From: an uncultured Anaerolineae bacterium
GTDB lineage: Bacteria; Chloroflexota; Anaerolineae; Anaerolineales; Villigracilaceae
Assembly (NCBI GenBank): GCA_903908605.1
Contig: CAIVSQ010000264.1
Coordinates: 494-64,493 of the forward strand
DNA: 64,000 nucleotides
Direction: 5' to 3'
Below, one piece after another: positions 1-64,000 of the stretch. The notes beneath the pieces were generated by a model that did no database searches, was not told where the DNA came from, and was given only the letters and a program-made list of their open reading frames with translations. Each line of letters begins with the position of its first letter. Position 1 is the first letter of the stretch. A program made the translations under genes and the position numbers.

Positions 1-420
1 AAAGCATTTGACCTGGGTGTGGATGATTACCTGACCAAGCCGTTTGGCACAGGTGAGCTGCTGGGGCGTGTAAAAGCAGTGTTACGACGGGCTCAGTGGG
101 CAGAAGTGCTTCCTGACTTGGAAACCATTGTGCGTGGGGAAATTTCTGCTGACCTGGTCCGCCATCAGATCACAGTCCGTGGAAACCTGATCGAGGCAAC
201 CCCGACCGAATTCAATTTGTTGGTTTATCTGATGAGAAATACAGGCAAGGTGTTGACACACCGCATGATTCTCCAGCATGTTTGGGGCCCAGAATATGGC
301 GAAGAATCGGAATACCTGCGGGTTTACATGGGTAAGTTACGCCAAAAGGTTGAAGAAGACGCCAACCATCCACGCTACATCCAAACTGCACGCGGAGTGG
401 GCTATCATTTTGAGAATTAG
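1..420 (+). CDS. kdpE: OmpR-family response regulator, C-terminal part (KdpE-like winged-helix DNA-binding domain); 5' end lies outside the window
   Basis: Frame 1 is open from base 1 (KAFDLGVDDYLTKPFG, the end of a receiver domain). It is followed by LLVYLMRNTGKVLTHRMILQHVWGP...EYLRVYMGKLRQKVEEDANHPRYIQTARGVGYHF, which closely resembles the E. coli KdpE effector domain. Confidence 0.75.
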   Translation, partial: KAFDLGVDDYLTKPFGTGELLGRVKAVLRRAQWAEVLPDLETIVRGEISADLVRHQITVRGNLIEATPTEFNLLVYLMRNTGKVLTHRMILQHVWGPEYGEESEYLRVYMGKLRQKVEEDANHPRYIQTARGVGYHFEN

Positions 421-604
421 CTGGTTATTACATCAGTAAACAATCGGTTTATTTATACAATATTTACAATTAATGGGAAATTTTTAGTCTTTTTTTGCAC
501 TCGCTCCTTAAAATGAAATCAGAGAAAACGTCCAGCTTTCTCTTGGACAAGCAGGGAGACCTGTCCACCCAATTTCTCGATCTTTTGCGCACGAGGAGAA
601 GACT

Positions 605-1915
605 ATGAAACGAACTGTCTACGCCGTATTATCATTACTGGTTCTTACCAGCTTGCTGCTGACGGCCTGCGGAGCTCCCGCTGCCACAGTAGCACCTGCG
701 GCACCGGCCGCTACCGACGCTCCAGCGGCCCCAGAACCGGCCAAAGCCACCGATGTTCCCGCTGCTGTTGAAAAAACGGCTGTCATTGGCTTCACAGCAT
801 CCCTCACAGGAAAACTGAATGTTGAATCGACCCGTCAGAACAATGGTTTTAAATTGTGGATGGATCAGGTCAATGCAGCCGGCGGTATCAAATTGGCTGA
901 TGGCAGCGTTTTAAAATTTACTTCCAAGTTCTACGATGATGAATCCAAGACAGATCGGGTGCAGGAACTGTACACCAAGCTGGTCACCGAGGATAAAGCC
1001 GATTTCCTGCTTAGCCCCTATTCTTCTGGTCTGGCTGATGCATCCGCAGTGATTGCTGAACAATATGGTAAGGTCATGATCACCACCGGTGCCGCCTCCG
1101 ACGGAACCTATAAAAAGGGCTACACTCTTGTTTACCAGGCTTACACCCCGGCCAGCCGCTACCTGACTGGCGCTTTGGATGCTTTGGCGAATGCAGATGC
1201 CAACGCTAAAAAATTGGCCATCATCCATGAAAATGACAAATTCTCCAGTGATGTGGCTGATAAACTCAAGACCTATGCAGAAGGCAAGGGCTATGAGATT
1301 GCCGTATACGAAGGGTATGACACCGGCACAACTGACTTTGCCCCAATTATCAACAAAATCCCCGCCGATGTGGATGCTGTGATGGGTGGCGGTCACTTTG
1401 CTGATGGCCAACAATTTGCCAAGGCAATGTCTGAAAAGGGCATCAAAGCAAAATTCATTACCCTGTTGGTTGCTCCCCCTGAACCCAAGTTCGCTGAAAT
1501 CGGTGACGCTGCCGTTGGTATCGTTGGCCCCAGCCAATGGGAACCACAGGCCGCTTTTACCCCTGATTACGGTTCCACTGGCGCTGATTTTATCGCCGCT
1601 TACAAAGCTGCTTACAACGAAGACCCCTCTTACCATGCCGCTGGTGGTTATGTGGCAGCCTTGATCCTTCAAAAAGCCATTGAAACTGCTGGTTCGCTGG
1701 ATACTGAGGCTGTAAAAGCTGCCCTGGATGCCACCAACATGGTTACTTTCTTCGGACCGATCAAATTCGACACCAGTGCAGAAGCCCATGGCCTACAAAC
1801 TGGCCATGAAATGATCTTTATCCAGTGGCAAAAAGATGCCGCTGGTGCTCTTGCCAAGCAAGTAATCTGGCCGCTGGCTGGCAAGACTGCTGACCTTGTG
1901 TACCCCGCTCGCTAA
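605..1915 (+). CDS. ABC transporter substrate-binding lipoprotein, branched-chain amino acid (LivJ/LivK-like, type I periplasmic binding fold)
   Basis: GGAG RBS lies upstream of the ATG. It has a signal peptide with lipobox LLTAC followed by an Ala/Pro-rich linker. The length and sequence are Leu/Ile/Val-binding-protein-like, and it is the first gene of a livHMGF-type operon. Confidence 0.85.
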   Translation: MKRTVYAVLSLLVLTSLLLTACGAPAATVAPAAPAATDAPAAPEPAKATDVPAAVEKTAVIGFTASLTGKLNVESTRQNNGFKLWMDQVNAAGGIKLADGSVLKFTSKFYDDESKTDRVQELYTKLVTEDKADFLLSPYSSGLADASAVIAEQYGKVMITTGAASDGTYKKGYTLVYQAYTPASRYLTGALDALANADANAKKLAIIHENDKFSSDVADKLKTYAEGKGYEIAVYEGYDTGTTDFAPIINKIPADVDAVMGGGHFADGQQFAKAMSEKGIKAKFITLLVAPPEPKFAEIGDAAVGIVGPSQWEPQAAFTPDYGSTGADFIAAYKAAYNEDPSYHAAGGYVAALILQKAIETAGSLDTEAVKAALDATNMVTFFGPIKFDTSAEAHGLQTGHEMIFIQWQKDAAGALAKQVIWPLAGKTADLVYPAR

Positions 1916-1930
1916 ATGAACTGAGTTTTC

Positions 1931-1963
1931 CTCCTACAGGCGCGCATTGCGCGCCTGTAGGAG
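1931..1963 (+). terminator. GC-rich hairpin between the binding-protein gene and the permease genes (partial terminator or mRNA stabiliser)
   Basis: Inverted repeat ctcctacaggcgcg / cgcgcctgtaggag (14 bp stem, 5 nt loop), followed by tgtttct. Confidence 0.4.
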
Positions 1964-2041
1964 TGTTTCTGAATAGTCTTACGCCGGTTATTGACCAAAA
2001 CAACACTGGTCCCTGTTTTTCGTACGGGAAAGGAGCGTTCA

Positions 2042-2905
2042 ATGGATTTGGGCAGCCTGAGTACATCGCTGATTGATGGCTTGCTAATTGGCGTGGTTTA
2101 CGGAATTACCGCCATGGGTCTGAACCTGATCTGGGGCGTTATGCGCGTTATCAATCTCGCCCATGGGGCGATTATTGCGTTGGGTATGTTCGGTGTCTAC
2201 CTCATTTTCAGCGTATGGGGCATCAACCCTTACATTGCATTGGGTATGGTGGCAATCCTGGGGTTATTGCTCGGGATTGTGATTTATTACCTGACCATTG
2301 GAAACATGGTTAATGCGCCGCACCTTTCTACCCTGTTGGCAACATTTTCCATCAATATGGTCATCATTGGGCTGGGAACCGCCGCTTTCAGCACTTCACC
2401 ACGCGATTCAGGGTATTCATTGGGTTCTGTAGAAATGGGATTTCTACGCTTGCAAAATACTCGCCTGGTGGCTGCGCTGATAACGCTGGTGGTTACCGGC
2501 GCGTTATACTTTTTTCTCTACCGCACCCGGCCTGGCAAATATATTCGTGCTGTCTCGAACAATCGCGCTGCAGCTGAGTTAATGGGTATCCCGGCGTCAC
2601 GTATTCTGGCATTAAGTTTTGGTATCGGAACCATGTTGGCCGCCATTGCCGGAGGGCTGATTGCCACATTCTTCTCCTTCACAATTCTCTCTGGCGATGT
2701 TTACCAACAAAAAAGCTTCGTTATCGGTGTACTGGGTGGGCTGGGAAATCCGCTCGGGGCCTTGCTGGGGGGATTGATTTTAGGTGCGCTTGAAGGAATC
2801 TTGCCACTGGCAATGCCAAACACTTGGGTCCCGGTGATTGAATTCATTTTGTTTGTGGTTATCCTGCTCGTCAAGCCTAGCGGTCTGTTAGGAGGCAAGA
2901 AATGA
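2042..2905 (+). CDS. livH: Branched-chain amino acid ABC transporter permease (LivH family)
   Basis: Multi-pass membrane protein of the LivH type. The ATG at 2042 is preceded by AAGGAG, whereas the track start at 1991 is a TTG without an RBS. Confidence 0.85.
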   Translation: MDLGSLSTSLIDGLLIGVVYGITAMGLNLIWGVMRVINLAHGAIIALGMFGVYLIFSVWGINPYIALGMVAILGLLLGIVIYYLTIGNMVNAPHLSTLLATFSINMVIIGLGTAAFSTSPRDSGYSLGSVEMGFLRLQNTRLVAALITLVVTGALYFFLYRTRPGKYIRAVSNNRAAAELMGIPASRILALSFGIGTMLAAIAGGLIATFFSFTILSGDVYQQKSFVIGVLGGLGNPLGALLGGLILGALEGILPLAMPNTWVPVIEFILFVVILLVKPSGLLGGKK

Positions 2906-3888
2906 TCCAATGGAAGAATATGGGATTATGGCTGGCGCTTGCCATCGTAATCGGATTCGGTTTTTGGCCGATTATTACCGGGAGTGCGGCTGGGCGGGAA
3001 ACCGGTTTTACCATCCTGCTGGCAATTGTGATGGCTAGCAGCCTGAATATTGTCATGGGCTATACCGGATATGTCAGTTTTGGGCATGTGGTTTTTTATG
3101 GTCTGGGCGGATATGTGGGTATGTATGCTCTTTCTACGCTGGGTTGGCCGCTGCCGATTGCAGTGTTGGCTGGGGGCGCAGGTTCGGCGTTGCTGGCTTT
3201 TTTATTAGGGAAAGCCATCTTGCGATTACGCGGCTCGTATTTTGCCCTGGCAACAATTGGGGTAAATGAAGCTGCCCGCACCTTTGTGGCTAATTTCACT
3301 CCGTTTGGGGCTGCCACCGGCATTGAATTGCAGTTTTCCATCTATAAAACCTATGGGGGAGCTATGCAAGCCCTCTGGTTGACTTATTATGCGGTGGTGG
3401 CTATCGCCATATTTGCAGTGTTGTTCAGCTTTATTATCAAAAACAGCAAATTTGGCTTGAGCCTGATGTCGATCCGTGAGGATGAAGATGCCGCCGAGGT
3501 CATGGGCATCGTGACACCCAACGCCAAGGCCATGGCTTTCATCCTGTCTGCGGTCTTGCCGGGGATGCTTGGTACGCTCTTCTTTTTCAAAAATGGAAAC
3601 GTAGAGCCTGGTGACGCTTTCCGCTTGGGGTTTTCAATTGAATCATTGGTGATGATTATGTTGGGTGGGCAGGGAACGGTTTTAGGCCCGGTCCTGGGTG
3701 CGCTCGGCTACCAACGTCTGCGCAGTATATTGCTCACCAGTGACGTAACCCTCGGTAGTTTTGCCCTGAAAGATTTCCAACTGGTCATTTCTGGCTTGCT
3801 AATGCTGATGATTATTTTGTTTATTCCTGGTGGGTTGGTCGGCTGGTTGCGTCAGCGCTTTCCAAGGCTGAGGAGGGTGCTGGCATGA
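2902..3888 (+). CDS. livM: Branched-chain amino acid ABC transporter permease (LivM family)
   Basis: ATGA start/stop overlap with livH and a GGAGG RBS. Polytopic membrane protein with LivM-like sequence. Confidence 0.85.
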   Translation: MIQWKNMGLWLALAIVIGFGFWPIITGSAAGRETGFTILLAIVMASSLNIVMGYTGYVSFGHVVFYGLGGYVGMYALSTLGWPLPIAVLAGGAGSALLAFLLGKAILRLRGSYFALATIGVNEAARTFVANFTPFGAATGIELQFSIYKTYGGAMQALWLTYYAVVAIAIFAVLFSFIIKNSKFGLSLMSIREDEDAAEVMGIVTPNAKAMAFILSAVLPGMLGTLFFFKNGNVEPGDAFRLGFSIESLVMIMLGGQGTVLGPVLGALGYQRLRSILLTSDVTLGSFALKDFQLVISGLLMLMIILFIPGGLVGWLRQRFPRLRRVLA

Positions 3889-4637
3889 CGCTAATATTAC
3901 AGGTCGAAAATGTCACCAAGCGCTTTGGCGGTTTACAGGCACTCACAAAAGTCACCCTGGACTTGGTTCAAGGTCAGATTTTGGGGTTGATAGGGCCTAA
4001 CGGCGCAGGCAAGACCACCTTATTCAACACGATCAATGGCGTCTACCAGCCTGATGAAGGCCGCATCCGTTTCTTGGGCAAGGATGTAACCGGCGCGAAA
4101 CCTTATGATCTGGCACGCATGGGGATGGCACGCACCCATCAGATTGTGCGCCCACTCAATGAGTTGACCGTGCGCGAAAATGTCATGGCTGGCGCTTGTT
4201 TCGGACATGAAAACCATGGTCTTTCTGCTGCCTTTCGAATTGCCAATGAGGTCTTGTCATTCGCCGGGCTGGCAGCGCGGGCAGACCAATTGGCCGGCAG
4301 CCTGAACGTGGCGCAGAAAAAACGTCTGGAAATGGCGCGCGCCCTCGCAGCCCATCCTAAACTCCTGTTGTTGGATGAAGTTTTGGCTGGGTTAACACCT
4401 TCTGAAATTGATGGCATGGTCAGCACCATCCTGAAAATTCGAGAACAGGGTGTTACCATCATTATGATCGAGCATGTAATGAAGGCCATCATGAATGTTT
4501 CAGATCAAATTTATGTTTTGGAATACGGGCAGCAAATTGCGGAAGGCAAACCCGAAGAGGTGGTACGTAATCCGCGCGTGGTGGAAGCCTATTTGGGTGA
4601 TCCACAGATGGCCAAACGGCTGATGGAGGCTGGCTGA
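3885..4637 (+). CDS. livG: Branched-chain amino acid ABC transporter ATP-binding protein (LivG family)
   Basis: Walker A GPNGAGKTT, ABC signature region and Walker B LLLLDE. There is a 4-nt overlap with livM. Confidence 0.9.
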   Translation: MTLILQVENVTKRFGGLQALTKVTLDLVQGQILGLIGPNGAGKTTLFNTINGVYQPDEGRIRFLGKDVTGAKPYDLARMGMARTHQIVRPLNELTVRENVMAGACFGHENHGLSAAFRIANEVLSFAGLAARADQLAGSLNVAQKKRLEMARALAAHPKLLLLDEVLAGLTPSEIDGMVSTILKIREQGVTIIMIEHVMKAIMNVSDQIYVLEYGQQIAEGKPEEVVRNPRVVEAYLGDPQMAKRLMEAG

Positions 4638-4638
4638 T

Positions 4639-5349
4639 ATGTCCCTTCTAGAAGTTCGCAACATCGAATCCGGTTATGGAGAAGTGCAGATTCTCTGGGG
4701 TGCAAGCCTGAGCCCACAGGATGGCAAACTAACCAGCCTGGTGGGTGGCAACGGGGTGGGGAAAACTACTGCATTGCGCACCATTATGGGACTAAATCGT
4801 GCATGGAAGGGCTCGATCACTTTTGATGGAAAAGATATCACCCACACCCCGGCATACACCAAGGCTGAATTGGGTATCGTCCTTGTTCCGGAAGGGCGTC
4901 AGTTGTTCACCGACATGACCATTTATGAAAATCTTGAGATGGGTGCCACCAATAAGCGCGCGAGTGCCAAGTTTAAGGAAAACCTCGAACGCGTTTACAC
5001 CATGTTTCCAAGGTTAAAAGAACGCGCCACCCAAAAAGCCGGCACCCTTTCGGGTGGTGAACAGCAAATGGTGGCTGTCAGCCGTGGGCTGATGGCAGAT
5101 CCACGCATCCTGATGATCGATGAGCTTTCGTTAGGCTTGGCGCCTGTTTTGACTCTGCAATTATTTGAGAGCTTGCGTGATCTACGCAAACAAGGCTTGA
5201 CCATTCTATTGGTCGAGCAAAATGTTCAAATGGCGTTGGCTGTCAGCGACTATGCCTATGTTTTCTCAGAAGGGAAAACCGAGATGGAAGGTTCTGCCCG
5301 CGAATTGATGAATAATGAACATATCCGTGCTTCGTACCTGGGTTTGTGA
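4639..5349 (+). CDS. livF: Branched-chain amino acid ABC transporter ATP-binding protein (LivF family)
   Basis: Walker A GGNGVGKTT, signature LSGGEQQ and Walker B ILMIDE. It starts 1 nt after the livG stop. Confidence 0.9.
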   Translation: MSLLEVRNIESGYGEVQILWGASLSPQDGKLTSLVGGNGVGKTTALRTIMGLNRAWKGSITFDGKDITHTPAYTKAELGIVLVPEGRQLFTDMTIYENLEMGATNKRASAKFKENLERVYTMFPRLKERATQKAGTLSGGEQQMVAVSRGLMADPRILMIDELSLGLAPVLTLQLFESLRDLRKQGLTILLVEQNVQMALAVSDYAYVFSEGKTEMEGSARELMNNEHIRASYLGL

Positions 5350-6006
5350 GTTTTGCGGTTGAGTAAATACATGGAAACGGATCCTGATCAATTTATGCTG
5401 TTGTGAGCCAGGTTTGTGAAGATAATTTTCATGTCGGGTGGGCGAATTTTGACCAACTCTAGTGAAAAATTGAAGAACAGATATTGCTCCCGGTTATTCG
5501 CTGGTTCCGACATGGCTGACAATTCTTGAAAACCGGGATGCAACAAACCCCGAAGCGACCACTTGGGCAGTTTTCCTATGAAATAAAGGAACCTGCAGCA
5601 GGTGGTCGCTATTTGGTTAATACCCAGTTTGGGCAATTACCCCCACTAAGCTATTGGTAAAATTTGGATATCAACTCGTTTGAAATCAATACCCCAATGT
5701 TGGTTCTGATGGGATTGGTTCAAAGCTGGTTTTGCACTGCGTAAATCCATGTGCCGCACTGCCCACCACATCCATCCTATGAAAACGCTTGTCAGTTCTT
5801 CCTGTGTGCGACCTAAGCAATACAGAGCCAGGGCGTTGGTCCTTTGTCATTCCTGGTGCATTCGTCTTGTTTTGAGTTGCTAAAATAAAAGCCAAAAAGA
5901 CCGCCAGCCGCGATATTATATACAAAAGCTGAAATGGATCGAATTGGATCAGGAAATGATTTACCGCCCAGGTTTGGATATATTTTTGTGCGACGAACAT
6001 GCTCAC

Positions 6007-6609
6007 CTAACGATATATTCGATTCTTTTGAATAAAATCGTACACGTCGGCGGGCAGGTAATAGCGATAGTGGCCCTTGTTGGCGATGCGTTCTCGAATG
6101 GATGAGGACGAAATTTCCAGCTGGGGGGTTTCAAAAAAGCGCAGCTTGTTTTTCAGACCAGGCAGGCTGTCTTCAAGCGCACTTAAGTCAAAAACAGCCC
6201 CAGGGCGCCGCATAACTCCAAAGGAATGAACTGCGGTTACCAGTTCTTCGGGACGGTTCCAGGTGGGCAGGTCGCGTAGTGAATCGCCGCCAATCAACAG
6301 AACTAACCGCGAGGTAGGGTTTCGAATTTGCAGCAGGTCAATTGTATCAAGGGTGTAGTGTGGGCCTGGACGGTCGCTTTCGATCGTTGATAGCTCAAAG
6401 ACCGGATTGTTTGCAATCACCCTGCGCGTCATCTCTATGCGTTGGTAGACATTGGTAATTGGCAGGTTGGGTTTGTGAGGCGGTTCAGGTGTTACCACCC
6501 ATAATACGCGGTCAAGTTGAAGCTGGCTGAGTGCCTCGGCAGCTAAAATTAAATGCCCAATGTGAGGGGGGTCAAAGGTTCCGCCAAAAACACCAATCGA
6601 TTCAGCCAT
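6007..6609 (-). CDS. nadD: Nicotinate-nucleotide adenylyltransferase
   Basis: GVFGGTFDPPHIGHL (the (H/T)xGH nucleotidyltransferase motif) and the C-terminal ISSSxIR motif. The ATG at 6609 gives a typical N-terminus; the track start at 6633 is a TTG. Confidence 0.85.
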   Translation of the reverse strand: MAESIGVFGGTFDPPHIGHLILAAEALSQLQLDRVLWVVTPEPPHKPNLPITNVYQRIEMTRRVIANNPVFELSTIESDRPGPHYTLDTIDLLQIRNPTSRLVLLIGGDSLRDLPTWNRPEELVTAVHSFGVMRRPGAVFDLSALEDSLPGLKNKLRFFETPQLEISSSSIRERIANKGHYRYYLPADVYDFIQKNRIYR

Positions 6610-6790
6610 GGTCAAAGTATACCCCGATTTCAACCAGCTCGTTTGGAGGGCTTACAGCATGTGTCTTTTTTTTCATACTGCCTTCCTATTGTTTTGATGA
6701 TCTCATCTATGTATAATTTATTAGCCTTATTTTTACCCAGTTTGACGGAATAAAATATTCATCCACTTTTTGAACTCATCGGAGATTCCA

Positions 6791-8224
6791 ATGACTATCG
6801 TACAGTATTCCCAGACAGATCCTCAATGGAAGAGCAAGGTGCTTGGGTTTGACAAAACCTCTACCATTGGCGCCTTTGGGTGTTTGCTGACCAGCATGTC
6901 CATGTGTGCCTCCTATTACGGGGATTCCACCTTGAACCCGGCGGTCTTGAATGACAAGATGAAAGCCATTGGCGGTTTTCAGGCTGGCACGGCATTTATT
7001 GTGGCCTGGATGATTGGTAAAGTGGTGCCCGGCATGAGCCTGGATTATCGCGCCTGCAAGGGGGCTTCAGCTCCCATGGCTGAGATTGATGCCAACCTTG
7101 CCCAGGGCAGACCAGTCATAATTGAGGTGGACTGGTCGCCACAAGCTGGCGTGCAGACACACTACATGCTGTTGTATTCCAAATCAGGCAGTGATTACCT
7201 TGTCTATGATCCTTATCCGTATCCTACCAGCAGTGGCCAGATTAAGCTTTCGGCATCAAAATACGCTACCGTGGCGGGCACTATAGACCCGGCCAGGATA
7301 ATCACGGGGCTGTTTTTCAGCCGTGGTGCAGCGCCTGTTACGCCTGTTCCCCCACCCAACCTGGATAAGGGTGTGGTGGCCAGTTTCCCCGTTTTTGCCT
7401 CGGCGGATGAACTGGCTTTACGATCTCAGCCGGTCATTGCCGATTACACCCTGCTCAAACGTTATCCTGCCAACACGGAATTCAAAATCCTTGAGGCGGA
7501 TGCCAGTGCAGGACCCAAGGTGGGTGCCCAAAATACCTGGTTACCAGTGAAGGCCGCAGATGGAAGCCAGGGTTATGTGGCCGCCTGGCTTGTTTCTAAA
7601 ACAAAAACCGGGCAAGCGCCCGCCCCGGGAACACCACCAGCGGTAGTGCCGGTTCCAAAAGATGCTCCAGTGGTTAAAACCAGTGTGGACGCGCTTAAAT
7701 TGCGTTCCAAACCTGACAGCACTGATGCGACCATTCTGAAGCTTTACCCAATTGGCACTGAGTTGAAAGTGCTCGAATCCGCCGCGGAAGCAAAGCGAAA
7801 AGTGGGTGTCAATTTTGAATGGCTCAAAGTGTCCGATGTAACTGGCAGCCAGGGGGTTGTGGCAGCCTGGTATGTTTCAATTGTCAGCCTGGGTGTATTT
7901 GGCCCCGAGGCGCAACGTGAAACCGCCGGTCCAAGTTTTTCCCTGGATGCAGAGGTTCAGCCCGTGCTCTTGCGAACCACTGAAGATCAGGTAGCCATGC
8001 GTAGCAAACCCTTCATTTCCGCCCATACCTTGATTCAACGCTTGCCCAAGGATACCGAATTGATTGCCCTGGGAAAACCCGAAACCAATATGAAAAAGCT
8101 TGGTCGCAGCGGTAAATGGATCCGTGTGAAAGATGTAAGGGGTAACCGAGGTTATGTGGCAGCCTGGTTGCTCAAAGAGCGCCCTGAGGCTCCGCTGCCT
8201 GCGGTTGCTCCCAGCGATTGCTAG
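6791..8224 (+). CDS. Papain-fold C39-like peptidase domain followed by three bacterial SH3 (SH3b) repeats; no signal peptide
   Basis: GGAGA RBS lies 5 nt before the ATG at 6791. The N-terminal QWKSK..GAFGCLLTSMSM (Cys) ... THYMLLY (His) ... VYDPY arrangement is typical of the peptidase_C39-like family. Three repeats of the type LxLRSxP....L..h....E..VLE......G....WLxVxD..G.xGYVAAWhh follow. Confidence 0.7.
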   Translation: MTIVQYSQTDPQWKSKVLGFDKTSTIGAFGCLLTSMSMCASYYGDSTLNPAVLNDKMKAIGGFQAGTAFIVAWMIGKVVPGMSLDYRACKGASAPMAEIDANLAQGRPVIIEVDWSPQAGVQTHYMLLYSKSGSDYLVYDPYPYPTSSGQIKLSASKYATVAGTIDPARIITGLFFSRGAAPVTPVPPPNLDKGVVASFPVFASADELALRSQPVIADYTLLKRYPANTEFKILEADASAGPKVGAQNTWLPVKAADGSQGYVAAWLVSKTKTGQAPAPGTPPAVVPVPKDAPVVKTSVDALKLRSKPDSTDATILKLYPIGTELKVLESAAEAKRKVGVNFEWLKVSDVTGSQGVVAAWYVSIVSLGVFGPEAQRETAGPSFSLDAEVQPVLLRTTEDQVAMRSKPFISAHTLIQRLPKDTELIALGKPETNMKKLGRSGKWIRVKDVRGNRGYVAAWLLKERPEAPLPAVAPSDC

Positions 8225-8241
8225 GTGCAGATTTGAAAATA

Positions 8242-8265
8242 TACCAGGCCGAATTCGGCCTGGTA
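8242..8265 (+). terminator. Perfect 24-nt palindrome or hairpin downstream of the SH3b gene
   Basis: taccaggccgaattcggcctggta is fully self-complementary. No clear T-run follows. Confidence 0.35.
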
Positions 8266-8353
8266 CTCGCAGCGGGATACACCTGTCATCATCTGCGCGA
8301 GATACGCTTCAGTGAAGCAACCCATGTACTTGTTTTAACAGATGGAGGTATCG

Positions 8354-10363
8354 ATGTCCAAACAACTGTTTACAAATGGTATTGAGGCCAGCAGTGGAGG
8401 TTCACTGGATGGTGATTTGGTCATTACCACTGATTTAATCGCCAAGATAGCGCGTGGTCAGCGTTTGTCAAAAGAGGATATTGACGATGCAAAAAAGCGT
8501 AAGTCACTGGATCAGGCTCGTGAAGCTCGTTTTGGGGTCGAGGAAGGCGTGGATGAGACCGTTCTGGCTCAAACTGGCTGGTCGGTGATTTTTCCGGCCG
8601 ATTTGCCACAAAAATCGGCGGATGCCATCAAGGAGGCCCTCAAACCGCTGCTTGACCTGCGCAAAGAGCAAGCCTCAGAAGAAAAGGAACATTATTATAA
8701 GGAGGTCATCGGGCCGGAGTTGGGGGTCAAAAAAGGGGAATCAAAAAACGATTTCCTCAAACGATTTGGCCGTGGGCCGGGGCCTGCCGTTCCGGATAAA
8801 TTTCCATATTACGCCATGATCGTCGGCTCTCCCGAAACCATTCCTTTCAACTTTCAGACCCAGCTCGACGTTCAGTATGCAGTCGGTCGCATTTATTTTG
8901 ACCAGCTTGAAGATTACTATCGTTACGCCACCAGTGTGGTGGCTGCAGAAAAGAAAAAGTTTTTCCGATCTAAAACTGCAGCCTTCTTTGGTGTGTCCAA
9001 CCCGGATGATAAAGCCACCAGCTTGAGTGCCACTGAGTTGATTGGCCCGCTTGCCCGTGAAATGCAGTCAGGTCACAAGGATTGGGGCGTGGATGTAATT
9101 GACCCTGCCAACGCCACCAAATCCAGGTTGGCCGAATACATGGGTGGCGCAAAAACGCCTTCCCTGCTTTTCAGCGCCAGCCACGGGATGAATTTCAAGA
9201 TGGATGACAAACGTCTGTTGCCCCACACCGGCTCCATCCTGACCCAGGATTGGCCCGGCCCCAAGGCACGCGTGCCAGTTACTGACAAAATGTACTTTTC
9301 AGCCGATGATATTGCCTCAGACGCGGATGTTTTTGGCATGATTGCATTCATTTTTGCCTGCTATGGCGGTGGTATTCCACGCAGCGATAATTTTTACCGC
9401 CAGGTGTATGGCGAACCCAAGGATATTGCTCCTTACGCTTTCCTGGCCCAACTTCCGCTCAAGTTATTGGCTCACCCACGTGGCGGAGCCCTGGGTGTGT
9501 TCGCGCATGTGGAGCGCGCGTGGGGTTCATCCATCAAGTGGGATGGTTCAACCAGCGATGTGGAAACGTTCAAGTCAACTGTTGCGGCTCTATTGAATGG
9601 TAAACCTGCCGGGGCAGCGACCGAATACTTCAACCAGCGTTATGCCGAAATTTCGACTGCCCTGACCGATGAGCTTGATTTCAGCACACCAGAGACGCAG
9701 GATGATGTGCGCGTAGCCGGGCTTTGGACCTCCAATAATGACGCGCGTAATTACACCTTCCTGGGTGATCCGGCGGTACGGTTGGCTGTGGATGGCAAAG
9801 CGCCTGATGCTCCCCAACGCGCCAGCCTGGGTGAGATTGTCACAAAGGTGCCTGCCGCCATTACCACCAGTGCCGGGTCTTTTCAACCGGATGTGGAAGC
9901 CAGAGGCGGTAAAGATGCTAAATCGGTAGCCAAGGGCACACCAGAAAGTTTTGGTTTCCCGGGCTTCCCAACCAAAAAAGACAGCGACCCGCTGGTTGCA
10001 ACACCCACGCAGGTTGATACCAGGGGTGGGGATGCGTTCAAGAAATTTGTGGAAAAACTGGGCGATTATCTATCGCAGGCTTTGACCGATGCTGCCAGCC
10101 TGGAAATCTCCACCTATGTGACCGGTGAAATGGATGATGTGAAATTTGAATCAGGGAAATTTACCGGTGCCAAGCTGCGTGCCCTGACGCGCATCAATAT
10201 CGATGGTGATACATTGGTGTGCGTGCCTGAAAAAGATGGCGAGGTTGATACAGCTGTTTGGAATATTCACGTCGAAATGGTGCGAGTCGCCCAGGAAAAT
10301 CGCGCGGAATTTATGAAAACGATTGTCAGCGCAGCGACCAGTATCGCCGGTTTTGGCAAATAA
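8354..10363 (+). CDS. Clan CD cysteine peptidase (gingipain C25 / caspase-like fold), cytoplasmic, with an acidic linker and a C-terminal uncharacterised module shared with the two downstream genes
   Basis: Numbering is from the track start at 8342. A hydrophobic strand plus LLFSASHG gives His281 (nt 9182-9184). A hydrophobic strand plus IAFIFACYGGG gives Cys340 (nt 9359-9361). This is the clan CD His-Gly / Ala-Cys dyad. PYYAMIVGSPETIPF...DVQYAVGRIYF resembles the gingipain N-terminal subdomain. There is no signal peptide. The start is either ATG 8342 or ATG 8354, and GGAGGT at 8344-8349 favours 8354. Confidence 0.7.
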   Translation: MSKQLFTNGIEASSGGSLDGDLVITTDLIAKIARGQRLSKEDIDDAKKRKSLDQAREARFGVEEGVDETVLAQTGWSVIFPADLPQKSADAIKEALKPLLDLRKEQASEEKEHYYKEVIGPELGVKKGESKNDFLKRFGRGPGPAVPDKFPYYAMIVGSPETIPFNFQTQLDVQYAVGRIYFDQLEDYYRYATSVVAAEKKKFFRSKTAAFFGVSNPDDKATSLSATELIGPLAREMQSGHKDWGVDVIDPANATKSRLAEYMGGAKTPSLLFSASHGMNFKMDDKRLLPHTGSILTQDWPGPKARVPVTDKMYFSADDIASDADVFGMIAFIFACYGGGIPRSDNFYRQVYGEPKDIAPYAFLAQLPLKLLAHPRGGALGVFAHVERAWGSSIKWDGSTSDVETFKSTVAALLNGKPAGAATEYFNQRYAEISTALTDELDFSTPETQDDVRVAGLWTSNNDARNYTFLGDPAVRLAVDGKAPDAPQRASLGEIVTKVPAAITTSAGSFQPDVEARGGKDAKSVAKGTPESFGFPGFPTKKDSDPLVATPTQVDTRGGDAFKKFVEKLGDYLSQALTDAASLEISTYVTGEMDDVKFESGKFTGAKLRALTRINIDGDTLVCVPEKDGEVDTAVWNIHVEMVRVAQENRAEFMKTIVSAATSIAGFGK

Positions 10364-10376
10364 CGGTCGATTGATC

Positions 10377-11180
10377 ATGGATGTTTTTGAAAGCTCTTCC
10401 ACAGACGTGTTGGGTTTGTGGACTGGGGTGCCCCAGTCCACGGGGCTTTCATTTGGCCTGGATTCCGATGAAACACAAACCGGACCTTTCGGAGGGGAAG
10501 GGGAGGTTTACCGAACCAATTTGCCCACCGATCCCGAAGCGGCACGTGACATCTTTATGACCAGTGCCAGCCATTTTAAACGGGTTGAAGATGCGCTGGA
10601 TGAAGTCCCCGGCCGCCTTGACACACTTGTGGCCAATGGTTTGACCGTGCCTGCAAAAGTGACTGCTGAACCAAGTTTTTCAACGGGTGAGCAGGTTAAA
10701 CCGATGACACCAGAAGATGAATTGGTTTCCATGCTGGCCGGAACCAGGACTGGCGATGACGCAACCGGTGAAAGTTTTGGCATTGGGGAGAGCATCGTGG
10801 AAAGCTGGGAGATTTTCCGAACCCAGTTTGAAGCTTTGATGACCTTGGTGGAGCGGGATGTGCTGCACTTTGCCTGGGTTGAGACCAATGTCGGTGGAGA
10901 AACTGTGGCGCGCACATCCATCAACTGGGGTGGCGATGTGCAAACCATCTTTGCTGAAGATGTAGAAAAAACCAGGGCCAGCTTGCACGAACGCACCCTG
11001 GGAACGGTGATACGTACCCGCCATTTGCGTTTGCGCCTGGCTGTAACAGTGGCCGGAGGCGCAGTTAAAATTGCCGCAGCGTTGGGCGGACCGGCTGGAC
11101 CCTTCCTGGCACTGCCGGCGGTTTACCAGTTTGTTACCAGTATTGTGGCGCAAGCCGCAGAACTGCAATCAATTCAATGA
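10377..11180 (+). CDS. Hypothetical protein: acidic, probably disordered N-terminal half, copy of the shared module, Gly/Ala-rich hydrophobic C-terminal hairpin
   Basis: The ORF lies 13 nt after the protease stop on the same strand. I recognise no family. The ATG at 10377 is preferred over the TTG at 10323, which overlaps the protease gene. The antisense ORFs in this interval look like artefacts. Confidence 0.6.
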   Translation: MDVFESSSTDVLGLWTGVPQSTGLSFGLDSDETQTGPFGGEGEVYRTNLPTDPEAARDIFMTSASHFKRVEDALDEVPGRLDTLVANGLTVPAKVTAEPSFSTGEQVKPMTPEDELVSMLAGTRTGDDATGESFGIGESIVESWEIFRTQFEALMTLVERDVLHFAWVETNVGGETVARTSINWGGDVQTIFAEDVEKTRASLHERTLGTVIRTRHLRLRLAVTVAGGAVKIAAALGGPAGPFLALPAVYQFVTSIVAQAAELQSIQ

Positions 11181-11204
11181 GAGAATTTTATTAAGGAGAA
11201 TATT

Positions 11205-11528
11205 ATGGCAACCAGTCCAGAACTGAAAGAAGCGATAAAAAATGCCGCCGACAAAATCGCGACTTATGTGAGCGACGTGGCAACAATGACCGTAGAAACC
11301 CGTTATGTAGAAATGGGTGGTGACTTCGAAAAAAGCAAGTTGGCCGCTCGCACGGTCATCAAGTTGGATGGCGACAGCGAAACTGTTCTACCAATGAAGA
11401 TGGGCACGGATGGTACCCTGGTGGTGGATACGATTGTGAATGAAAAGCATCAAGAAAATGTTCAGGCAGCCATCGATTACCGCGCCGAGATGCTTGAGCG
11501 CCTGCTTGGGCTGCTTTCCAGTCAATAA
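11205..11528 (+). CDS. Hypothetical 107-aa protein consisting only of the shared module
   Basis: Strong AAGGAG RBS. It aligns by eye with the protease C-terminus (KIATYVSDV..TVETRYV..LAARTVIKLDGDSETVLP..HQENV..YRAEM versus KLGDYLSQA..EISTYV..LRALTRINIDGDTLVCVP..HVEMV..NRAEF). It is followed by a strong terminator. Confidence 0.7.
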   Translation: MATSPELKEAIKNAADKIATYVSDVATMTVETRYVEMGGDFEKSKLAARTVIKLDGDSETVLPMKMGTDGTLVVDTIVNEKHQENVQAAIDYRAEMLERLLGLLSSQ

Positions 11529-11550
11529 AATCCAATTAATTGGAGCTGTA

Positions 11551-11592
11551 TGAATCAAGAGAGGCTACCGTCCGGTAGCCTCTCTTGATTCA
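11551..11592. terminator. Bidirectional rho-independent terminator between convergent genes
   Basis: tgaatcaagagaggctaccg / cggtagcctctcttgattca form 20-nt perfectly complementary arms with a T-run (tggtttt) on the + side. The 3' arm overlaps the stop codon of the minus-strand lipoprotein gene. Confidence 0.65.
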
Positions 11593-11922
11593 TGGTTTTA
11601 GTTGAAATGTGTTGCCATTTAACCGGCGATCGATGTCATCCAACATGCCTTCGATCTGATCAGCGATGGCATCAACGTCCGGTGTTGGATCGATCAAATA
11701 CTGGACCGTTCCCGGCGTAGCGCTTGGCTCAGGTGTGGGGCTTAATTCCACTCCTGGGATGGTTGGTTCTGCTGTTGCGCTTGGGATCGCCATGACCCTC
11801 ACTTTGGGTTTTGGCTTGGCCGGATCCTGGTCAAGCGGGCTGCTGGTATCATTTTTTGAGCAACTGCCGAGCAGCAGTGCCACGAATGCCAGCAAGATCC
11901 CTGTTACAAAAAGTTTTTTCAC
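11590..11922 (-). CDS. Small lipoprotein, function unknown
   Basis: A GTG start at 11922 gives MKKLFVTGILLAFVALLLGSC (signal peptide plus lipobox) followed by a Pro/Thr-rich linker. The longer track ORF would overlap the upstream gene. Confidence 0.55.
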   Translation of the reverse strand: MKKLFVTGILLAFVALLLGSCSKNDTSSPLDQDPAKPKPKVRVMAIPSATAEPTIPGVELSPTPEPSATPGTVQYLIDPTPDVDAIADQIEGMLDDIDRRLNGNTFQLKP

Positions 11923-11998
11923 AGCATTTCCTGAAAAATGGATCGCTTTGTTTCCGTGATGTGAGACCCGGCTTGAACCGGACTTATTCTGGATAAAA

Positions 11999-12547
11999 TT
12001 ATTGTTCCCCGCGCAGGCGCAGTACACGCCAGCGATCGAGGCTCTTGCGCAGAATGTTGATTGCGTTGGTGAGGCGGAAATTCGCATCCTTCACCTGGTC
12101 GCGACCAAGCAACAGGGATTCACCTGCAGCGAGGCGATCGCGCACTTCGCCATTGGCTTTCCAGCCAGAGAGCGAGAAAATGGTGATGCCGGCCTGGCTG
12201 TTTACATCACGTGCGCCAGCAACCTCGGTCAGAAAAGAGGAAAGGGCATCCTTAAGGAAGGTGACATCCTTCTTCTTTTTGGATTGGGCGGTGATCAAAT
12301 CGTCATACGTTGCACCAATCAAGCCAGCCTGAACAAAAACCGCTTCCTGGTCGACCAGCCATCCGCCTACTTTTTGGTGCATTTTCATCAAGGTTTCGTT
12401 TGGCAGGCGGCCAAGGCCTGGAATTGCTGTCAGGGGGCCGTTGCTTTCAGCATAAGCCACGGGGACCACCGTCAACAGAACTGCAATTACGATCAGTACA
12501 CTCAGCAGTTTGGCAAGAGTTTTCCCGGATGACAGGTTGTTTTTCAT
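11999..12547 (-). CDS. Secreted or membrane-anchored hypothetical protein
   Basis: The ATG at 12547 is preceded by GGAGG. It has an N-terminal signal or anchor LAKLLSVLIVIAVLLTVVPVAYA. I recognise no family. Confidence 0.55.
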   Translation of the reverse strand: MKNNLSSGKTLAKLLSVLIVIAVLLTVVPVAYAESNGPLTAIPGLGRLPNETLMKMHQKVGGWLVDQEAVFVQAGLIGATYDDLITAQSKKKKDVTFLKDALSSFLTEVAGARDVNSQAGITIFSLSGWKANGEVRDRLAAGESLLLGRDQVKDANFRLTNAINILRKSLDRWRVLRLRGEQ

Positions 12548-12670
12548 TGAAAAGTTCCTCCTAAATTGGTAAACATGGAATACCCACAAGTTCATTATTG
12601 ATGGGTATTTACGGACATCCCATTTATACCATAAGTGGCATGATTGGGATATTAATTTTGCCGCATTACA

Positions 12671-12707
12671 AAAAGGGTGGTATCCCCTTTAGGAACCCAC
12701 CCTTTTA
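12671..12707 (-). terminator. Rho-independent terminator of the amylase-family gene
   Basis: On the minus strand, the stem gggtgg...ccaccc is followed by tttttgtaat, immediately after the stop at 12712. Confidence 0.55.
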
Positions 12708-12711
12708 TCAA

Positions 12712-15492
12712 TTATTGATCGGTTTTTGGCGTTTTAGCCTTGGTTGGCTTTTTTACAGGTTTTTCCGCTTTGAGTGTAGGCTTCTTCTCTGCTTTTGGTT
12801 TTTTCTCGGTTGCCGGCTTTTTCTTGCTGTTCTTCCGCAGTTTGCTGGGGGGGGCAGGGGTTGGTTCAACTACCTTGGGGGCGAATAATTCATCCCAGCG
12901 AGCCTGGATAGCCCAGTAACCGGACCCATCCAAGGAATCGCACACGGCTTTCCACTTGCCATCCGCGTCGTTGACTTCGCGAATATCCACGAATGCGTGG
13001 CATTTATATGGTCCCAGCTCAACATATAAGCCGTTTTCCACAATACCGCGACTTGGGCGGATGAAATCCAGCCCTGAGTTGATGTCATGCAGGATCAAAT
13101 AGTCGTTTTCGCCGCCGCGTAGTGCCAGGCCTTCACCGAGAGATTTTTGGCGCATCTCATTGGTAGATTTGTCCATATACACTGCTGAAGTTTTTATCCA
13201 GCCACGTGTGTCTGCGTAGCGGTTGTGATACACAACCAGGCAGCGTTCGCCGTCCTTCCCATTTGAATAAGCAAAAACATCTTCGGCGATGTTTCCTTCG
13301 GGTGTATAGACATCGTACAGCAAGAAAAGGTCGATTTCAGCGAAGAGGTAGCGCCGGCGCATAAGCGGGTAGATTACCCGTTCGTGGTGATCCATCAGAC
13401 CCTGGTTCGGATATTCGTCCCAATAGGCGCGCCGGTATTCCATGCCATATTTTTCGCGGAAGCCTTCGATTTGCCCGTGACCGATCATGGGTAAGCCCGG
13501 CAGGGTGGTCATGAGCGTGGCAACTCCGAAATATTTGTCACCGCTGCCAAACTGTTCTACGGCAGTTTTCTCATCTGGATTGTTCATGAAATTGACGTAA
13601 CGCTTGAGTACTTGCGGGTCAAATTCGAGCGTATTCTTGATGGCTTCGCGGTATTTGGCATTATCTTCATTGCGCAACATGTGCATGAATGCTGAGTTGT
13701 AGACACGATGCATGCCAAGCGTACGCACAAAGTAGCCTTCCATCATCCAGAATGCTTCTGCCAACAGCAAGGTATCGGGAACTTCGTCGGCCACACGGTC
13801 TACCACTTCTCGCCAAAATTCTTCCGGGATGGCCTGTTCAAACTGTTCACGTGTCAGGCCGTGTTCAGAGCGAGATGGAATTGCCCCACCTGAACCAGGT
13901 TCGGGGAACCACAGGCGCTGGACGTGACGTTTGGCCAGGGTCATGGCCGCATCGAAACGGATGATGGGAAAATTGCGGGCGACATGCAAGATCGTCTGGA
14001 TGACAGCTTCACGCACTTCAGCTTTGAGATAGTCGAGCTGGGCGGTGTCGTTCCAGGGCATGGAGGTGCCGTCATTGCCGTGGTAAATGTACCGGACATC
14101 CCCTGTCCATCGGTCAATGCGTTTGAAGACGACTGCTGCATCGGTTTTTTCGTAATAGTGATCTTCGAGGAAGATGCCAACCCGGCTGTCATTGGATAGA
14201 TCGCGACCATTGAAGGTGTACCCGGGGTAGGGTGAATTGGGCAGGCTCAGGAACCAATCTGGGTGCTGAACAACCCAGGTCGAATCAACGCCCATGTGGT
14301 TTGGAACCATGTCAGCCGAGAGACGAATGCCACGCTGCCATGCACGCCAGCGCAGGTTTTCGAGTGCCGCCCAGCCGCCCAGGTCATTGGAAATTTGGTA
14401 ATCCATCAATGAATAGGCAGAAGCGACCGCCTCTGGATTTCCCATCATTTGTTTGATCGTTTTAGAGGCTGTGCTGCGTTCCCACAGCCCGATCAGCCAC
14501 AGCCCGGTGATGCCGGCTTGGGCGAGTTTATCGAGTTCTTCATCCGGGATCATGTCCAGGGTGCGAATCTCACGTTTGTAGGCTTTGCTAAGTTGATCAA
14601 GCCAGACATACGAATTTTTTGCGATTAATACCAGCCGGGGCATCCAGTCCTTATCGGGGCTGAAACGCTCGTATTCGGTGAAATCTGACCCGGCAAAAGT
14701 AATGGCGGTTGTCTCGCCGGCAAATCCACCGGAGAAGTTGCCGCGAATGGCCTCCTCCTTAACAAAATCCAAGCCGCGTAGCAGGCGCTGTACAAATACG
14801 TCGCCTAGCATGACGCCCCACTTCTGTAGCAGGAACTGTAATTGGCCTTCAAGAGAATAGGGAGAAGCAATGGCAGGGGCGCGCAAGACGTGGATGAGGG
14901 TTTCGACGCTATTGGGTGTGCTAAAACCCGGTTCACCGCTTAAAAAGTCAGAAAGTGTATTGACGAGCTGATCATAACCGGTAGGTTTGAGCGCGGTATC
15001 GTCAAACAATTCCTTGTAAGGCTGTACGGCTGGGTTGAGGTTGGTAACGTGCAGTATCAACATTTCCTCAATGGTTGTCTGGCGATGCGGACGTCCGTCT
15101 GAATATGCATTCAAGTAATCTGCGGCCCAGGTTTGTTTCTGGTACACCTTTACAGGTGGAAATTCATCAAGGAATTTTAGCTGTGTCAGTTCAAAGCCAA
15201 CTTTTCCCAACCTGGTTTCCATTTTTGTGACCGCACGGCCCATCACACCAGGGTTTTGTTTTTCATACTGGCGAATAATGATGTGCATGATTTCATCAAT
15301 GAGTCCCATGGCATTGATATCGGAGGCGGGAATGGTTTTCCCGCGCACTTCGCTCATTTGGATCGCAAATTTTCGTGCGGCGGGAAAATTTGCAACAATT
15401 ACGCGGCCGTCGCTTGCGAAAAGGGAGAGATCAAATCTGTAAGTGTCTCGTGCTTTTCTGGACACATGGAATTCAAATGGGAAATTTGACAT
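12712..15492 (-). CDS. Glycoside hydrolase family 13 (alpha-amylase superfamily) protein with a lysine-rich C-terminal tail
   Basis: All four GH13 conserved regions are present: DMVPNH (I), IIRFDAAMT (II), LLAEAFW (III) and FMNNPDE (IV). It is 926 aa, and the last 55 aa or so are K/P/E/T-rich. Confidence 0.85.
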   Translation of the reverse strand: MSNFPFEFHVSRKARDTYRFDLSLFASDGRVIVANFPAARKFAIQMSEVRGKTIPASDINAMGLIDEIMHIIIRQYEKQNPGVMGRAVTKMETRLGKVGFELTQLKFLDEFPPVKVYQKQTWAADYLNAYSDGRPHRQTTIEEMLILHVTNLNPAVQPYKELFDDTALKPTGYDQLVNTLSDFLSGEPGFSTPNSVETLIHVLRAPAIASPYSLEGQLQFLLQKWGVMLGDVFVQRLLRGLDFVKEEAIRGNFSGGFAGETTAITFAGSDFTEYERFSPDKDWMPRLVLIAKNSYVWLDQLSKAYKREIRTLDMIPDEELDKLAQAGITGLWLIGLWERSTASKTIKQMMGNPEAVASAYSLMDYQISNDLGGWAALENLRWRAWQRGIRLSADMVPNHMGVDSTWVVQHPDWFLSLPNSPYPGYTFNGRDLSNDSRVGIFLEDHYYEKTDAAVVFKRIDRWTGDVRYIYHGNDGTSMPWNDTAQLDYLKAEVREAVIQTILHVARNFPIIRFDAAMTLAKRHVQRLWFPEPGSGGAIPSRSEHGLTREQFEQAIPEEFWREVVDRVADEVPDTLLLAEAFWMMEGYFVRTLGMHRVYNSAFMHMLRNEDNAKYREAIKNTLEFDPQVLKRYVNFMNNPDEKTAVEQFGSGDKYFGVATLMTTLPGLPMIGHGQIEGFREKYGMEYRRAYWDEYPNQGLMDHHERVIYPLMRRRYLFAEIDLFLLYDVYTPEGNIAEDVFAYSNGKDGERCLVVYHNRYADTRGWIKTSAVYMDKSTNEMRQKSLGEGLALRGGENDYLILHDINSGLDFIRPSRGIVENGLYVELGPYKCHAFVDIREVNDADGKWKAVCDSLDGSGYWAIQARWDELFAPKVVEPTPAPPSKLRKNSKKKPATEKKPKAEKKPTLKAEKPVKKPTKAKTPKTDQ

Positions 15493-15581
15493 GTAAATGG
15501 CTCCTGAAATTGGTATTCTATATGAGATTAACTATACCCCATTGGTGGGAATGTGTGTAGCGATTTCGGAGTATACTTAAG

Positions 15582-17807
15582 ATGATGGATTCCATCGCGA
15601 TCTTCGATGAGGTACTGATCCTGTTTTTACTAAAATGTAGCGTTTACCTGCTAATTATCTTCTTGGCATCCAAACGCTTCAGGGATTTTTCTTCGCCAGT
15701 TTTTTGGCTTTGGGGATATGCAAGTTTTAATTTCGGCCTGTTTTTATGGCAATATTGGGATAATTTAGCCATACAACTACCTGGATTGCCCCAGGTTCAT
15801 TTAAATCTGGATGCTTTTTTTTCATTGGTCTTGTGTATTTTTGTTTACCAGGCCCTGCTGTCTTTTCTCGGGAAAAAGTACCAACCTTACGCTTTTTGGG
15901 GTGGCATTGCTGGCGGTGTTTTCCTATTGTTAGTAAACGAAGAATATTATCTTATATTGGTTGGGCTGACATTTACCCTGGTCTCCATGGCTCTCTTGAT
16001 GCAGGCCATGATCAATACTCACCAGTATTTGCACCTAAACCGTCTATATTATTGGGCGCCAGTTTTAATCATTAGTGCGATTGGTGATCTATCTCAATTT
16101 TATTTTAATAATTCCTTCACCAATGATATTCGCTTGACTGGTTTGGTGTTGCTCTCGTATGTTGTAATGAAACACCGAATTCCCGACATGCGTGATTTTT
16201 TACGGATTTTATTGATCTACCTCGTGACCACCCTGGTAAGTATGGGTTTGTTCATCGGAGGTTTTTCTTTATTAAGCCTGTTTTTTGGCGTGTCGGGCTA
16301 TATCTCTCTTTTGGTTGGTGCGGGTATCGCAGTATTGCTATCCCTCCTGTACCCTCTCCAGATCAAAGTTATTCGGCGAGGAATAAATCGTATTTTTGGG
16401 TTGCAGAGTTATGACCCTGCCAGGATTCTCAGCACATACGGTGCCAGCATCAGTAACATACTTGATCTGGAAAAGCTGGCATTGGCGGCGTTTGGGGTAA
16501 TTGAAAAGGTGTTTGAAGTGGATAAGGGCTATTTATTCCTTGTCGATCCGGAGATTGGCGATCAGGAGCGCACGGTATTCAGGGTTAGCGGCGCACGTGG
16601 GATGGGGCTGTTGCCCAATGCACGCGGTGTGTTTTCCGATGACAGTCCACTGATGCGATTTTTCCTGGATAAGCGTGTAACCCTTCTACAGTATGACATT
16701 GATTTTGCTCCATGGCTTATGAACACACCAGCAGAAGACCGTCATTGGTTCAGCAGCCTGGTAATGGATGTTTACGTTCCCATTTTTTATAAGTCAGAGT
16801 GGATTGGGCTACTTGCTCTGGGGTCCAAACCCCATAACCGCTATACCGACGAGGATTTGCGCCTGCTGGAGGCGATTGCCAGTCAGACTGCGGTTGCGTT
16901 GGAAAATGCGCGCCTGGTGGAAAATTTGAAACTGCTCAACCAACGGGTTAGTGAGGCTTATGCCGATTTGGATAAGACAACCCAAGCCCTGGCAAAACTG
17001 GAAAAAACTAAATCCAACTTTATCAGTATTGCCTCGCATGAGTTGAGATCACCATTGACTGCTGCGTTAGGATACACTGAAATGATGCTTGAGGCACCCG
17101 GCTTGCCGGATGGTTTGCTCGAGATGGTGGCGGGTGTACACAAGAGCCTGCTGCGACAGCACGAGATTATCGACTCGATGTTTGATCTTGCGCAATTGGA
17201 TGCGCGCTCGAATGAATTTCAACCGTTGGAAGTGTCGATTAATGAAATCCTGCGCTCTGTGGCTGAGGAATTATCCATCATCGCGGCGGAACGGAGCCAG
17301 CTGATTATGGTTGAATTGCCGCAGCTACCTTATATTAAGGCTGACCCAGACTCGCTTCGGAAATTGTTTCATCACCTGCTGATGAATGCCATAAAATTCA
17401 CTCCCAACGGCGGTACGATTACCCTGAGTGGGAGTCAACTAGCCCCCAATACGCATGAATTGCCGGATGGTGGTGTTGAAGTGGTTGTTCAGGATACTGG
17501 CGTGGGTGTGGATCGGGATTTACAAGACATTATTTTTACAAAATTTTACCAACCCGATGAATTACTCAACCGTCATTCCACTGGAAAAACCAAATTTATG
17601 GGATCCGGGGTAGGTCTTGGTCTGGCTCTATCCCGTGGGATCGTTGAGGCGCATGGTGGGCGTATTTGGGTGGAGAGTTTGGGTTATGATGAGAAGGCCT
17701 GCCCAGGTAGTAAATTTCATGTTGTCTTACCACTGCGCCCCCAGGGTGAAAGCAGCACGGCCCGAATGAGCAGTGCCATTAAATTGCGGTTGGAAATGAA
17801 GTCGTAA
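15582..17807 (+). CDS. Sensor histidine kinase: polytopic N-terminal membrane domain, GAF, HisKA, HATPase_c
   Basis: There are about eight hydrophobic segments, then a GAF-like region, the H-box ASHELRSPLT, an N-box LLMNAIKFT and G-boxes DTGVGV / GSGVGLGL. Confidence 0.85.
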   Translation: MMDSIAIFDEVLILFLLKCSVYLLIIFLASKRFRDFSSPVFWLWGYASFNFGLFLWQYWDNLAIQLPGLPQVHLNLDAFFSLVLCIFVYQALLSFLGKKYQPYAFWGGIAGGVFLLLVNEEYYLILVGLTFTLVSMALLMQAMINTHQYLHLNRLYYWAPVLIISAIGDLSQFYFNNSFTNDIRLTGLVLLSYVVMKHRIPDMRDFLRILLIYLVTTLVSMGLFIGGFSLLSLFFGVSGYISLLVGAGIAVLLSLLYPLQIKVIRRGINRIFGLQSYDPARILSTYGASISNILDLEKLALAAFGVIEKVFEVDKGYLFLVDPEIGDQERTVFRVSGARGMGLLPNARGVFSDDSPLMRFFLDKRVTLLQYDIDFAPWLMNTPAEDRHWFSSLVMDVYVPIFYKSEWIGLLALGSKPHNRYTDEDLRLLEAIASQTAVALENARLVENLKLLNQRVSEAYADLDKTTQALAKLEKTKSNFISIASHELRSPLTAALGYTEMMLEAPGLPDGLLEMVAGVHKSLLRQHEIIDSMFDLAQLDARSNEFQPLEVSINEILRSVAEELSIIAAERSQLIMVELPQLPYIKADPDSLRKLFHHLLMNAIKFTPNGGTITLSGSQLAPNTHELPDGGVEVVVQDTGVGVDRDLQDIIFTKFYQPDELLNRHSTGKTKFMGSGVGLGLALSRGIVEAHGGRIWVESLGYDEKACPGSKFHVVLPLRPQGESSTARMSSAIKLRLEMKS

Positions 17808-17850
17808 ACGAAGAATAATTGGAGCAGGTATTGAAGATTAGAAAAAATTA

Positions 17851-17896
17851 AGAGGTCCAAATTCCACACGGTAGTGTGGAATCTGGACCTCTTTTA
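17851..17896. terminator. Bidirectional rho-independent terminator (kinase gene on +, tRNA on -)
   Basis: The hairpin gaggtccaaattccacac-ggta-gtgtggaatctggacctc is flanked by an A-run upstream and TTTT downstream. Confidence 0.6.
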
Positions 17897-17902
17897 CGCT
17901 TG

Positions 17903-17974
17903 TGCTCCCGGGCGGACTCGAACCGTCGCTTTTGGCTCCGGAGGCCAACGCTCTATCCACTGAGCTACGGGAGC
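17903..17974 (-). tRNA. tRNA-Arg (anticodon CCG)
   Basis: The reverse complement GCTCCCGTAGCTCAGTGGATAGAGCGTTGGCCTCCGGAGCCAAAAGCGACGGTTCGAGTCCGCCCGGGAGCA folds as a cloverleaf. It has a 7-bp acceptor stem, D arm GCTC/GAGC, anticodon loop CTCCGGA, T loop TTCGAGT and discriminator A. CCA is not encoded, and there is one A-C mismatch in the T stem. Confidence 0.85.
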
Positions 17975-18275
17975 GCGAAGCGGATTTTACCATAAATATC
18001 AGCTGGTCATTGTTTTAGCGGCAAGATTTTGAGTTGGAGCATTCTTCCATGGATGGAAAAGAGTTGGATCGCGAGGTTAATCTCCAATTCGGCAAACTGA
18101 TTTGTTGCCTGGTATTGAAGAGAAAAAAACAACTCGAAATTAACTGTAATGATGATCTGGTTGTTGATATTGGCTGATATTTTCCCTGGCAGATCCGTTA
18201 CGGAGATGGAACACCCAATTTGTTGCTGATGCATATTACGTGCACTTACCTTTGTAAGAGAAATTGGTTGCAAAG

Positions 18276-18320
18276 ATAAACAAAACAATGCCGCCCGGCA
18301 ATATCGCCGGCGGCATTGTT
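18276..18320 (-). terminator. Rho-independent terminator downstream of the PrsW-family gene
   Basis: On the minus strand, the stem caatgccgccggc/gccgggcggcattg (one bulge) is followed by ttttgtttatcttt. Confidence 0.5.
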
Positions 18321-18390
18321 GGAGAGCTTCAATATTCTTTAAGGGGAATACCACCGGGTGCTTGTGTGGAATCCGTTACCAATGCATGCC

Positions 18391-19380
18391 TCAGGCAGGT
18401 GCGTAAGGTGCCAAACTTGCCAACTCGGCGCGTAAATGTTCGATAATTTGTGAGTTTCCTTGCTCATCGCCCAGCTTTTGTAGCTGCTGTTTTTTGTGTG
18501 CAAGTTCAGCGCAGACCTGGTAAAAACGGATGGTAGCGCGGTAATGTCCGCCACCGAGAGCAGATAACTTCGCAAAAAACTGGTTCCAGGCCGAGCTGGC
18601 TGTGCGGTATTGATTGGCGTTGATCAGGCCAAGTTGAACTTCCTCTTGAAGTTGAACGCTGATCGTGCGCATCTCCATCCAGTTGGCCCATAAAATCACC
18701 AGGAACATGAAGGCTACACCAAACCAGTCCAGGAATGAGCCAATAAAACAAGTCATTTCGCCGAAAAAGGGGATTCCCGCCAGGGTGTTATGAAACGAAT
18801 GGGTGAACATAGCGAACCCCAAACCGATCATGGGTGCAATGACTTTTACCAGGCAAGAGCGGTTCATACGAGAAATGGCCAGCCCTATACCGGTAAACGC
18901 TGTGTAGAAGGGATGCTGCCAGCCCACCAGGATGACGCGAATGAAAACGAGTGTAAACAGCCCGGACCATCCATCGGCAGTGTAACCGCGCCAAATGTAG
19001 AGTACATTTTCGGTAGCGGCAAAGCCCAGCGCGGCGATCCCGGCATAGATAATCCCATCCAGGATAGAGTCAAATTCGCGCCGAAAGAAGAGGAAAACCA
19101 ATAGCACGGCCATTCCTTTCAAACCTTCTTCCACAAAAGGCGCGCTAATTGAACCCGTTGCAAGGTCTGAGGCTGCCTCGGATCCAGTCACGCTGAAAAC
19201 GGTGATGCCAAACAGGGTGTTGAGCAAATAAGCCCCACCGGCTGCCACCACCACACCCCACATAAAAACACCAATCAGTAGTGGCAGGGGTTCCTTTTCA
19301 TAACGATCCAGCCAGTAAAGAATATAGGCGAATAAAAACATAGGAACAAACCCAAAGAACAAAGAGGTCAAAAATGCCAT
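18391..19380 (-). CDS. PrsW-family intramembrane metalloprotease
   Basis: Polytopic membrane protein with the PrsW motifs EEGLKG and FTHSFHN. The ATG at 19380 is preceded by GAGGAG. Confidence 0.8.
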   Translation of the reverse strand: MAFLTSLFFGFVPMFLFAYILYWLDRYEKEPLPLLIGVFMWGVVVAAGGAYLLNTLFGITVFSVTGSEAASDLATGSISAPFVEEGLKGMAVLLVFLFFRREFDSILDGIIYAGIAALGFAATENVLYIWRGYTADGWSGLFTLVFIRVILVGWQHPFYTAFTGIGLAISRMNRSCLVKVIAPMIGLGFAMFTHSFHNTLAGIPFFGEMTCFIGSFLDWFGVAFMFLVILWANWMEMRTISVQLQEEVQLGLINANQYRTASSAWNQFFAKLSALGGGHYRATIRFYQVCAELAHKKQQLQKLGDEQGNSQIIEHLRAELASLAPYAPA

Positions 19381-19529
19381 GTCATTCTCCTCAAATGGTA
19401 TTAAAATATTGTATGGTGTTATTTGCACAGGCTATTTTGACTTAACGAAGTTGTAATGAAACCTATGTATTGTTTGAATGCTAGCTTGATGCTACACTGT
19501 TTTAACCTTTATCCACACTGGAAAAATCA

Positions 19530-20708
19530 ATGTCAGAAAAAATATTAATTGTTGATGATGATCTTGATACCCTGAGGCTTGTTGGCCTAATGCTTCAGAA
19601 GCAGGGTTTTCAAATTGTAGCAGCAAGTACCGGCGCACAAGGCCTGGAATTGGCACTATCTGAGTTGCCAGATTTGATCATTTTGGATGTCATGATGCCA
19701 GGCATGGATGGTTACCAGGTTGCTCGGCGTTTGAGGTCGAATGAAAAGACACTCGATATCCCGATATTAATGTTCACCGCCAAGAGCCAATTGGATGACA
19801 AGGTGAGCGGGTTTGAAGCGGGCGCGGATGACTATCTTACCAAGCCGACTCATCCGACCGAGTTACAGGCACATGTTAAAGCGCTGCTGGCACGCTCTAC
19901 CAAGGCCAAGGTGACAACCAATCCATCAAGCAAACCGCTTGAAGATACCGCGCATACAATAGGAATTATAGCAGCCCGTGGGGGCCTTGGGGTGACAACT
20001 GTGGCTGTCAACCTGGCTGGAGCTCTCTGGCAGCGTTCTGAAAAGAATGTGATTATGGCTGAATTTCGACCAGGGCAGGCCACACTCGGTTATGACTTGG
20101 GGTTTGACAAGACAACTGCGTTGACTGAATTGTTGAATACCCCCCCGCGTGAGATTACCCGCTCCATGATCGATGAAAAACTTATCAAGCGGCCGGAAGG
20201 TATCAAGGTATTGGCAGCCTCCACCAGGCCCAAAGATACCGTTTTGATCCAAAATGTGCCGCAATTTGAGGCCATTCTTGGACGCCTGGAGTACATGGCC
20301 AGGTATGTGGTGGTTGATCTCGGATCTGGGATTAGCCCGCTTACCCAAAAACTTTTGCCATCGTTTAAAGAAATTATTGTGGTGGTTGAACCATTTGAGA
20401 ATTCCCTGCGACAATCCAAGGAATTGATCGATGACCTGGCTGAGATGGGCGTCAATAAAGAACACCTGTATGTTTTAGCCAATTACCGTCTGCGCTCGGA
20501 TACCCCTCAACTCTCCGTGACTCAAATGCAGCTGCTTCTACCGGTCCCAATCGATGGGAGCCTGACGCCGGCACCAGAGCTCTACCAACAAGCCACACGC
20601 CGTCACCTGATTGCCAGTGTCATGATCATGGACAGCCTGACCGGCCAACAGTTTGCTACGTTGGCAGGAAAAATCGAAACCCGCAGCAGCAAACCAGCCC
20701 AGGTATGA
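19530..20708 (+). CDS. Response regulator: receiver domain fused to a ParA/MinD/CpaE-like domain with a degenerate P-loop
   Basis: The REC domain is intact (DD at residues 9-10, phospho-acceptor D in LIILDVMMPGMDG, T in MFTAKS, K in YLTKP). The second domain is ParA-like, but Walker A reads ARGGLGVTT instead of KGGxGKT[T/S]. Walker B-like VVVDLGSG is present. Confidence 0.8.
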   Translation: MSEKILIVDDDLDTLRLVGLMLQKQGFQIVAASTGAQGLELALSELPDLIILDVMMPGMDGYQVARRLRSNEKTLDIPILMFTAKSQLDDKVSGFEAGADDYLTKPTHPTELQAHVKALLARSTKAKVTTNPSSKPLEDTAHTIGIIAARGGLGVTTVAVNLAGALWQRSEKNVIMAEFRPGQATLGYDLGFDKTTALTELLNTPPREITRSMIDEKLIKRPEGIKVLAASTRPKDTVLIQNVPQFEAILGRLEYMARYVVVDLGSGISPLTQKLLPSFKEIIVVVEPFENSLRQSKELIDDLAEMGVNKEHLYVLANYRLRSDTPQLSVTQMQLLLPVPIDGSLTPAPELYQQATRRHLIASVMIMDSLTGQQFATLAGKIETRSSKPAQV

Positions 20709-21502
20709 CCGCATTTTCCAGTCAGTTACTGGATGGGATTGAATTCGCCGCTGAGTTATTACGAGAGGCCCGCCATGCCGTTATTTTGACGGGGGCGGGC
20801 CTTTCTACACCTTCCGGCATCCCAGATTTCCGCTCGGAGGGAACTGGTTTGTGGGCAAATGATCAGCCGTTGGAAGTTGCCTCTTTGCTGACATTTCGTA
20901 CTCACCCAGAAGAATTTTTTAATTGGTTTCGCCCGCTGGTTGGCCAAATTTTTAACGCCAAACCAAACGCGGCTCACCTGGCCCTGGCGCAGTTGGAAGC
21001 AGGCGGATTTTTACAATCAGTTATTACCCAGAATATTGATATGCTGCACCATAAAGCTGGGTCCAACCGGGTGATGGAACTGCACGGTACATTGCGCACC
21101 CTGTCGTGTACGCAGTGTTACCGCCAGTTTGGTTATGAAAATTACCTGCCTGCCTTCGTAGAGAATGGTAAAATCCCTCATTGCCCGGTGTGTGCGGCAC
21201 TTCTCAAACCCGATGTCATCCTCTTCGGCGAACAGCTCCCTCAACTAAAATTGATGGAAGCTCAGCGAGAAGCGCGGAAATGTGATTTAATGATCGTGAT
21301 TGGTTCCTCGCTTGAGGTTCTACCGGTTGCCGGGTTGCCTATGCAATCTATTGACCGGGGTGCGCATTTAATCATTATCAATAATTCTGCCACTTACCTG
21401 AATGTCCGCGCCGATATTGTCTTACCAGAGGATGTCGCCAGAATAATCCCTGCAATTGCAGAGCGTGTACTCCATGACAAACCCAAACACAAAGTTAATT
21501 GA
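20705..21502 (+). CDS. cobB: NAD-dependent protein deacylase, Sir2 family (class U/III sirtuin with zinc ribbon)
   Basis: GAGLSTPSGIPDFRS, QNIDMLH, ELHG (catalytic His), zinc ligands CTQC...CPVC and GSSLEV. There is a 4-nt overlap with the upstream regulator gene. Confidence 0.9.
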   Translation: MTAFSSQLLDGIEFAAELLREARHAVILTGAGLSTPSGIPDFRSEGTGLWANDQPLEVASLLTFRTHPEEFFNWFRPLVGQIFNAKPNAAHLALAQLEAGGFLQSVITQNIDMLHHKAGSNRVMELHGTLRTLSCTQCYRQFGYENYLPAFVENGKIPHCPVCAALLKPDVILFGEQLPQLKLMEAQREARKCDLMIVIGSSLEVLPVAGLPMQSIDRGAHLIIINNSATYLNVRADIVLPEDVARIIPAIAERVLHDKPKHKVN

Positions 21503-22652
21503 CCGTTACAAACGAATGTTGGAAATTTCAAGGGACCTTGCTTCAACATTGGAGCTGGATCCCCTCTTGAATCGCATTATTGAGGCAGCCAAGGACATCA
21601 CCGAATCAGAAGCGGCCTCGATCTTACTTTATGATTCCGCAGCAGCCCAATTGCACTTCCAGGTTGCAACGAATATGGATCCGATGATGCGCGGTATTAG
21701 TGTCCCGATGGATAGCATCGCCGGATGGATCATTACAAATCGTGAACCCGTTCGAATTGCGGATGTGTCCAAGGATACCCGTCATTTTAACAAAGTCGGG
21801 AAAAAACTCAGTTTCGATACTCGCAGCCTGATCGGTGTACCGCTTATTACCAAGGACAAGGTGATTGGGGTTCTGGAAGTTATCAATAAGGCCCGGGGTG
21901 AATATTCCGAAACGGATGAGGATTTGTTGACGGTGATCGGCGCCCAGGCGGCGGTGGCGATTGAGAATACCCGCCTGTTTCAACAATCCGACCTGATCGC
22001 GGAATTTGTGCATGAGTTGCGAACGCCACTGGCTTCGCTCAGTACTGCGACCTATCTACTGACTCGCCCCGAAATTTCACGCGAACAGTCGCAACAAATT
22101 ACAGCCAATATTCATTCCGAAACTTTACGCCTGAGTGCACTGGCATCGGCTTTCCTGGATTTAGCCAGGCTGGAATCGGGCCGGGTGATTTACCAGAAAT
22201 CTGTTTTCCCGATCATGCCACTTTTTGTCGAATGCAAAACCACCATGCAAGCCAAGGCGGATGAAACCGCCATAGAAATTGAGCTGGTGGTGCCTGCGGA
22301 TATGCCGGAAGTGGAAGGGGATCGTAATAAGTTAAAACAGGTTTTGTTGAACCTGATCAGCAATGCGATTAAGTACAATCGACAGGCTGGCAAGGTCGTG
22401 GTGACTGCCGGGTTTCATGCTCGAACCTGGTCAATTTCTGTCGTCGATAGCGGTTATGGCATTCCAGAAGAAGCCATTCCCAATCTTTTTCAGAAATTTT
22501 ACCGCGTCAAGGGTATGGAGACCAAGGTGGCAGGAACTGGCCTGGGGTTATCAATTTGCAAAGGCATCGTTCAAGGCCATGGGGGCACGATTGAAGTAAC
22601 TAGCAAGGTCAATGAAGGTACCACATTCAACGTGGTGTTACCAAGAAAATAA
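21474..22652 (+). CDS. Cytoplasmic GAF-domain sensor histidine kinase
   Basis: GAF region, H-box VHELRTPLA, N-box LISNAIKYN and G-boxes DSGYGI / GTGLGL, with no TM segment. The start is uncertain (TTG 21456, ATG 21474 or ATG 21516), and the first two overlap the sirtuin gene. Confidence 0.8.
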   Translation: MTNPNTKLIDRYKRMLEISRDLASTLELDPLLNRIIEAAKDITESEAASILLYDSAAAQLHFQVATNMDPMMRGISVPMDSIAGWIITNREPVRIADVSKDTRHFNKVGKKLSFDTRSLIGVPLITKDKVIGVLEVINKARGEYSETDEDLLTVIGAQAAVAIENTRLFQQSDLIAEFVHELRTPLASLSTATYLLTRPEISREQSQQITANIHSETLRLSALASAFLDLARLESGRVIYQKSVFPIMPLFVECKTTMQAKADETAIEIELVVPADMPEVEGDRNKLKQVLLNLISNAIKYNRQAGKVVVTAGFHARTWSISVVDSGYGIPEEAIPNLFQKFYRVKGMETKVAGTGLGLSICKGIVQGHGGTIEVTSKVNEGTTFNVVLPRK

Positions 22653-22659
22653 CCGGCGA

Positions 22660-23613
22660 TTACGGGCGCAGTAGTACCTTTAGTACGCCTCGTTCGGCCG
22701 CGGTTTCAAAAGCCTGTAACCCATCTGCCAGGCGGTATTCCCGCGTATTGATGATGGACGGATCAACCAATTTTTGCTGCATCAGGCGCAGGGCGGGCTC
22801 AAATGATCCACAGCGCGAACCAACAATGTTAATTTCGTCCACCACAATCGATGATAGGTTGACGGTTATTTCCCCTTTGTACGTGCTTTTCAATACCAGC
22901 GTGCCGCGTGGCCGGATAGCTTTGCGTGCCAATAAAAAGCCATCCGTGGAACCGGTGGCTTCAACCACAACATCCCATCGCCAGGGTTGGATATCCTCTT
23001 CGTCAATCAGCCGTATGTTTTGTTTCTCCAGTAGTTGTTTCTGAAGTGGGTGCCTGGCAACCACTCGTAGGGCTGCGCCACTGAGGGTCAGGGTCTGGGC
23101 AATTAGTTGTCCCAATCTACCAGCACCGATCAACAGCACCCGGTCACTGGGATGAATGTGAACCTGTTCCAGGATTTCGGCTGCGGCTGCCAACGGTTCG
23201 GTCAAGACCGCCATTTCATCCGGGATTTCATCTGGGACGAGATGAAGATTGTTAACTGGCAGCGTTGTATATTCCGCGAAAATGCCATCTCTACGGGCAA
23301 TGCCCAGGACAGTACGGTTTTCGCAGTGGGTGTGGCGTCCATTCAGACATTGTTCACAATTGCCACAGCTTGCATTGATTTCACCGACTACGCGCCGGCC
23401 GACCAACGATTGGTCACTGCCGGGTTGGGAAACGACTTCTCCGACGAATTCGTGCCCGGGGATACCGGTGAAAGGGTAATAGCCCTTGATAAGTTCAAGA
23501 TCGGTGCCGCAGATACCTGCCAGGCGGACACGAACCAGGGCTTCATTTTCATTTTGTGGGACGGGTACTTCGCGCAGGCTCAGCGTGTTATTTTCCAACC
23601 AGAGTGATTTCAT
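22660..23613 (-). CDS. Zinc-dependent alcohol dehydrogenase family (MDR) oxidoreductase
   Basis: GICGTDLE, GHEFVGEV, a structural-zinc Cys cluster CGNCEQCLNGRHTHC and a Rossmann motif LIGAGRLG. Confidence 0.85.
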   Translation of the reverse strand: MKSLWLENNTLSLREVPVPQNENEALVRVRLAGICGTDLELIKGYYPFTGIPGHEFVGEVVSQPGSDQSLVGRRVVGEINASCGNCEQCLNGRHTHCENRTVLGIARRDGIFAEYTTLPVNNLHLVPDEIPDEMAVLTEPLAAAAEILEQVHIHPSDRVLLIGAGRLGQLIAQTLTLSGAALRVVARHPLQKQLLEKQNIRLIDEEDIQPWRWDVVVEATGSTDGFLLARKAIRPRGTLVLKSTYKGEITVNLSSIVVDEINIVGSRCGSFEPALRLMQQKLVDPSIINTREYRLADGLQAFETAAERGVLKVLLRP

Positions 23614-23627
23614 TGAATACCTGCCTG

Positions 23628-24593
23628 TTAAGAATTGGTGGATGATTTTTTGCTTGTTAAGAAAACTTCCAATCGGTCGCCACCATTATTCTTGGCGATG
23701 TGCAGCGCCTGGTCGGCACGGTTGAGCAGGTCTTCGCGGCTCTCTCTGCCAATACGATATTGGGCGATGCCAACGCTGATTCTCACAGCCGGGATGGCTG
23801 ACCCTTCCAATTTGACTTGCATGGTGCGGATTTTTTCTAGAACGCGATTGGCAACCACCAGCGAATTGGTCTTATTTGTCGAGGGTAATACGAATAGAAA
23901 CTCGTCCCCGCCGATGCGTCCCAGTCTGTCAATTTGCCGGATGCAGGTCAGTAATTCGCAGGCTACCTGGGTTAGCACCTGGTCACCCGCTGCGTGGCCC
24001 AGATTGGAGTTTATGGAAAGAAAATTATCGATATCTACAAGCAGGATGGTCAACGGTTTATGATAGCGATCACTACGCATGATCTCCAATTGCAGATCGA
24101 TTAGCACTCGCTTTCGATTAGGAAGGAAGGTAAGTGCGTCGGTGTACGAAATTTCATCCACCTGCGCCAGCAGCGATTCAAGCTCAATTTGCTTGAGTGC
24201 GTGATTGCGACGTGATTCCTCAAGTTCAAGGCGGGCTTTGATCAATTCATCATCCCAGGAAATATGCGAAAACTCGGCGCAAAAAAGAAAGCGACCGTTG
24301 GTCAAAGGGAGAAGCAGGCAGTTATTTTCTTCCCGCTTTGAACCGAGTAAAAATTCAAGGTGAGTTTGGCGGATTTCGTTCGCGGAGAGCATGATTTCAA
24401 AGTGCGGCTGGCTAGAGTTGGAAAGCAGCTCCTGGATACTTCTTGCTGCCTGGTTACGCCCCATTACTTTGTCGAAGGCTGGGTTCCACTCCAACAAATT
24501 TCCGGAGGAATCAATCAAAACCACAGCGCACTGCGTGTATCCAAGAAAGGCGGCTGGTTTGAGTGATGAAAATTCTTTTTCAAGATTGTCCAT
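23628..24593 (-). CDS. PAS-like sensor / GGDEF diguanylate cyclase
   Basis: RIGGDEF active-site motif with a preceding coiled-coil and a PAS-like N-terminus. The ATG at 24593 has a GGGAGA RBS and avoids the 44-nt overlap with mutL implied by the longer ORF. Confidence 0.8.
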   Translation of the reverse strand: MDNLEKEFSSLKPAAFLGYTQCAVVLIDSSGNLLEWNPAFDKVMGRNQAARSIQELLSNSSQPHFEIMLSANEIRQTHLEFLLGSKREENNCLLLPLTNGRFLFCAEFSHISWDDELIKARLELEESRRNHALKQIELESLLAQVDEISYTDALTFLPNRKRVLIDLQLEIMRSDRYHKPLTILLVDIDNFLSINSNLGHAAGDQVLTQVACELLTCIRQIDRLGRIGGDEFLFVLPSTNKTNSLVVANRVLEKIRTMQVKLEGSAIPAVRISVGIAQYRIGRESREDLLNRADQALHIAKNNGGDRLEVFLTSKKSSTNS

Positions 24594-24609
24594 GTGAGTC
24601 TCCCATATA

Positions 24610-26403
24610 TTACCTGGCACCTTTGCGACCGAATTGTCTTTCCAGCATGTCAACCGATAGGTGAATCATCGTTGGGCGCCCGTGAGGGCATGTACGCGGT
24701 GAGTTGCAATTTTCGAGGTCTGTCAACAAGGCACGCTGTTCTTCTGAAGACAGGCTTTTACCGGCTTTCACCGCCATACGTTTGCACACACGCGCCGCAA
24801 TTTTTGATTCGATTTCGTTTTGCAACGGAGTTTCATCTTCTTCAAAATCTTCCACCAGCGCGTGTAGGGCGTTGGCTGGGTCGGTATTGGCAAAAATAGC
24901 AGGCATGGCACGCACTTGGAAGGTGTTTGGGCCGAAGGCTTCGACATGAAAGCCGAAGTGCTCAAGAATGGGGATTTGTTCCTCAAGAATTTTTGCGCTG
25001 ACAGGTGGTACTTGTACAACCTGGGGGGTTAACAGGCTTTGGGCTGGGATATTCTTCTGCTCGTGTTGAGCCATTAATTTTTCGAATAAAACCCGTTCAT
25101 GTGCGGCGTGCTGGTCGATCAAGTACAGCCCATCCGGCCCTTCGGCAATCAGGTAGGTCGAGCCGATCTGTCCTATCAAGCGCATGATTGGCAGATGCAG
25201 CCTGGCTGCGAGTTGATTTTCCTCAGGCTGGGCTGCTGGGGTTTCAACTGGTGTGCTCTCAAAATCATCATGCGCCAGGGCCCATTCCAGGCCAATTGTG
25301 CTGCTGGTTGGACCCTGCGACTGAGGTGTTTTCTCGTTGGAGAAAGCGGCCCAGCCACCAGCTGATGACGAGTTTCCTCCCCAAGGCTGCTGGGTGGATG
25401 GCAGTGCCGGCACAGGTGAATAGGCCAGCAGTGCTCGCCGCGCAGACCGCTGCACAAAGCTAAAAACGCGGTCCTGGTTTTTAAAGCGGACTTCAGCTTT
25501 GGCCGGGTGTACATTCACATCCACTTCTGATGGATCAATCTCCAGGAAAAGCGCAGCCATTGGGTAACGGCCAACCATAAGCAGGGTGTGGTAAGACTGT
25601 AGCAAGGCCTGAGTGAGTGGGGTGTCTGACACCCAGCGGCCGTTTATAAAAAAGGTGATTTCTTTGCGATTTGATCGGGTCAGGGAGGCCGGGCTGATGT
25701 AACCGGTCAGGCTCATGCCTTCATCTTCGGCCAGTACTTCCAACATTTGCTTGGCTACTTCCACACCATACAAAGTGGCCAGGATCGTACGTCGGTCACC
25801 ATCGCCGGCGGTCTGCAGGCTGGGCGTTGAGCCGTCTATCAGCTTGAAACGTACAGCAGGGTAGGCCAGCGCGTAACGGGCCAGAAAGCCATCGATTGCC
25901 CGTCGTTCGGTCAGATCTTGTTTTAGAAATTTTAAACGCGCCGGCACATTGAAGAACAATTCTTCAACGCGGACTGTTGTACCAACTGGAGCGCCGATCG
26001 GCTCGATCCGGCCGGTGATGCCACCTTCCACGCGTACCCTTGCGCCGGCATCCGTGTTTTTTACACGGCTGGTGATTGAAAGGCGTGAGACTGAGCCAAT
26101 TGAGGCCAGCGCTTCACCCCGAAAGCCCAGTGTGTGAATTTGAAAGAGATCATTGGCGTTAATCAACTTGCTGGTGGCGTGGCGCTCCACGGCCAAGCTG
26201 AGTTCTCCGGCAGGAATTCCAGCCCCGTCATCGGCAATTTCAATCAGGCTGCGCCCGGCGTCCTGGATGGTGACTGTGATGGAACGCGCGCCTGCATCCA
26301 GGGCATTTTCAACCAGTTCTTTAACGACAGAGGCAGGACGTTCCACTACCTCTCCCGCGGCAATTTGGGAGGCAACTTCGGGGGCAAGCAGGTGAATTGG
26401 CAT
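24610..26403 (-). CDS. mutL: DNA mismatch repair protein MutL
   Basis: N-terminal GHKL ATPase signature IAAGEVVERPASVVKELVENALDAG. C-terminal dimerisation/endonuclease region with a CPHGRP motif. Confidence 0.9.
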   Translation of the reverse strand: MPIHLLAPEVASQIAAGEVVERPASVVKELVENALDAGARSITVTIQDAGRSLIEIADDGAGIPAGELSLAVERHATSKLINANDLFQIHTLGFRGEALASIGSVSRLSITSRVKNTDAGARVRVEGGITGRIEPIGAPVGTTVRVEELFFNVPARLKFLKQDLTERRAIDGFLARYALAYPAVRFKLIDGSTPSLQTAGDGDRRTILATLYGVEVAKQMLEVLAEDEGMSLTGYISPASLTRSNRKEITFFINGRWVSDTPLTQALLQSYHTLLMVGRYPMAALFLEIDPSEVDVNVHPAKAEVRFKNQDRVFSFVQRSARRALLAYSPVPALPSTQQPWGGNSSSAGGWAAFSNEKTPQSQGPTSSTIGLEWALAHDDFESTPVETPAAQPEENQLAARLHLPIMRLIGQIGSTYLIAEGPDGLYLIDQHAAHERVLFEKLMAQHEQKNIPAQSLLTPQVVQVPPVSAKILEEQIPILEHFGFHVEAFGPNTFQVRAMPAIFANTDPANALHALVEDFEEDETPLQNEIESKIAARVCKRMAVKAGKSLSSEEQRALLTDLENCNSPRTCPHGRPTMIHLSVDMLERQFGRKGAR

Positions 26404-26451
26404 GTGTCGATTATAACCCGGGCGGATATAATGTATGCTATGGAGGTGCTT

Positions 26452-27525
26452 ATGAAATATACATTAATTTTATTGGTAGTGTGCCTGATGGCATCCTGCG
26501 CCCCCGCTCCGGTGGCGCCCGCACCAGTCCCGGCTACGTCGATCCCAGTCAAGGCGACAGCCAGGCCAACTGTCACGCCTTTCCCCAGTCCAACCCGCGC
26601 GCCAACCTGGACGCCAGAGCCAAGCGCGACGCCCTCAGGCCTAATCTTCACACCCGATCCGCTTGATGCTTATACTATTTCTGCGCTACGCATCCGGCAG
26701 TATGGTGGCGGACAGCTTGAGAACCTGGGTGAAATGCAGAAATTTGAACGTTTTACTCGCTATTCAATTCGTTACCCAAGTGATGGCTTAAATATCGCCG
26801 GGTTCGTCAACATTCCGCGGGGTGACGGTCCATTCCCGATTATTGTGGCCTTGCACGGTTATGTCAATCCGGCCCAATACGATACGCTTGACTACACCAC
26901 CCCCGCTGCAGACGAAATGGCTGCCAATGGGTATATTGTCCTGCATCCAAATTACAGGAATTTTCCCCCATCCGATGCAGGTGATAATCTCTTTCGGGTT
27001 GGGTATACGATCGACGTCTTGAACCTGATTGCCCTGGTACGCGAAAGTGCGGGTAAGCCCGGTCTTTTTGAAAAGGCCAATGGGTCAAAAATTGGCTTGT
27101 GGGGTCACAGTATGGGTGGCGCGATTGCTCTCAAGGTGGCTGTGATTAACCCGGCAATCAAAGCGGTTTTATTATATGCAAGCATGAGTGGTGACGAACA
27201 AAAAAACTCCAATTACTTTAACGATCTATTGGGAAACGAAACCACTAAAAAAGAGGTGAGTTCCAGCCCGCAGCAATTTGCCGCGCTTTCGCCCGATAAT
27301 TATTACCAGTCCCTGGATTTAGCGATCCAGATCCATCATGGCGGGAATGATACAGAAATTCCTGCTTCCTGGGCCAAGGAAACCTGTCAGAAATTAAAGG
27401 ATATCAACCGGCAGGTATCTTGTTTCATCTATGATGGAGCAGGGCATACCTTCCGCACTAAATTTCTGGAATTGTATTCCCCCCGCCTGCTTACTTTTTT
27501 TGCAGACTATCTGAAAAAGAAATAA
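26452..27525 (+). CDS. Secreted alpha/beta-hydrolase lipoprotein (S9 prolyl oligopeptidase / dienelactone hydrolase-like)
   Basis: GGAGGTG RBS, then ATG at 26452. MKYTLILLVVCLMASC gives a lipobox, followed by a Pro/Ala/Thr linker. The nucleophile elbow is GHSMGG and there is a C-terminal GAGH motif. The track ORF start at 26134 lies antisense inside mutL and is rejected. Confidence 0.75.
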   Translation: MKYTLILLVVCLMASCAPAPVAPAPVPATSIPVKATARPTVTPFPSPTRAPTWTPEPSATPSGLIFTPDPLDAYTISALRIRQYGGGQLENLGEMQKFERFTRYSIRYPSDGLNIAGFVNIPRGDGPFPIIVALHGYVNPAQYDTLDYTTPAADEMAANGYIVLHPNYRNFPPSDAGDNLFRVGYTIDVLNLIALVRESAGKPGLFEKANGSKIGLWGHSMGGAIALKVAVINPAIKAVLLYASMSGDEQKNSNYFNDLLGNETTKKEVSSSPQQFAALSPDNYYQSLDLAIQIHHGGNDTEIPASWAKETCQKLKDINRQVSCFIYDGAGHTFRTKFLELYSPRLLTFFADYLKKK

Positions 27526-27541
27526 TGGGATTACTATTCTT

Positions 27542-28171
27542 GTGAAAATTTCCACCATTTTTTTTGATCTGGATGATACACTTTACCCGTCCTCCAGCGG
27601 GTTGTCGCTAAAAATCAAGGAACGTATTGGCATTTATATGCAGGAACGTTTGAACATTCCTGCAGGAGAGATGCAGTCGCTGCGCAGGAAATACTTTGAG
27701 CAGTACGGTACCACCTTGCGCGGTTTACAGGCCAATTACAATATTGATATGCCTGATTTCCTGGCCTATGTGCATGACCTGCCTTTGCGTGAATACATCC
27801 AACCAAACCCGGCCTTGCACGCTGTGCTGCGGGATTTGCCAGTAAAGAAGCTTATCTTCACTAACGCCGATATTCACCATGCCCGGCGCGTGCTGCAAGT
27901 GTTGGAGCTGGAACAGTTTTTTGAGGGTATCGTAGATGTCGTGGCCCTGGAGCCATTCTGCAAGCCAATGCCCGAGTCGTTTGGCATTGCCCTGGCTGCA
28001 GCTGGTGAAACGGACCCGAGCCGCTGTGTGATGATCGACGATTTACCAAGAACCACCCGCGCTGCCCGCGACATCGGGCTCTTCTCAATCCTTTTTGGAC
28101 AACAAGAATCCAGCCCGGATGCGAATGCCACCCTATCGGAATGGTCTGGCCTGCCAGAACTGTTAATTTAA
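27542..28171 (+). CDS. HAD-superfamily hydrolase (pyrimidine 5'-nucleotidase-like, subfamily IA)
   Basis: Motif I FFDLDDTLY, motif II FTNA and a C-terminal DD motif (MIDDL). GTG start. Confidence 0.8.
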   Translation: MKISTIFFDLDDTLYPSSSGLSLKIKERIGIYMQERLNIPAGEMQSLRRKYFEQYGTTLRGLQANYNIDMPDFLAYVHDLPLREYIQPNPALHAVLRDLPVKKLIFTNADIHHARRVLQVLELEQFFEGIVDVVALEPFCKPMPESFGIALAAAGETDPSRCVMIDDLPRTTRAARDIGLFSILFGQQESSPDANATLSEWSGLPELLI

Positions 28172-28183
28172 GTCGGAGTAAAA

Positions 28184-28417
28184 ATGCATTCTGAAAGAAT
28201 TTGGATTGTCTTGGTTTTGCTGGGGGTTATCCTGATTGGTTCTAACTTGGTGATGTTAAGCATGGCGCGCGGTATGCGTGGTTTCAAGGTTGATATTTTT
28301 AAGAATTTCAAAGATGCCTCCCAACCCTGGAAAAAGGAAGATGAGGGTCTGGTCGAACTGAGCAAGCGTGTCAGCGAACTCAAGGCGAACAAAGACAGGG
28401 ATGAGCAAGAAAAGTAA
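28184..28417 (+). CDS. Small membrane protein, function unknown
   Basis: GGAG RBS, one TM segment (IWIVLVLLGVILIGSNLVML) and a charged C-terminus. Confidence 0.45.
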   Translation: MHSERIWIVLVLLGVILIGSNLVMLSMARGMRGFKVDIFKNFKDASQPWKKEDEGLVELSKRVSELKANKDRDEQEK

Positions 28418-28521
28418 GCCCGGGTGAGGTTCTTACACATTTCATATACACCGACCCATGCAATTTCATCAATTATTAATGCATGGGTGCTAAAAATGAT
28501 AAGAATATTTTGGAGGTACTA

Positions 28522-29781
28522 GTGAAAAAATTTCTGCAGATCTTCGTGATTGTAATTTTGTCCCTGTTTCTATTGGTAGGCACATTTGCTGGCGGGTATA
28601 TCGCCGGGCACATGACTGGCCAGTCCGTGCTGGGTCAGGTTCCCGTGATCGGGCAAATGCTGCCCAAACCGTTGGCTACCCCGCAGGGCGCCACCTCGGC
28701 CACGCCCGAGGATTTAAACACACTTTTCAAACCGTTTTGGGAAACCTGGAACCTGGTTCACACGCAATTTGTTGACCAACCAGTCGATGACCTGGCATTG
28801 ATGCGTGGCGCTATCAGCGGCATGTTAGGTGCATTGGGCGATCAGCACACGTCCTATATGGATCCATCCCAGTTCAAACAGGCCAATTCCAGCCTTTCTG
28901 GCGAATATGAAGGGATTGGTGCATACGTTGATACCACTGGTGAATTCCTGAAGGTCATCAGCCCCATCAGTCAATCCCCGGCTGAGAAAGCCGGTGTAAA
29001 GTCAGGTGACGTTATCATTGCGATTGATGGTGTCAGCATGGCTGGTATTCAACCCGAATTGGCTCGTCAGAAGGTTCTTGGCCCGGCTGGTAGCGTCGTG
29101 ACCCTGACCATGCAGCGCGAAGGACAGGATAAGCCCATCGATATCAAGATCACGCGGGCGAAGATCACCATCGCCAGTGTTGAAAGCAAGATGCTTGAGA
29201 ATGATATCGCTTACGTTAAATTGAATACCTTTGGTGATAGCACCACTTCTGAGTTGGTGGCACAGCTTAAAGATTTGTTGGCGAAAAACCCCAAAGGCCT
29301 GATCTTGGACCTGCGCAACAATGGCGGCGGTTATTTGCAAACGGCTGTGGAAGTTGCCTCGCAGTTTATCAAAGAAGGCGTGATCGTTTCAGAAAAATAT
29401 GGTGATGGTCGGCCCGTTGATAGCGCCAAGGCGATTGCAGGTGGTCTGGCCACCGATATCCCGATGGTCGTGCTTGTAAATGAAGGTGCCGCTTCGGCTT
29501 CTGAAATTGTCGCGGGCGCTGTGCAGGATTATGATCGCGGCAAATTGGTGGGTGTTACCACCTATGGCAAGGGCTCGGTCCAAATATGGACTCCCTTAAG
29601 CGATGAACAGGGCGCTGTACGTATCACCATTGCCAAGTGGCTGACCCCCAAAAACCGTACCATCCATAAGATTGGCCTGACCCCCGATGTGGTGGTTGAA
29701 ATGACCGAAGAAGATTACAAGGCAAATCGAGATCCACAATTGGATGCGGCTGTGAAAACTTTGCTGGAAATGGTTAAGTAA
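28522..29781 (+). CDS. S41 family C-terminal processing peptidase (PDZ-containing)
   Basis: GTG at 28522 lies 5 nt after GGAGG and gives an N-terminal membrane anchor. It has a PDZ segment (GDVIIAIDG) and the S41 motifs DLRNNGGG and ASASE. An upstream ATG at 28483 is also possible. Confidence 0.85.
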   Translation: MKKFLQIFVIVILSLFLLVGTFAGGYIAGHMTGQSVLGQVPVIGQMLPKPLATPQGATSATPEDLNTLFKPFWETWNLVHTQFVDQPVDDLALMRGAISGMLGALGDQHTSYMDPSQFKQANSSLSGEYEGIGAYVDTTGEFLKVISPISQSPAEKAGVKSGDVIIAIDGVSMAGIQPELARQKVLGPAGSVVTLTMQREGQDKPIDIKITRAKITIASVESKMLENDIAYVKLNTFGDSTTSELVAQLKDLLAKNPKGLILDLRNNGGGYLQTAVEVASQFIKEGVIVSEKYGDGRPVDSAKAIAGGLATDIPMVVLVNEGAASASEIVAGAVQDYDRGKLVGVTTYGKGSVQIWTPLSDEQGAVRITIAKWLTPKNRTIHKIGLTPDVVVEMTEEDYKANRDPQLDAAVKTLLEMVK

Positions 29782-29835
29782 CAACTTTTACCGTTGAAAA
29801 GCGTATATCTCTTCAACGAGAAAGGATAAAAAACG

Positions 29836-30525
29836 ATGTTCTTCAACACAGGTTACCTGATTTACATGATCCCGGCTTTTATTTTGATGGCCGCGACAAG
29901 TTGGTATGTGAAATCGGCTTATTCAAAATGGAGCCAGGTGCGCGCTCGTTCAGGAATGACGGGTGCCATGGCTGCCCAGCGCTTAATTGCTGCGAGTGGT
30001 TTATATGGTATTCAGATTCAACCGATTGCCGGTGAACTGACCGATAATTATGACCCGCGTACCAAAACGCTCAACCTGTCGCAGGGTGTAGCCAATAGTC
30101 CCTCTGTTGCCGCTTTGGCGATTGCTGCTCACGAGTTAGGCCATGCCATGCAGGACGCCGAGGATTACTTCCCGCTGCGCTTGCGCGCTGCCCTGGTTCC
30201 TGCAGTCAATATCGGTTCCAACCTTGGTTGGGTGCTGATCATGGTCGGCCTATTTATTGGAATTACGCAGCTTGCCTGGCTGGGCGTGATCGTTTTTTCG
30301 GCTGGTACAGTTTTCGCACTGGCTACTCTGCCGGTTGAGTTCGATGCTTCTGCACGTGCCCGGCGTTTGCTGGCAGATTCAGGCCTAATCTCGGGTGATG
30401 AAGCCAGTGGGGTTAGCAATGTACTAAATGCCGCCGCCCTGACTTATGTGGCAGCCCTGATTACTTCAGTTATGCAGCTTCTGTACTTTGTAAGCCTGGT
30501 TGGTGGTGGTAGACGACGGAGTTAA
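29836..30525 (+). CDS. YugP-like membrane zinc metallopeptidase
   Basis: HELGHA zincin motif and TM segments at both ends. The length and layout are typical of the Zn_peptidase_2 family. Confidence 0.8.
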   Translation: MFFNTGYLIYMIPAFILMAATSWYVKSAYSKWSQVRARSGMTGAMAAQRLIAASGLYGIQIQPIAGELTDNYDPRTKTLNLSQGVANSPSVAALAIAAHELGHAMQDAEDYFPLRLRAALVPAVNIGSNLGWVLIMVGLFIGITQLAWLGVIVFSAGTVFALATLPVEFDASARARRLLADSGLISGDEASGVSNVLNAAALTYVAALITSVMQLLYFVSLVGGGRRRS

Positions 30526-30649
30526 CTAAATTCAAGAAATTGTTTTTCCCAAGCCCTTCGGTATGCACGTGATGCTGGGGGGCTTGCTGTTTGATATAAT
30601 TCTTCCTGCATAGCTATTGCGCTGTCACTCACTGATTGTATCCAAGCCC

Positions 30650-31462
30650 ATGCCATCCAAACACCCACTCGCCATTCCCAAAAAGCCTCAAGGCATTGTC
30701 ACGCGCGGAAAAACCGCCCGCAACCGGCTGCGCCAGGTGGATAATTTCCTGCTGCTGTACGAGCCTGACATGATTACCCGCCCGGATGATTCTCTTTTTG
30801 TGGACCTGGGCTATGGTGCCGAGGCTTTCACCACCCTCGAGACAGCTGAGCGTTTTCGCCGTCTGAACCCCGGGCTGCGTATCCTGGGCGTGGAAATTGA
30901 GCCAGAACGCGTGGCTGCCGGGCTGCCGTATGCCGATGAGCGTACTTTCTTCCGGTTGGGGGGCTTTAACGTGCCGTTGCTGGCCGGGGAAAGTGTGCGT
31001 GGAATGCGTGCCTTCAACGTTCTCAGGCAGTACAGCGAGGCTGAAGTAACCCCGGCCTGGGAACAGATGGCGCGTTATGTTCAACCTGGTGGATTGTTGA
31101 TTGAGGGCACTTCCAACCCAACCGGCGCAATTTGGGCTGCCAACTTGTTGCGGCGGGTGCCCGAAGGCTGGCATAAGGAAGCCCTGGTTTTTTTCACCAA
31201 CTTTCACCTCGGTTTCGATCCTCTCGAATTCCAGACCATCTTACCGAAGAATTATATTCATCGCATGGTGCCAGGTGAACAAATTTTTGAATTCTTTAGT
31301 GCATGGAAGGCCGCCGTGGCTGAAACCAGTCCTGTGCAAACCTGGGGTCTGCGTCAATGGTTTGCCGCTTCTGCACACGCCCTTGCCCGGCGTGGTTACC
31401 GCATTAACTTGCGGCGCAAGTGGCTCTCAAAAGGATGGATGATTTGGGAGCAGCCTGCATGA
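30650..31462 (+). CDS. Putative class I SAM-dependent methyltransferase-like protein
   Basis: Glycine-rich motif-I-like VDLGYGAEA followed by ILGVEIE (acidic motif II). Weak assignment. Confidence 0.45.
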   Translation: MPSKHPLAIPKKPQGIVTRGKTARNRLRQVDNFLLLYEPDMITRPDDSLFVDLGYGAEAFTTLETAERFRRLNPGLRILGVEIEPERVAAGLPYADERTFFRLGGFNVPLLAGESVRGMRAFNVLRQYSEAEVTPAWEQMARYVQPGGLLIEGTSNPTGAIWAANLLRRVPEGWHKEALVFFTNFHLGFDPLEFQTILPKNYIHRMVPGEQIFEFFSAWKAAVAETSPVQTWGLRQWFAASAHALARRGYRINLRRKWLSKGWMIWEQPA

Positions 31463-31611
31463 ACTTCCTGGGGGGAAAATCACAAAATGTTAGGATGATT
31501 GTACACACGCATACATGACGCTTTACACTAGCATCTTTTTTCCGAAAGCGACATAATTACAAAATAGAGCAATCTTCCAATAATTGTCAAGTTCATTTCG
31601 AGGAGTAGTGA

Positions 31612-31854
31612 ATGGCCGTTAAAGGCTGGATCGAAGTTTCCGATTTGTACTGCAAGGGTTGCGAATTATGCATCAGTGCCTGTCCACAGGAGGTGCTCTC
31701 GCTGGACATGACCCGCCTGACGCCAAAAGGCTACCATCCCGCCTTTATCCACAAGGATGGCTGTACCGGTTGCGCCATATGTGCGGTCATCTGTCCTGAT
31801 GCAGCCATCACCGTGTATCGCGAAGTCAGTAAAGTTGCTGCCCCTGGGGCGTAG
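31612..31854 (+). CDS. 2-oxoacid:ferredoxin oxidoreductase delta subunit (2x[4Fe-4S] ferredoxin)
   Basis: CKGCELCISACP and CTGCAICAVICP. GAGGAG RBS. First gene of a delta-alpha-beta-gamma operon. Confidence 0.8.
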   Translation: MAVKGWIEVSDLYCKGCELCISACPQEVLSLDMTRLTPKGYHPAFIHKDGCTGCAICAVICPDAAITVYREVSKVAAPGA

Positions 31855-31915
31855 TATATCCATATACTACGCCCTTATCTTTTGATAGGGTTTTCTCTAG
31901 AGGAGACACTGTAAT

Positions 31916-33028
31916 ATGGCAAAAGAATTAATAAAAGGCAATGTTGCCATGGCTGAGGCTGCTGTGCGGGCTGGTTTGGAGGCGTACTTTGGCTACCCAA
32001 TAACACCTCAGACAGAGGTATTGGAACATTTAGCGCGTCGAATGCCGGAACTGGGTCGTACATTTGTGCAGGCGGAAAGTGAAGTTGCTGCCATCAATAT
32101 GGTCTATGGTGCGGCTTGTACAGGGGTGCGTGTGATGAGTTCCTCCTCCAGCCCGGGTATGTCGTTGATGCAAGAAGGGATCTCATATATCGCTGGGACA
32201 GAAATTCCGGCAGTGTTGATCAACGTAATGCGTGGTGGTCCTGGTTTGGGCAATATTGCCCCTGCTCAGAGTGACTATCATCAGGCTGTCTATGGTGGTG
32301 GCCATGGCGATTATCATCCGATTGTGTTGGCACCCTCGTCAGTCCAGGAAGCCATTGACCTGACGGTGTTGTCCTTTGACCTGGCGGAAAAATATCGTAA
32401 CCTGGTCTTCATTCTGGCCGATGGTTCAGTTGGGCAAATGATGGAACCCGCTGAGCTGCCTGAGATGCGTCCGGTGATCCGCAAGGATTGGGATTGGGCA
32501 GTGACTGGCAAAGGAAAACGCGAACGGCGGGTGCTCTCCTCGATTTACATTAACCCACTGGAAGAAGAGGTAGCCAACTACCGCATGCAGCAGACCTGGC
32601 AAACCATCCAGAAGAATGAAGTGCGCTTCAAAGAATATTACCTGGATGATGCAGAATATGTGGTGGTCGGTTTTGGCACCGCCGGCCGCATAGCCCTGTC
32701 TGCTGTGCGCACCATGCGTCAGGCTGGTGCCAAGGTGGGTCTGTTACGGCCGGTATCGCTCAGCCCGTACCCATTTGCCGCGCTGGATGAACTGGCCAAC
32801 AGGGTAAAAGCATTCCTGGTGGTCGAGATGAACCAGGGACAGATGCTGACCGATGTGCAGCTTGCTGTGCGTGGACGAGTTCCGGTTGAATTCTACGGCC
32901 GGCCGGGTGGTGTTGTGCCTTTCCCTGAGGAAATTTATCGCGAGTTGCAGCGGGTGATTTCCAGCAAGCTGAGTATTGTGATGGATCCGCGTGTGGCGTG
33001 GCTCGAACGCGTCATGGCCCGGGGCTAG
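31916..33028 (+). CDS. 2-oxoacid:ferredoxin oxidoreductase alpha subunit
   Basis: [14 protein letters not shown]...[10 protein letters not shown]-terminus typical of Kor/Vor/Por alpha subunits. Substrate specificity cannot be determined from the sequence. Confidence 0.85.
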
Positions 33029-33040
33029 AATGGAGAAGTT

Positions 33041-33820
33041 ATGCTCACGATTGTAAAACCCGAAAATATTGTTTATGAGCGTCCGCGTGCGTTTACTGAA
33101 ACATCCACGCATTACTGCCCTGGTTGTACGCATGGCCTTGCCCATCGACTGATCGCCGAGGTCCTCGATGAAATGAAATTGACCGAAAAGACCATTGGCG
33201 TTGCCCCGGTCGGCTGCGCTGTCTTCGCCTATAACTATTTCAACACAGATTTCGTAGAGGCCGCGCATGGTCGCGCGCCTGCCATGGCCACTGGCATCAA
33301 AAGAGTCATGCCCGATCGTTTTGTGTTTACCTACCAGGGCGATGGTGATCTTGCTTCCATTGGCATGGCAGAAATTATGCATGCCGCGGGTCGCGGCGAG
33401 AATATCACCGTGATTTTTATCAATAACGCCATCTACGGTATGACTGGTGGTCAAATGGCCCCCACCACACTGCCTGGACAGCGCACCACCTCATCTCCGC
33501 GTGGTCGTGATGTGGAGTTGCAGGGCTACCCGTTGCGCATGTCTGAGATGATCGGGAAAATGGATGGGGCCAGCTATGTGGTTCGCCGTTCCCTGCATGA
33601 CCCTGCCAACATTCGCAAGGCCAAAAAAGCCATTCGCACGGCTTTTGAAGCCCAGATGCACGGACTGGGTTTTTCGATGGTGGAATTGCTCTCCACCTGC
33701 CCGACAAACTGGGGGATCACCCCGGTTGAGTCGCTTAAATGGTTGGAGGAGCATATGATCCCGGTTTACCCGCTGGTTGATTGCAAGGTCAGCTCTGCGG
33801 TCGGTGATATGCGTTTTTAA
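33041..33820 (+). CDS. 2-oxoacid:ferredoxin oxidoreductase beta subunit (TPP-binding)
   Basis: YCPGCTHG cluster-ligand motif and GDGD...NN thiamine diphosphate motif. Confidence 0.85.
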
Positions 33821-33892
33821 TGAAAAATCCCCGGGTTTGATATCAGTCGACTTTGGCTGGTCAACCCATTGAATCGAAACTGAGAGGTAACA

Positions 33893-34462
33893 ATGCAAAA
33901 AGAAATCATGATCGCCGGGTTTGGCGGGCAGGGTGTGCTCTTTGCGGGCCAGGTATTGGCTTATGCGGCCATGGACCTGGGCATGGAAGTGACCTGGATT
34001 CCCTCTTATGGGCCTGAAATGCGCGGTGGGACGGCCAATTGTACCGTTGTGATCGCAACTGAAGAAATAGGCTCCCCGCTGGCCGAATTTCCCCCGGCTG
34101 GAATTGTGCTCAACCTGCCCTCCTACGATAAATATGAGCCCCTGATACGCAAGGATGGCGTGCTGGTGGTCAATTCATCAATGGTGGATCGTGGCGCGCG
34201 GCGGGAGGATATTCTCACCATATTTGTCCCAGCCAATGAGATCGCCGAGGAAATTGGAGATCGCAAACTAACCAACATGGTCGCGGTTGGTGCATTGATG
34301 GCTTGCCTGCCAGAAATTTCGCTTGAGGCGCTTAAGGCTGCCTTGAAAAACCATTTGCCAGCACGTCACCATGCCCTGTTACCCAGCAATTACATCGCAC
34401 TTGAACGTGGTTTTGCGGTTGCACGTCAGCAGGTTGGAATCGAAAACGGAGCAGCCCGCTAA
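33893..34462 (+). CDS. 2-oxoacid:ferredoxin oxidoreductase gamma subunit
   Basis: [18 protein letters not shown]-terminus characteristic of gamma subunits. Confidence 0.85.
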
Positions 34463-34510
34463 ATTTGCCCGCCATATTATTTTTCTAAAAACCGAGATTA
34501 TAATGGAGTT

Positions 34511-35944
34511 GTGAAACACAACCACATTCTCAAATTTATATATATCCTTCTCCTGTTGGCCGCCCTGGTAATTCCACCGGCTGGAGAGCGGCAGGTTCAT
34601 GCGGCACGCCAGGAAGCGGTTACAGCTTTTGACTTGATCCTGGCGATGAACTCACTGCGGGTTGGTTTGGGCAACGTGGCTTTGATTGAAGATCCATTCG
34701 TTGACGCGTTGGCACAGTCCACGGCTGAATACATGGCTGCCAATCAAATGTCCGGGCATATTGGTAATATTTCTGGCCGTTTGACTGCCACAGGTTATGG
34801 CGGAGGGTCGCGGGTGTGGGCTACCGAAAATTTTGCAGTGGGGAATATGAGCATCGATGAGATCATGTTGGTTTGGGCAGATCCCGACCACATGTTGCCG
34901 GCGGTTATGCAGGCATACTGTCATGTCGGTGCCGGAACTGCCAAAGCGTCGAATGGGATGACCTATTACGTGCTGCAAGCTGCCTACTCAGACGGCAAAT
35001 TCTGTGGTCCCTATGCCCCGCCTGGAGGTAACAAAACTCCCAAGCCTGGTGACAATAACACCCCTCGTCCAGGAGATCCGACTGCCGCCGGCCCGTTTGT
35101 TTCGCAATATATTGTGCCTGTAAAAATGGTTACTCCAGACGCTGATGGGAGAATATTCCATGTAGTACAACCTGGTCAGACCTTCTGGGCTATTGCGATT
35201 GCTTATAAAATCACTATTAAGGATTTAAAAAGCTGGAACAACCTGGGGGAGGCGGCAGTCTTAAAATCAGGCCAGAAGCTTTTTATCCCTGGGAATAATA
35301 CAGCGGGTTATGCCACCCCAACCCAACCAGGGGCCATCCTGGTTGCCACCCCGGATGCAGACGGGCGGGTTGTGCATGTCGTGCAGACCTACCAGACGCT
35401 TACCACCATCTCCATCGCGTATGGCACAACCATTCAACGACTACTGAATCTAAATGGATTGCAGCTCGATACTCCGCTGCGTGTGGGTCAGAAACTATTA
35501 ATCAACCCGGGGAATCTTACTCCCAGCCCTACGCTCGCGCCTATTCAGCGCCTGACACCTGCCGACGATGGTCGTTATTATCATATCGTCCAGAGTGGGG
35601 AAACGCTTTCTTGGATTGCGACCAGGTATGACCTGAAGGTGTCTGACCTGATGGCCTGGAATGGTCTCTCTGCGGCATCCGTCATCATTCCGAAGCAGAA
35701 ACTGCTGCTGCAGGTCACCCCGCCTGCCACGGTTACTTTAACCCCGCTGCCGCCTAGCAATACCCCCTTGCCTACTACGACACCGGTGCCTACCGATACG
35801 TCCACCCCGGTCCAACCGACTGCTACGATCGTTCCTCAATCATCGGAACCGACCGTTAGCCTGACCTTTTTCCTTGGGGTTATTTTGCTGATGATCGTGC
35901 TAGGACTGGGTTTCTATTTCACTCAGGTTCGTAAAAAAGGTTGA
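34511..35944 (+). CDS. Secreted CAP/SCP-like domain protein with four LysM repeats and a C-terminal membrane anchor
   Basis: Signal peptide, then four repeats of the type YHVVQPGxTLxxIAxxYxxTIxDLxxWNxL. The C-terminal hydrophobic segment ends in RKKG. Confidence 0.75.
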   Translation: MKHNHILKFIYILLLLAALVIPPAGERQVHAARQEAVTAFDLILAMNSLRVGLGNVALIEDPFVDALAQSTAEYMAANQMSGHIGNISGRLTATGYGGGSRVWATENFAVGNMSIDEIMLVWADPDHMLPAVMQAYCHVGAGTAKASNGMTYYVLQAAYSDGKFCGPYAPPGGNKTPKPGDNNTPRPGDPTAAGPFVSQYIVPVKMVTPDADGRIFHVVQPGQTFWAIAIAYKITIKDLKSWNNLGEAAVLKSGQKLFIPGNNTAGYATPTQPGAILVATPDADGRVVHVVQTYQTLTTISIAYGTTIQRLLNLNGLQLDTPLRVGQKLLINPGNLTPSPTLAPIQRLTPADDGRYYHIVQSGETLSWIATRYDLKVSDLMAWNGLSAASVIIPKQKLLLQVTPPATVTLTPLPPSNTPLPTTTPVPTDTSTPVQPTATIVPQSSEPTVSLTFFLGVILLMIVLGLGFYFTQVRKKG

Positions 35945-35945
35945 T

Positions 35946-36374
35946 ATGTCCACGGAGAATGATGGTAAGTACCGACAGTTGATGACCATCCCTGCCGGGG
36001 CAATTGATGAAAATGGACATGTCAACAATGTCCAGTACCTGCAGTGGATGCAGGATATCGCCGTGAGTCACTACAGTGACATGGGGGGTTCTGCTCCGAC
36101 GCAGTCTTTGGGGGCTACCTGGGTCGTTCGTTCTCACATGATTGAGTATTTCAGGCCGGCCTTTGAAGGCGATGAAATTGAAGTGCGTACCTGGGTTGTT
36201 AACCTGCGCATGGTGCGTTCCCGGCGTCGTTACGAGTTTTCTCGCAAAGATGACGGCAGTCTGCTGGTAAAAGGTGAAACGGATTGGGTATTTGTCGATG
36301 TCGCCAGTGGGCGTCCATTGGCTATCCCCGAAAATATTGCCGGTCTTTTCACCCTTGTGCCAGATGAGGGCTAA
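35946..36374 (+). CDS. Acyl-CoA thioesterase, 4HBT/YbgC (hotdog fold) family
   Basis: NGHVNNVQYLQWMQD catalytic region and the size typical of hotdog thioesterases. Confidence 0.8.
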   Translation: MSTENDGKYRQLMTIPAGAIDENGHVNNVQYLQWMQDIAVSHYSDMGGSAPTQSLGATWVVRSHMIEYFRPAFEGDEIEVRTWVVNLRMVRSRRRYEFSRKDDGSLLVKGETDWVFVDVASGRPLAIPENIAGLFTLVPDEG

Positions 36375-36437
36375 ACCGATCCGATTTCAGCCGGGTACTT
36401 ACTCCATTTGCCCGGCCCCTGATGCTATAATTTAATT

Positions 36438-37247
36438 ATGAGATACGAAGTCATTCATCAACTTGAAATTCCAAAAATTGGGTTTGGGACCTGGACAATT
36501 GGCGGCCGTGATGGTCCTGATTATCCTGCCGATGCCCAGTCGTTAGCGGCCATGCGTTCAGCGATCGAGATTGGGTATACCCATTTTGATACAGCCGAAT
36601 ATTATGCTGGTGGGCACGCCGAGGAATTGCTTGGGCAAGCCGTTCGTCAATCTGGCATGGCACGCGATAAGGTATTCATTACATCCAAGGTTTCACCGGA
36701 ACACCTGCAATATGCGGATGTGCTGCGCTGCTGTGAAAACAGCCTCCGTCGCCTGGGTATGGAATACCTTGACCTCTACTTGATCCACTGGCCAATGCGG
36801 GGTATGAAACTTGCCGAGACATTTCGGGCCCTCAATGAGCTTGTTCGGGCTGGCAAAGTGCGTCATTTGGGTGTCAGCAACTTCAACCTTAAGTTGTTGC
36901 AGCAATCCTGCTCGCTTTCTGAAACTCCACTGCTGACCAACCAGGTCTCGTTTAGCATCCCCGATCGCGAATATCAAAATAATGGCGTACTGGAATACTG
37001 CCAGCAAAATAACATCTTGCTAACCGCCTACTCCCCTGTCAAACGCCGCAACATTTCGGTTAATAAACTGCTGCAGACCATTGCCCGCGCACATGGGGTA
37101 ACATCCCAGCAGGTGGCCCTGGCCTGGGTGGCAATGCAAGCACGTGTTATTACCATCCCCAAAGCGGTCAACCCCCAGCACCAGCTTGAAAATTACCAGG
37201 CAGGTGAGTTAATTCTTAGCGCAGCTGAAATGGAACAATTGGCCTGA
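36438..37247 (+). CDS. Aldo/keto reductase
   Basis: FDTAEYYAGGHAEELLG, LDLYLIHWP and HLGVSNF motifs. Confidence 0.85.
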   Translation: MRYEVIHQLEIPKIGFGTWTIGGRDGPDYPADAQSLAAMRSAIEIGYTHFDTAEYYAGGHAEELLGQAVRQSGMARDKVFITSKVSPEHLQYADVLRCCENSLRRLGMEYLDLYLIHWPMRGMKLAETFRALNELVRAGKVRHLGVSNFNLKLLQQSCSLSETPLLTNQVSFSIPDREYQNNGVLEYCQQNNILLTAYSPVKRRNISVNKLLQTIARAHGVTSQQVALAWVAMQARVITIPKAVNPQHQLENYQAGELILSAAEMEQLA

Positions 37248-37558
37248 TGAGCGCACCATTACGAATTTCCCCAGGTGTCATTGCCCAACCGCTGCCAGAG
37301 ACCGAACTGGAGCCGATGTACCGCGTCATTATTCACAATGACGATGTTACACCGATGGATTTTGTGGTGCATATTCTGGAGCGAATTTTCTTTGTCGTTG
37401 GGTCGATGGCGGTCGATATCATGTACGAGGCGCATCACAGCGGTGCGGCTTATGTCCAATCGCTTTCAAAAACTGAGGCGCAAAACCGGATTGGCCGGGC
37501 ACATTTTGCCGCCGGGCTGGAAGGTCACCCATTACGCTTTAGCATGGAACCTGAATAA
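37247..37558 (+). CDS. clpS: ATP-dependent Clp protease adaptor ClpS
   Basis: YRVIIHNDDVTPMDFVVHIL is the ClpS core motif. 103 aa. Confidence 0.85.
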   Translation: MSAPLRISPGVIAQPLPETELEPMYRVIIHNDDVTPMDFVVHILERIFFVVGSMAVDIMYEAHHSGAAYVQSLSKTEAQNRIGRAHFAAGLEGHPLRFSMEPE

Positions 37559-37594
37559 ATTCACGGGTTGCACTGTCACTTACTGAACCATGTG

Positions 37595-37634
37595 AATAAA
37601 ACAGGGAGATCCATAAGGTCTTCCTGTTTTATTG
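37595..37634 (+). terminator. Rho-independent terminator after clpS
   Basis: aataaaacaggga ... ttcctgttttatt hairpin with a T-rich 3' flank. Confidence 0.5.
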
Positions 37635-37656
37635 TAGATTTTTAGAAAGAGAGTAT

Positions 37657-38523
37657 ATGCAGGCACAAGATCACTTGACCGAAATTAACCTGGATGACCT
37701 GGTCTCATCTTTTGGTTTGCAACCAGGATCTCTGGCGGCCCGCCTGGTGCGACTGGTTTTCCATGCTCCTGCTGCAAAATTTGCTCGCATGATCCTGGAA
37801 TTTGACAACCGGATCGCCCAGGATTCGCTGCCTGGCAGCGCTGGCCAAATGTTGGACCGGTTTTCGCTAAGCTTGCAGGTTCGCGGGTTGGAAAATCTAC
37901 CCGATGGTGGCCCGGTGTTATTCCTGGCCAATCACCCAGGCATGGTCGATACCCTGGCTATTTTTAGCGCCATTCGGCGGGATGATCTCAATATCATTGC
38001 TCTGGACCGGCCTTTCCTGGTTTCGCTGCCCAATACAACCCGGCACCTGTTTTTTGTCAGTGATGACTCCAGCCAGCGTATGAAGGCAATTCGCCAGGCA
38101 AGCACACACCTGCGCGCTGGTGTCGCATTATTGACCTTCCCGGCCGGCCATATTGAGCCTGACCCGAATGTTTACCCAGGTGCACGCGAATCACTCACCG
38201 ATTGGACGGATTCTGCCGGGGTTTTCCTGCGCTTTGCACCGGGTACCCGCATCATCCCAGTCATGGTAAGTGGCGTGCTTTGGGAAAAAGCAGTGAAATT
38301 TCCTTTGACGCGTTTGAAAGCAGAACGCGAAGAGCGCGAAAAACTGGGTGCAGCGCTGCAGTTGCTGGCACACCTGTTATTTGATGCACGCCCACTCACC
38401 ATTCAGGTGGACTTTGGAAAGCCCATTACTGCGGAGCAGATCGGCTCCACAGACCTGCCGGCTGTCCACGCGGCTGTTTTGGCTGGCATGCGTGCGTTGA
38501 TTGATCGTTCATGGCCGGAATAA
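37657..38523 (+). CDS. Lysophospholipid/glycerol-3-phosphate acyltransferase family protein (PlsC-like)
   Basis: HX4D motif NHPGMVD and FPAGHIE (an FPEG-like block). Confidence 0.7.
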   Translation: MQAQDHLTEINLDDLVSSFGLQPGSLAARLVRLVFHAPAAKFARMILEFDNRIAQDSLPGSAGQMLDRFSLSLQVRGLENLPDGGPVLFLANHPGMVDTLAIFSAIRRDDLNIIALDRPFLVSLPNTTRHLFFVSDDSSQRMKAIRQASTHLRAGVALLTFPAGHIEPDPNVYPGARESLTDWTDSAGVFLRFAPGTRIIPVMVSGVLWEKAVKFPLTRLKAEREEREKLGAALQLLAHLLFDARPLTIQVDFGKPITAEQIGSTDLPAVHAAVLAGMRALIDRSWPE

Positions 38524-39506
38524 AACTCGACCGCAGCAAGTTGACTCGGATCCTGGTTTTCCTGGCCCTGGCTGCCTTGTTGACCTGGCCTTTGAGGAAT
38601 GTGCCCCTGCTCGAAATCTGGCTGGTTGTGCGGGGGCTGCATGCATGGCAGCTGGGTATCTTATTATTGCTGAATGGTCTGATCTACGTGCTGCTCAGCC
38701 TGCGTTGGTGGCTGGTGGTGCGTGCAGGCGCACGCAAGGTGCCCTTCTGGCCGCTTCTGATGGTGCGTGTGGCGGTCTTTGGGGTGAGTTACTTCACCCT
38801 TGGTCCCCAGGTGGGTGGTGAGCCGTTGCAAGTCCTGGCTTTACAGCGCCGCTATGGGTTATCGTATAGCCGGGCGACTGCTTCTGTTTTGATGGATAAG
38901 CTGCTGGAATTCCTGGTCAACTTCCTGCTGTTGGCGATTGGGTTGAGCGCTATTTTGCGCGCTGGCTTGCTGTCACAGGGCAATCCCAGTACTGCCCCTG
39001 CCCTGGTTTTATTGAGCCTGCTGATTGCCTGGCCTCCTGTGCATATAATTTTGATGTATTTCGGCCGGCTACCGCTTTCTATCTTGTTTGCCAGGATGCC
39101 TTTCCTGCCCAAACGTTCAGGCTTTGTGCGCTTTATTCGCGCTTCTGAATGGATGGCTTCCCGTTTTTGCCGCAGGCATTTGCGCGCCTTGTTGGCCGCG
39201 TTATTGGTCTCATTGCTGGCTGGGTGTGGCATGTTGTTGGAATATGGTCTGGTATTGAATTTTTTGGCCATTAACCTGCCTTTTTGGACCGTCGTGGCTG
39301 GTTGGACGGCTGGCTGGTTATCTTTTCTCGTGCCGTTACCGGGTGGCCTGGGTGCTTTGGAAGCCAGCCAGGTCTTTGTCCTGGGTGCTTTTGGCATCCC
39401 GGTGGCCCAGGCAATTGGTGTGACTTTGCTAGTGCGTGCCCGTGACTTGTTGGTTGGTGGTTTTGGGTTACTGTTGGCAGGTAATGGATTTTCAAGGGTA
39501 AAATAA
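38511..39506 (+). CDS. Flippase-like membrane protein (UPF0104 / lysyl-phosphatidylglycerol synthase TM-region family)
   Basis: About eight TM segments and the characteristic VPLPGGLGALEAS motif. It overlaps the acyltransferase gene by 13 nt. Confidence 0.7.
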   Translation: MAGIKLDRSKLTRILVFLALAALLTWPLRNVPLLEIWLVVRGLHAWQLGILLLLNGLIYVLLSLRWWLVVRAGARKVPFWPLLMVRVAVFGVSYFTLGPQVGGEPLQVLALQRRYGLSYSRATASVLMDKLLEFLVNFLLLAIGLSAILRAGLLSQGNPSTAPALVLLSLLIAWPPVHIILMYFGRLPLSILFARMPFLPKRSGFVRFIRASEWMASRFCRRHLRALLAALLVSLLAGCGMLLEYGLVLNFLAINLPFWTVVAGWTAGWLSFLVPLPGGLGALEASQVFVLGAFGIPVAQAIGVTLLVRARDLLVGGFGLLLAGNGFSRVK

Positions 39507-39510
39507 CCGC

Positions 39511-40521
39511 ATGCAAACCCGTCGAACTGTATATTTCAATGCGCCGCGCCAGGTGGAGGTTCGCCAGGAGCCCATCCCACAGCCTGGGCTTGGGCAGGTG
39601 CTTGTGCAAACCCTGTTTTCAGCCATCAGCCCCGGTACAGAAATGCTGGTCTACCGTGGGCAGTTCCCCGATTTACCTGTTGATGCAAGCATTGAGTCAC
39701 TAGAGGGCGGTTTTGCATATCCGCTGGCCTACGGCTATGCCTGTGTGGGCCGTGTTATCCAAACTGGCCCCGGGGTTGGTGCGGAGTGGCAGGATCGGTT
39801 GGTTTTTTCTTTTCAACCGCACACCTCATTCTTTACCTGTGAGCCTCATGCGCTGATGCCGTTGCCTGCCGGGCTTAGCCCAGAAACGGCTTGTTTTTTG
39901 CCTAACATGGAGACCGCAGTCAACCTGGTGCAGGATGGCGCTCCGCTGCTCGGAGAAAACGTATTGGTGTTTGGGCAGGGCATTGTTGGCTTGTTGACCA
40001 CTGCCTTGCTGGCGCAATTCCCTTTGGGCAGTCTGGTGTGTGTCGATCTGCTTGCCAACCGGCGGGCAGCCGCCCTGGCATCGGGTGCAACTGCTGCATT
40101 TGACCCGTGTGAACAATATTTCAAGCAGCAGGCCCAGCAATTACTTGGAAGTGGGGCCGACCTGGTTTTTGAGTTGAGCGGTGCGCCGCAAGCGCTTGAC
40201 CAGGCCATCGCGCTGACCCGGTTTAGCGGACGGGTGTTGATTGGTTCCTGGTATGGCACCAAGCGCGCCCCATTGGACCTGGGTGGCAGTTTTCACCGCT
40301 CACGCATCCGGCTGATCTCCTCGCAAGTTAGCAGTATTGCTCCCGAGCTTTCGGGTCGGTGGGACAAGACCAGGCGTTTCAATCTCGCCTGGCAAGCGTT
40401 GGAACGAATTCAACCAGAAAAGTGGATTTCGGCCCGTTTCCCCATTGCGCAGGCAGCTGCTGCGTACGAACTGCTGGACCAACGCCCGGGTGAAGTAATG
40501 CAAATTGTGTTTGAATATTGA
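39511..40521 (+). CDS. MDR-superfamily (zinc-type alcohol dehydrogenase-like) oxidoreductase
   Basis: AISPGTE block and Rossmann motif VFGQGIVG. The catalytic-zinc Cys/His ligands are not evident. Confidence 0.7.
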   Translation: MQTRRTVYFNAPRQVEVRQEPIPQPGLGQVLVQTLFSAISPGTEMLVYRGQFPDLPVDASIESLEGGFAYPLAYGYACVGRVIQTGPGVGAEWQDRLVFSFQPHTSFFTCEPHALMPLPAGLSPETACFLPNMETAVNLVQDGAPLLGENVLVFGQGIVGLLTTALLAQFPLGSLVCVDLLANRRAAALASGATAAFDPCEQYFKQQAQQLLGSGADLVFELSGAPQALDQAIALTRFSGRVLIGSWYGTKRAPLDLGGSFHRSRIRLISSQVSSIAPELSGRWDKTRRFNLAWQALERIQPEKWISARFPIAQAAAAYELLDQRPGEVMQIVFEY

Positions 40522-40535
40522 ACGGCTCATATTCC

Positions 40536-41225
40536 ATGAATTTTGATTACGTTTCTCTCGAAAATTGTTCATCTGCCACCGGCACCGTAATAGTCATCGA
40601 TGTACTACGTGCATTTAGCACGGCTGCCTATGCCCTGCAGCGTGGTGTCACCAGCATCTGCCTGGTGAGTGGGGTGCAGGAAGCACTCGATTTAAAAACG
40701 CTCAACCCGGACTGGTTGGTGATGGGCGAGGTACAGGGTCTACCACCAGCCGGGTTTGACCTTGGCAATTCGCCTACCCAACTGCTGGAGCGGGACCTGT
40801 CTGGACGGACCATGGTACAGCGCACCAGTGCGGGAACCCAGGGTGTTGTGCTTACTGCCAAGGCCGAGGTGCTGTTGGCAGCCAGTTTTGTTGTGGCCGG
40901 TGCCACGGTTCGTTATGCATTAAAAACCAACCCGACCAGGGTGACCTTCGTTTTGACTGGTGGGGCGAACTGCGCGGAAGATCTGGCTTGTGCCGATTAC
41001 CTTTCCGAGCGATTTAATGGACGCATGCCTGACTCAGCGCCATTCATTCGCCGGGTGTTCGCCGCCGAGGATGCTGCGCGCCACCTGGACCCGGCTCAGC
41101 CGGAGTTTCCACGCTCTGACCTGGATTACTGCACCCGAATCGATGCTTTCCCATTTGCCATGCCGGTTACCCGTGAAGCCCAAGGCCTGGTACTACACGC
41201 CGTTTTGCCAGATCCAGTGAACTGA
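40536..41225 (+). CDS. 2-phosphosulfolactate phosphatase (ComB) family protein
   Basis: VIVIDVLRAFSTAA N-terminal signature of the ComB family. ATG at 40536 (the track start at 40518 is a TTG). Confidence 0.7.
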   Translation: MNFDYVSLENCSSATGTVIVIDVLRAFSTAAYALQRGVTSICLVSGVQEALDLKTLNPDWLVMGEVQGLPPAGFDLGNSPTQLLERDLSGRTMVQRTSAGTQGVVLTAKAEVLLAASFVVAGATVRYALKTNPTRVTFVLTGGANCAEDLACADYLSERFNGRMPDSAPFIRRVFAAEDAARHLDPAQPEFPRSDLDYCTRIDAFPFAMPVTREAQGLVLHAVLPDPVN

Positions 41226-41267
41226 TTGTTTTCATCCATTTTTTATACTGATCACATAGGAGCATTT

Positions 41268-41645
41268 ATGTACACATTGGCTGTTCGCAAGGATTTTATT
41301 GCCCGTCACTACCTGATCGGTGGGGATTGGGGCCCCGAGAATTACCCCAATTCGCATCACTATCTGCTGGAACTGCGTCTGGCGGGAGATAGCCTCGATC
41401 AGCATGGTTACCTGGTGGATATCGTTGAGGTTGATAAGCACTTGGGTGAGGTGGTTGGTTACTATAATGAGAAAATGCTGAACGACCTGCCGGAATTTGC
41501 CGGTATCAACCCATCCATTGAACATTTTTCGCGTTTCTTGTGCGAAGCCTTCAATGAAAGACTGTCATTCGCCAATATCTCGAAGGTAAAAGTGGTGCTC
41601 TGGGAAAATGACACTGCCTGGGTCTCCTATTCCATCCATCGCTGA
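41268..41645 (+). CDS. 6-pyruvoyl-tetrahydropterin / 6-carboxytetrahydropterin synthase (PTPS/QueD) family protein
   Basis: TAGGAG RBS. FIARHYL and NSHHYLLEL correspond to the His-containing zinc-binding blocks of the PTPS fold. About 125 aa. Confidence 0.7.
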   Translation: MYTLAVRKDFIARHYLIGGDWGPENYPNSHHYLLELRLAGDSLDQHGYLVDIVEVDKHLGEVVGYYNEKMLNDLPEFAGINPSIEHFSRFLCEAFNERLSFANISKVKVVLWENDTAWVSYSIHR

Positions 41646-41680
41646 TGGCACAATAGAAAAATCGAATTGGCTTGTAACAA

Positions 41681-42736
41681 ATGAAGATAGGGCTGTTAAT
41701 TTATGGATCCCTGGATACGCTAAGCGGTGGTTATTTTTATGATCGCCGTTTGGTCGAGTATTTGCGCGCCCATGGCGAAACAGTTGAGATCATCTCATTA
41801 CTCTGGCGTAATTACCCTGCTCATCTTAGTGACAACCTGCACTTCAGGCTGCCGCCAGGGCTGGATGTACTGATTGAGGATGAGCTTAATCATCCTTCTC
41901 TACTGCGCGCCAATGCAGGAATACATCCATATCCGCTGGTTAGCCTGGTGCACCACCTGCGCTCTTCCGAACTGCACCCTGCCCCGTTATCCTGGTTGTA
42001 CAGGCAGGTTGAACGTCGCTACCTGCGATCGGTGGATGCATTTATCTTCAACTCCCAGACCACGCGCTTAGCAGTTCAAAACATGATTGGAAAAGCGCTC
42101 CAGGGGCCGGTGGCCTATCCACCCACCGATCGTTTTGGCCAGGCCCTACCAGCTGAGTTGGTCTCAGCTCGCGCCCAACAGCCTGGCCCCTTGCGCTTGG
42201 TCTTCCTGGGTAACCTGATCGCACGTAAGGGACTGCACACCTTGCTCCTGGCGTTGCGTGCCTGCCAAGCAGACGTGCGCCTCGATGTAATTGGCTCTCC
42301 CAGCGCGGATCCGCGCTATGCACAGGACATGCGCGACCTGGCGTCAAAGGGAAATTTGGCCGGGCGGGTGGTCTTTCACGGTGCATTGGATAATTTAGCG
42401 CTGGCAGAAAAACTACGGCAGGCGCATGTATTGGCCGTGCCATCTTCCTATGAAGGCTTTGGCATCGTGTATCTCGAAGGGATGGGCTTTGGCTTGCCAG
42501 CCATTGGCAGTTCGGCGGGTGCGGCGGGTGAGATCATCTCGGATGGACAGACAGGCTGCCTGGTTGCGAGTGGTGATGCGCTTGGGCTGGCGGAACGCAT
42601 TAAAGAATTTGCCAACAACCGCGGCTTATTGGAAAGACAATCGCTCCAGGCGCTCGAACGTTATAATCGCCAACCGTCCTGGGTGGAGACCGCCGCGAGC
42701 ATACACACATTCCTGTCCAAGCTGGTAGCCAAGTAA
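41681..42736 (+). CDS. Glycosyltransferase family 4 (GT-B, GT1 clan)
   Basis: C-terminal EGFGIVYLEGMGFGLPAI...E motif typical of retaining GT4 enzymes. Confidence 0.8.
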   Translation: MKIGLLIYGSLDTLSGGYFYDRRLVEYLRAHGETVEIISLLWRNYPAHLSDNLHFRLPPGLDVLIEDELNHPSLLRANAGIHPYPLVSLVHHLRSSELHPAPLSWLYRQVERRYLRSVDAFIFNSQTTRLAVQNMIGKALQGPVAYPPTDRFGQALPAELVSARAQQPGPLRLVFLGNLIARKGLHTLLLALRACQADVRLDVIGSPSADPRYAQDMRDLASKGNLAGRVVFHGALDNLALAEKLRQAHVLAVPSSYEGFGIVYLEGMGFGLPAIGSSAGAAGEIISDGQTGCLVASGDALGLAERIKEFANNRGLLERQSLQALERYNRQPSWVETAASIHTFLSKLVAK

Positions 42737-42821
42737 CTCAAGCGTGGTGATTATTTTCCCTGTCGTTGTTTCCCCCTTTTGGGGCTGTTGATGAGAAGAA
42801 GGATTGGTATATAATCTTTTT

Positions 42822-43715
42822 ATGGAATATTCTTTTCCCCGTTATTTAATGTCCAAGCAAAGTGTGGATGAACGAGCCCTCAACCGGCAGGTGTATGAAC
42901 GGTTGGCAGCCAGCCTGCCAGGTGGAAAGCTGCGTATCATCGAAGTGGGCGCAGGGATCGGTACCATGCTGGCTCGCCTGTTGCGTTGGGGGTTGTTTAC
43001 GCAAGCCGAGTATGTCCTGGTGGATGAGATGCAAGAGAATATTATGCATGCAGAAGGTTGGCTGCGCGATTGGGCCGCTGAAAACGGCATGCATACCTCC
43101 ATTCCCATGCCTGGTACCTTGCATATGGCAGATGCAACCCGTGAGTTGACCATCACCCTGGTGCAGGCAGATGTTTTTGATTATATAAAAACCAACCCTG
43201 AGCCTGCTGACCTGTTAATTGCGCATGCCTTCCTGGATTTACTGCCCATGCCAGCCAGCCTGACGGGTTTGTTTTCACTGCTGCGTCTGGGCGGTTTGGC
43301 CTGGTTGACGATTAATTTTGATGGTGTCACCACCCTTGAGCCTGTGATTGAACCAGCGCTCGACCTTAAAATTGAACAACTCTATCATCGCAGCATGGAC
43401 ACCCGCCCCAGTGGGGGTGACAGCCAGGCCGGGCGGCATCTCTTCACGCACCTGGCTCGCTTTGGCGTGCAGATCATGGCAGCTGGTTCATCCGACTGGG
43501 TCGTTCATGCCATCGATGGCCATTACCCGGTTGATGAGGCTTATTTTCTCCATTTTATCCTTCATTTTTTTGAGCTATCGCTCTCTGATCAGGCAGAACT
43601 TGATCGCCAAACCCTGCTGGATTGGCTCGATAAACGCCGTGCGCAGGTCGAGCGTGGTGAATTGGTCTATATCGCTCACCAGATGGATTTCCTGGTGAAA
43701 CTTCCTCGCGACTGA
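42822..43715 (+). CDS. Class I SAM-dependent methyltransferase
   Basis: Motif I IIEVGAGIGTM. The start is uncertain (ATG 42822 or 42849; the track start at 42804 is a TTG). Confidence 0.7.
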   Translation: MEYSFPRYLMSKQSVDERALNRQVYERLAASLPGGKLRIIEVGAGIGTMLARLLRWGLFTQAEYVLVDEMQENIMHAEGWLRDWAAENGMHTSIPMPGTLHMADATRELTITLVQADVFDYIKTNPEPADLLIAHAFLDLLPMPASLTGLFSLLRLGGLAWLTINFDGVTTLEPVIEPALDLKIEQLYHRSMDTRPSGGDSQAGRHLFTHLARFGVQIMAAGSSDWVVHAIDGHYPVDEAYFLHFILHFFELSLSDQAELDRQTLLDWLDKRRAQVERGELVYIAHQMDFLVKLPRD

Positions 43716-43742
43716 TCCGTATTTAAAGAACGGAGTAATGCC

Positions 43743-44348
43743 ATGATTCATTCTTACGAAGTGAACGGTTTGCCTGTCAAGACAGGCGACATTGTTTGCA
43801 CATCAAATGGAAAACCCAACATCCTACCAGGCGAATTTTGGCGTTTCGTCGGTCGTCTGGTACCGGGTGACGTTGACCATATCGCAATGTATCTTGGCCC
43901 GGATGGTCGTTTTGTAGAGGCGGGTGCGCTGGGCGTGGTCACTTTCGAGATTCACGACAACCTCTGGTACCCTGAGCACGTCATGTCTGCCCGTGGCACC
44001 CTGGTGGATACCTTCTATGGTGTAGCCTACCCACTGGCGGAGATTGGTCTGTCGCACAGCGAAGAGGATGAAATTCGCGCCGCTGTGGCAGATTACTGCC
44101 TGGCACATCTAGGCCGGCCTTATAACCTTAATTTCCTCGATCCAGATCGCGAGGATGCTTTTTACTGCAGTCAACTGGCCTACAAGGCTTACCTGCCCTG
44201 GGGGATAAACCTGAATACCGGTCTTTTTATTGAGCAATTACCCGGGACAAATCAAATTATCTACCCGCAGGAGATCTGGGATGGTTGCAAGCACCGCCGC
44301 GATGAGAGCGGGTTGTATTTGCAAACTGTTCCAGATGTGACCGACTGA
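43743..44348 (+). CDS. YiiX/YaeF-like permuted papain-fold (C92) amidase family protein
   Basis: TGDIVCT N-terminus, HIAMYLG (His) and FYCSQLAYKAY (Cys) in the permuted order typical of this family. Confidence 0.6.
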   Translation: MIHSYEVNGLPVKTGDIVCTSNGKPNILPGEFWRFVGRLVPGDVDHIAMYLGPDGRFVEAGALGVVTFEIHDNLWYPEHVMSARGTLVDTFYGVAYPLAEIGLSHSEEDEIRAAVADYCLAHLGRPYNLNFLDPDREDAFYCSQLAYKAYLPWGINLNTGLFIEQLPGTNQIIYPQEIWDGCKHRRDESGLYLQTVPDVTD

Positions 44349-44381
44349 CCTCGTCGCGCGTAAAGAGGGGTTGAGATCCAC

Positions 44382-45173
44382 ATGCGTATTCATCATTTAA
44401 ACTGTATGACCTTTTACCAGGGCTACCGGGAGATTACCCACTGCCTGTTGGTTGAAAGCCCTGATGGCCTGGTTTTGGTGGATAGCGGCCTGGGTTTGGC
44501 GGATTATACCCATCCGGCCTGGCGTGTGAAGGTGATGACCGCAGTTGATCGTGTGCCCTGTGACCTGGAAGAAACCGCGTTTCGGCAGGTTCAGCGGCTG
44601 GGATTTTCTCCCCGTGATGTTCGACACATTGTCCTAACCCACTTGCATTATGACCACAGCGGTGGCCTGCCCGATTTCCCTTGGGCAAAAGTGCATGTTT
44701 TTGAGAACGAGTACCAGTCTGCCATGCACCCGCGTTGGTATCATTTTCTCGACATGTTTGGCGTTAGTCCAAGCCACTGGGCACACAATCCTGATTGGGT
44801 CAGGCACTTTGAAGGCTGGCGCGATTGGTACGGCATGCCGGCCTTGCCCGTAATGGGGGGCGATGAGCCCACTATTTTGTTGGTGCCACTGCCTGGGCAT
44901 ACCCCTGGTCACTGTGGGGTGGCGGTCAAATCAGATTCTGGTTGGCTGCTGCACTGTGGCGATGCCTTTGTCCGCTCAATGGAAGTCGATCCCGTTGCCC
45001 CTCGCAGGCATTTCCCATTTTGGTTCTGGCCCATTGAGCGTGTAATGTTCCCGGCCAGGCAGCAGCAGCGCTTGCGCGACCTGTTACGCCAGCATGCTGG
45101 TGAGGTTAGCCTGGTTTGTTCTCATGACCCGCATGTTTTTGACAAACTTGTTTCTAAATCTCCCCAACAGTGA
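44382..45173 (+). CDS. MBL-fold metallo-hydrolase
   Basis: HxHxDH motif THLHYDHSGG, with later GHTPGH and CGD ligand blocks. Confidence 0.8.
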   Translation: MRIHHLNCMTFYQGYREITHCLLVESPDGLVLVDSGLGLADYTHPAWRVKVMTAVDRVPCDLEETAFRQVQRLGFSPRDVRHIVLTHLHYDHSGGLPDFPWAKVHVFENEYQSAMHPRWYHFLDMFGVSPSHWAHNPDWVRHFEGWRDWYGMPALPVMGGDEPTILLVPLPGHTPGHCGVAVKSDSGWLLHCGDAFVRSMEVDPVAPRRHFPFWFWPIERVMFPARQQQRLRDLLRQHAGEVSLVCSHDPHVFDKLVSKSPQQ

Positions 45174-45270
45174 TGTAAGTACTGACGAATCCGGATGTTG
45201 AATTCGAAACAGTCAGTGTTGTTAATATACTTTTAACGAAAATAGAACATAATTTCTGATAAAATAACCA

Positions 45271-45294
45271 GGCGGGATTTCCCGCCATTTTATT
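45271..45294 (+). terminator. Short rho-independent terminator after the MBL gene
   Basis: ggcggg-attt-cccgcc hairpin followed by attttatt. Confidence 0.45.
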
Positions 45295-45307
45295 GTTGGA
45301 GGAAAGC

Positions 45308-45739
45308 ATGAATCTTATTAGTATTAACTGGTTGGCGGTAATAGCATGTGTGTTGGTTAGCATGATCAGCGGATCGCTCTGGTATAACCCCAAGACTTTT
45401 TTCCCCACCTGGTGGAAAGGCATTGGCAAAACCGATAAAGACATTCCTGGTGGTGGCGGTTCGATGGCCATGACCTGGGGGCTGACCTTATTAGCCTCTT
45501 TTGGTCAGGCGGTTGCCATGGCCCTGATGGTACCTGCCATGGGCAGCTTGATGACCGGTGGAGTTTCAGCCATTTCGGGTGCGGGCACTGGTTTTATGCT
45601 CTGGTTGGGTTTCATTGCTCCCACTTACCTGGTCAATAAGCTTTTTGCCGGGCACGGGCTGAAAATTTGGGCCATTGAAGTCGGTAACCATCTGGTCAAT
45701 TTTGTCCTGTTTGGGTTGATCTTGGGTGCCTGGCGCTAA
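45308..45739 (+). CDS. DUF1761-family membrane protein
   Basis: GGAGGA RBS. NWLAVIACVLVSMISGSLWYNPKTFFPTWW is typical of DUF1761. Four TM segments. Confidence 0.6.
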   Translation: MNLISINWLAVIACVLVSMISGSLWYNPKTFFPTWWKGIGKTDKDIPGGGGSMAMTWGLTLLASFGQAVAMALMVPAMGSLMTGGVSAISGAGTGFMLWLGFIAPTYLVNKLFAGHGLKIWAIEVGNHLVNFVLFGLILGAWR

Positions 45740-45762
45740 AATCGACCCAGGCATTAAAAACG

Positions 45763-45807
45763 AAAACGCCACGCCTGTGTGTTCATTTCACTGGCGTGGC
45801 GTTTTTT
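45763..45807 (+). terminator. Rho-independent terminator
   Basis: aaaacgccacgcc ... ggcgtggcgtttt stem followed by a T-run. Confidence 0.6.
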
Positions 45808-45938
45808 GTGCTGGTAGTTGTTGGGTAATTAGCCTTTTTGAGCGTTCTCGAACATCTGTGATCTCTCCAGGTTTATACCCAGGTAAAGTCGTTTAGATTG
45901 ACTTCCCGGTTCTTATTCACAGCCTTGGTGGGAGCAGA

Positions 45939-46616
45939 CTAATTGCTGCTTTTTTGTGGGACCTGGGGGATGATCCAATTGATCAGGGCTTGTGGTGAAC
46001 GGGTCTGAATATAGACACGCCCAGGGCCAGTCATTTCTACGACCAGGCCTTCACCTGAAAGGAAGGTGGATTTCATGTTACCAACAGTTTTTACCTGTAC
46101 ATCCATACTGCCATCAAACGCCACCAGGTGGGTCGTATCAACAAAGTATTTTTCGCCTTGAGCCAGGGTCTTCTCGTAAATTGCGCCGTAGGATGAAACC
46201 AGCATTTTCCCTGCCCCGATGGCTTCCAGCATCGAAACACCTTCTCCAGCTTTGAAAGCTTTGCTGCTGAACTTGGTCGAAAGATCAATTCCATCCGAAG
46301 AAGCCAGGTAGGACCCAGATTGGACCATGACCGGTGATCCGGTTAGTTCTATGGTGATAATGTCACCGGGCAGGTCGGGAGCGAGGGTTACATCGCCGCC
46401 CTGTGGGCCGGCTTTCCAGAAATTTTGAAAGAAGGATTCGCCACCCAACACTGCACGTCCGAGGGATTTTAAGAAGCCGCCTTCGGCCTTGGTTTCGACC
46501 TCTACGCCAGCAGAAAAGCTGACCATGGCGCCGGAATCAGCGCGAACACGTTCATTGGGAGCCAATTTAACAATGGCTAAAGAATAAGAAGGGCGGAATT
46601 GAATATCAATATCCAT
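45939..46616 (-). CDS. AIM24 / TIGR00266 family protein
   Basis: Beta-rich 225-aa protein. The N-terminal block YSLAIVKL..ERVRADSGAMV and the GxG-rich repeats are typical of the AIM24 (DUF124) family. Confidence 0.7.
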   Translation of the reverse strand: MDIDIQFRPSYSLAIVKLAPNERVRADSGAMVSFSAGVEVETKAEGGFLKSLGRAVLGGESFFQNFWKAGPQGGDVTLAPDLPGDIITIELTGSPVMVQSGSYLASSDGIDLSTKFSSKAFKAGEGVSMLEAIGAGKMLVSSYGAIYEKTLAQGEKYFVDTTHLVAFDGSMDVQVKTVGNMKSTFLSGEGLVVEMTGPGRVYIQTRSPQALINWIIPQVPQKSSN

Positions 46617-46829
46617 ATTAATATCTCCTGTTTACAATCTGTGTGATGTTGAGAATAGGATGTTCGTGGATTTAGTCCCTACAGGCGTATATTTTACTCC
46701 AAATACAATCAAATTTATCGTAAATATGTAATATCACAGCACCAACCTGCATTCTGACGAACTTTATTTTCTTCCTCCAAAAAATGGTAATATATATTTA
46801 TCCCAAATTATTTTGATTGGAGCGCTCTG

Positions 46830-47294
46830 ATGAGAGAATACACCCGTACCTCACGCGCATGTACTTTGAAAGATTTGCACCCCGGGTTGAGGAGCGCTAT
46901 CCTGGAATACACAGCCTCGCACAGCCTGGCTGGGATCGATGATTCGCACATATGCTGCGAAACCACATCCATCAAAGTGAAGCGAGGTTTGTTTGGCGGT
47001 CGGGCTGAGACCCTGGTCAGCGCAGCCCTGTGTACTCCCGCATGGTTGGTTTGGGCCTTCTGGAAAGATGGCCGTGACCAGGGTGTTCGCTCTGCCAGGT
47101 TGCGAGACATCCAGGTGACTGATTACGAAGGCAGCCAGAATTACCAGTTGATTGAGGATACCGGCCTCGTCATTGATGGCATCGACCCGGTTGATGGCCA
47201 GTCCGGCAGTGTTTTTATTGGACTTGGCATCGAATCTGCTGCATTGAGTTTCCGAGCCCGGCTGGGTGAGATGGTTTTAATAGCCCGGGGCTGA
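46830..47294 (+). CDS. Hypothetical protein
   Basis: The ORF has a GGAG upstream and coding-like composition. I recognise no family. Confidence 0.4.
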   Translation: MREYTRTSRACTLKDLHPGLRSAILEYTASHSLAGIDDSHICCETTSIKVKRGLFGGRAETLVSAALCTPAWLVWAFWKDGRDQGVRSARLRDIQVTDYEGSQNYQLIEDTGLVIDGIDPVDGQSGSVFIGLGIESAALSFRARLGEMVLIARG

Positions 47295-47358
47295 GTATGA
47301 AATTGTTTTTATCTATGCATTTCCTACGCTCTTTCTACATTCTTCGGAAATCTGGCAG

Positions 47359-47919
47359 ATGAACCTTGGGTTGTTGTTCGCCATTGTTTTGTTGATTGCC
47401 GGTCTTTTCTGGTGGCTTGTGCCTATTCTTACCGGGCTGCCCTGGCGCCCAACTTCTGCTCCGCGCACCCGACGCGCGCTTGAGATGGCTAAGGCTCGCC
47501 AGGGGGAGCTTTTTTTTGACTTGGGAGCCGGGGACGGTCGGGTTTTACTGCTGGCTGCCCGCGAATTTGGTTTGTCCTCGGTGGGGGTTGAGATTAGCCC
47601 ACTGCATTGCCTGCTTGGCTTGTTGTTTGCCAGGTTGGCAGGTATGCAGGAGCAGGTCAAGATGGTCTGCGCTGATTTTTACAAGGCGGATTTAGGCGAG
47701 GCGGATATTGTTTTCGCTTATATGACCTCTGCGCAGGTGGCCCGCTTGAAACCTTTCCTGGCAGGTTGTTTGAAACCGGGGGCGCGTCTGGTGACCATTT
47801 CTTTTGATATGGATGGCTGGGAACCACGTGAGGTGGACCGAGATCTGCTCATTTTCCTTTATGAGATGCCGCCTACACCGGGCAGCCTCGAAAGTTATTT
47901 ATCAAAAAACTTGGATTAG
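47359..47919 (+). CDS. Membrane-anchored class I SAM-dependent methyltransferase
   Basis: N-terminal TM helix, then motif I FFDLGAGDGRV. Confidence 0.7.
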   Translation: MNLGLLFAIVLLIAGLFWWLVPILTGLPWRPTSAPRTRRALEMAKARQGELFFDLGAGDGRVLLLAAREFGLSSVGVEISPLHCLLGLLFARLAGMQEQVKMVCADFYKADLGEADIVFAYMTSAQVARLKPFLAGCLKPGARLVTISFDMDGWEPREVDRDLLIFLYEMPPTPGSLESYLSKNLD

Positions 47920-48144
47920 TTCTCACCATAATTACATCAGAGCTCAGACGTGTGCGGTAAATGGTTGGGAAGCCAGCCACATGAAACCCGGCATGTGGTT
48001 TGAAAAATTTAATAAGGTATAATCTTATAGGACGGTGGTTACGCCGTCCCCAGACTAATCATCTCAGCAGTCCGCATTTGTTTTCCTTTGAGCCTTCGCT
48101 CGATCCCCCGACACACGCCTGACTCCTGAAGACAAGGAATATTT

Positions 48145-49419
48145 GTGAGTTTTAACCAGTTTAACCTGGATCCCCGCCTGATGGTTGGGATCAATCGTTC
48201 CGGCTATGAAATCCCAACACCCATCCAATTGGCAGCCATCCCGGCCGCTTTAGAGGGTAATGACCTGATCGGCACGGCTCAAACCGGCACCGGTAAAACC
48301 GCTGCCTTTGTTTTACCCATCCTGCACCGGCTGTTGAATGGCCCGCGTCGTGTGGCACGCTCCCTGATTGTTACACCCACTCGCGAGCTTGCTGAGCAAA
48401 TCAACGACACCATTCACGAACTGGCGCACGGCACCCAGATCCGCAGCGCAACCATTTATGGTGGCGTAGGTCCCGCCCCTCAGGTTCGCGCCTTGCGCGA
48501 AGGTGTCGAAATATTGGTGGCCTGCCCTGGTCGTCTGCTTGACTTGATCGCCCAGGGGCATGCCCGCTTGGGTGGAATCGAAATCCTGGTGTTGGATGAG
48601 GCCGACCGGATGTTTGACATGGGCTTTCTGCCGGATGTCAAGAAAATTATCAAAGCTGTTCCACCTCGCCGTCAAACACTTTTGTTTTCCGCCACCTTCC
48701 CCAAAGAAATTGAGGAATTGGCTTCCATGTCCTTGCACGAACCCAAACGCATCAGCTTAGGTATCAGCCGGCCTGCGCAGACCGTCAGGCATGCGTTATA
48801 CCCGGTTCCCCAACATCTGAAGACTGGCTTACTGCTGGCCTTGCTGCGAAAGACAGATACCGATTCGGTCCTGATCTTTACGCGTACCAAGCATCGTGCT
48901 GAGCGCCTATCAAACCAGGTGGCTCACGCTGGTTTCAGGGTGACCAGTCTGCACAGCAACCGCTCGCAGAATCAACGCCAGGCCGCCCTGGGCGGTTTCA
49001 AAACTGGTCATTTTCAGATCATGGTTGCGACCGATATCGCCGCGCGTGGTTTGGACGTGGAAAGCATTTCTCATGTGATCAATTTTGATATGCCGGACAC
49101 TCCCGATGCGTATATCCATAGAATAGGCCGGACTGGCCGCGCGGAACGTAGTGGTGACGCTTTTACGCTGGTGACACCCGAGGATACGGATATGATCCGC
49201 ACCCTTGAGAAAATTATGGGTTCACCGCTTGCGCGCGAAAACCTGGCCGAATTTGACTACAACCAGCCAGCTCCCCCCAAGCCCGCCACAGTTGTACACC
49301 CCACGCATCATTCTCCTGGCGCAAGGCATGTTCCTGCCAATGAAAATCATGGCAGCAAAACGCCCAACCCGCATAACCCCAGGAAAAATACCCAGGCTCC
49401 GCGCGGGCGCACACGCTGA
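48145..49419 (+). CDS. DEAD-box ATP-dependent RNA helicase (RhlE-like) with a basic C-terminal tail
   Basis: A Q-motif region, AQTGTGKT (I), PTRELA (Ia), DEAD (II), SAT (III) and HRIGRTGR (VI). GTG start. Confidence 0.9.
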   Translation: MSFNQFNLDPRLMVGINRSGYEIPTPIQLAAIPAALEGNDLIGTAQTGTGKTAAFVLPILHRLLNGPRRVARSLIVTPTRELAEQINDTIHELAHGTQIRSATIYGGVGPAPQVRALREGVEILVACPGRLLDLIAQGHARLGGIEILVLDEADRMFDMGFLPDVKKIIKAVPPRRQTLLFSATFPKEIEELASMSLHEPKRISLGISRPAQTVRHALYPVPQHLKTGLLLALLRKTDTDSVLIFTRTKHRAERLSNQVAHAGFRVTSLHSNRSQNQRQAALGGFKTGHFQIMVATDIAARGLDVESISHVINFDMPDTPDAYIHRIGRTGRAERSGDAFTLVTPEDTDMIRTLEKIMGSPLARENLAEFDYNQPAPPKPATVVHPTHHSPGARHVPANENHGSKTPNPHNPRKNTQAPRGRTR

Positions 49420-49425
49420 AATTCC

Positions 49426-49456
49426 ACCCCATCCCTAACCAGGATGGGGTTTTTCT
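49426..49456 (+). terminator. Rho-independent terminator after the helicase gene
   Basis: ccccatcc-ctaacca-ggatgggg followed by tttttctt. Confidence 0.55.
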
Positions 49457-49569
49457 TGTAATCAAATGTGTTTCGGGTTTGTTGTGTATACACGGTTGTA
49501 GAAAAGCGGTATAAAATTAATCCATCGCAACTAAAATCTGCTCTGTACCAGCTGGATGGGAAAAGGCCT

Positions 49570-50313
49570 ATGTTTACGTTGAAGCATTTGTTGTTAGGCA
49601 GGGTGGTGGATGTTGTCTTAAGTGATAAGTCAGGCCGAATTTACCTGGCGCTTAATGCGGAGGATGGCTTGGGCAGTCCGGGTTACCTTTTGCCCCTACT
49701 TTGTCCTGTTTGCGGGCAGTCCTGGCATTTTGTCTGGAATGACAGCCCTGAGAAATTGGCTGAAACCTTGCGTGAAGCGATGAAGGGTTTTCAACTTGTC
49801 TTTTTACAATATTTTGCCCGTACCAGTTCTGAAAATATTGCCTCGGCAATGAATCTTGCGTCGTTGGGGGCTGGGCCATCCGAAATATTAATCGAAAACG
49901 CGGCTGATCATCTTGACGAACAGGCTGTCTTCCCGGTTATTAGTCTATCCTTTGAAAAGCGGGTCCCATCTTCCTTCCCTACGCCTGAGGAACTCAGGGC
50001 GATGCCTGCCCACGAGGTGCGCGAATTGCTGGACCTGGATTCCACCGATAGTGTTGAGGATGCAATTCTGGGGGTGGCAGAATGGATGGCTGATGAGGAT
50101 TATGAGGACTTCGATATTGATGATGATATTATGCTGGTGGTACATCCAAGCGCCGTCCTGGACGCTGTGATTGTCGAGCCAGATTACCTCGATGAAGACT
50201 CGCAGGAGCTGGATTACAAATCTGCCCTTGATGAAATGGAAAGCATTGATTTAGAGGATATCTTTTCAAACGCGGATGATTTTGACCTGGATGATCAGGC
50301 CAGGATGGAATAA
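49570..50313 (+). CDS. Hypothetical protein with a very acidic C-terminal half
   Basis: ORF taken from the ATG at 49570. The D/E-rich tail reads DEDYEDFDIDDD...DDFDLDD. I recognise no family. Confidence 0.45.
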   Translation: MFTLKHLLLGRVVDVVLSDKSGRIYLALNAEDGLGSPGYLLPLLCPVCGQSWHFVWNDSPEKLAETLREAMKGFQLVFLQYFARTSSENIASAMNLASLGAGPSEILIENAADHLDEQAVFPVISLSFEKRVPSSFPTPEELRAMPAHEVRELLDLDSTDSVEDAILGVAEWMADEDYEDFDIDDDIMLVVHPSAVLDAVIVEPDYLDEDSQELDYKSALDEMESIDLEDIFSNADDFDLDDQARME

Positions 50314-50403
50314 ATCACATTAATTTATTCTCAAAGAAAACCCAAACGGGTCTTAATGCTATAATCCCCCTTTAAAATTCGAACCAAGAAAGATCATAGA
50401 TCA

Positions 50404-51330
50404 ATGAATTTTCTAATCACCGGCGCGGCTGGTTTCCTGGGCTCCGCACTCGCAAACCAATTATCACGTGAAGGACACCAGGTGCGTGGTCTCGATGACC
50501 TCTCGACGGGTGACCCGAAAGTGTTGTCTGCGGATGTTCATTTTACGCGCGGCGATGTCAACGATCGTCCGAAGTTGTGGACCTTGCTGCAGGAGGTGTA
50601 TTGTGTTTATCACCTGGCGGCCAGGGTATCGGTGCAGGAATCGATCCTTTACCCCCGCGAATACAATGCGGTCAACGTCGGTGGGACGGTTAGTCTGATG
50701 GAAGCCATGCGGGATGTTGGCGTTCGGCGGGTGGTGCTGGTTTCATCCGGGGCGATTTATGGTGATCAGGGCGAACAGCCCTTGCGTGAGAGCATGGCGC
50801 CCAACCCGCGTTCACCTTATGCGGTTTCCAAATTGGCGGCTGAGTATTATATGAATACCATTGGTGACCTGTGGCAGATCGATACGGTTAGTTTGCGCGT
50901 TTTCAATGCCTACGGACCCGGGCAGCATTTACCGGCTTCACACCCGCCAGTTGTGCCATTTTTTCTCAGGCAAGCCATTCATAAAGGTTCCATTGTCGTG
51001 CATTCGGATGGTAACCAGACACGTGATTATGTATATATAGATGATGTCGTTTCTGCCATGGTGGCAGCTTCCACTGCGCCCAATATGGATGGATTGGTGA
51101 TTAATATCGGCAGTGGACGCGAGACTTCAACTCGCGACTTGGTGAAATCCGTCTTTGATGTAACTGGTGCTCGTGCGGAAGTTATCTATAACCCCAAAAC
51201 CTCAGGTGGGGTCTCGCGCATGTGTGCTGATATATCGTTGGCTGCCCAAAAATTGGGGTACAAATCTTCCATTTCCCTCGAAGAGGGTTTGCGTATGACA
51301 CTCCAGCGTGATCCACGCTTTAATGTATAG
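50404..51330 (+). CDS. NAD-dependent epimerase/dehydratase (extended SDR, UDP-sugar 4-epimerase-like)
   Basis: TGAAGFLGS Rossmann motif and YAVSK (the YxxxK catalytic motif). Confidence 0.85.
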   Translation: MNFLITGAAGFLGSALANQLSREGHQVRGLDDLSTGDPKVLSADVHFTRGDVNDRPKLWTLLQEVYCVYHLAARVSVQESILYPREYNAVNVGGTVSLMEAMRDVGVRRVVLVSSGAIYGDQGEQPLRESMAPNPRSPYAVSKLAAEYYMNTIGDLWQIDTVSLRVFNAYGPGQHLPASHPPVVPFFLRQAIHKGSIVVHSDGNQTRDYVYIDDVVSAMVAASTAPNMDGLVINIGSGRETSTRDLVKSVFDVTGARAEVIYNPKTSGGVSRMCADISLAAQKLGYKSSISLEEGLRMTLQRDPRFNV

Positions 51331-51336
51331 ATAGGA

Positions 51337-52398
51337 ATGAACAGGATGAAGATACTATCTTTTGGAGCTGGTGCTATTGGTACCTATATTGGTGGCTCTC
51401 TTGCCCTGGCGGGGCACGAACTGGTTTTCATTGAAACCCCGCAAGCTGTCGAATACCTGCAAACCTTAGGATTGAAATTAAACCTGGGGTTAGACGAACG
51501 CCGAAAAGGTCAGGCAGAATTTCAGCTTCAACGGCCAACTGTACATTTTTGCTCATCCATAGAAGAAGCCCTCAATCATGGCCCGTTTGATGTGGCTATC
51601 TTTGCCCTAAAATCCTTTGATACCCAGGCGGCCCTGGAAGGAATGCGTTCGTATGCCGGGAGCTTGCCTCCAGTGCTTTGTTTGCAAAATGGCATCGACA
51701 ACGAGCCTGCAATTGCCGGCTTACTGGGTGAAGGAAAAGTCATTTACGGAACTGTTACTTCAGCGGTCGGGCGGCGAGGAATTGGCGATATCATTCTCGA
51801 AAAACTGCGTGGGGTGGGCGTAGGCGCTGGTCATCCCCTTTCTGAACGCCTGGTCGAAGCCCTGGATGGGGCTTTTCTGAATGCGAAGTTGTTTGCCAAA
51901 CCGGCGGATATGAAATGGTCAAAAATGTTGACCAACCTGCTGGCCAACCCCACATCGGCAATCCTGAATATGACTGCTGCAGAAGTTTTTGCGCACGATG
52001 GTCTTTACCGTTTGGAGATTGACCAGTTGAGTGAGTGCCTGGCGGTGATGAAGGCCCATGGAATTGGTGTGGTGGATTTGCCGGGTACTCCTGTGCGCGC
52101 ACTGGCCCTGGCGACCAGGTTGCCAACCTGGCTCTCAAAGCCATTTTTAAGTAAAGCCGCCGGGGCTGGGCGGGGTGCTAAAATGCCTTCATTCCATATT
52201 GATCTGCACTCTGGTCGTGGAAAAAGTGAAATTAGCTACCTGCACGGTGCTGTGGTGCGCGCTGGTCAAAAAGCTGGTGTGCCAACCCCTGTCAGTCGCT
52301 TACTGACTGAAACCTTGCTTGCAATGACAGCTGGTGAGCTGCCGCTCGACGCTTTCTCTCACCAACCCGAAAAATTATTAAATCGCTTAGGAAAATAA
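51337..52398 (+). CDS. panE: 2-dehydropantoate 2-reductase family (PanE/ApbA)
   Basis: KILSFGAGAIG N-terminal Rossmann motif and the ApbA C-terminal helical domain. The start could be the ATG at 51346. Confidence 0.75.
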   Translation: MNRMKILSFGAGAIGTYIGGSLALAGHELVFIETPQAVEYLQTLGLKLNLGLDERRKGQAEFQLQRPTVHFCSSIEEALNHGPFDVAIFALKSFDTQAALEGMRSYAGSLPPVLCLQNGIDNEPAIAGLLGEGKVIYGTVTSAVGRRGIGDIILEKLRGVGVGAGHPLSERLVEALDGAFLNAKLFAKPADMKWSKMLTNLLANPTSAILNMTAAEVFAHDGLYRLEIDQLSECLAVMKAHGIGVVDLPGTPVRALALATRLPTWLSKPFLSKAAGAGRGAKMPSFHIDLHSGRGKSEISYLHGAVVRAGQKAGVPTPVSRLLTETLLAMTAGELPLDAFSHQPEKLLNRLGK

Positions 52399-52409
52399 TT
52401 AAACAAACA

Positions 52410-54119
52410 ATGGACGATAACAAGGTCCGCTTCGCCAAACCGGCTGAAAATGTACAGGTTCATTTGCCGGATGGACGTACTCTCGAAGGAACGCGTGGCA
52501 GTAGTATGGCTGAATTTTTTAGCTGCCTCGCGTCTGAATTGACTGCGCCAGTGGTGGGTGTGGTGGTGAACGGTGAGTTGCATGAATTGACTTACCCTGT
52601 GCAGATGGAAGCCAATGTGCAACCGGTAACCATGGCAGATTCGGATGGGGCTCGCATCTATCGCCGTTCTCTCAACTTCCTATTGGAGGCGGCTTTTTAT
52701 AAATTATTCCCCGACGCTTATCTGACGATTGATCACTCGGTTGCATCTGGTGGGTATTACTGCCAGGTTCGCGAGCGCAAACCATTGACTCAAGCCGAGA
52801 TCGAGCGCCTTCAGTCCGAGATGCTTGATCTTGTCAGGCAGGATTTGCCCTTCAACCGGCGCGAAGTATCCATTGCAGAAGCAATCACGTATTTTGAGAA
52901 ACACCATTTCGGAGATAAGGTTCGTCTGCTTCACTACCGCTCCAAACCATACGTGACTTTGTACAATCTCGGTGACCATGTCGATTATCATCATGGCTAC
53001 ATGGTACCTTCGACCGGGTATTTAAAATGGTTCGCATTATCCAAGCTCAACGGTGGTTTCACCCTGCGTTTTCCGCGTCGACATTCGCCCACCCAATTGG
53101 ACCCAATCGAAGATTATCCACAATTACTCAACACCTTTCGGCAGTATGGAAATTGGCTGGAACGATTGGGAATCGAGAGCGTTGGCGCATTGGATGATGC
53201 CATCAAAGCCGGGCGAAGCCGGGAAATTATCCTGGTTTCTGAAGCGCTGCATGAACAACACATCGCCTTGATTGCGCGTCAGATATCCGAAAAACGCGAT
53301 AACGCCCGGCTGGTATTAGTTTCTGGCCCATCTTCTTCAGGAAAAACGACATTTTCCAGACGCCTGGCGGTCCAGCTGCTGGCACTTGGTCTTTCGCCGT
53401 TTGCACTTGAAATGGATAATTATTTTGTTGACCGCGAGCAAACCCCGCGTGATGAAACCGGCCAATTTGATTTTGAATCACTAGGTGCGCTCAACCTGGA
53501 TAAACTTGGCCGTCAGCTTCAGCAGCTCATTGCCGGAGAGGAAGTACAACTTCCACGTTACAACTTCAAGGAAGGGCGCCAACTTGAAGGTGACGTAGTA
53601 CGCCTGCGGCCTGGGCAAATCATCATCCTGGAAGGAATTCACGGGCTGAACCCGCGCCTGATTCCCGCCGCGCTCACCGACCAATCCTTTAAAGTTTATG
53701 CCTCCGCGCTAACGCAACTCAACCTCGATCGTCATAACCGTGTATCCACCACCGATTCTCGTCTTGTGAGGCGGATCGTGAGAGATGCACGGGAAAGAGG
53801 ATATAGCGCTACCCAGACAATCAATCGCTGGGAATCAGTCCGGCGGGGTGAAAAACTTCATATTTTTCCTTACCAAGAAAATGCAGATGTTATGTTCAAT
53901 TCTGCCCTGGCTTATGAACTTGCTGTGTTGAGCCCAATCATTCAACCACTGTTGCGCCAGGTGGCCCATGGAACACCAGAATATATTGAAACCAAGCGCT
54001 TATTGGCCTTCCTGGAGTGGTTCCAGCCCATGGACATGGAATGGGTGCCGGATAATTCCATATTACGAGAGTTTGTCGGCGGTTCCATCCTGAAAGACTT
54101 CAAAGTGTGGGGTGCTTAA
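52410..54119 (+). CDS. TGS / ThrRS-N-like domains fused to a uridine kinase/phosphoribulokinase-family P-loop kinase
   Basis: The N-terminal beta-grasp-like region (VHLPDG..LEG) is followed by a ThrRS second-additional-domain-like segment. It then has Walker A GPSSSGKTT and a PRK/uridine kinase-like body. Confidence 0.7.
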   Translation: MDDNKVRFAKPAENVQVHLPDGRTLEGTRGSSMAEFFSCLASELTAPVVGVVVNGELHELTYPVQMEANVQPVTMADSDGARIYRRSLNFLLEAAFYKLFPDAYLTIDHSVASGGYYCQVRERKPLTQAEIERLQSEMLDLVRQDLPFNRREVSIAEAITYFEKHHFGDKVRLLHYRSKPYVTLYNLGDHVDYHHGYMVPSTGYLKWFALSKLNGGFTLRFPRRHSPTQLDPIEDYPQLLNTFRQYGNWLERLGIESVGALDDAIKAGRSREIILVSEALHEQHIALIARQISEKRDNARLVLVSGPSSSGKTTFSRRLAVQLLALGLSPFALEMDNYFVDREQTPRDETGQFDFESLGALNLDKLGRQLQQLIAGEEVQLPRYNFKEGRQLEGDVVRLRPGQIIILEGIHGLNPRLIPAALTDQSFKVYASALTQLNLDRHNRVSTTDSRLVRRIVRDARERGYSATQTINRWESVRRGEKLHIFPYQENADVMFNSALAYELAVLSPIIQPLLRQVAHGTPEYIETKRLLAFLEWFQPMDMEWVPDNSILREFVGGSILKDFKVWGA

Positions 54120-54150
54120 GCCCTGCGCATCCATCTATGCGGAGAATGAC

Positions 54151-55089
54151 ATGAAGTTTCGTAATCCTTTGATCAGCCCTTCCACAGCAGCATTTTTAAA
54201 AGAAGCCCGCGCAACCCGCGGTTTTTCCAGCTTCGACTTTATTCACGGCTATATTTATGGCCGCTGGACCCATCTTTACATTGCCATTGGAACAGGCCAG
54301 CATCCGCTTGCGAAAAAATTAGCCCCATTTGCGGCCTGGGTGGAAGCACGCATTACCCATAACAAAAAATCACAAGATCCTGCCAATACCATCAGTATGG
54401 CAGATACTTATCATGGCAAAACCATGCCACGCGAGGCTGCAAAAAAGCTCGTGCTGGTCAATGAAGATATTAACCTGCCTGATTTGGAACAAGTGATCCC
54501 ATACAAACGTGCCCGCTCTATCATTCTAAAAAACCCTGATCATATCGTTGCGTTGGATTGCCCTTGTCGGTCTGCCAAGCCCAATCCATGCTTGCCGCTG
54601 GACGTATGCCTGGTGGTGGGTGAACCCTTTGCCAGCTTCGTAGTGGATCACAACCCCGGAAAGACGCGTTGGATTACGCGTGATGAAGCTGTGGCAATAA
54701 TTGACGCCGAGGATGCGCGTGGGCATGTTCATCACGCTTTCTTCAAGGATGCCATGTTGGGCCGATTTTACGCTATTTGTAACTGTTGTGCGTGCTGCTG
54801 TGGAGCCATTCATGCCCATCAAAATGGTACACCCATGTTGGCATCCTCGGGATATCTGGCCGGAATTGACGAGGATATGTGCACGGCATGTGAAACTTGT
54901 GCTGCATCCTGCCAATTCGGTGCTCTCGCAATTGGCAACTTGTTGATGGAAGTTGACCCTGCGAAGTGCATGGGCTGCGGTGTGTGCGTTGATAAATGCC
55001 CACAGGAAGCCATTGCCTTATATCGCGATGAGGGCAAAGGCGAACCCTTGGAAATATTTGCCCTGATGGAAAAAGCCGCTGCCCAGTAA
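54151..55089 (+). CDS. Cys-rich iron-sulfur protein with a C-terminal 2x[4Fe-4S] ferredoxin domain
   Basis: GGAGAA RBS. CPCRS, the CNCCACCCG cluster, and CTACETCAASC plus CMGCGVCVDKCP. Confidence 0.7.
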   Translation: MKFRNPLISPSTAAFLKEARATRGFSSFDFIHGYIYGRWTHLYIAIGTGQHPLAKKLAPFAAWVEARITHNKKSQDPANTISMADTYHGKTMPREAAKKLVLVNEDINLPDLEQVIPYKRARSIILKNPDHIVALDCPCRSAKPNPCLPLDVCLVVGEPFASFVVDHNPGKTRWITRDEAVAIIDAEDARGHVHHAFFKDAMLGRFYAICNCCACCCGAIHAHQNGTPMLASSGYLAGIDEDMCTACETCAASCQFGALAIGNLLMEVDPAKCMGCGVCVDKCPQEAIALYRDEGKGEPLEIFALMEKAAAQ

Positions 55090-55103
55090 GCCCTGGATTA
55101 GCC

Positions 55104-55147
55104 AATCCCCGGTGATGGAGATACCTCCTTGCCGGGGATTTTTTTTC
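55104..55147 (+). terminator. Rho-independent terminator
   Basis: aatccccgg ... ccggggatt followed by tttttttc. Confidence 0.6.
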
Positions 55148-55209
55148 TCTGCTGCTTGTCTTTACACAACCTTTACACAATGTTTGCATAATCCGTAAAT
55201 ATAAAAATT

Positions 55210-55259
55210 ACAATGTGAACAATAAAATAGTACAGGAGAGCAGAGAATGTTCACATTGT
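55210..55259 (+). promoter_or_regulatory. 12-bp perfect inverted repeat bracketing the RBS and covering the start codon of the polyferredoxin gene
   Basis: acaatgtgaaca (55210-55221) and tgttcacattgt (55248-55259) are exact reverse complements. The 26-nt spacer contains AGGAGAG, and the ATG is at 55247-55249. Confidence 0.4.
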
Positions 55260-56101
55260 TTGGAAAACGAATTCGTTTGTTTAGACCGCGCACTATCTGG
55301 ATAAGGCGAGTGGTGCAAGTAGTTTTCTTTGCGTTGATTGCCCTGATTTCGATCAATCATACACTCGTGGCCAATGGGGGTGGAATTCCGTTCCTTTCCA
55401 GCGCATCGATGCATGCCTTGTGCCCATTTGGCGGCGTGGTGACTATTTATCAGTATGCCACCACAGGTACATTCGTTCAACATATTCATGAAGCTGCTTT
55501 CGCCTTGATGGTGATTGGCTTTGTTCTGGCAATCCTGTTTGGACCGGTGTTTTGTGGTTGGGTCTGCCCATTGGGTACCGTCCAGGAATGGGTTAGCTCG
55601 CTGGGTAAAAAATTCTTCAAGCGACGTTTTAATCACTTTGTACCGGCGAAACTGGATAGCTTGCTTCGTTATACACGTTACCTTGTGCTGGCTTGGGTTC
55701 TGTATATGACCGCCACAACCGGCACGTTGGTTTTTATCAGTTACGATCCCTACAACGCCCTGTTCAATTTATGGAGCAGCGAGGTGGCTGTTGGGGGTGT
55801 GATCGTCCTGGCGGTGACCCTGGGCTTGTCACTCTTTGTGGAACGTCCGTGGTGTAAATACGCCTGCCCATATGGCGCTGTGCTGGGAATTTCCAATCTG
55901 TTCCGAATCTTTAGCATCCGACGCAGTGAAACAACCTGTAAAGCCGATGGGGCTTGCTCGATCATGTGCCCCATGAATATCGCTGTCGATACAAAGACTA
56001 CGGTCCGTGATCATCAATGCATATCCTGCCTGGAGTGCACGTCCGAAGCGATTTGTCCGGTAGCCAAGACCGTTGTTTTCTCGAACCGAGGTGTAAAATG
56101 A
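55247..56101 (+). CDS. Membrane-bound polyferredoxin of the NapH/MauN/FixG(CcoG) type
   Basis: TM segments are interleaved with CPFGG, CGWVCPLG and CKYACPYG motifs. The C-terminal ferredoxin Cys clusters are CKADGACSIMCP and CISCLECTSEAICP. Confidence 0.75.
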   Translation: MFTLFGKRIRLFRPRTIWIRRVVQVVFFALIALISINHTLVANGGGIPFLSSASMHALCPFGGVVTIYQYATTGTFVQHIHEAAFALMVIGFVLAILFGPVFCGWVCPLGTVQEWVSSLGKKFFKRRFNHFVPAKLDSLLRYTRYLVLAWVLYMTATTGTLVFISYDPYNALFNLWSSEVAVGGVIVLAVTLGLSLFVERPWCKYACPYGAVLGISNLFRIFSIRRSETTCKADGACSIMCPMNIAVDTKTTVRDHQCISCLECTSEAICPVAKTVVFSNRGVK

Positions 56102-56838
56102 TCCTGCAATCAAAAACTTTGGCAGCTCTTGTGGTAGCAATCCTGTTTGGCGGCATCCTAATTTCTGCCAACCTGGGTTGGTGGCAGACAGAAAGCAGCA
56201 AGGTGGCTGCAAAATTTAGTGAGGGTGAATTCGCCGGGCAGGCTAATCCTGCAGACATTCGTGGATCGTACACGTTTGGCGATGTGGAAAAGAATTTCGG
56301 TGTTCCCGCAACGCTGCTTGGCCAGGCCTTCAATGTTGTTGACCAACCAGCCGCTTTCCAGGTCAAGAATCTTGAAGCGATGGCTGTGGAGGGCGAGGTG
56401 GAAATTGGCACTGCTTCGGTGCGTCTGTTTGTGGCTTTTTACAATAACCTGCCAATTGACCTGTCCGCTGAAACTTACTTGCCGCAAGCGGCTGTTGCAT
56501 TGCTGAGTGACCGCAACCTTAGCGCTGAACAACTTGCCTACCTGCAGACCCACACCGCAGGAGCTCCTGCGACTGCACCTGTGCCTGCGCCTGAGATCCT
56601 TGTCAGCCCATCGCCTGAAACCAGCACGGCAGAAACCAGTGCCCGCATCATCAAGGGAAAAACCACGCTGGGTGAAATTCTCAGTTGGGGGTTGCCCAAG
56701 GGAACAATAGAACAAATCTTCGGTCTGCCTATGCCTGACGCGCCCTCGACGACCTTGAAAGATTTTTGCAGCGCCAATAGCCTTGATTTTGAAACCATTA
56801 AACCAGCCCTGCAAGCTGAGGTGGATAAGCTGAAATAA
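56098..56838 (+). CDS. Membrane-anchored protein with an internal duplication, function unknown
   Basis: ATGA overlap with the upstream gene and an N-terminal TM anchor. Two related segments are present (IRGSYTFGDVEKNFGVPATLLGQAF... and IKGKTTLGEILSWGLPKGTIEQIF...). Confidence 0.55.
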   Translation: MILQSKTLAALVVAILFGGILISANLGWWQTESSKVAAKFSEGEFAGQANPADIRGSYTFGDVEKNFGVPATLLGQAFNVVDQPAAFQVKNLEAMAVEGEVEIGTASVRLFVAFYNNLPIDLSAETYLPQAAVALLSDRNLSAEQLAYLQTHTAGAPATAPVPAPEILVSPSPETSTAETSARIIKGKTTLGEILSWGLPKGTIEQIFGLPMPDAPSTTLKDFCSANSLDFETIKPALQAEVDKLK

Positions 56839-57013
56839 TCAACCATTTTAGGGCAGCCATCCCGGGATCAAACTCTGGTTGGCTGCCGTCCGTTAATTAT
56901 GGTGTATCATTTGCTTTACACAGGCATCTAATAAACACACGCAAGTTTGTGCTGAAAAAAGCAGTACCGAATTTCATGGTTTTCATCCCCTAAAAATATA
57001 TACGGAGTGATCA

Positions 57014-57508
57014 ATGGCGAAAAAATTGGTTGTGGTGGGTATTGTCTTGCTGTTAGTGGGAGTTTTCTTGTTCATGCGCATGCGTATGTCACACATGATG
57101 GCGGGACAAGGTAGCCCAAGCGATTTGGTGGCTGTCTCGGCGGATGGGGCTCGTTTGTCTTCACCTGTTACCGGGCAAGATCTGCCTGCGCATGCGGTTG
57201 CTCAACAGTTGGGCGATATGCTCGTGACGCTGGCTATCAATCCGTACCCACCCAGTGTGGGGGCTGCCAGTAGTTTTGACATAACCTTGAGAGATGGCAG
57301 TGGCAATGCAATTGAGGATGCCGTCATTAGTCTTGACCTGACCATGCCTTCTATGTGGATGCCCCCCAACCAGGCGGATGCCAAAATTGTTTCGGCCGGT
57401 GTTTACCAGGCCCAGGCGCCCTTTACCATGCGTGGAATGTGGCGCATCGAAGTCATCATAACACGCGGCGGCGCCAGCCAGTCGGCTTTCTTTGACGTGG
57501 GGTTGTGA
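57014..57508 (+). CDS. FixH/YtkA-like domain membrane protein
   Basis: GGAG RBS and an N-terminal TM helix. It has an Ig-like domain of the YtkA/FixH type (VYQAQAPFTMRGMWRIEVIITRGG). Confidence 0.55.
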   Translation: MAKKLVVVGIVLLLVGVFLFMRMRMSHMMAGQGSPSDLVAVSADGARLSSPVTGQDLPAHAVAQQLGDMLVTLAINPYPPSVGAASSFDITLRDGSGNAIEDAVISLDLTMPSMWMPPNQADAKIVSAGVYQAQAPFTMRGMWRIEVIITRGGASQSAFFDVGL

Positions 57509-58251
57509 TCACAATGGAGCTTTCTAACTTCGCTCTGGCGTTTTTTACCGGTTTAATGAGTAGTTTTGGTCATTGCCTAGGAATGTGCGGTGGGATCGTC
57601 GCCATTTATTCTGCCCGCCAGTCAGCGGCGCTGCCAGCCGGCACCAAAAATAGTTTCTGGAACAAAGTGCTTAGCTTATTACCCGTGCACCTGGGTCGTA
57701 TCAGCACCTACGCCATTTTTGGCGCGCTGGTTGGCCTGGCCGGCTCCCTGCTCGATAAAGTGGGTGGTTTTTTGGGCTGGCAGGGGGCTTTCTCGGTCCT
57801 GGTCGGTTTGGCCATGTTATTGGTGTCTTTGAGCTTATTAGGGATTCTGCCGCCGGTGGAAACTGCGCTCATGTCCTTGATGGGCGGGCGGTCGCCATTG
57901 GCACGAATGCGCGGTTTGTTTGGGAAAAATAGCTTCTTTTCCAGCCTGGCGGTTGGTCTGTTGTGGGGTTTGCTGCCTTGCGGGCTGGTGTTTGCCATGT
58001 TGGTGGTGGCTGTGCGCACCCACACCTCTTGGGGTGGTGCCATGACCATGCTGGCTTTTGGCCTTGGAACCATCCCGACCTTGTTAGGTTTTGGCCTGGC
58101 AGCTAATTTGATCAGTCCAAAATTGCGGGGTGGCTTGCAAAACGTGGCGGCTGTATTGATTATGTTATTCGGGATTCAAACCATTTTGCGCGGGCTGGCA
58201 ATTGCTGGCCTGATTCAATCCTTATCCATTGGGCAGGTGATGTTATGGTAG
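57505..58251 (+). CDS. TauE/SafE-DsbD_2-like membrane protein with an HCxxMCGG motif
   Basis: Six TM segments and an N-terminal FGHCLGMCGG motif. This family is commonly found beside heavy-metal/cbb3 assembly genes. It overlaps the flanking genes. Confidence 0.7.
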   Translation: MITMELSNFALAFFTGLMSSFGHCLGMCGGIVAIYSARQSAALPAGTKNSFWNKVLSLLPVHLGRISTYAIFGALVGLAGSLLDKVGGFLGWQGAFSVLVGLAMLLVSLSLLGILPPVETALMSLMGGRSPLARMRGLFGKNSFFSSLAVGLLWGLLPCGLVFAMLVVAVRTHTSWGGAMTMLAFGLGTIPTLLGFGLAANLISPKLRGGLQNVAAVLIMLFGIQTILRGLAIAGLIQSLSIGQVMLW

Positions 58252-58427
58252 ATACGACTAAATGCGACCATTGTGGGGCAGAAGCGCGGCGGGTGATCAC
58301 CAAGGAATTTGATGGGCGTTTGCTTAACTTTTGCTGTAAAGGCTGCTTGCAGGTCTATGAAATGCTGCGTGAAGAAGAGACGCCAGGCTCAATAAAACCT
58401 GGCGCCCCGTCAACTGAAAACCCCTGA
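58245..58427 (+). CDS. Stand-alone 60-aa metal-binding domain of the type found at the N-terminus of FixI/CcoI P-type ATPases
   Basis: CDHCG....(15)....FCCKGCLQVYEML matches the CxHCG...FCCxGCxxVY pattern of that domain. It overlaps the preceding gene by 7 nt. Confidence 0.6.
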   Translation: MVDTTKCDHCGAEARRVITKEFDGRLLNFCCKGCLQVYEMLREEETPGSIKPGAPSTENP

Positions 58428-58437
58428 AATTTGCTGA

Positions 58438-59850
58438 TTATTTTTTAGCGGAAACTTGCACGCTATAGACCGGCACGCCGGCGGAGCTGCCAGCGCTGGT
58501 GCTGCGTCTTGCCTGTACATCTCTGAACCCGGCCTGGCGTACCAGGTCCAGGTATTCTACTTCAGGTAATGCACCGGAAATGCATTCCGCCCAACCCGCC
58601 ATTGAGGTGCGCATGGCGGGAGTAATTGCGCCACCAAAAACCATATCATTGACTTCCAGACGTCCCTCAGTTTTAAGTACCCGGTACGCCTCTGCGAAAA
58701 CGCTGGCTTTGTCTTCGGTCAGGTTGATCACGCAGTTTGAGATGATCACATCCACACTGTTACCCCCGACGGGTAAATTTTCTGCGTAGCCCTGGCGAAA
58801 GTCCACGTTTGTGAACCCGCCGTTCTGGGCCGCTTGCCGGGCGCGCTGCAGCATGGCGGGAGTCATATCCACACCAATAACTTGCCCAGTCTGCCCGACG
58901 CGCCTGGCAGCAATGAAGGCGTCCAGTCCACCTCCAGATCCAATATCCAAAACAGTTTCACCAGGACGCAGGGTTGCCATAGCCAGTGGATTGCCGCACC
59001 CGAGCGAAAAATCAGCTGCTTCTGTCGGGACAGCTGACTTATCTTCTTGGCTGTAACCGCCATCCCATCGAACTGTTTCGATTGAGCTGAGAGAGATCGT
59101 GGCTGGGGTACAACAGCTCGAATCGCCGCAGCAACTTGAATCCAACGCGCGAGCTGCGTAATTTGCCTGTACTGAATCGCGCGCAGGGATGCGTCGTGTT
59201 CCTGCTGCTACAAAGATGCTGATCTCGGCATGTTCGCCTATCTTGCTTTGGCAACCTGCCTGGCAGGATTGCCCGGTGCAGTCCAATAGTACATTTACCA
59301 GCCCGACCTGCGTGAACCAGGCACGCACATCCTCGCGCTCAAATCCCAACCAGACATCTGACATTTCGGTTTTTAACCATTCGTGCGTATGTGCATCCAT
59401 GTCTGTGATGACCAGCCGGCCACCGGGACGCAAGATGCGCACCATCTCGCGGATGGCGTTCAATGGATCGGGGCAGTGGTGCAGGTACATGTTCGCAAAG
59501 ACGGTATCCACACTTGCATCTTCAAGTGGCAAAGCCAACCCGTCGGCAAGATGAAACTCCAGGTTGGAAAATTCTGCCAGATTCTGCCGAGCAATGGCCA
59601 GCATGGCTTCGGAGCCATCGAGAACGTGCACTTTTTGCACAAGAGGCGCAACTCCGGCAGTCACGAAACCAGTCCCAGCGCCAATGTCGGCAGCGATCAT
59701 ATCTGGGTGCAAATGAGCTTTAGCGATGGCCGAATCGCGCACACTTTCTGTGAAGTACCCGCTGCGTAAATTGTCCCAATCAGCGGCGACTTTTTCAAAG
59801 TAGGTTGCAGATGGATTGTTTGTTGTCATTTTGGACCTCCTCGGGGTCAT
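58438..59850 (-). CDS. arsM: Arsenite S-adenosylmethionine methyltransferase (ArsM) fused to an additional N-terminal class I methyltransferase domain
   Basis: The C-terminal half has the ArsM hallmarks SSCCG, GCGNP, VLDIGSGGGLD, SNCVINL and a later Cys (WAECISG). The N-terminal 200 aa form a second methyltransferase domain (ADIGAGTGF). A Cys-rich linker joins them. Confidence 0.8.
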   Translation of the reverse strand: MTPRRSKMTTNNPSATYFEKVAADWDNLRSGYFTESVRDSAIAKAHLHPDMIAADIGAGTGFVTAGVAPLVQKVHVLDGSEAMLAIARQNLAEFSNLEFHLADGLALPLEDASVDTVFANMYLHHCPDPLNAIREMVRILRPGGRLVITDMDAHTHEWLKTEMSDVWLGFEREDVRAWFTQVGLVNVLLDCTGQSCQAGCQSKIGEHAEISIFVAAGTRRIPARDSVQANYAARALDSSCCGDSSCCTPATISLSSIETVRWDGGYSQEDKSAVPTEAADFSLGCGNPLAMATLRPGETVLDIGSGGGLDAFIAARRVGQTGQVIGVDMTPAMLQRARQAAQNGGFTNVDFRQGYAENLPVGGNSVDVIISNCVINLTEDKASVFAEAYRVLKTEGRLEVNDMVFGGAITPAMRTSMAGWAECISGALPEVEYLDLVRQAGFRDVQARRSTSAGSSAGVPVYSVQVSAKK

Positions 59851-60209
59851 TGACCTGGCTCGTGCGCGGGTAGTTGCAGGGTTAATAGCGTTTCACCAGA
59901 TGTGGGTGCACAGCAGCCCGGTAACCACCGGCCGACCTGTTCTTTAAGCCATTGGATGCCTTCGGTATTCAGGCAGTAGCATGTGGCAGGGCCCTCAGTG
60001 ACACCGCTCACCAGGCCTGCTTCACGTAACACCTTTAGATGCTGGCTGATGGTTGATTGCGCCAGCGGCATCTGTTGGACAATATCATTGGTGATACAGG
60101 TTTGTTTTTCTGCCAGATACTCCATGATCTGGAAGCGCTGTGGGTTTCCAAGTGCCTTGAGCATTTTGGCAAATTTCTTTTGATTATTGTTCAGGTAATT
60201 TTGTGACAT
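59847..60209 (-). CDS. arsR: ArsR/SmtB-family metalloregulator
   Basis: Winged HTH (LGNPQRFQIMEYL...STISQHLKVLREAGLV) with C-terminal Cys pairs (ATCYC, LPGCC). There is a 4-nt overlap with arsM. Confidence 0.85.
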   Translation of the reverse strand: MSQNYLNNNQKKFAKMLKALGNPQRFQIMEYLAEKQTCITNDIVQQMPLAQSTISQHLKVLREAGLVSGVTEGPATCYCLNTEGIQWLKEQVGRWLPGCCAPTSGETLLTLQLPAHEPGQ

Positions 60210-60220
60210 GCAGATACTAT

Positions 60221-60236
60221 ATCGTAAAATTACGAT
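60221..60236. promoter_or_regulatory. Candidate ArsR operator (7-2-7 perfect palindrome) just upstream of arsR
   Basis: ATCGTAA-AA-TTACGAT begins 12 bp upstream of the arsR start codon. Confidence 0.45.
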
Positions 60237-60289
60237 TTAAGCAATGTCTTTCTGTTGAATATTTATAGAGCGGGAAAATAATTATTCCA

Positions 60290-60321
60290 ATTGGTGACAA
60301 TCAACCCGTGCATTGGTGACA
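60290..60321. repeat. 10-bp direct repeat spaced 22 bp apart in the arsR / radical SAM divergent intergenic region
   Basis: ATTGGTGACA at 60290-60299 and again at 60312-60321. Confidence 0.35.
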
Positions 60322-60442
60322 CCTGTCCTATGATGGAATCTCGAAAGACAGTAGAATATATTCATATATTTGAATATGATGCCAGGTTTGCAATTCCTCT
60401 GTGCCTGGTTGTACCTTTGATGATATACGACAGGAGTTAACC

Positions 60443-61711
60443 ATGGTTGTTTCGACGAAACGTACTTCGGCCTGGGCTGAGGTAAATGAAAAAGGTGATC
60501 TTGTTATCCCACACGATGTAGCAGCTCGATATGGTCTTACCCCTGGCGCGCGTCTGAGGTTGGATGAAGGTACCAACTTCGTGCGCATGCACCGACCTAT
60601 TAGTCAGCTCACCAAGATTTATATTGAACCTACCATCGCCTGCAACCTGGATTGTGTCACTTGCTTCCGAAATGGTTGGAATGAAACCGGTGGCCGGATG
60701 AGTGATGAGACTTTTGAGCATATCTACGAGAGCCTCAAAAATATGGACCCGCTTCCAGACGTTTATTTCGGTGGCATCGGTGAACCACTGGTGCATACTC
60801 GTACAATTGAATGGATCGCCAGGGTGAAACAATTGGGAGTACCTCGCGTAGAAATGATTACCAATGGCACCTTGTTGGATGAAAACAACGCCCGCCGCCT
60901 GATCGATGCGGGATTGGATATGCTGTGGGTTTCGTTGGATGGAGCTACGCCAGAGAGTTATTCGGATGTGCGCTTGGGAGCTGAACTGCCCGTAGTGTTA
61001 AAGAATATGCGCCGTTTTGATAAGATGCGCAAAGCCGGACATTTTCCCAAACCTGAAATTGGCGTAGCTTTTGTGGCCATGAAGCGCAACATCAATGAAC
61101 TTCCCGCGGTCATCAAGTTGGGCCGCTCTTTCCGAGCCAAGCATTTTTCCGTCAGTAATGTTCAGCCCGCCACCCCTCAAATGCGTGATGAACGCCTGTA
61201 CATGCACACTTTATCAGACACAGCCTACATGGACGGCTCAAAAAACGTGCCCCACTTGAGCCTGCCAAAAATGGATATAAATGAGACCACGCGCGACGCC
61301 CTTTTTGCGGCATTCACCAGTGGCTGTAGTATTAGCCTGGCGGGCAATAACTGGGGTGGTGCGAGCGATGTGTGTAATTTTGTTGAGGCAGGTACCATGT
61401 CAATCGCATGGGATGGTTATGCCGCCCCTTGTTGGGCATTGATGCACACGCACACGAGTTTCCTGAAAGATGCTCCGTTGACCAATCACCGCCACGTCTT
61501 TGGCAGTGTGGCGGAGCGTTCTTTGGTGGATTTATGGATGGATCCGGAATATGTGGCCTATCGCGAGAGGCTGCATAATTTTGGTTTTGCCCCCTGCACA
61601 TTCTGCGGTGGTTGTGACCTGGCGCATGACAACCAGGAAGATTGCTTTGGCAACCCGTCACCGGTTTGCGGTGTTTGTTTGTGGGCCCAGGGTGTCATTC
61701 AATGCCCTTAG
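60443..61711 (+). CDS. Radical SAM / SPASM-domain enzyme with an N-terminal AbrB/SpoVT-like swapped-hairpin domain
   Basis: AGGAG RBS lies 6 nt before the ATG at 60443. The N-terminus EVNEKGDLVIPHDVAARYGLTPGARLRLDEG is AbrB/MazE-like. It has a CNLDCVTCF (CxxxCxxC) cluster, a GGIGEPL SAM-binding block and a C-terminal Cys-rich SPASM-like region (CTFCGGC...CGVCLWAQGVIQCP). Confidence 0.8.
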   Translation: MVVSTKRTSAWAEVNEKGDLVIPHDVAARYGLTPGARLRLDEGTNFVRMHRPISQLTKIYIEPTIACNLDCVTCFRNGWNETGGRMSDETFEHIYESLKNMDPLPDVYFGGIGEPLVHTRTIEWIARVKQLGVPRVEMITNGTLLDENNARRLIDAGLDMLWVSLDGATPESYSDVRLGAELPVVLKNMRRFDKMRKAGHFPKPEIGVAFVAMKRNINELPAVIKLGRSFRAKHFSVSNVQPATPQMRDERLYMHTLSDTAYMDGSKNVPHLSLPKMDINETTRDALFAAFTSGCSISLAGNNWGGASDVCNFVEAGTMSIAWDGYAAPCWALMHTHTSFLKDAPLTNHRHVFGSVAERSLVDLWMDPEYVAYRERLHNFGFAPCTFCGGCDLAHDNQEDCFGNPSPVCGVCLWAQGVIQCP

Positions 61712-61753
61712 TGGCAGGTCATTGCGCACGATACTGATTATTTATTAAAATAA

Positions 61754-61790
61754 AAAGAGACTGCACCTTTCCGAGGGGCAGTCTCTTTTG
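61754..61790. terminator. Bidirectional terminator between convergent genes
   Basis: aaagagactgc ... gcagtctcttt hairpin flanked by an A-run and a T-run. Confidence 0.55.
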
Positions 61791-61794
61791 GTCG

Positions 61795-62310
61795 TTAATT
61801 GTTCTGCATTAAATAAACAATAATCGCTATCAATGGCAGGCAGCAGCACAGGCACATGAATACTACCGCACCGACGCTGCCAATCAAAATCCAGTTGCGT
61901 TTCTTGGGTGGTTGGGGCGGCTCAGAGGCTGGCGGTGTATCGATGACATCCTCCTGTGCGGGTACGTAGGCTCGCTCTGGTTCGCTTTCGGCCGGGGGTG
62001 GTGTCTCGCGCCCGGAATGGCTCATATCAATTGCTGTTTGGCTGATCATTGTTTGGGCAGATTCGGGTGTCTGACCAAAAGCGCTTTGTGCTACTTCGGA
62101 GGCCTGTTCGGTATCACCTTCACGAATTAATTTCTTTACTTCATCCATGGCTTCAGCGCTGTTATTAAAGACAGGCTTCTGGATGACGAATGTAGCTGCC
62201 GAGCTGCTGCTGGCATTTGAGGGTAGTGCGCTACCGCAGGATGGACATTGGCTGCCTGCATTATTATCAAGGGGCGCACCGCAAAACTGGCATATATTTT
62301 CTGAAGTCAT
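61795..62310 (-). CDS. Zinc-ribbon protein with a C-terminal membrane anchor
   Basis: The N-terminus has CQFCGAPL....CPSCGS. It is followed by a helical segment, a Pro/Glu-rich linker and a C-terminal TM helix (WILIGSVGAVVFMCLCCCLPLIAIIVYL). Confidence 0.6.
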   Translation of the reverse strand: MTSENICQFCGAPLDNNAGSQCPSCGSALPSNASSSSAATFVIQKPVFNNSAEAMDEVKKLIREGDTEQASEVAQSAFGQTPESAQTMISQTAIDMSHSGRETPPPAESEPERAYVPAQEDVIDTPPASEPPQPPKKRNWILIGSVGAVVFMCLCCCLPLIAIIVYLMQNN

Positions 62311-62318
62311 TTTTTCAC

Positions 62319-63761
62319 CTATTTTTGAATGATGTATCTTTCGACCATTTTCTGGTTGGTTGTAACGTAGAGTCTGCCCTGGTCGTCGAAAGCGATACCA
62401 TAAGCAAACGTGTGTGCTTTTAATACGTCAATATAGCGTCCGTCGTTGCTAAAAATCTGGATTCCCTTCATGTCACTGACAAATATCCGCCCTTTTCCAT
62501 CGATTCCGATGGCGGAAGGTGCCCTGAATTGTCCGGGTTCATCGCCCATGCTTCCAAACTTGTTTTTAAATTTACCTTCGGAGTCAAAAATGAAGACAGC
62601 GTTGTTGAAGGTTCCCAACAGGTATATGTTGCCGATGCCATCCACAGCGATCCGTGAGGATAATTCTGAATCATCCGTAATGCTAGATATGATTTCGTCG
62701 TAACGTTCCAGGACCTTGCCATCGGGGGCCAGGTGGAACAAGGTATCTCCGCGTGAGAGTACCAGCATTGATCCATCTAAAAGAACCGCGACGTCATCAT
62801 AATAATAATGAATATCTTCAGATTCGATGGTTCTTAATGGGGTGCCTTTTTTATCAAATACCAGGATCTTGCCGCCGGTGGCGATGTAAACATTACCTTC
62901 GCGATCAGCCGTGATGGATAGAATATATAGTTTTTTTCCGGGGATAATCCACTGGTGCGTGAACTTGCCCTGCGAGTCAAAGGCCTGGACCCGACCGCCT
63001 TCAAAATCAGCAGCGAAAAAACCACCTGTCGATGGGTCAACTGCAATTCCGCGTACGTCACCAAATAAGCCTGGACCGGTGCCTTCACCACCAATGGAGA
63101 GATCAACGCTGCCGAAGCCGGTGGCCTTGGCGATTCCGCTGGCGACAGTAGGTGAGATCGGCAGGTTAGGCAGGCTGGTCAACACTAATTCGGGTTGGGT
63201 GCCAATAACCAGGCCAGCCAGTGATGCCAGGGTTGGCAGCCCAACTGAGATCAAAATGCCTGCTGCCAGGATAAATAAAAAGCAACCCACCACGCAGCCG
63301 GCTCCCATGCCACTTTTGGGTTTAGCCGTTCTGCGTCGAACAGGTGTTTCTGGGATGTTGTTATCAATTTCCGCGCCGGTGTTGATGAAGGCAGGACCGC
63401 TACTGAGGCTGGTGAGCGTCACTGGCATGCCATTGGCGAGCGCTTCTACTGCGCTGCGGGCTGTCAGTGCATCTGCACCGGTAATTTCCATATATAAACG
63501 GGCGGCGTCATCCATCTTACCTGAGTGCGCCAGTTCTTTGACTTCCTTGAAGCGGCGCGCCTGGTTAACCATTGCCTTCATGTCGACACCTGCCATGCCC
63601 GTCAGCGTGAAGTTATCCTGTCGGGATGAAAATGCAGGTTTTTCGCGCAAATTATCGGGTACGATCACCGAACTGTTGCAATAGGGGCAACGGATGATTG
63701 GGTCGCTGCCCTTGTAATCGAGAGGGGCACCGCAGTTTGGGCAGGTAAAGGTATCTGGCAT
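62319..63761 (-). CDS. Zinc-ribbon / single-pass membrane / six-bladed NHL-repeat beta-propeller protein
   Basis: The N-terminus has CPNCGAPL...CPYCNS, followed by a helical segment and a TM region. Six NHL-like blades follow (for example GIAVDPSTGGFFAADFEGGRVQAFDSQGKF and GIDGKGRIFVSDMKGIQIFSNDGRY). Confidence 0.75.
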   Translation of the reverse strand: MPDTFTCPNCGAPLDYKGSDPIIRCPYCNSSVIVPDNLREKPAFSSRQDNFTLTGMAGVDMKAMVNQARRFKEVKELAHSGKMDDAARLYMEITGADALTARSAVEALANGMPVTLTSLSSGPAFINTGAEIDNNIPETPVRRRTAKPKSGMGAGCVVGCFLFILAAGILISVGLPTLASLAGLVIGTQPELVLTSLPNLPISPTVASGIAKATGFGSVDLSIGGEGTGPGLFGDVRGIAVDPSTGGFFAADFEGGRVQAFDSQGKFTHQWIIPGKKLYILSITADREGNVYIATGGKILVFDKKGTPLRTIESEDIHYYYDDVAVLLDGSMLVLSRGDTLFHLAPDGKVLERYDEIISSITDDSELSSRIAVDGIGNIYLLGTFNNAVFIFDSEGKFKNKFGSMGDEPGQFRAPSAIGIDGKGRIFVSDMKGIQIFSNDGRYIDVLKAHTFAYGIAFDDQGRLYVTTNQKMVERYIIQK

Positions 63762-63800
63762 GGGCTACTCCTTAGCAATTACCGTAAACTTTATAAAGAG

Positions 63801-63837
63801 AAAGGCACACATGTGCTCCTGGCGGATGTGTGCCTTT
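63801..63837 (-). terminator. Hairpin downstream of lysS
   Basis: aaaggcacacat ... atgtgtgccttt inverted repeat with a T-rich flank on the minus strand. Confidence 0.5.
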
Positions 63838-63845
63838 GATTATTT

Positions 63846-64000
<155 letters not shown>

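Follow-up and report, generated by a model that had tools for sequence, protein, structure and literature searches.

We consider it reasonably likely that the three-gene locus g1-g2-g3 represents the protease side of an NLR-like conflict cassette found in filamentous bacteria, a cassette whose CHAT-SIR2 and NTPase genes have been lost here. A single undescribed alpha/beta domain of ~100 aa is present in all three products as paralogous copies, and the orphaned trio is kept under strong purifying selection.

Reanalysis of the window, that is, the whole 64-kb stretch of DNA under study, reproduced the tight, co-directional gene arrangement proposed in the earlier sequence-only reading, with g1 (8354..10363, alternative ATG at 8342), g2 (10377..11180) and g3 (11205..11528) all located on the plus strand and separated by gaps of 13 and 24 nt. 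The g1 start is probably at 8354, given the GGAGG 5 nt upstream and the MS(Q/K)EL with which the homologs start. Both flanking signals recognized in that reading were recovered as well: the perfect 24-nt palindrome upstream (8242..8265, strand-neutral; 10-bp stem, 4-nt loop) folds at -19.4 kcal/mol (z = -6.1), and the 20-nt complementary arms downstream form the 20-bp stem of an intrinsic terminator with a T-rich tail (11550..11593, plus strand; -37 kcal/mol, z = -8.6). The palindrome directly follows the stop codon of a gene for a Peptidase_C39_2-like protein with three SH3_3 domains by Pfam (C39-SH3; 6770..8224, plus strand), a conserved upstream neighbor of uncertain membership in the cassette. 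It has no T-tract, is conserved only in its outer 6 bp in the closest relative (L085), and probably represents the terminator of the C39-SH3 gene or an operon boundary. The structure of the downstream terminator is kept in the same relative, with the arms changed on both sides, and this terminator also marks the end of a convergent minus-strand gene.

Judged by its sequence, g1 is a divergent, cytoplasmic clan CD cysteine peptidase of the C25 type with an intact catalytic dyad. The region aligned to Peptidase_C25 (PF01364) spans positions 8807..9784 (plus strand) and scores 22.0 bits (E = 1e-4) against a Pfam gathering cut-off of 23 bits; the same family, and no other, is matched by all 24 cross-phylum homologs examined (E <= 0.01; best 2.9e-11), and a precomputed PF01364 match is present in many g1 homologs. 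The dyad residues, H281-G (His codon 9182-9184) and C340-YGGG (Cys codon 9359-9361), each follow a hydrophobic strand and are invariant across the aligned 15 Anaerolineae and 24 cross-phylum homologs. The N terminus is hydrophilic and g1 has no strongly hydrophobic segment, the KD19 maximum of 1.47 being reached at the catalytic strand. The initial portrayal of g1 as a clan CD, gingipain-like protease with a His/Cys dyad and with neither signal peptide nor transmembrane segment is supported by family assignment, alignment and hydropathy, respectively. Profile searches for PDB sequence relatives of g1 yielded none even at E <= 10, barring a spurious MtrE stretch. The peptidase region is followed by a variable, probably flexible linker (9794..10021, plus strand), which is indel-rich with poorly conserved columns in the Anaerolineae alignment. 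Two linker motifs were considered as cleavage sites and rejected: the FQPD island is invariant within Anaerolineae only, not across phyla, and E-x-[FY]-G-L-x-D has the same restricted invariance, with a count (7 vs. 3.3 in shuffles) judged not to be above the shuffled background.

The ~100-aa domain, with a helix / β-meander / helix organization, constitutes the g1 tail (residues 564-667 when numbered from 8342; 10031..10342), the middle of g2 (residues ~137-225; 10785..11051) and the whole of g3, all on the plus strand. g3 aligns with the g1 tail at 34% identity in BLASTP (E = 2e-9) and with 96% probability in hhalign (E = 1.7e-9). The relationship between g3 and g2 was weak in the first profile comparison (12% probability) and became convincing only after the profiles were deepened (hhalign 90% probability, E = 1.7e-6, 88 columns); the order of secondary structure elements is the same in the AF2 models of g3 and the g2 middle, and the shared-domain HMM directly matches the g2 proteins of loci L056 and L083. 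The domain is found at the C terminus of all cross-phylum g1 proteins checked, and the family, comprising 740 clusters, is almost wholly confined to g1 tails and g3-type proteins. An exception is P0283, with the architecture Trypsin - nSTAND1 - 4x shared domain - WD40; a 265-aa ORF beside it was considered as a g2 relative and found not to be one.

The homology of the g1 tail, g2 and g3 to one another had been missed in the sequence-only reading. Its statement that no family could be recognized for the three agrees with the profile searches, in which none of them was assigned to a family of Pfam, NCBIfam or PADLOC, and g3 is indeed the 107-aa single-domain protein described there, its entire length corresponding to the shared domain. 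The AF2 model of g3 (pLDDT 84) retrieved no fold relatives with E < 0.07 or TM > 0.37 from PDB and BFVD. YbaB (TM 0.34-0.37) was discarded as a low-ranking match sharing only a loose helix-sheet-helix order, and a weak Pfam match to Ribosomal_S30AE (E = 0.025) was dismissed. The suggestion that g3 is a small regulatory or decoy subunit has gained some plausibility, because g3 is paralogous to the g1 tail.

Outside its central domain, g2 combines an acidic N-terminal half (24 D+E vs. 8 K+R in 136 aa) with a Gly/Ala-rich C terminus (38% Gly+Ala in the last 42 aa), both as originally described. The N-terminal half contains three low-confidence AF2 loops with a repeated, conserved psi-(S/H)-F-(G/D/S) motif (104 observed vs. 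9.9 expected), and the C terminus is modeled as a helical hairpin (residues ~216-266; 11022..11174, plus strand) within AF2 helices 198-236 and 241-266. The hydrophobicity attributed to this hairpin proved marginal, with KD19 values of 1.3-2.2 across homologs and a conserved Lys. A Foldseek search of the g2 model against PDB returned neither a gasdermin nor any other pore-forming fold (best E = 0.77, TM <= 0.21) and there was no Pfam match, so a gasdermin-like g2 was rejected. With no such fold and a marginally hydrophobic hairpin, the earlier proposal of a membrane-active effector is not substantiated and stays a conjecture.

These features bear on a self-contained pore-forming system, in which g1 would cleave g2, the freed hairpin would kill the cell, g3 would serve as a decoy or inhibitor, and the NTPase would be unneeded. 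The pairing of disordered loops with a Gly/Ala-rich helical hairpin in g2, the mimicry of the g1 tail by g3, and the upkeep of an intact trio under purifying selection in several lineages devoid of an adjacent NTPase all fit such a system; we nevertheless regard it as rather unlikely, considering the fold search, a hairpin no more hydrophobic (KD19 ~1.5) than a buried g1 strand and carrying a conserved Lys, and the physical linkage, in most genomes whose flanks are long enough, to CHAT-SIR2 and STAND NTPase genes.

This linkage emerged from the genomic neighborhoods of the protease family, which is encoded in at least 566 species representatives (Chloroflexota, Cyanobacteria, Acidobacteriota); the hosts listed are mostly Anaerolineae, Chloroflexia, Nostoc and Leptolyngbya, and also include Acidobacteriota and one alphaproteobacterium. 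We surveyed 80 loci, counting g2 and g3 over 70 of them and other neighbors over the 46 with enough flank. Beside the protease, g2 was present in 66/70 loci and g3 in 53/70, so the genes of the trio are syntenic across phyla. A CHAT-bearing neighbor, including CHAT-nSTAND1 fusions, was found in 36/46 loci and a canonical nSTAND1 in 29/46. In most well-flanked loci, the protease has two partners, an NTPase of the nSTAND1-WD40 type and a protein that is either CHAT-SIR2 or a CHAT fusion. The genes are canonically ordered [C39-SH3] - CHAT-SIR2 - nSTAND1-WD40 - g1 - g2 - g3, and in cyanobacteria g1 - g2 - CHAT-nSTAND1-CHASE2. The g1-g2 pair is conserved over three phyla and tied to nSTAND1/CHAT genes in several gene orders, with g2 invariably preceded by a C25-like g1; tail-less relatives on plasmids also adjoin CHAT and ATP-binding giants. 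The suspected connection to conflict systems is thus corroborated through the CHAT, SIR2 and STAND NTPase partners. The canonical nSTAND1-WD40 protein contains no copy of the shared domain. C39-SH3 precedes the cassette in 19/46 loci, an adjacency that could reflect vertical inheritance, given the nadD-C39SH3 synteny in 12 loci; on one contig (P0325/L088), C39-SH3 is fused to the g1 linker and the shared domain, followed by g2. Among the PADLOC 2.0 models, neither the trio nor the nSTAND1 NTPase matched, and the CHAT-SIR2 neighbor gave only weak domain-level matches (ThsA SIR2, SAVED_CHAT, LmuA).

Since CHAT-SIR2 and nSTAND1-WD40 already resemble a complete sensor-effector pair, the trio could instead be a sensing or guarded arm, whose complex or psi-SFG-bearing g2 fragments would be monitored by the WD40 propellers of the NTPase, with CHAT-SIR2 as the executioner. 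The rapid evolution of g2 (see below), the excess of linear motifs in its disordered loops and the arrangement of P0283, where the shared domains separate the NTPase from the WD40 sensor, are in line with this possibility. An effector-less pure sensor would, however, be expected to decay, whereas the trio is kept where the NTPase and CHAT-SIR2 have been lost; we consider this scenario improbable.

In the window itself, no STAND NTPase or CHAT-SIR2 gene was detected, the largest ORF (926 aa) encoding an amylase-family protein. Locus L018 has its right flank in common with the window and possesses the NTPase/CHAT-SIR2 pair, and the flanks are also common to loci L008 and L085, which are without the pair; the missing genes look like a deletion. 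The initial view of a self-contained, terminator-bounded system is not supported: in most relatives, the trio is the 3' part of an nSTAND1-WD40/CHAT-SIR2 cassette. The NTPase pair has been lost repeatedly and independently with the trio retained, which implies that the function of the trio may not depend on the NTPase. Against another NTPase-less relative, dN/dS is 0.030 for g1, 0.155 for g2 and 0.028 for g3, at dS of 0.47-0.65, with g2 evolving ~4-5 times faster than g1 and g3. These ratios essentially refute the notion that loss of the NTPase half left behind a decaying locus without function. The absence of the NTPase and CHAT-SIR2 genes might be taken to speak for that scenario, which we hold to be extremely improbable, the three ORFs being intact and the catalytic residues retained.

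The same values for g1 and g3 would also suit a housekeeping or regulatory proteolytic complex, for instance one that matures or turns over proteins as filaments grow, with the STAND/CHAT adjacency being secondary. The locus occupies a fixed position next to nadD and is vertically inherited in Anaerolineales, its neighbors are housekeeping genes rather than the defense island that had been sought around it, the trio family was found on no viral contigs, and the trio matched nothing in PADLOC; a stable, vertically inherited location among housekeeping genes, combined with dN/dS this low, is atypical of fast-turnover defense genes. Synteny alone, however, does not suffice to explain an nSTAND1/CHAT linkage that recurs in three phyla in varied orders and fusions, nor does a housekeeping role readily accommodate the shared domain fused inside an nSTAND1 protein, and we accord this explanation a low probability, below that of a sensing arm.

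Under the favored reading of the trio as the protease-side module of an NLR-like cassette, the three copies of the shared domain would associate with one another, with the flexible linker tethering the protease to the g2/g3 complex. g2 would be the substrate of the protease or its regulated output, as suggested by its evolving fastest of the three and by the motifs in its disordered loops, and g3 may compete with, or complete, the interaction made by the g1 tail. Where the NTPase is present, its oligomerization would probably switch the protease on; in this genome, the module would be autonomous or served by an NTPase encoded elsewhere. Insertion of the hairpin into the membrane is one option for cleaved g2. 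More tentatively, as a possibility to which we attach limited confidence, the shared domain might be a hetero-oligomerization module that assembles the three proteins around a cytoplasmic gingipain-type protease, the resulting complex forming a new output or input device of NLR-like NTPases that can also act autonomously, with g2 as an effector released by proteolysis or a signal read by WD40.

In multicellular bacteria, systems of the STAND/NLR type for immunity and cell death have been described mostly through comparative genomics and, to our knowledge, the coupling of their sensors to separately encoded effectors has largely not been worked out. The trio adds a widespread cytoplasmic family of C25-type peptidases, and its new domain, which occurs in all three neighboring products and in some cases within an NTPase, is a concrete candidate for a coupling device. 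Lineages that keep the trio under strong selection after losing the NTPase half amount to natural 'experiments' that make a stand-alone function testable. The proteins are small and look soluble, which brings co-expression, the mapping of cleavage sites and structure determination within reach.

Peptidase C25 is otherwise known from secreted virulence proteases. The g1 family resembles gingipains in the PF01364 match and in the His...Cys dyad after hydrophobic strands, but g1 is too remote for PDB gingipain sequences to be detected, falls just below the Pfam cut-off, and is cytoplasmic, with a novel C-terminal domain in place of signal peptide, secretion and adhesin domains. Within the searchable texts, the literature held nothing relevant on C25/gingipain together with STAND, CHAT or NLR. 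Bell/BASS amyloid-signaling NLR pairs have a matching short motif at the effector C terminus and the NLR N terminus (bioRxiv 10.1101/2020.01.06.895854); by inspection, such pairing was rejected for the trio, the g2 motifs being internal and the nSTAND1 domain starting at residue ~19 without any counterpart to them. In EACC1-caspase systems, the gene directly 5' of that for a caspase/CHAT protein, which may include a STAND NTPase, codes for a small protein containing a hydrophobic Gly-rich helix (PMC7159879), an arrangement reminiscent of the cyanobacterial order of g2 followed by CHAT-nSTAND1-CHASE2. Unlike EACC1, g2 is a multi-element protein of ~270 aa with a helical hairpin instead of a single transmembrane helix and is preceded by a C25-like g1; identification as EACC1 was rejected on this difference in architecture and on the lack of a Pfam family at E <= 1, with the qualification that the Pfam copy may not hold an EACC1 model.

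Bacterial gasdermin-protease operons likewise place a caspase-fold protease beside a ~265-aa partner, often with NLR-like repeat proteins, and a similar cleavage-activated effector logic is plausible for the trio, but g2 has neither the gasdermin fold nor family and carries a domain that is also present on the protease. The closest parallels are conflict systems that combine nSTAND1 NTPases with effectors of the caspase fold or trypsin type in multicellular bacteria (Kaur et al. 2020, PMC7159879; 2021, PMC8195603). Neither of these two papers mentions a C25/gingipain-type peptidase; the domain of the trio is alpha/beta rather than all-helical Death-like, matches no EAD, Death-like or Trypco family of Pfam and is absent from the canonical NTPase, and the window lacks any NTPase. 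By its host list, the family may lean to filamentous Chloroflexota and Cyanobacteria, although Acidobacteriota and one alphaproteobacterium are also on it. The likenesses lie in the adjacency of trio relatives to nSTAND1 NTPases bearing WD40/CHASE2 sensors and to effector domains of the CHAT and SIR2 types, and in a short non-enzymatic domain common to neighboring proteins.

The three co-directional genes occupy the forward strand at 8342/8354-10363 (g1, encoding the protease), 10377-11180 (g2), and 11205-11528 (g3), with gaps of 13 and 24 nt, and are accompanied by the palindrome and terminator described in the sequence-only reading, all of which are present in the window. Translation of g1 probably starts at 8354, because this position is preceded by GGAGG 5 nt upstream and the homologues begin with MS(Q/K)EL. 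The perfect 24-nt palindrome (8242-8265) directly follows the stop codon of the upstream gene, has no T-tract, and folds with a free energy of -19.4 kcal/mol (z = -6.1). The terminator (11550-11593) consists of a 20-bp stem and a T-rich tail, a structure that is kept in the closest relative, locus L085, despite substitutions on both arms. A 13-bp hairpin (10415-10444, forward strand; -27.3 kcal/mol, z = -4.4) was also observed inside the 5' end of g2, ~40 nt past the start codon, and is identical in L085 except for one loop base, although dS is ~0.5. The peptide encoded by the hairpin, WTGVPQST, is not conserved in remoter homologues, so that the hairpin may be a lineage-specific element affecting translation or RNA stability. 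On the other side of the trio, two small convergent genes (11590-12087 and 11999-12595, both on the reverse strand), one with a lipobox-like LLGSC signal and the other with a signal-peptide-like N-terminus, are kept with the right flank in L008 and L085; the two ORFs overlap as listed, and their true starts are probably internal.

The protease motifs reported previously in g1 are present, with H281 and C340 invariant among 15 close and 24 cross-phylum homologues, and the putative catalytic residues are thus shown to be intact. Peptidase_C25 is the sole family matched by all 24 cross-phylum homologues (best E = 2.9e-11), which come from Chloroflexota, Cyanobacteria, Acidobacteriota, and one Alphaproteobacterium, and the window protein itself scores 22 bits against this Pfam family, for which the cut-off is 23. 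Given these matches and the lack of any detectable sequence relative in the PDB, even at E <= 10, g1 is, judging from its sequence, a remote, cytoplasmic C25-type clan CD peptidase. The protease part is joined to the C-terminal tail by a variable, probably flexible linker.

This tail, comprising the final ~105 residues of g1, is a paralog of the entire g3 protein (34% identity, E = 2e-9 in BLASTP; 96% probability, E = 1.7e-9 in profile-profile comparison), with seven positions invariant across the two families. In g2, residues ~142-229 align with g3 over 88 columns (90% probability, E = 1.7e-6, with deep profiles from 80 loci), and some g2 proteins are matched directly by the hidden Markov model (HMM) of the shared domain. 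The AlphaFold models of g3 (pLDDT 84) and g2 (pLDDT 74, pTM 0.70) display the same order of secondary structure elements, namely, a long helix, a beta-meander, and a long helix. We are therefore highly confident that the domain is present in all three proteins. As suspected from the sequence, g2 and g3 belong to no recognized family, with no match in Pfam, NCBIfam, or PADLOC; fold searches of the PDB with both models, and of BFVD with the g3 model, yielded no significant match. When 1.84 billion representatives were searched exhaustively with the HMM, a family of 740 clusters emerged, and the best 150 of these consist almost entirely of g3-type proteins and of complete or fragmentary g1 proteins; two telling exceptions, P0283 and P0325, are described below. 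In one subclade (L061, L062, L065, L067, L070, L072, L079, and L084), which includes Thermoflexales and some Anaerolineales, the ORF at the g3 position is longer (124-157 aa) and scores higher with the g1-tail profile than with the g3 profile, suggesting either an independent tail duplication or a distinct g3 subtype.

The g1 family is widespread: a word-indexed search gave 2649 matches, and no fewer than 566 species-representative genomes carry a member. In the contexts that were inspected first, the trio lies directly downstream of an ~1250-aa nSTAND1-WD40 NTPase, itself preceded by a CHAT-SIR2 protein, so that the trio, initially viewed as a self-contained system, appears in its relatives as part of a larger cassette. 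The sequence-only interpretation is partly supported, in that the trio is related to conflict systems and syntenic across phyla. In a survey of 80 loci with our own HMMs, among the loci with enough flank, g2 was found in 66/70, g3 in 53/70, a CHAT-bearing neighbor in 36/46, canonical nSTAND1 in 29/46, and C39-SH3 in 19/46. The order in Chloroflexota is CHAT-SIR2, nSTAND1-WD40, trio; in Cyanobacteria, g1 and g2 are followed by a CHAT-nSTAND1-CHASE2 fusion, without g3; and in some Acidobacteriota, the partner genes are on the opposite strand. Tail-less g1 relatives encoded on plasmids of Nostoc (L086, Nostoc sp. MS1 plasmid pNSMS101, 6654-17518) and Sinorhizobium (L087, Sinorhizobium terangae plasmid, 6488-17263) likewise adjoin giant CHAT and ATP-binding proteins. 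These tail-less relatives are annotated as 'C25 family cysteine peptidase', and an ORF of ~440 aa without annotation precedes each of them; the loci look like a second, different C25-centered arrangement. Furthermore, one protein, P0283, has the architecture Trypsin-nSTAND1-4x shared domain-WD40. Because the linkage recurs in differing arrangements and this fusion exists, a functional connection is more likely than synteny alone, and the module probably belongs functionally to the nSTAND1/CHAT systems. P0283 (2675 aa; L089, 3896-11923) adjoins a 484-aa CHAT protein, with an integrase and an HTH gene on the same contig, and this locus could represent a related system in mobile form.

In the window, the C39-SH3 gene (6770-8224, forward strand) abuts g1 directly. 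Its Peptidase_C39_2-like product has three SH3_3 domains and lacks an obvious signal peptide; in many Anaerolineae, this gene is conserved as the 5' neighbor of the cassette. In P0325 (L088), an in-frame fusion joins C39-SH3 to the linker and shared domain of g1, and a true g2 comes next, a configuration to be taken with caution as it comes from a single metagenomic contig of 2.6 kb. The protein may be a further component of the system or merely a syntenic neighbor.

No NTPase is encoded within the 64-kb window, where no ORF is larger than that of an amylase-family protein of 926 aa. The trio does not lie in a defense island; its neighbors are housekeeping genes, namely, a Liv-type ABC transporter, nadD, a GAF histidine kinase, PrsW, a response regulator, and a CobB-type sirtuin. 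The latter, a classical Sir2-family (PF02146) protein encoded 9 kb downstream (20705-21502, forward strand), looks from its family and context like a housekeeping deacetylase, with no relation to the SIR2_2 domain found in the CHAT-SIR2 protein of the cassette. Across Anaerolineales, the cassette occupies a fixed position beside nadD (12 loci). L018 shares the right flank of the window and contains the NTPase pair, CHAT-SIR2 and nSTAND1-WD40; L008 and L085 share the flanks of the window and lack the pair; and L033 retains a 69-aa CHAT-SIR2 remnant. The g1 tree shows repeated loss of the pair with retention of the trio. In the comparison of the window with L085, neither of which has the NTPase, dN/dS is 0.030 for g1, 0.155 for g2, and 0.028 for g3 (dS 0.47-0.65), and these low values imply that the orphaned trio is functional, being either autonomous or using a partner encoded elsewhere.

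One domain is thus present in three paralogous copies, spread over three adjacent proteins. We infer that the copies associate with one another, because the tandem copies in P0283 suggest an oligomerizing unit. The protease would thereby be tethered to g2 and g3. In this scheme, g2 would be either the substrate or an output under regulation, and g3, by mimicking the tail, would complete the assembly or compete in it; where an NTPase is present, its oligomer would supply the activation step. The g2 protein evolves 4-5 times faster than g1 and g3, and its model contains three low-confidence loops (residues 22-39, 92-106, and 127-137), in which a psi-(S/H)-F-(G/D/S) motif is repeated at fixed positions (104 observed vs 9.9 expected). 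Cleavage of g2 by g1 can be proposed tentatively, at somewhat less than even chances. The membrane hypothesis for g2 is weak, because the PDB search with its model found no gasdermin or pore-former fold, the hydrophobicity of the C-terminal hairpin is modest (KD19 ~1.3-2.2, which does not exceed that of a buried g1 strand), and a conserved Lys lies inside it; membrane action of cleaved g2 is accordingly improbable.

Neither the EACC1-caspase nor the Bell/BASS framework fits the trio, and PADLOC has no model for it. No description of the module was found in the searchable literature, which shows absence from the searched collection only. The trio represents a widespread uncharacterized module with a new domain, and its natural NTPase-less variants make autonomy testable. 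Among known systems, those that come closest are the conflict systems of multicellular bacteria built on STAND NTPases (PMC7159879, PMC8195603); Pfam nSTAND1 is named in PMC8195603, and neither paper mentions C25 or gingipain. The likeness lies in the combination of an NLR-like NTPase with caspase-fold proteases, whereas the novelty lies in the protease family of the trio, in the shared domain, and in the three-protein module.

What the first reader, a model, noticed from the sequence alone, without database searches (positions are those of the whole stretch)
10034..11528. One unrecognised module of about 75 aa is present in all three products of the operon
By eye, three segments align. They are the protease C-terminus (residues about 565-660, nt 10034-10321), the middle of gene 2 (nt about 10800-11027) and essentially all of gene 3.

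The shared anchors are as follows:
- an N-terminal amphipathic helix (KLGDYLSQA / FEALMTLVE / KIATYVSDV)
- a strand EISTYV / WVETNV / TVETRYV
- a strand-turn LRALTRINIDGDTLV / TVARTSINWGGDVQTIF / LAARTVIKLDGDSETVL, that is A-[RL]-T-x-I-x-x-[DG]-G-D-x-x-T
- a His-containing helix NIHVEMV / SLHERTL / EKHQENV, followed by a basic or acidic helix (NRAEF / RTRHL / YRAEM)

A common fold attached to an enzyme, to a putative effector and as a free-standing protein is the pattern expected for homotypic adaptor or assembly domains. I could not match it to any domain I know.
Basis: seen in the sequence. Interest (0 to 1): 0.75.

Follow-up and report, generated by a model that had tools for sequence, protein, structure and literature searches.

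The report
Undescribed domain repeated in protease operon
Three neighbouring genes of an Anaerolineales bacterium (a caspase-like protease, a 267-residue protein and a 107-residue protein) each carry a copy of one undescribed ~100-residue domain, and this trio is usually the tail end of an NLR-like immune operon, so the domain probably joins the three proteins into one complex.

Summary
Gene 3 (11205-11528) and the protease C-terminus (nt ~10031-10342) are clear homologues: BLASTP E 2e-9, and hhalign 97.7-99.7%. The middle of gene 2 (nt ~10785-11084) is a probable divergent third copy. hhalign gives 76-89% (E 2e-5 to 3e-6), 0 of 150 column shuffles reach the real score, the G-D, H and R invariants sit at identical spacing, and the predicted secondary structure has the same order.

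The module is about 100 aa, not 75, with an alpha-beta3(5)-alpha layout. It matches nothing in Pfam, NCBIfam, PADLOC, PHROGs or the PDB, by sequence or by Foldseek.

The protease-g2-g3 order is conserved wherever the contig reaches, in 70 loci, each from a different species, mostly Chloroflexota. In 37 of 55 informative loci the trio directly follows CHAT+SIR2 and nSTAND1+WD40 genes. This window has a reduced form with only a C39-like/SH3 gene upstream.

The module also sits on a C39/SH3 protein (L079) and occurs as four tandem cores inside an nSTAND1 protein (P0286). The neighbouring STAND proteins lack it, so it is not a classical sensor-to-effector adaptor.

An assembly role within the trio is the best reading, but no interaction was tested. 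Conserved SF[GDQ] motifs in disordered linkers suggest docking or cleavage sites.

The parts
6770..8224 (+). g0: Peptidase_C39_2-like domain plus three bacterial SH3 domains (484 aa). It is the first gene of the operon in this window.
   Evidence: Pfam gives SH3_3 at E 9e-16 and Peptidase_C39_2 at E 1e-6. The same gene lies directly upstream of the protease in L005, L006, L016, L054 and L059, and upstream of CHAT-SIR2 in at least 9 full-length loci. In L079 a homologue carries the module at its C-terminus.
8354..10363 (+). g1: clan-CD (C25-like, caspase-fold) cysteine protease of 669 aa. An alternative ATG at 8342 would give 673 aa.
   Evidence: Pfam Peptidase_C25 scores E 1e-4, 22.0 bits against a cut-off of 23. 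Many homologues carry a precomputed PF01364 hit. His281 (nt 9182-9184) and Cys340 (nt 9359-9361) are invariant in 112 homologues.
9878..9976 (+). Protease linker with two conserved short motifs. SFQPD is at residues 513-517. SFG is at residues 536-538, and the family consensus there is [SN][FY]G[IL]xD[LF]FKK.
   Evidence: Column conservation in 112 homologues is F 96%, Q 100%, P 97%, D 96% for the first motif. For the second it is N/S, Y/F, G 80%, D 74%, K 72%, K 85%. Coordinates were checked.
10031..10342 (+). Module copy 1, at the C-terminus of the protease (residues 564-667 of the 673-aa ORF).
   Evidence: BLASTP against g3 gives E 2e-9. hhalign gives 97.7-99.7%.
10377..11180 (+). g2: 267-aa protein. 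It has an N-terminal region with three SF motifs, then module copy 2, then a hydrophobic helical hairpin.
   Evidence: 39 homologues of 258-288 aa start at the equivalent of ATG 10377. The AlphaFold model has pLDDT 73. No family or fold match was found.
10446..10460 (+). g2 SF motif 1 (LSFGL).
   Evidence: S25 and F26 are nearly invariant in the family. The motif lies in the low-pLDDT segment 22-39.
10671..10685 (+). g2 SF motif 2 (PSFST).
   Evidence: S100 is nearly invariant and F101 is invariant. The motif lies in the low-pLDDT segment 92-107.
10770..10787 (+). g2 SF motif 3 (ESFGIG), directly before the module.
   Evidence: F134 is nearly invariant and G135 is invariant. The motif lies in the low-pLDDT segment 126-137. 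It aligns with the [SN][FY]G motif of the protease linker.
10785..11084 (+). Module copy 2, a divergent copy at g2 residues 137-236. The core supported by hhalign is residues 173-228, nt 10893-11060.
   Evidence: hhalign gives 76-89%, E 2e-5 to 3e-6. The shuffle control is, the coinciding invariant residues, and the matching secondary-structure order.
11031..11177 (+). g2 C-terminal Ala/Gly-rich hydrophobic helix-turn-helix (residues 219-267).
   Evidence: The model predicts H198-236 and H241-266. The maximum Kyte-Doolittle 19-residue mean is 1.53, with a family median of 1.54, which is borderline for a membrane segment.
11205..11528 (+). g3: module copy 3 as a free-standing 107-aa protein.
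   Evidence: 152 close homologues were found. The AlphaFold model has pLDDT 88.3 and an alpha-beta5-alpha layout. An AAGGAGA ribosome-binding site lies upstream.
11549..11594 (+). Terminator-like hairpin with a 20-bp stem, marking the end of the operon.
   Evidence: Promoter/terminator scan.

Best explanation
**What it is.** The module ('M') is an undescribed domain of about 100 residues. It consists of a long helix, a three-stranded meander sheet (with a small extra hairpin in two of the copies) and a second long helix. Its signature is A-x-T-x-[IV]-x-[LIW]-x-G-D ... H-x(10)-R. It was triplicated long ago within one conserved three-gene cassette:
- a clan-CD cysteine protease with a C-terminal linker and M;
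- g2, which has an N-terminal region, M and a hydrophobic helical hairpin;
- g3, which is M alone.

**Context.** In most Chloroflexota the cassette forms the distal end of an NLR-like conflict operon: C39/SH3, CHAT+SIR2, nSTAND1+WD40, protease-M, g2, g3. This window carries a reduced form that lacks the CHAT-SIR2 and STAND genes.

**Shown.**
- Homology of the g1 and g3 copies.
- Probable homology of the g2 copy.
- Conservation of the cassette and of its context.
- Absence of any known family or fold match.

**Inferred mechanism.** The three diverged M copies bind one another and form a defined hetero-oligomer.
- This complex holds the protease (or, in L079, the C39/SH3 enzyme) next to g2.
- g3 acts as the free copy that completes, caps or regulates the assembly.
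- The conserved SF[GDQ] motifs in the disordered linkers of the protease and g2 are docking or cleavage sites through which the complex is processed.
For: - **Three paralogous copies in adjacent genes**.
- **Strict co-occurrence and order** of protease, g2 and g3 wherever the contig allows, in 70 loci, each from a different species. These are mostly Anaerolineales, plus Chloroflexus, Thermomicrobiales, Caldilineales and Myxococcota.
- **Long independent history.** Each copy is its own orthologous family with its own conserved residues. This is what one expects of distinct subunits of one complex.
- **Enzyme swap.** In L079 a C39_2/SH3 protein carries 'VSFG...KK + M' at its C-terminus, and g2 follows it directly.
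- **Tandem copies.** Four module cores lie in an nSTAND1/WD40/trypsin protein.
- **Immune context.** 37 of 55 loci with at least 4.5 kb upstream have CHAT+SIR2 and nSTAND1+WD40 directly upstream of the protease.
- **The protease looks active.** The His/Cys dyad is invariant.
- **SF motifs are conserved** although they lie in low-confidence linkers.
Against: - No interaction was measured or modelled.
- The neighbouring nSTAND1 and CHAT-SIR2 proteins lack M, so M does not explain how the sensor would reach the cassette.
- Invariant polar residues (D of the G-D turn, H and R) shared by all three copies could mark a ligand- or peptide-binding site rather than a protein-protein interface.
- Homology of the g2 copy rests on 76-89% hhalign probability, not on certainty.
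- One stand-alone copy (L074) lies beside a CHAT gene with no C25-like protease or g2.
- The link to defence is by context only. The window's neighbours are housekeeping genes, and no plasmid or phage copies exist.
Confidence: 0.5

Rival explanations
1. M is a sensor or regulatory domain that binds a small ligand, for example an NAD-derived product of the neighbouring SIR2 domain, or a short peptide, for example the SF[GDQ] motifs. Binding switches the attached enzyme on. The three copies exist because three components respond to the same signal, or because sites form between copies.
For: - The positions conserved in all three families are A, T, G, D, H and R, most of them polar. The G, H and R columns are 100% conserved.
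- A SIR2 domain is encoded two genes upstream in most loci.
- There is a precedent in kind. [quoted passage not shown]
- SF motifs always accompany M when it is fused to an enzyme.
Against: - The cassette persists unchanged in loci that lack CHAT-SIR2 and the STAND gene, including this window.
- No similarity was found to any known nucleotide-binding fold.
- D55 and D75 of g3 are not kept in g2.
Confidence: 0.2
2. g3 is a decoy or inhibitor. It mimics the protease's own C-terminal domain and keeps the protease, or g2, inactive until it is displaced or degraded, in the manner of an antitoxin. M therefore matters for autoinhibition rather than for building a complex.
For: - g3 is the bare module, has its own strong ribosome-binding site and is the last gene of the operon.
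- It is always present with the protease.
- It has no SF motif, unlike the two other carriers.
Against: - This does not explain the third copy in g2.
- g3 is more conserved (58-87% identity across the hits) than is typical of fast-evolving immunity proteins.
- There is no direct evidence.
Confidence: 0.15
3. Only two real copies exist, in the protease tail and in g3. On this view the resemblance of g2 is a short convergent motif on an unrelated alpha/beta region.
For: - BLASTP finds only 15 residues at E 0.029, and nothing against the protease.
- hhalign probabilities against the protease copy alone are 4-28%.
- One of 150 block-of-8 shuffles reached the real score.
Against: - The signal rises as diversity is added, from E 5e-4 to E 2.6e-6, and reaches 88.7%.
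- 0 of 150 column shuffles reach the real score.
- Five anchors coincide in order. The A-to-G and H-to-R spacings are identical, and the shared G, H and R columns are 100% conserved in both families.
- The secondary-structure order is the same.
- The gene is adjacent in the same operon.
Confidence: 0.15

Closest known systems
Effector-associated domains (EAD1-11, bacterial Death-like domains) of NTPase-centred conflict systems (Kaur, Burroughs, Iyer and Aravind, eLife 2020, PMC7159879; eLife 2021, PMC8195603)
   Same: - It is a small domain without catalytic motifs.
- It recurs on several proteins of one operon and is fused to peptidase effectors.
- It occurs in multicellular or filamentous bacteria next to an nSTAND1 NTPase. 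nSTAND1 is the clade named in PMC8195603.
   Different: - No Pfam EAD, EACC or Trypco model matches.
- The predicted structure is alpha/beta, not an all-helical Death-like bundle.
- The neighbouring STAND protein does not carry it, so it links downstream components to one another rather than sensor to effector.
Trypco1/Trypco2 (trypsin-co-occurring domains; PMC7159879)
   Same: It involves uncharacterised small proteins that are always encoded next to a particular peptidase in conflict operons.
   Different: - There is no sequence match.
- The partner here is a clan-CD protease, not a trypsin.
- The co-occurring proteins share a domain with the peptidase itself.
[quoted passage not shown]
   Same: It is a caspase-fold protease carrying an uncharacterised C-terminal regulatory domain within a system that also encodes an NAD-processing enzyme.
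   Different: - The upstream enzyme here is SIR2, fused to CHAT, not TIR.
- The domain is repeated in two extra proteins.
- PADLOC (2023) does not hit, and Foldseek against the PDB finds nothing.
Peptidase family C25 / clan CD (gingipain-like) proteases
   Same: The His-Gly and Ala-Cys dyad motifs are present in order. Pfam PF01364 gives a weak hit on the window protein and precomputed hits on many homologues.
   Different: - The window protein scores just below the Pfam cut-off, 22.0 against 23 bits.
- It is cytoplasmic, with no signal peptide noticed by eye.
- It has a unique N-terminal region and the linker + M tail.
- No PDB relative is detectable by sequence.
dsRBD-like and S30AE/HPF alpha-beta-beta-beta-alpha sandwiches
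   Same: The order of secondary-structure elements is the same. There is a weak Pfam Ribosomal_S30AE hit at E 0.025 for g3, and HPF/protein Y appears among the insignificant Foldseek hits of g2.
   Different: - All scores are below threshold: Pfam 15.7 against 23.7 bits, and Foldseek E above 2 with TM below 0.2.
- The helices are far longer.
- This is a resemblance of topology only. The link between these folds is recalled from memory.

Membership tests
Effector-associated domains (EAD / EACC / Trypco, Pfam models) | Sequence match to one of the curated models | tested here: not met
   No such family appears at E up to 1 for g1, g2 or g3, or for the 44 module and 40 g2 family members. NCBIfam also gives nothing.
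Effector-associated domains (functional class) | The same domain is present on the core NTPase or sensor protein and on the effector of the same locus | tested here: not met
   The nSTAND1+WD40 and CHAT+SIR2 proteins of L001, L003, L007 and L008 have no module hit even with filters off. The only exception is P0286, which has 4 tandem cores inside an nSTAND1 protein.
Effector-associated domains (functional class) | Fusion of the domain to different effector types | tested here: met
   The module is fused to the C25-like protease in most cases, to a C39_2+SH3 protein (P0303, L079), and lies inside a trypsin+nSTAND1 protein (P0286). Only three architectures are seen besides the stand-alone form and g2.
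Death-like / EAD fold | All-alpha helical bundle | tested here: not met
   The AlphaFold model of g3 (pLDDT 88) is helix, five strands, helix.
Peptidase C25 / clan CD (for the carrier protease) | Catalytic His then Cys, in H-G and A-C motifs | tested here: met
   H281 and C340 are invariant in 112 homologues. The flanking G282 and A339 are also invariant.
Peptidase C25 / clan CD (for the carrier protease) | Pfam PF01364 gathering score | tested here: inconclusive
   The window protein scores 22.0 bits against a cut-off of 23. Many homologues have a precomputed PF01364 hit.
Bacterial gasdermin + protease systems (considered for g2) | Gasdermin fold or family match for the ~270-aa protein next to the caspase-like protease | tested here: not met
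   There is no Pfam hit, no PDB sequence hit, and the best Foldseek PDB E-value is 0.64 with no gasdermin among the hits. PADLOC gives none.
S30AE/HPF or dsRBD-like domains | Significant sequence or structure match | tested here: not met
   Pfam gives E 0.025, 15.7 bits against a 23.7 cut-off, in 2 of 44 members. The Foldseek searches with the g3 model give no hit at E up to 0.001.
STAND (nSTAND1) conflict/defence operon (for the locus as a whole) | A STAND NTPase is encoded in the operon | tested here: not met
   No nSTAND1 or CHAT-SIR2 hit occurs anywhere in the 64-kb window. The feature is met in 37 of 55 related loci, so this window holds a reduced derivative.
Anti-phage defence system | Protection against phage, or membership of a catalogued system | not testable with these tools
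   PADLOC has no model for g0-g3. Function would need an experiment.

The most novel reading that the evidence does not exclude
M is a new fold that forms a three-subunit hub at the output end of an apoptosome-like nSTAND1-WD40 system, and this system runs a protease cascade. On activation, the CHAT protease or the clan-CD protease cuts at the conserved SF[GDQ] linker motifs. That frees the clan-CD protease from the hub and releases g2's hydrophobic helical hairpin as a membrane-damaging executioner. This would be an analogue of caspase and gasdermin built from unrelated parts. g3 would act as the cap that keeps the hub silent.
Probability: 0.1. Interest if true: 0.85.

Novelty: new variant of a known kind. 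Interest (0 to 1): 0.6.

Why it matters
**What is new.**
- A confidently modelled domain has no relative in Pfam, NCBIfam or the PDB.
- The same domain is carried by all three products of a conserved cassette.
- The cassette adds a new output branch to STAND/NLR-like conflict systems of filamentous bacteria. In its full form, CHAT, C25-like and C39-like peptidases and a SIR2 domain are encoded in one operon.

**What it would make testable.**
- How bacterial NLR-like sensors hand over to separately encoded effectors.
- Whether prokaryotes run multi-step protease cascades.
- Whether 'same domain on enzyme, partner and free protein' is a general way to build such complexes.

**Practical use.** The signature A-x-T-x-[IV]-x-[LIW]-x-G-D ... 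H-x(10)-R and the alignments made here would suffice to define a new family. That family has 753 representative clusters at E up to 1e-3.

Tried and rejected
- **Whole-protein mixed alignment.** Aligning whole proteases together with g3 proteins by MAFFT --auto spread g3 over the full length. I used cut-out C-terminal segments instead.
- **Apparent variety of carrier proteins.** The lengths in the representative search run from 81 to 2675 aa, which looked like many different fusions. Mapping with the protease HMM showed that most are truncated metagenomic protease fragments. Only P0303, P0286 and P0421 are really different.
- **A g2-g3 fusion in L078.** This was an artefact of stop-to-stop ORFs across a frameshifted g2.
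- **Known folds and families.**
  - Foldseek of the g3 and g2 models against the PDB, and of g3 against BFVD, gave nothing at E up to 0.001.
  - HMM searches of PDB sequences gave only a marginal GroEL hit, 5da8 at E 0.0015, which I treated as chance.
  - PADLOC and PHROGs gave nothing.
- **Module on the upstream proteins.** The nSTAND1 and CHAT-SIR2 proteins have none.
- **g2 as gasdermin.** There is no support.
- **g2 tail as a clear transmembrane hairpin.** Hydropathy is only borderline.
- **Phage or plasmid origin.** No copies were found.
- **Genome-contig scan with the mixed alignment A3.** A1 worked.
- **Literature.** No paper describing this cassette or module was found.


Full report
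**Genes**

The + strand between 6770 and 11528 holds four closely spaced genes.
- g0 (6770-8224) is a Peptidase_C39_2-like domain followed by three SH3_3 domains.
- g1 (8342/8354-10363) is a 669-673-aa protein with a weak Peptidase_C25 hit: E 1e-4, 22.0 bits against a cut-off of 23.
  - Many of its hundreds of homologues carry a precomputed PF01364 hit.
  - The clan-CD dyad (His281 in A-S-H-G, Cys340 in F-A-C-Y) is invariant in 112 homologues.
- g2 has no family match.
  - Its homologues are 258-288 aa and cover 94% of the listed ORF.
  - Public gene calls give exactly 267 aa, so the real start is ATG 10377, 14 nt after the protease stop.
- g3 (11205-11528) is 107 aa and has an AAGGAGA ribosome-binding site.
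- A 20-bp-stem terminator-like hairpin follows at 11549-11594.
- Names attached to the hits place the organism in Anaerolineales, Chloroflexota.

**Is the shared module real?**

For g3 and the protease tail the answer is a clear yes.
- BLASTP gives 34% identity over 110 columns, E 2e-9, at protease residues 564-667.
- Family HMMs cross-hit at 1e-11 to 3e-12.
- hhalign gives 97.7%, and 99.7% with E 1.7e-26 when 56-73 species per family are used.

For g2 the evidence is that of remote homology, but it is consistent.
- BLASTP sees only ARTxIxxxGDxxT, E 0.029.
- Profile-profile comparison always lands on the same place, and it strengthens as diversity is added.
  - Close homologues give E 5e-4 to 7e-5.
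  - The built-in comparison of A2 with A3 gives 76%, E 2.3e-5.
  - The alignments with 44-73 species per family give 83-89%, E 9e-6 to 3e-6.
- The real score is 29.5. For 150 column shuffles the mean is 12.7, sd 2.3 and maximum 21.7. The reversed alignment scores 11.8.
- One of 150 block-of-8 shuffles reached the real score. This is not a clean null, because blocks keep the motif intact.
- The best-conserved columns of each family coincide.
  - A is conserved at 99/100/82% and T at 90/96/77% in strand 2.
  - G is 100/100/100% and D 99/100/93% in the turn, always 8 residues after the A.
  - H is 100% in all three, and R is 100% in all three exactly 11 residues later.
- The AlphaFold models have the same order of elements.
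  - g3 (pLDDT 88.3): H5-26, E27-34, E45-53, E58-61, hairpin E64-66/E72-74, H76-104.
  - g2 (pLDDT 73.1): H137-163, E166-172, E175-182, E188-192, H198-236.
  - The 8-residue gap in the alignment corresponds to the small hairpin that g2 lacks.

I could not superpose the models, because coordinates are not exposed. I put the g2 copy at about 85% likely.

**Is it known?**

No match was found in any library searched.
- Pfam and NCBIfam give nothing for the three proteins. They also give nothing consistent when each of 44 module and 40 g2 family members is scanned at E up to 1.
- PADLOC and PHROGs give nothing.
- Profile searches of PDB sequences give only a marginal GroEL hit, E 0.0015.
- Foldseek of the confident g3 model finds nothing in the PDB (best E 0.43, TM below 0.3) or in BFVD (best E 0.043).
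- Foldseek of the g2 model also finds nothing.
- The weak S30AE/HPF echoes reflect the common alpha-beta-beta-beta-alpha order of elements and are below every threshold.
- I found no paper that describes the cassette.

**Distribution**

- A profile of the module finds 753 representative clusters (50% identity level) at E up to 1e-3, and 477 at E up to 1e-10.
- Of the best 150 hits, 87 are protease-fused with the module always C-terminal and 39 are stand-alone. A further 22 of the remaining 24 look like linker-plus-module pieces of truncated proteases. The spread of lengths therefore overstates the architectural variety.
- Three hits are really different.
  - P0421 is a tandemly duplicated protease.
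  - P0286 has Trypsin_2, nSTAND1, four tandem module cores at 981-1328 and WD40 repeats.
  - P0303 is a complete C39_2+SH3 protein that ends in 'VSFGLFDNPKK...' plus the module, and a g2 homologue follows it directly in L079. In that genome a different enzyme occupies the protease's place and carries the same tail.

**Genomic context**

- One scan of GTDB species representatives returned 70 loci. Nearly all are Chloroflexota: Anaerolineales, Chloroflexus, Thermomicrobiales and Caldilineales. A few are Myxococcota, and two are labelled Proteobacteria.
- Wherever the contig reaches, the order protease, g2, g3 is kept.
- Of 55 loci with at least 4.5 kb upstream of the protease:
  - 37 have a CHAT+SIR2 gene followed by an nSTAND1+WD40 gene directly upstream;
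  - at least 9 of those 37 also show the C39/SH3 gene further upstream, at the edge of the fetched flank;
  - 4 have the C39/SH3 gene directly upstream with no STAND gene, as in this window. L006 and L016 are the same type but have shorter upstream flanks.
- No STAND or CHAT-SIR2 hit exists anywhere in the 64-kb window.
- The simplest reading is a six-gene ancestral operon from which the two middle genes were lost in this lineage.
- The STAND protein starts directly with its NTPase domain. Neither it nor CHAT-SIR2 contains the module.
- No copy was found in viral contigs or plasmids.

**Other features of the carriers**

- g2 has three nearly invariant SF motifs: S25-F26, S100-F101 and F134-G135. 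Each sits inside one of the three low-confidence segments of the model, 22-39, 92-107 and 126-137.
- The protease linker has two comparable motifs, SFQPD and [SN][FY]G[IL]xD[LF]FKK, which are strongly conserved in an otherwise variable Ala/Pro-rich stretch.
- A profile alignment of g2 with the last 200 residues of the protease is collinear from the SFG/NYG motif through the module, with weak support (E 3.6e-4). With a relaxed threshold it also pairs the second g2 motif with SFQP.
- Conserved short motifs in disordered linkers usually mark docking or cleavage sites. Which of the two applies here is not known.
- g2 ends in an Ala/Gly-rich helix-turn-helix whose hydropathy is borderline for membrane insertion.

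**Interpretation**

The shown facts are:
- a triplicated, undescribed domain;
- an obligate three-gene cassette;
- an enzyme swap that keeps the tail and the partner;
- tandem copies inside a STAND protein;
- a usual position at the output end of an nSTAND1-WD40/CHAT-SIR2 operon.

The most economical explanation is that the three diverged copies bind each other and build a defined complex. That complex would tether the enzyme to g2, with g3 as the free subunit that completes or regulates it (confidence about 0.5).

The defining feature of that class, the same domain on the NTPase protein, was tested and not met.

The main rival is that the invariant D/H/R constellation is a binding site for a small signal or for the SF peptides. 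The type IV Thoeris caspase-like effector, with its uncharacterised C-terminal domain, is a precedent in kind. Against this rival, the cassette survives intact without SIR2. A decoy-inhibitor role for g3, and non-homology of the g2 copy, remain possible.

**Verdict**

- The domain is new as a family and possibly as a fold. The kind of system, an adaptor-like domain in a STAND-associated conflict operon, is known.
- Interest is moderate to high for people who study prokaryotic immune and cell-death systems.

Noticed in passing
window 9878-9976; 10446-10460; 10671-10685; 10770-10787: Short SF[GDQ]-type motifs recur five times. SFQPD and SFG..KK lie in the protease linker, and LSFGL, PSFST and ESFGIG lie in g2. 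All are conserved across the families, although they sit in disordered or low-pLDDT linkers. They may be docking or cleavage sites.
   Followed up: partly
L001, L007, L008, L009-L075 (for example L007 179-9330); window 6770-11528: In most related genomes the cassette is the end of a six-gene operon: C39/SH3, CHAT+SIR2, nSTAND1+WD40, protease, g2, g3. The window has no STAND or CHAT-SIR2 gene anywhere in its 64 kb and looks like a deletion derivative.
   Followed up: yes
L079 102-2626 (protein P0303): A Peptidase_C39_2 + SH3 protein carries a VSFG motif and the module at its C-terminus, and a shortened g2 homologue follows it directly. The contig is only 2.6 kb, so the rest of the locus is unknown.
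   Followed up: partly
L080 3896-11923 (protein P0286): A 2675-aa protein has Trypsin_2, nSTAND1, a second P-loop, four tandem module cores, WD40 repeats and a long C-terminal region. A CHAT gene follows it, and an integrase lies upstream. It could be a real all-in-one version or a fused gene call.
   Followed up: partly
protein P0421 (1231 aa): The whole clan-CD protease region is tandemly duplicated, with a single module at the very C-terminus.
   Followed up: no
L074 6296-9324: A stand-alone module gene lies beside a CHAT protease gene and a TlyA-like methyltransferase, with GH25-like genes downstream and no C25-like protease or g2. It is an orphan or an alternative context.
   Followed up: no
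L078 8110-9336: g2 is frameshifted in this distant Chloroflexia genome, from either a pseudogene or an assembly error. This made a stop-to-stop ORF look like a g2-g3 fusion.
   Followed up: yes
window 10323-10377 and 8342-8354: The mechanical ORF starts are probably too early. Homologues and public gene calls support ATG 10377 for g2 (267 aa) and ATG 8354 for the protease (669 aa), so g1 and g2 do not overlap.
   Followed up: yes
window 11031-11177: g2 ends in an Ala/Gly-rich hydrophobic helix-turn-helix that is conserved across the family. Its hydropathy (maximum 1.53) is borderline for a membrane hairpin.
   Followed up: partly
module profile A3 against the PDB: A marginal hit to a 60-kDa chaperonin (5da8_A residues 287-370, E 0.0015) covers most of the module. 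I treated it as chance and did not examine it.
   Followed up: no
window 6007-6633 (-), 12712-15492 (-), 15582-17807 (+): The flanking genes look like housekeeping genes. They are a gene with an NadD-like GGTFDPPHIGH motif (judged by eye from the translation), an alpha-amylase-family gene and a GAF/HisKA kinase (by synteny with the Pfam-annotated L005 and L006). They are syntenic in L005 and L006, so the locus is not in an obvious defence island.
   Followed up: partly
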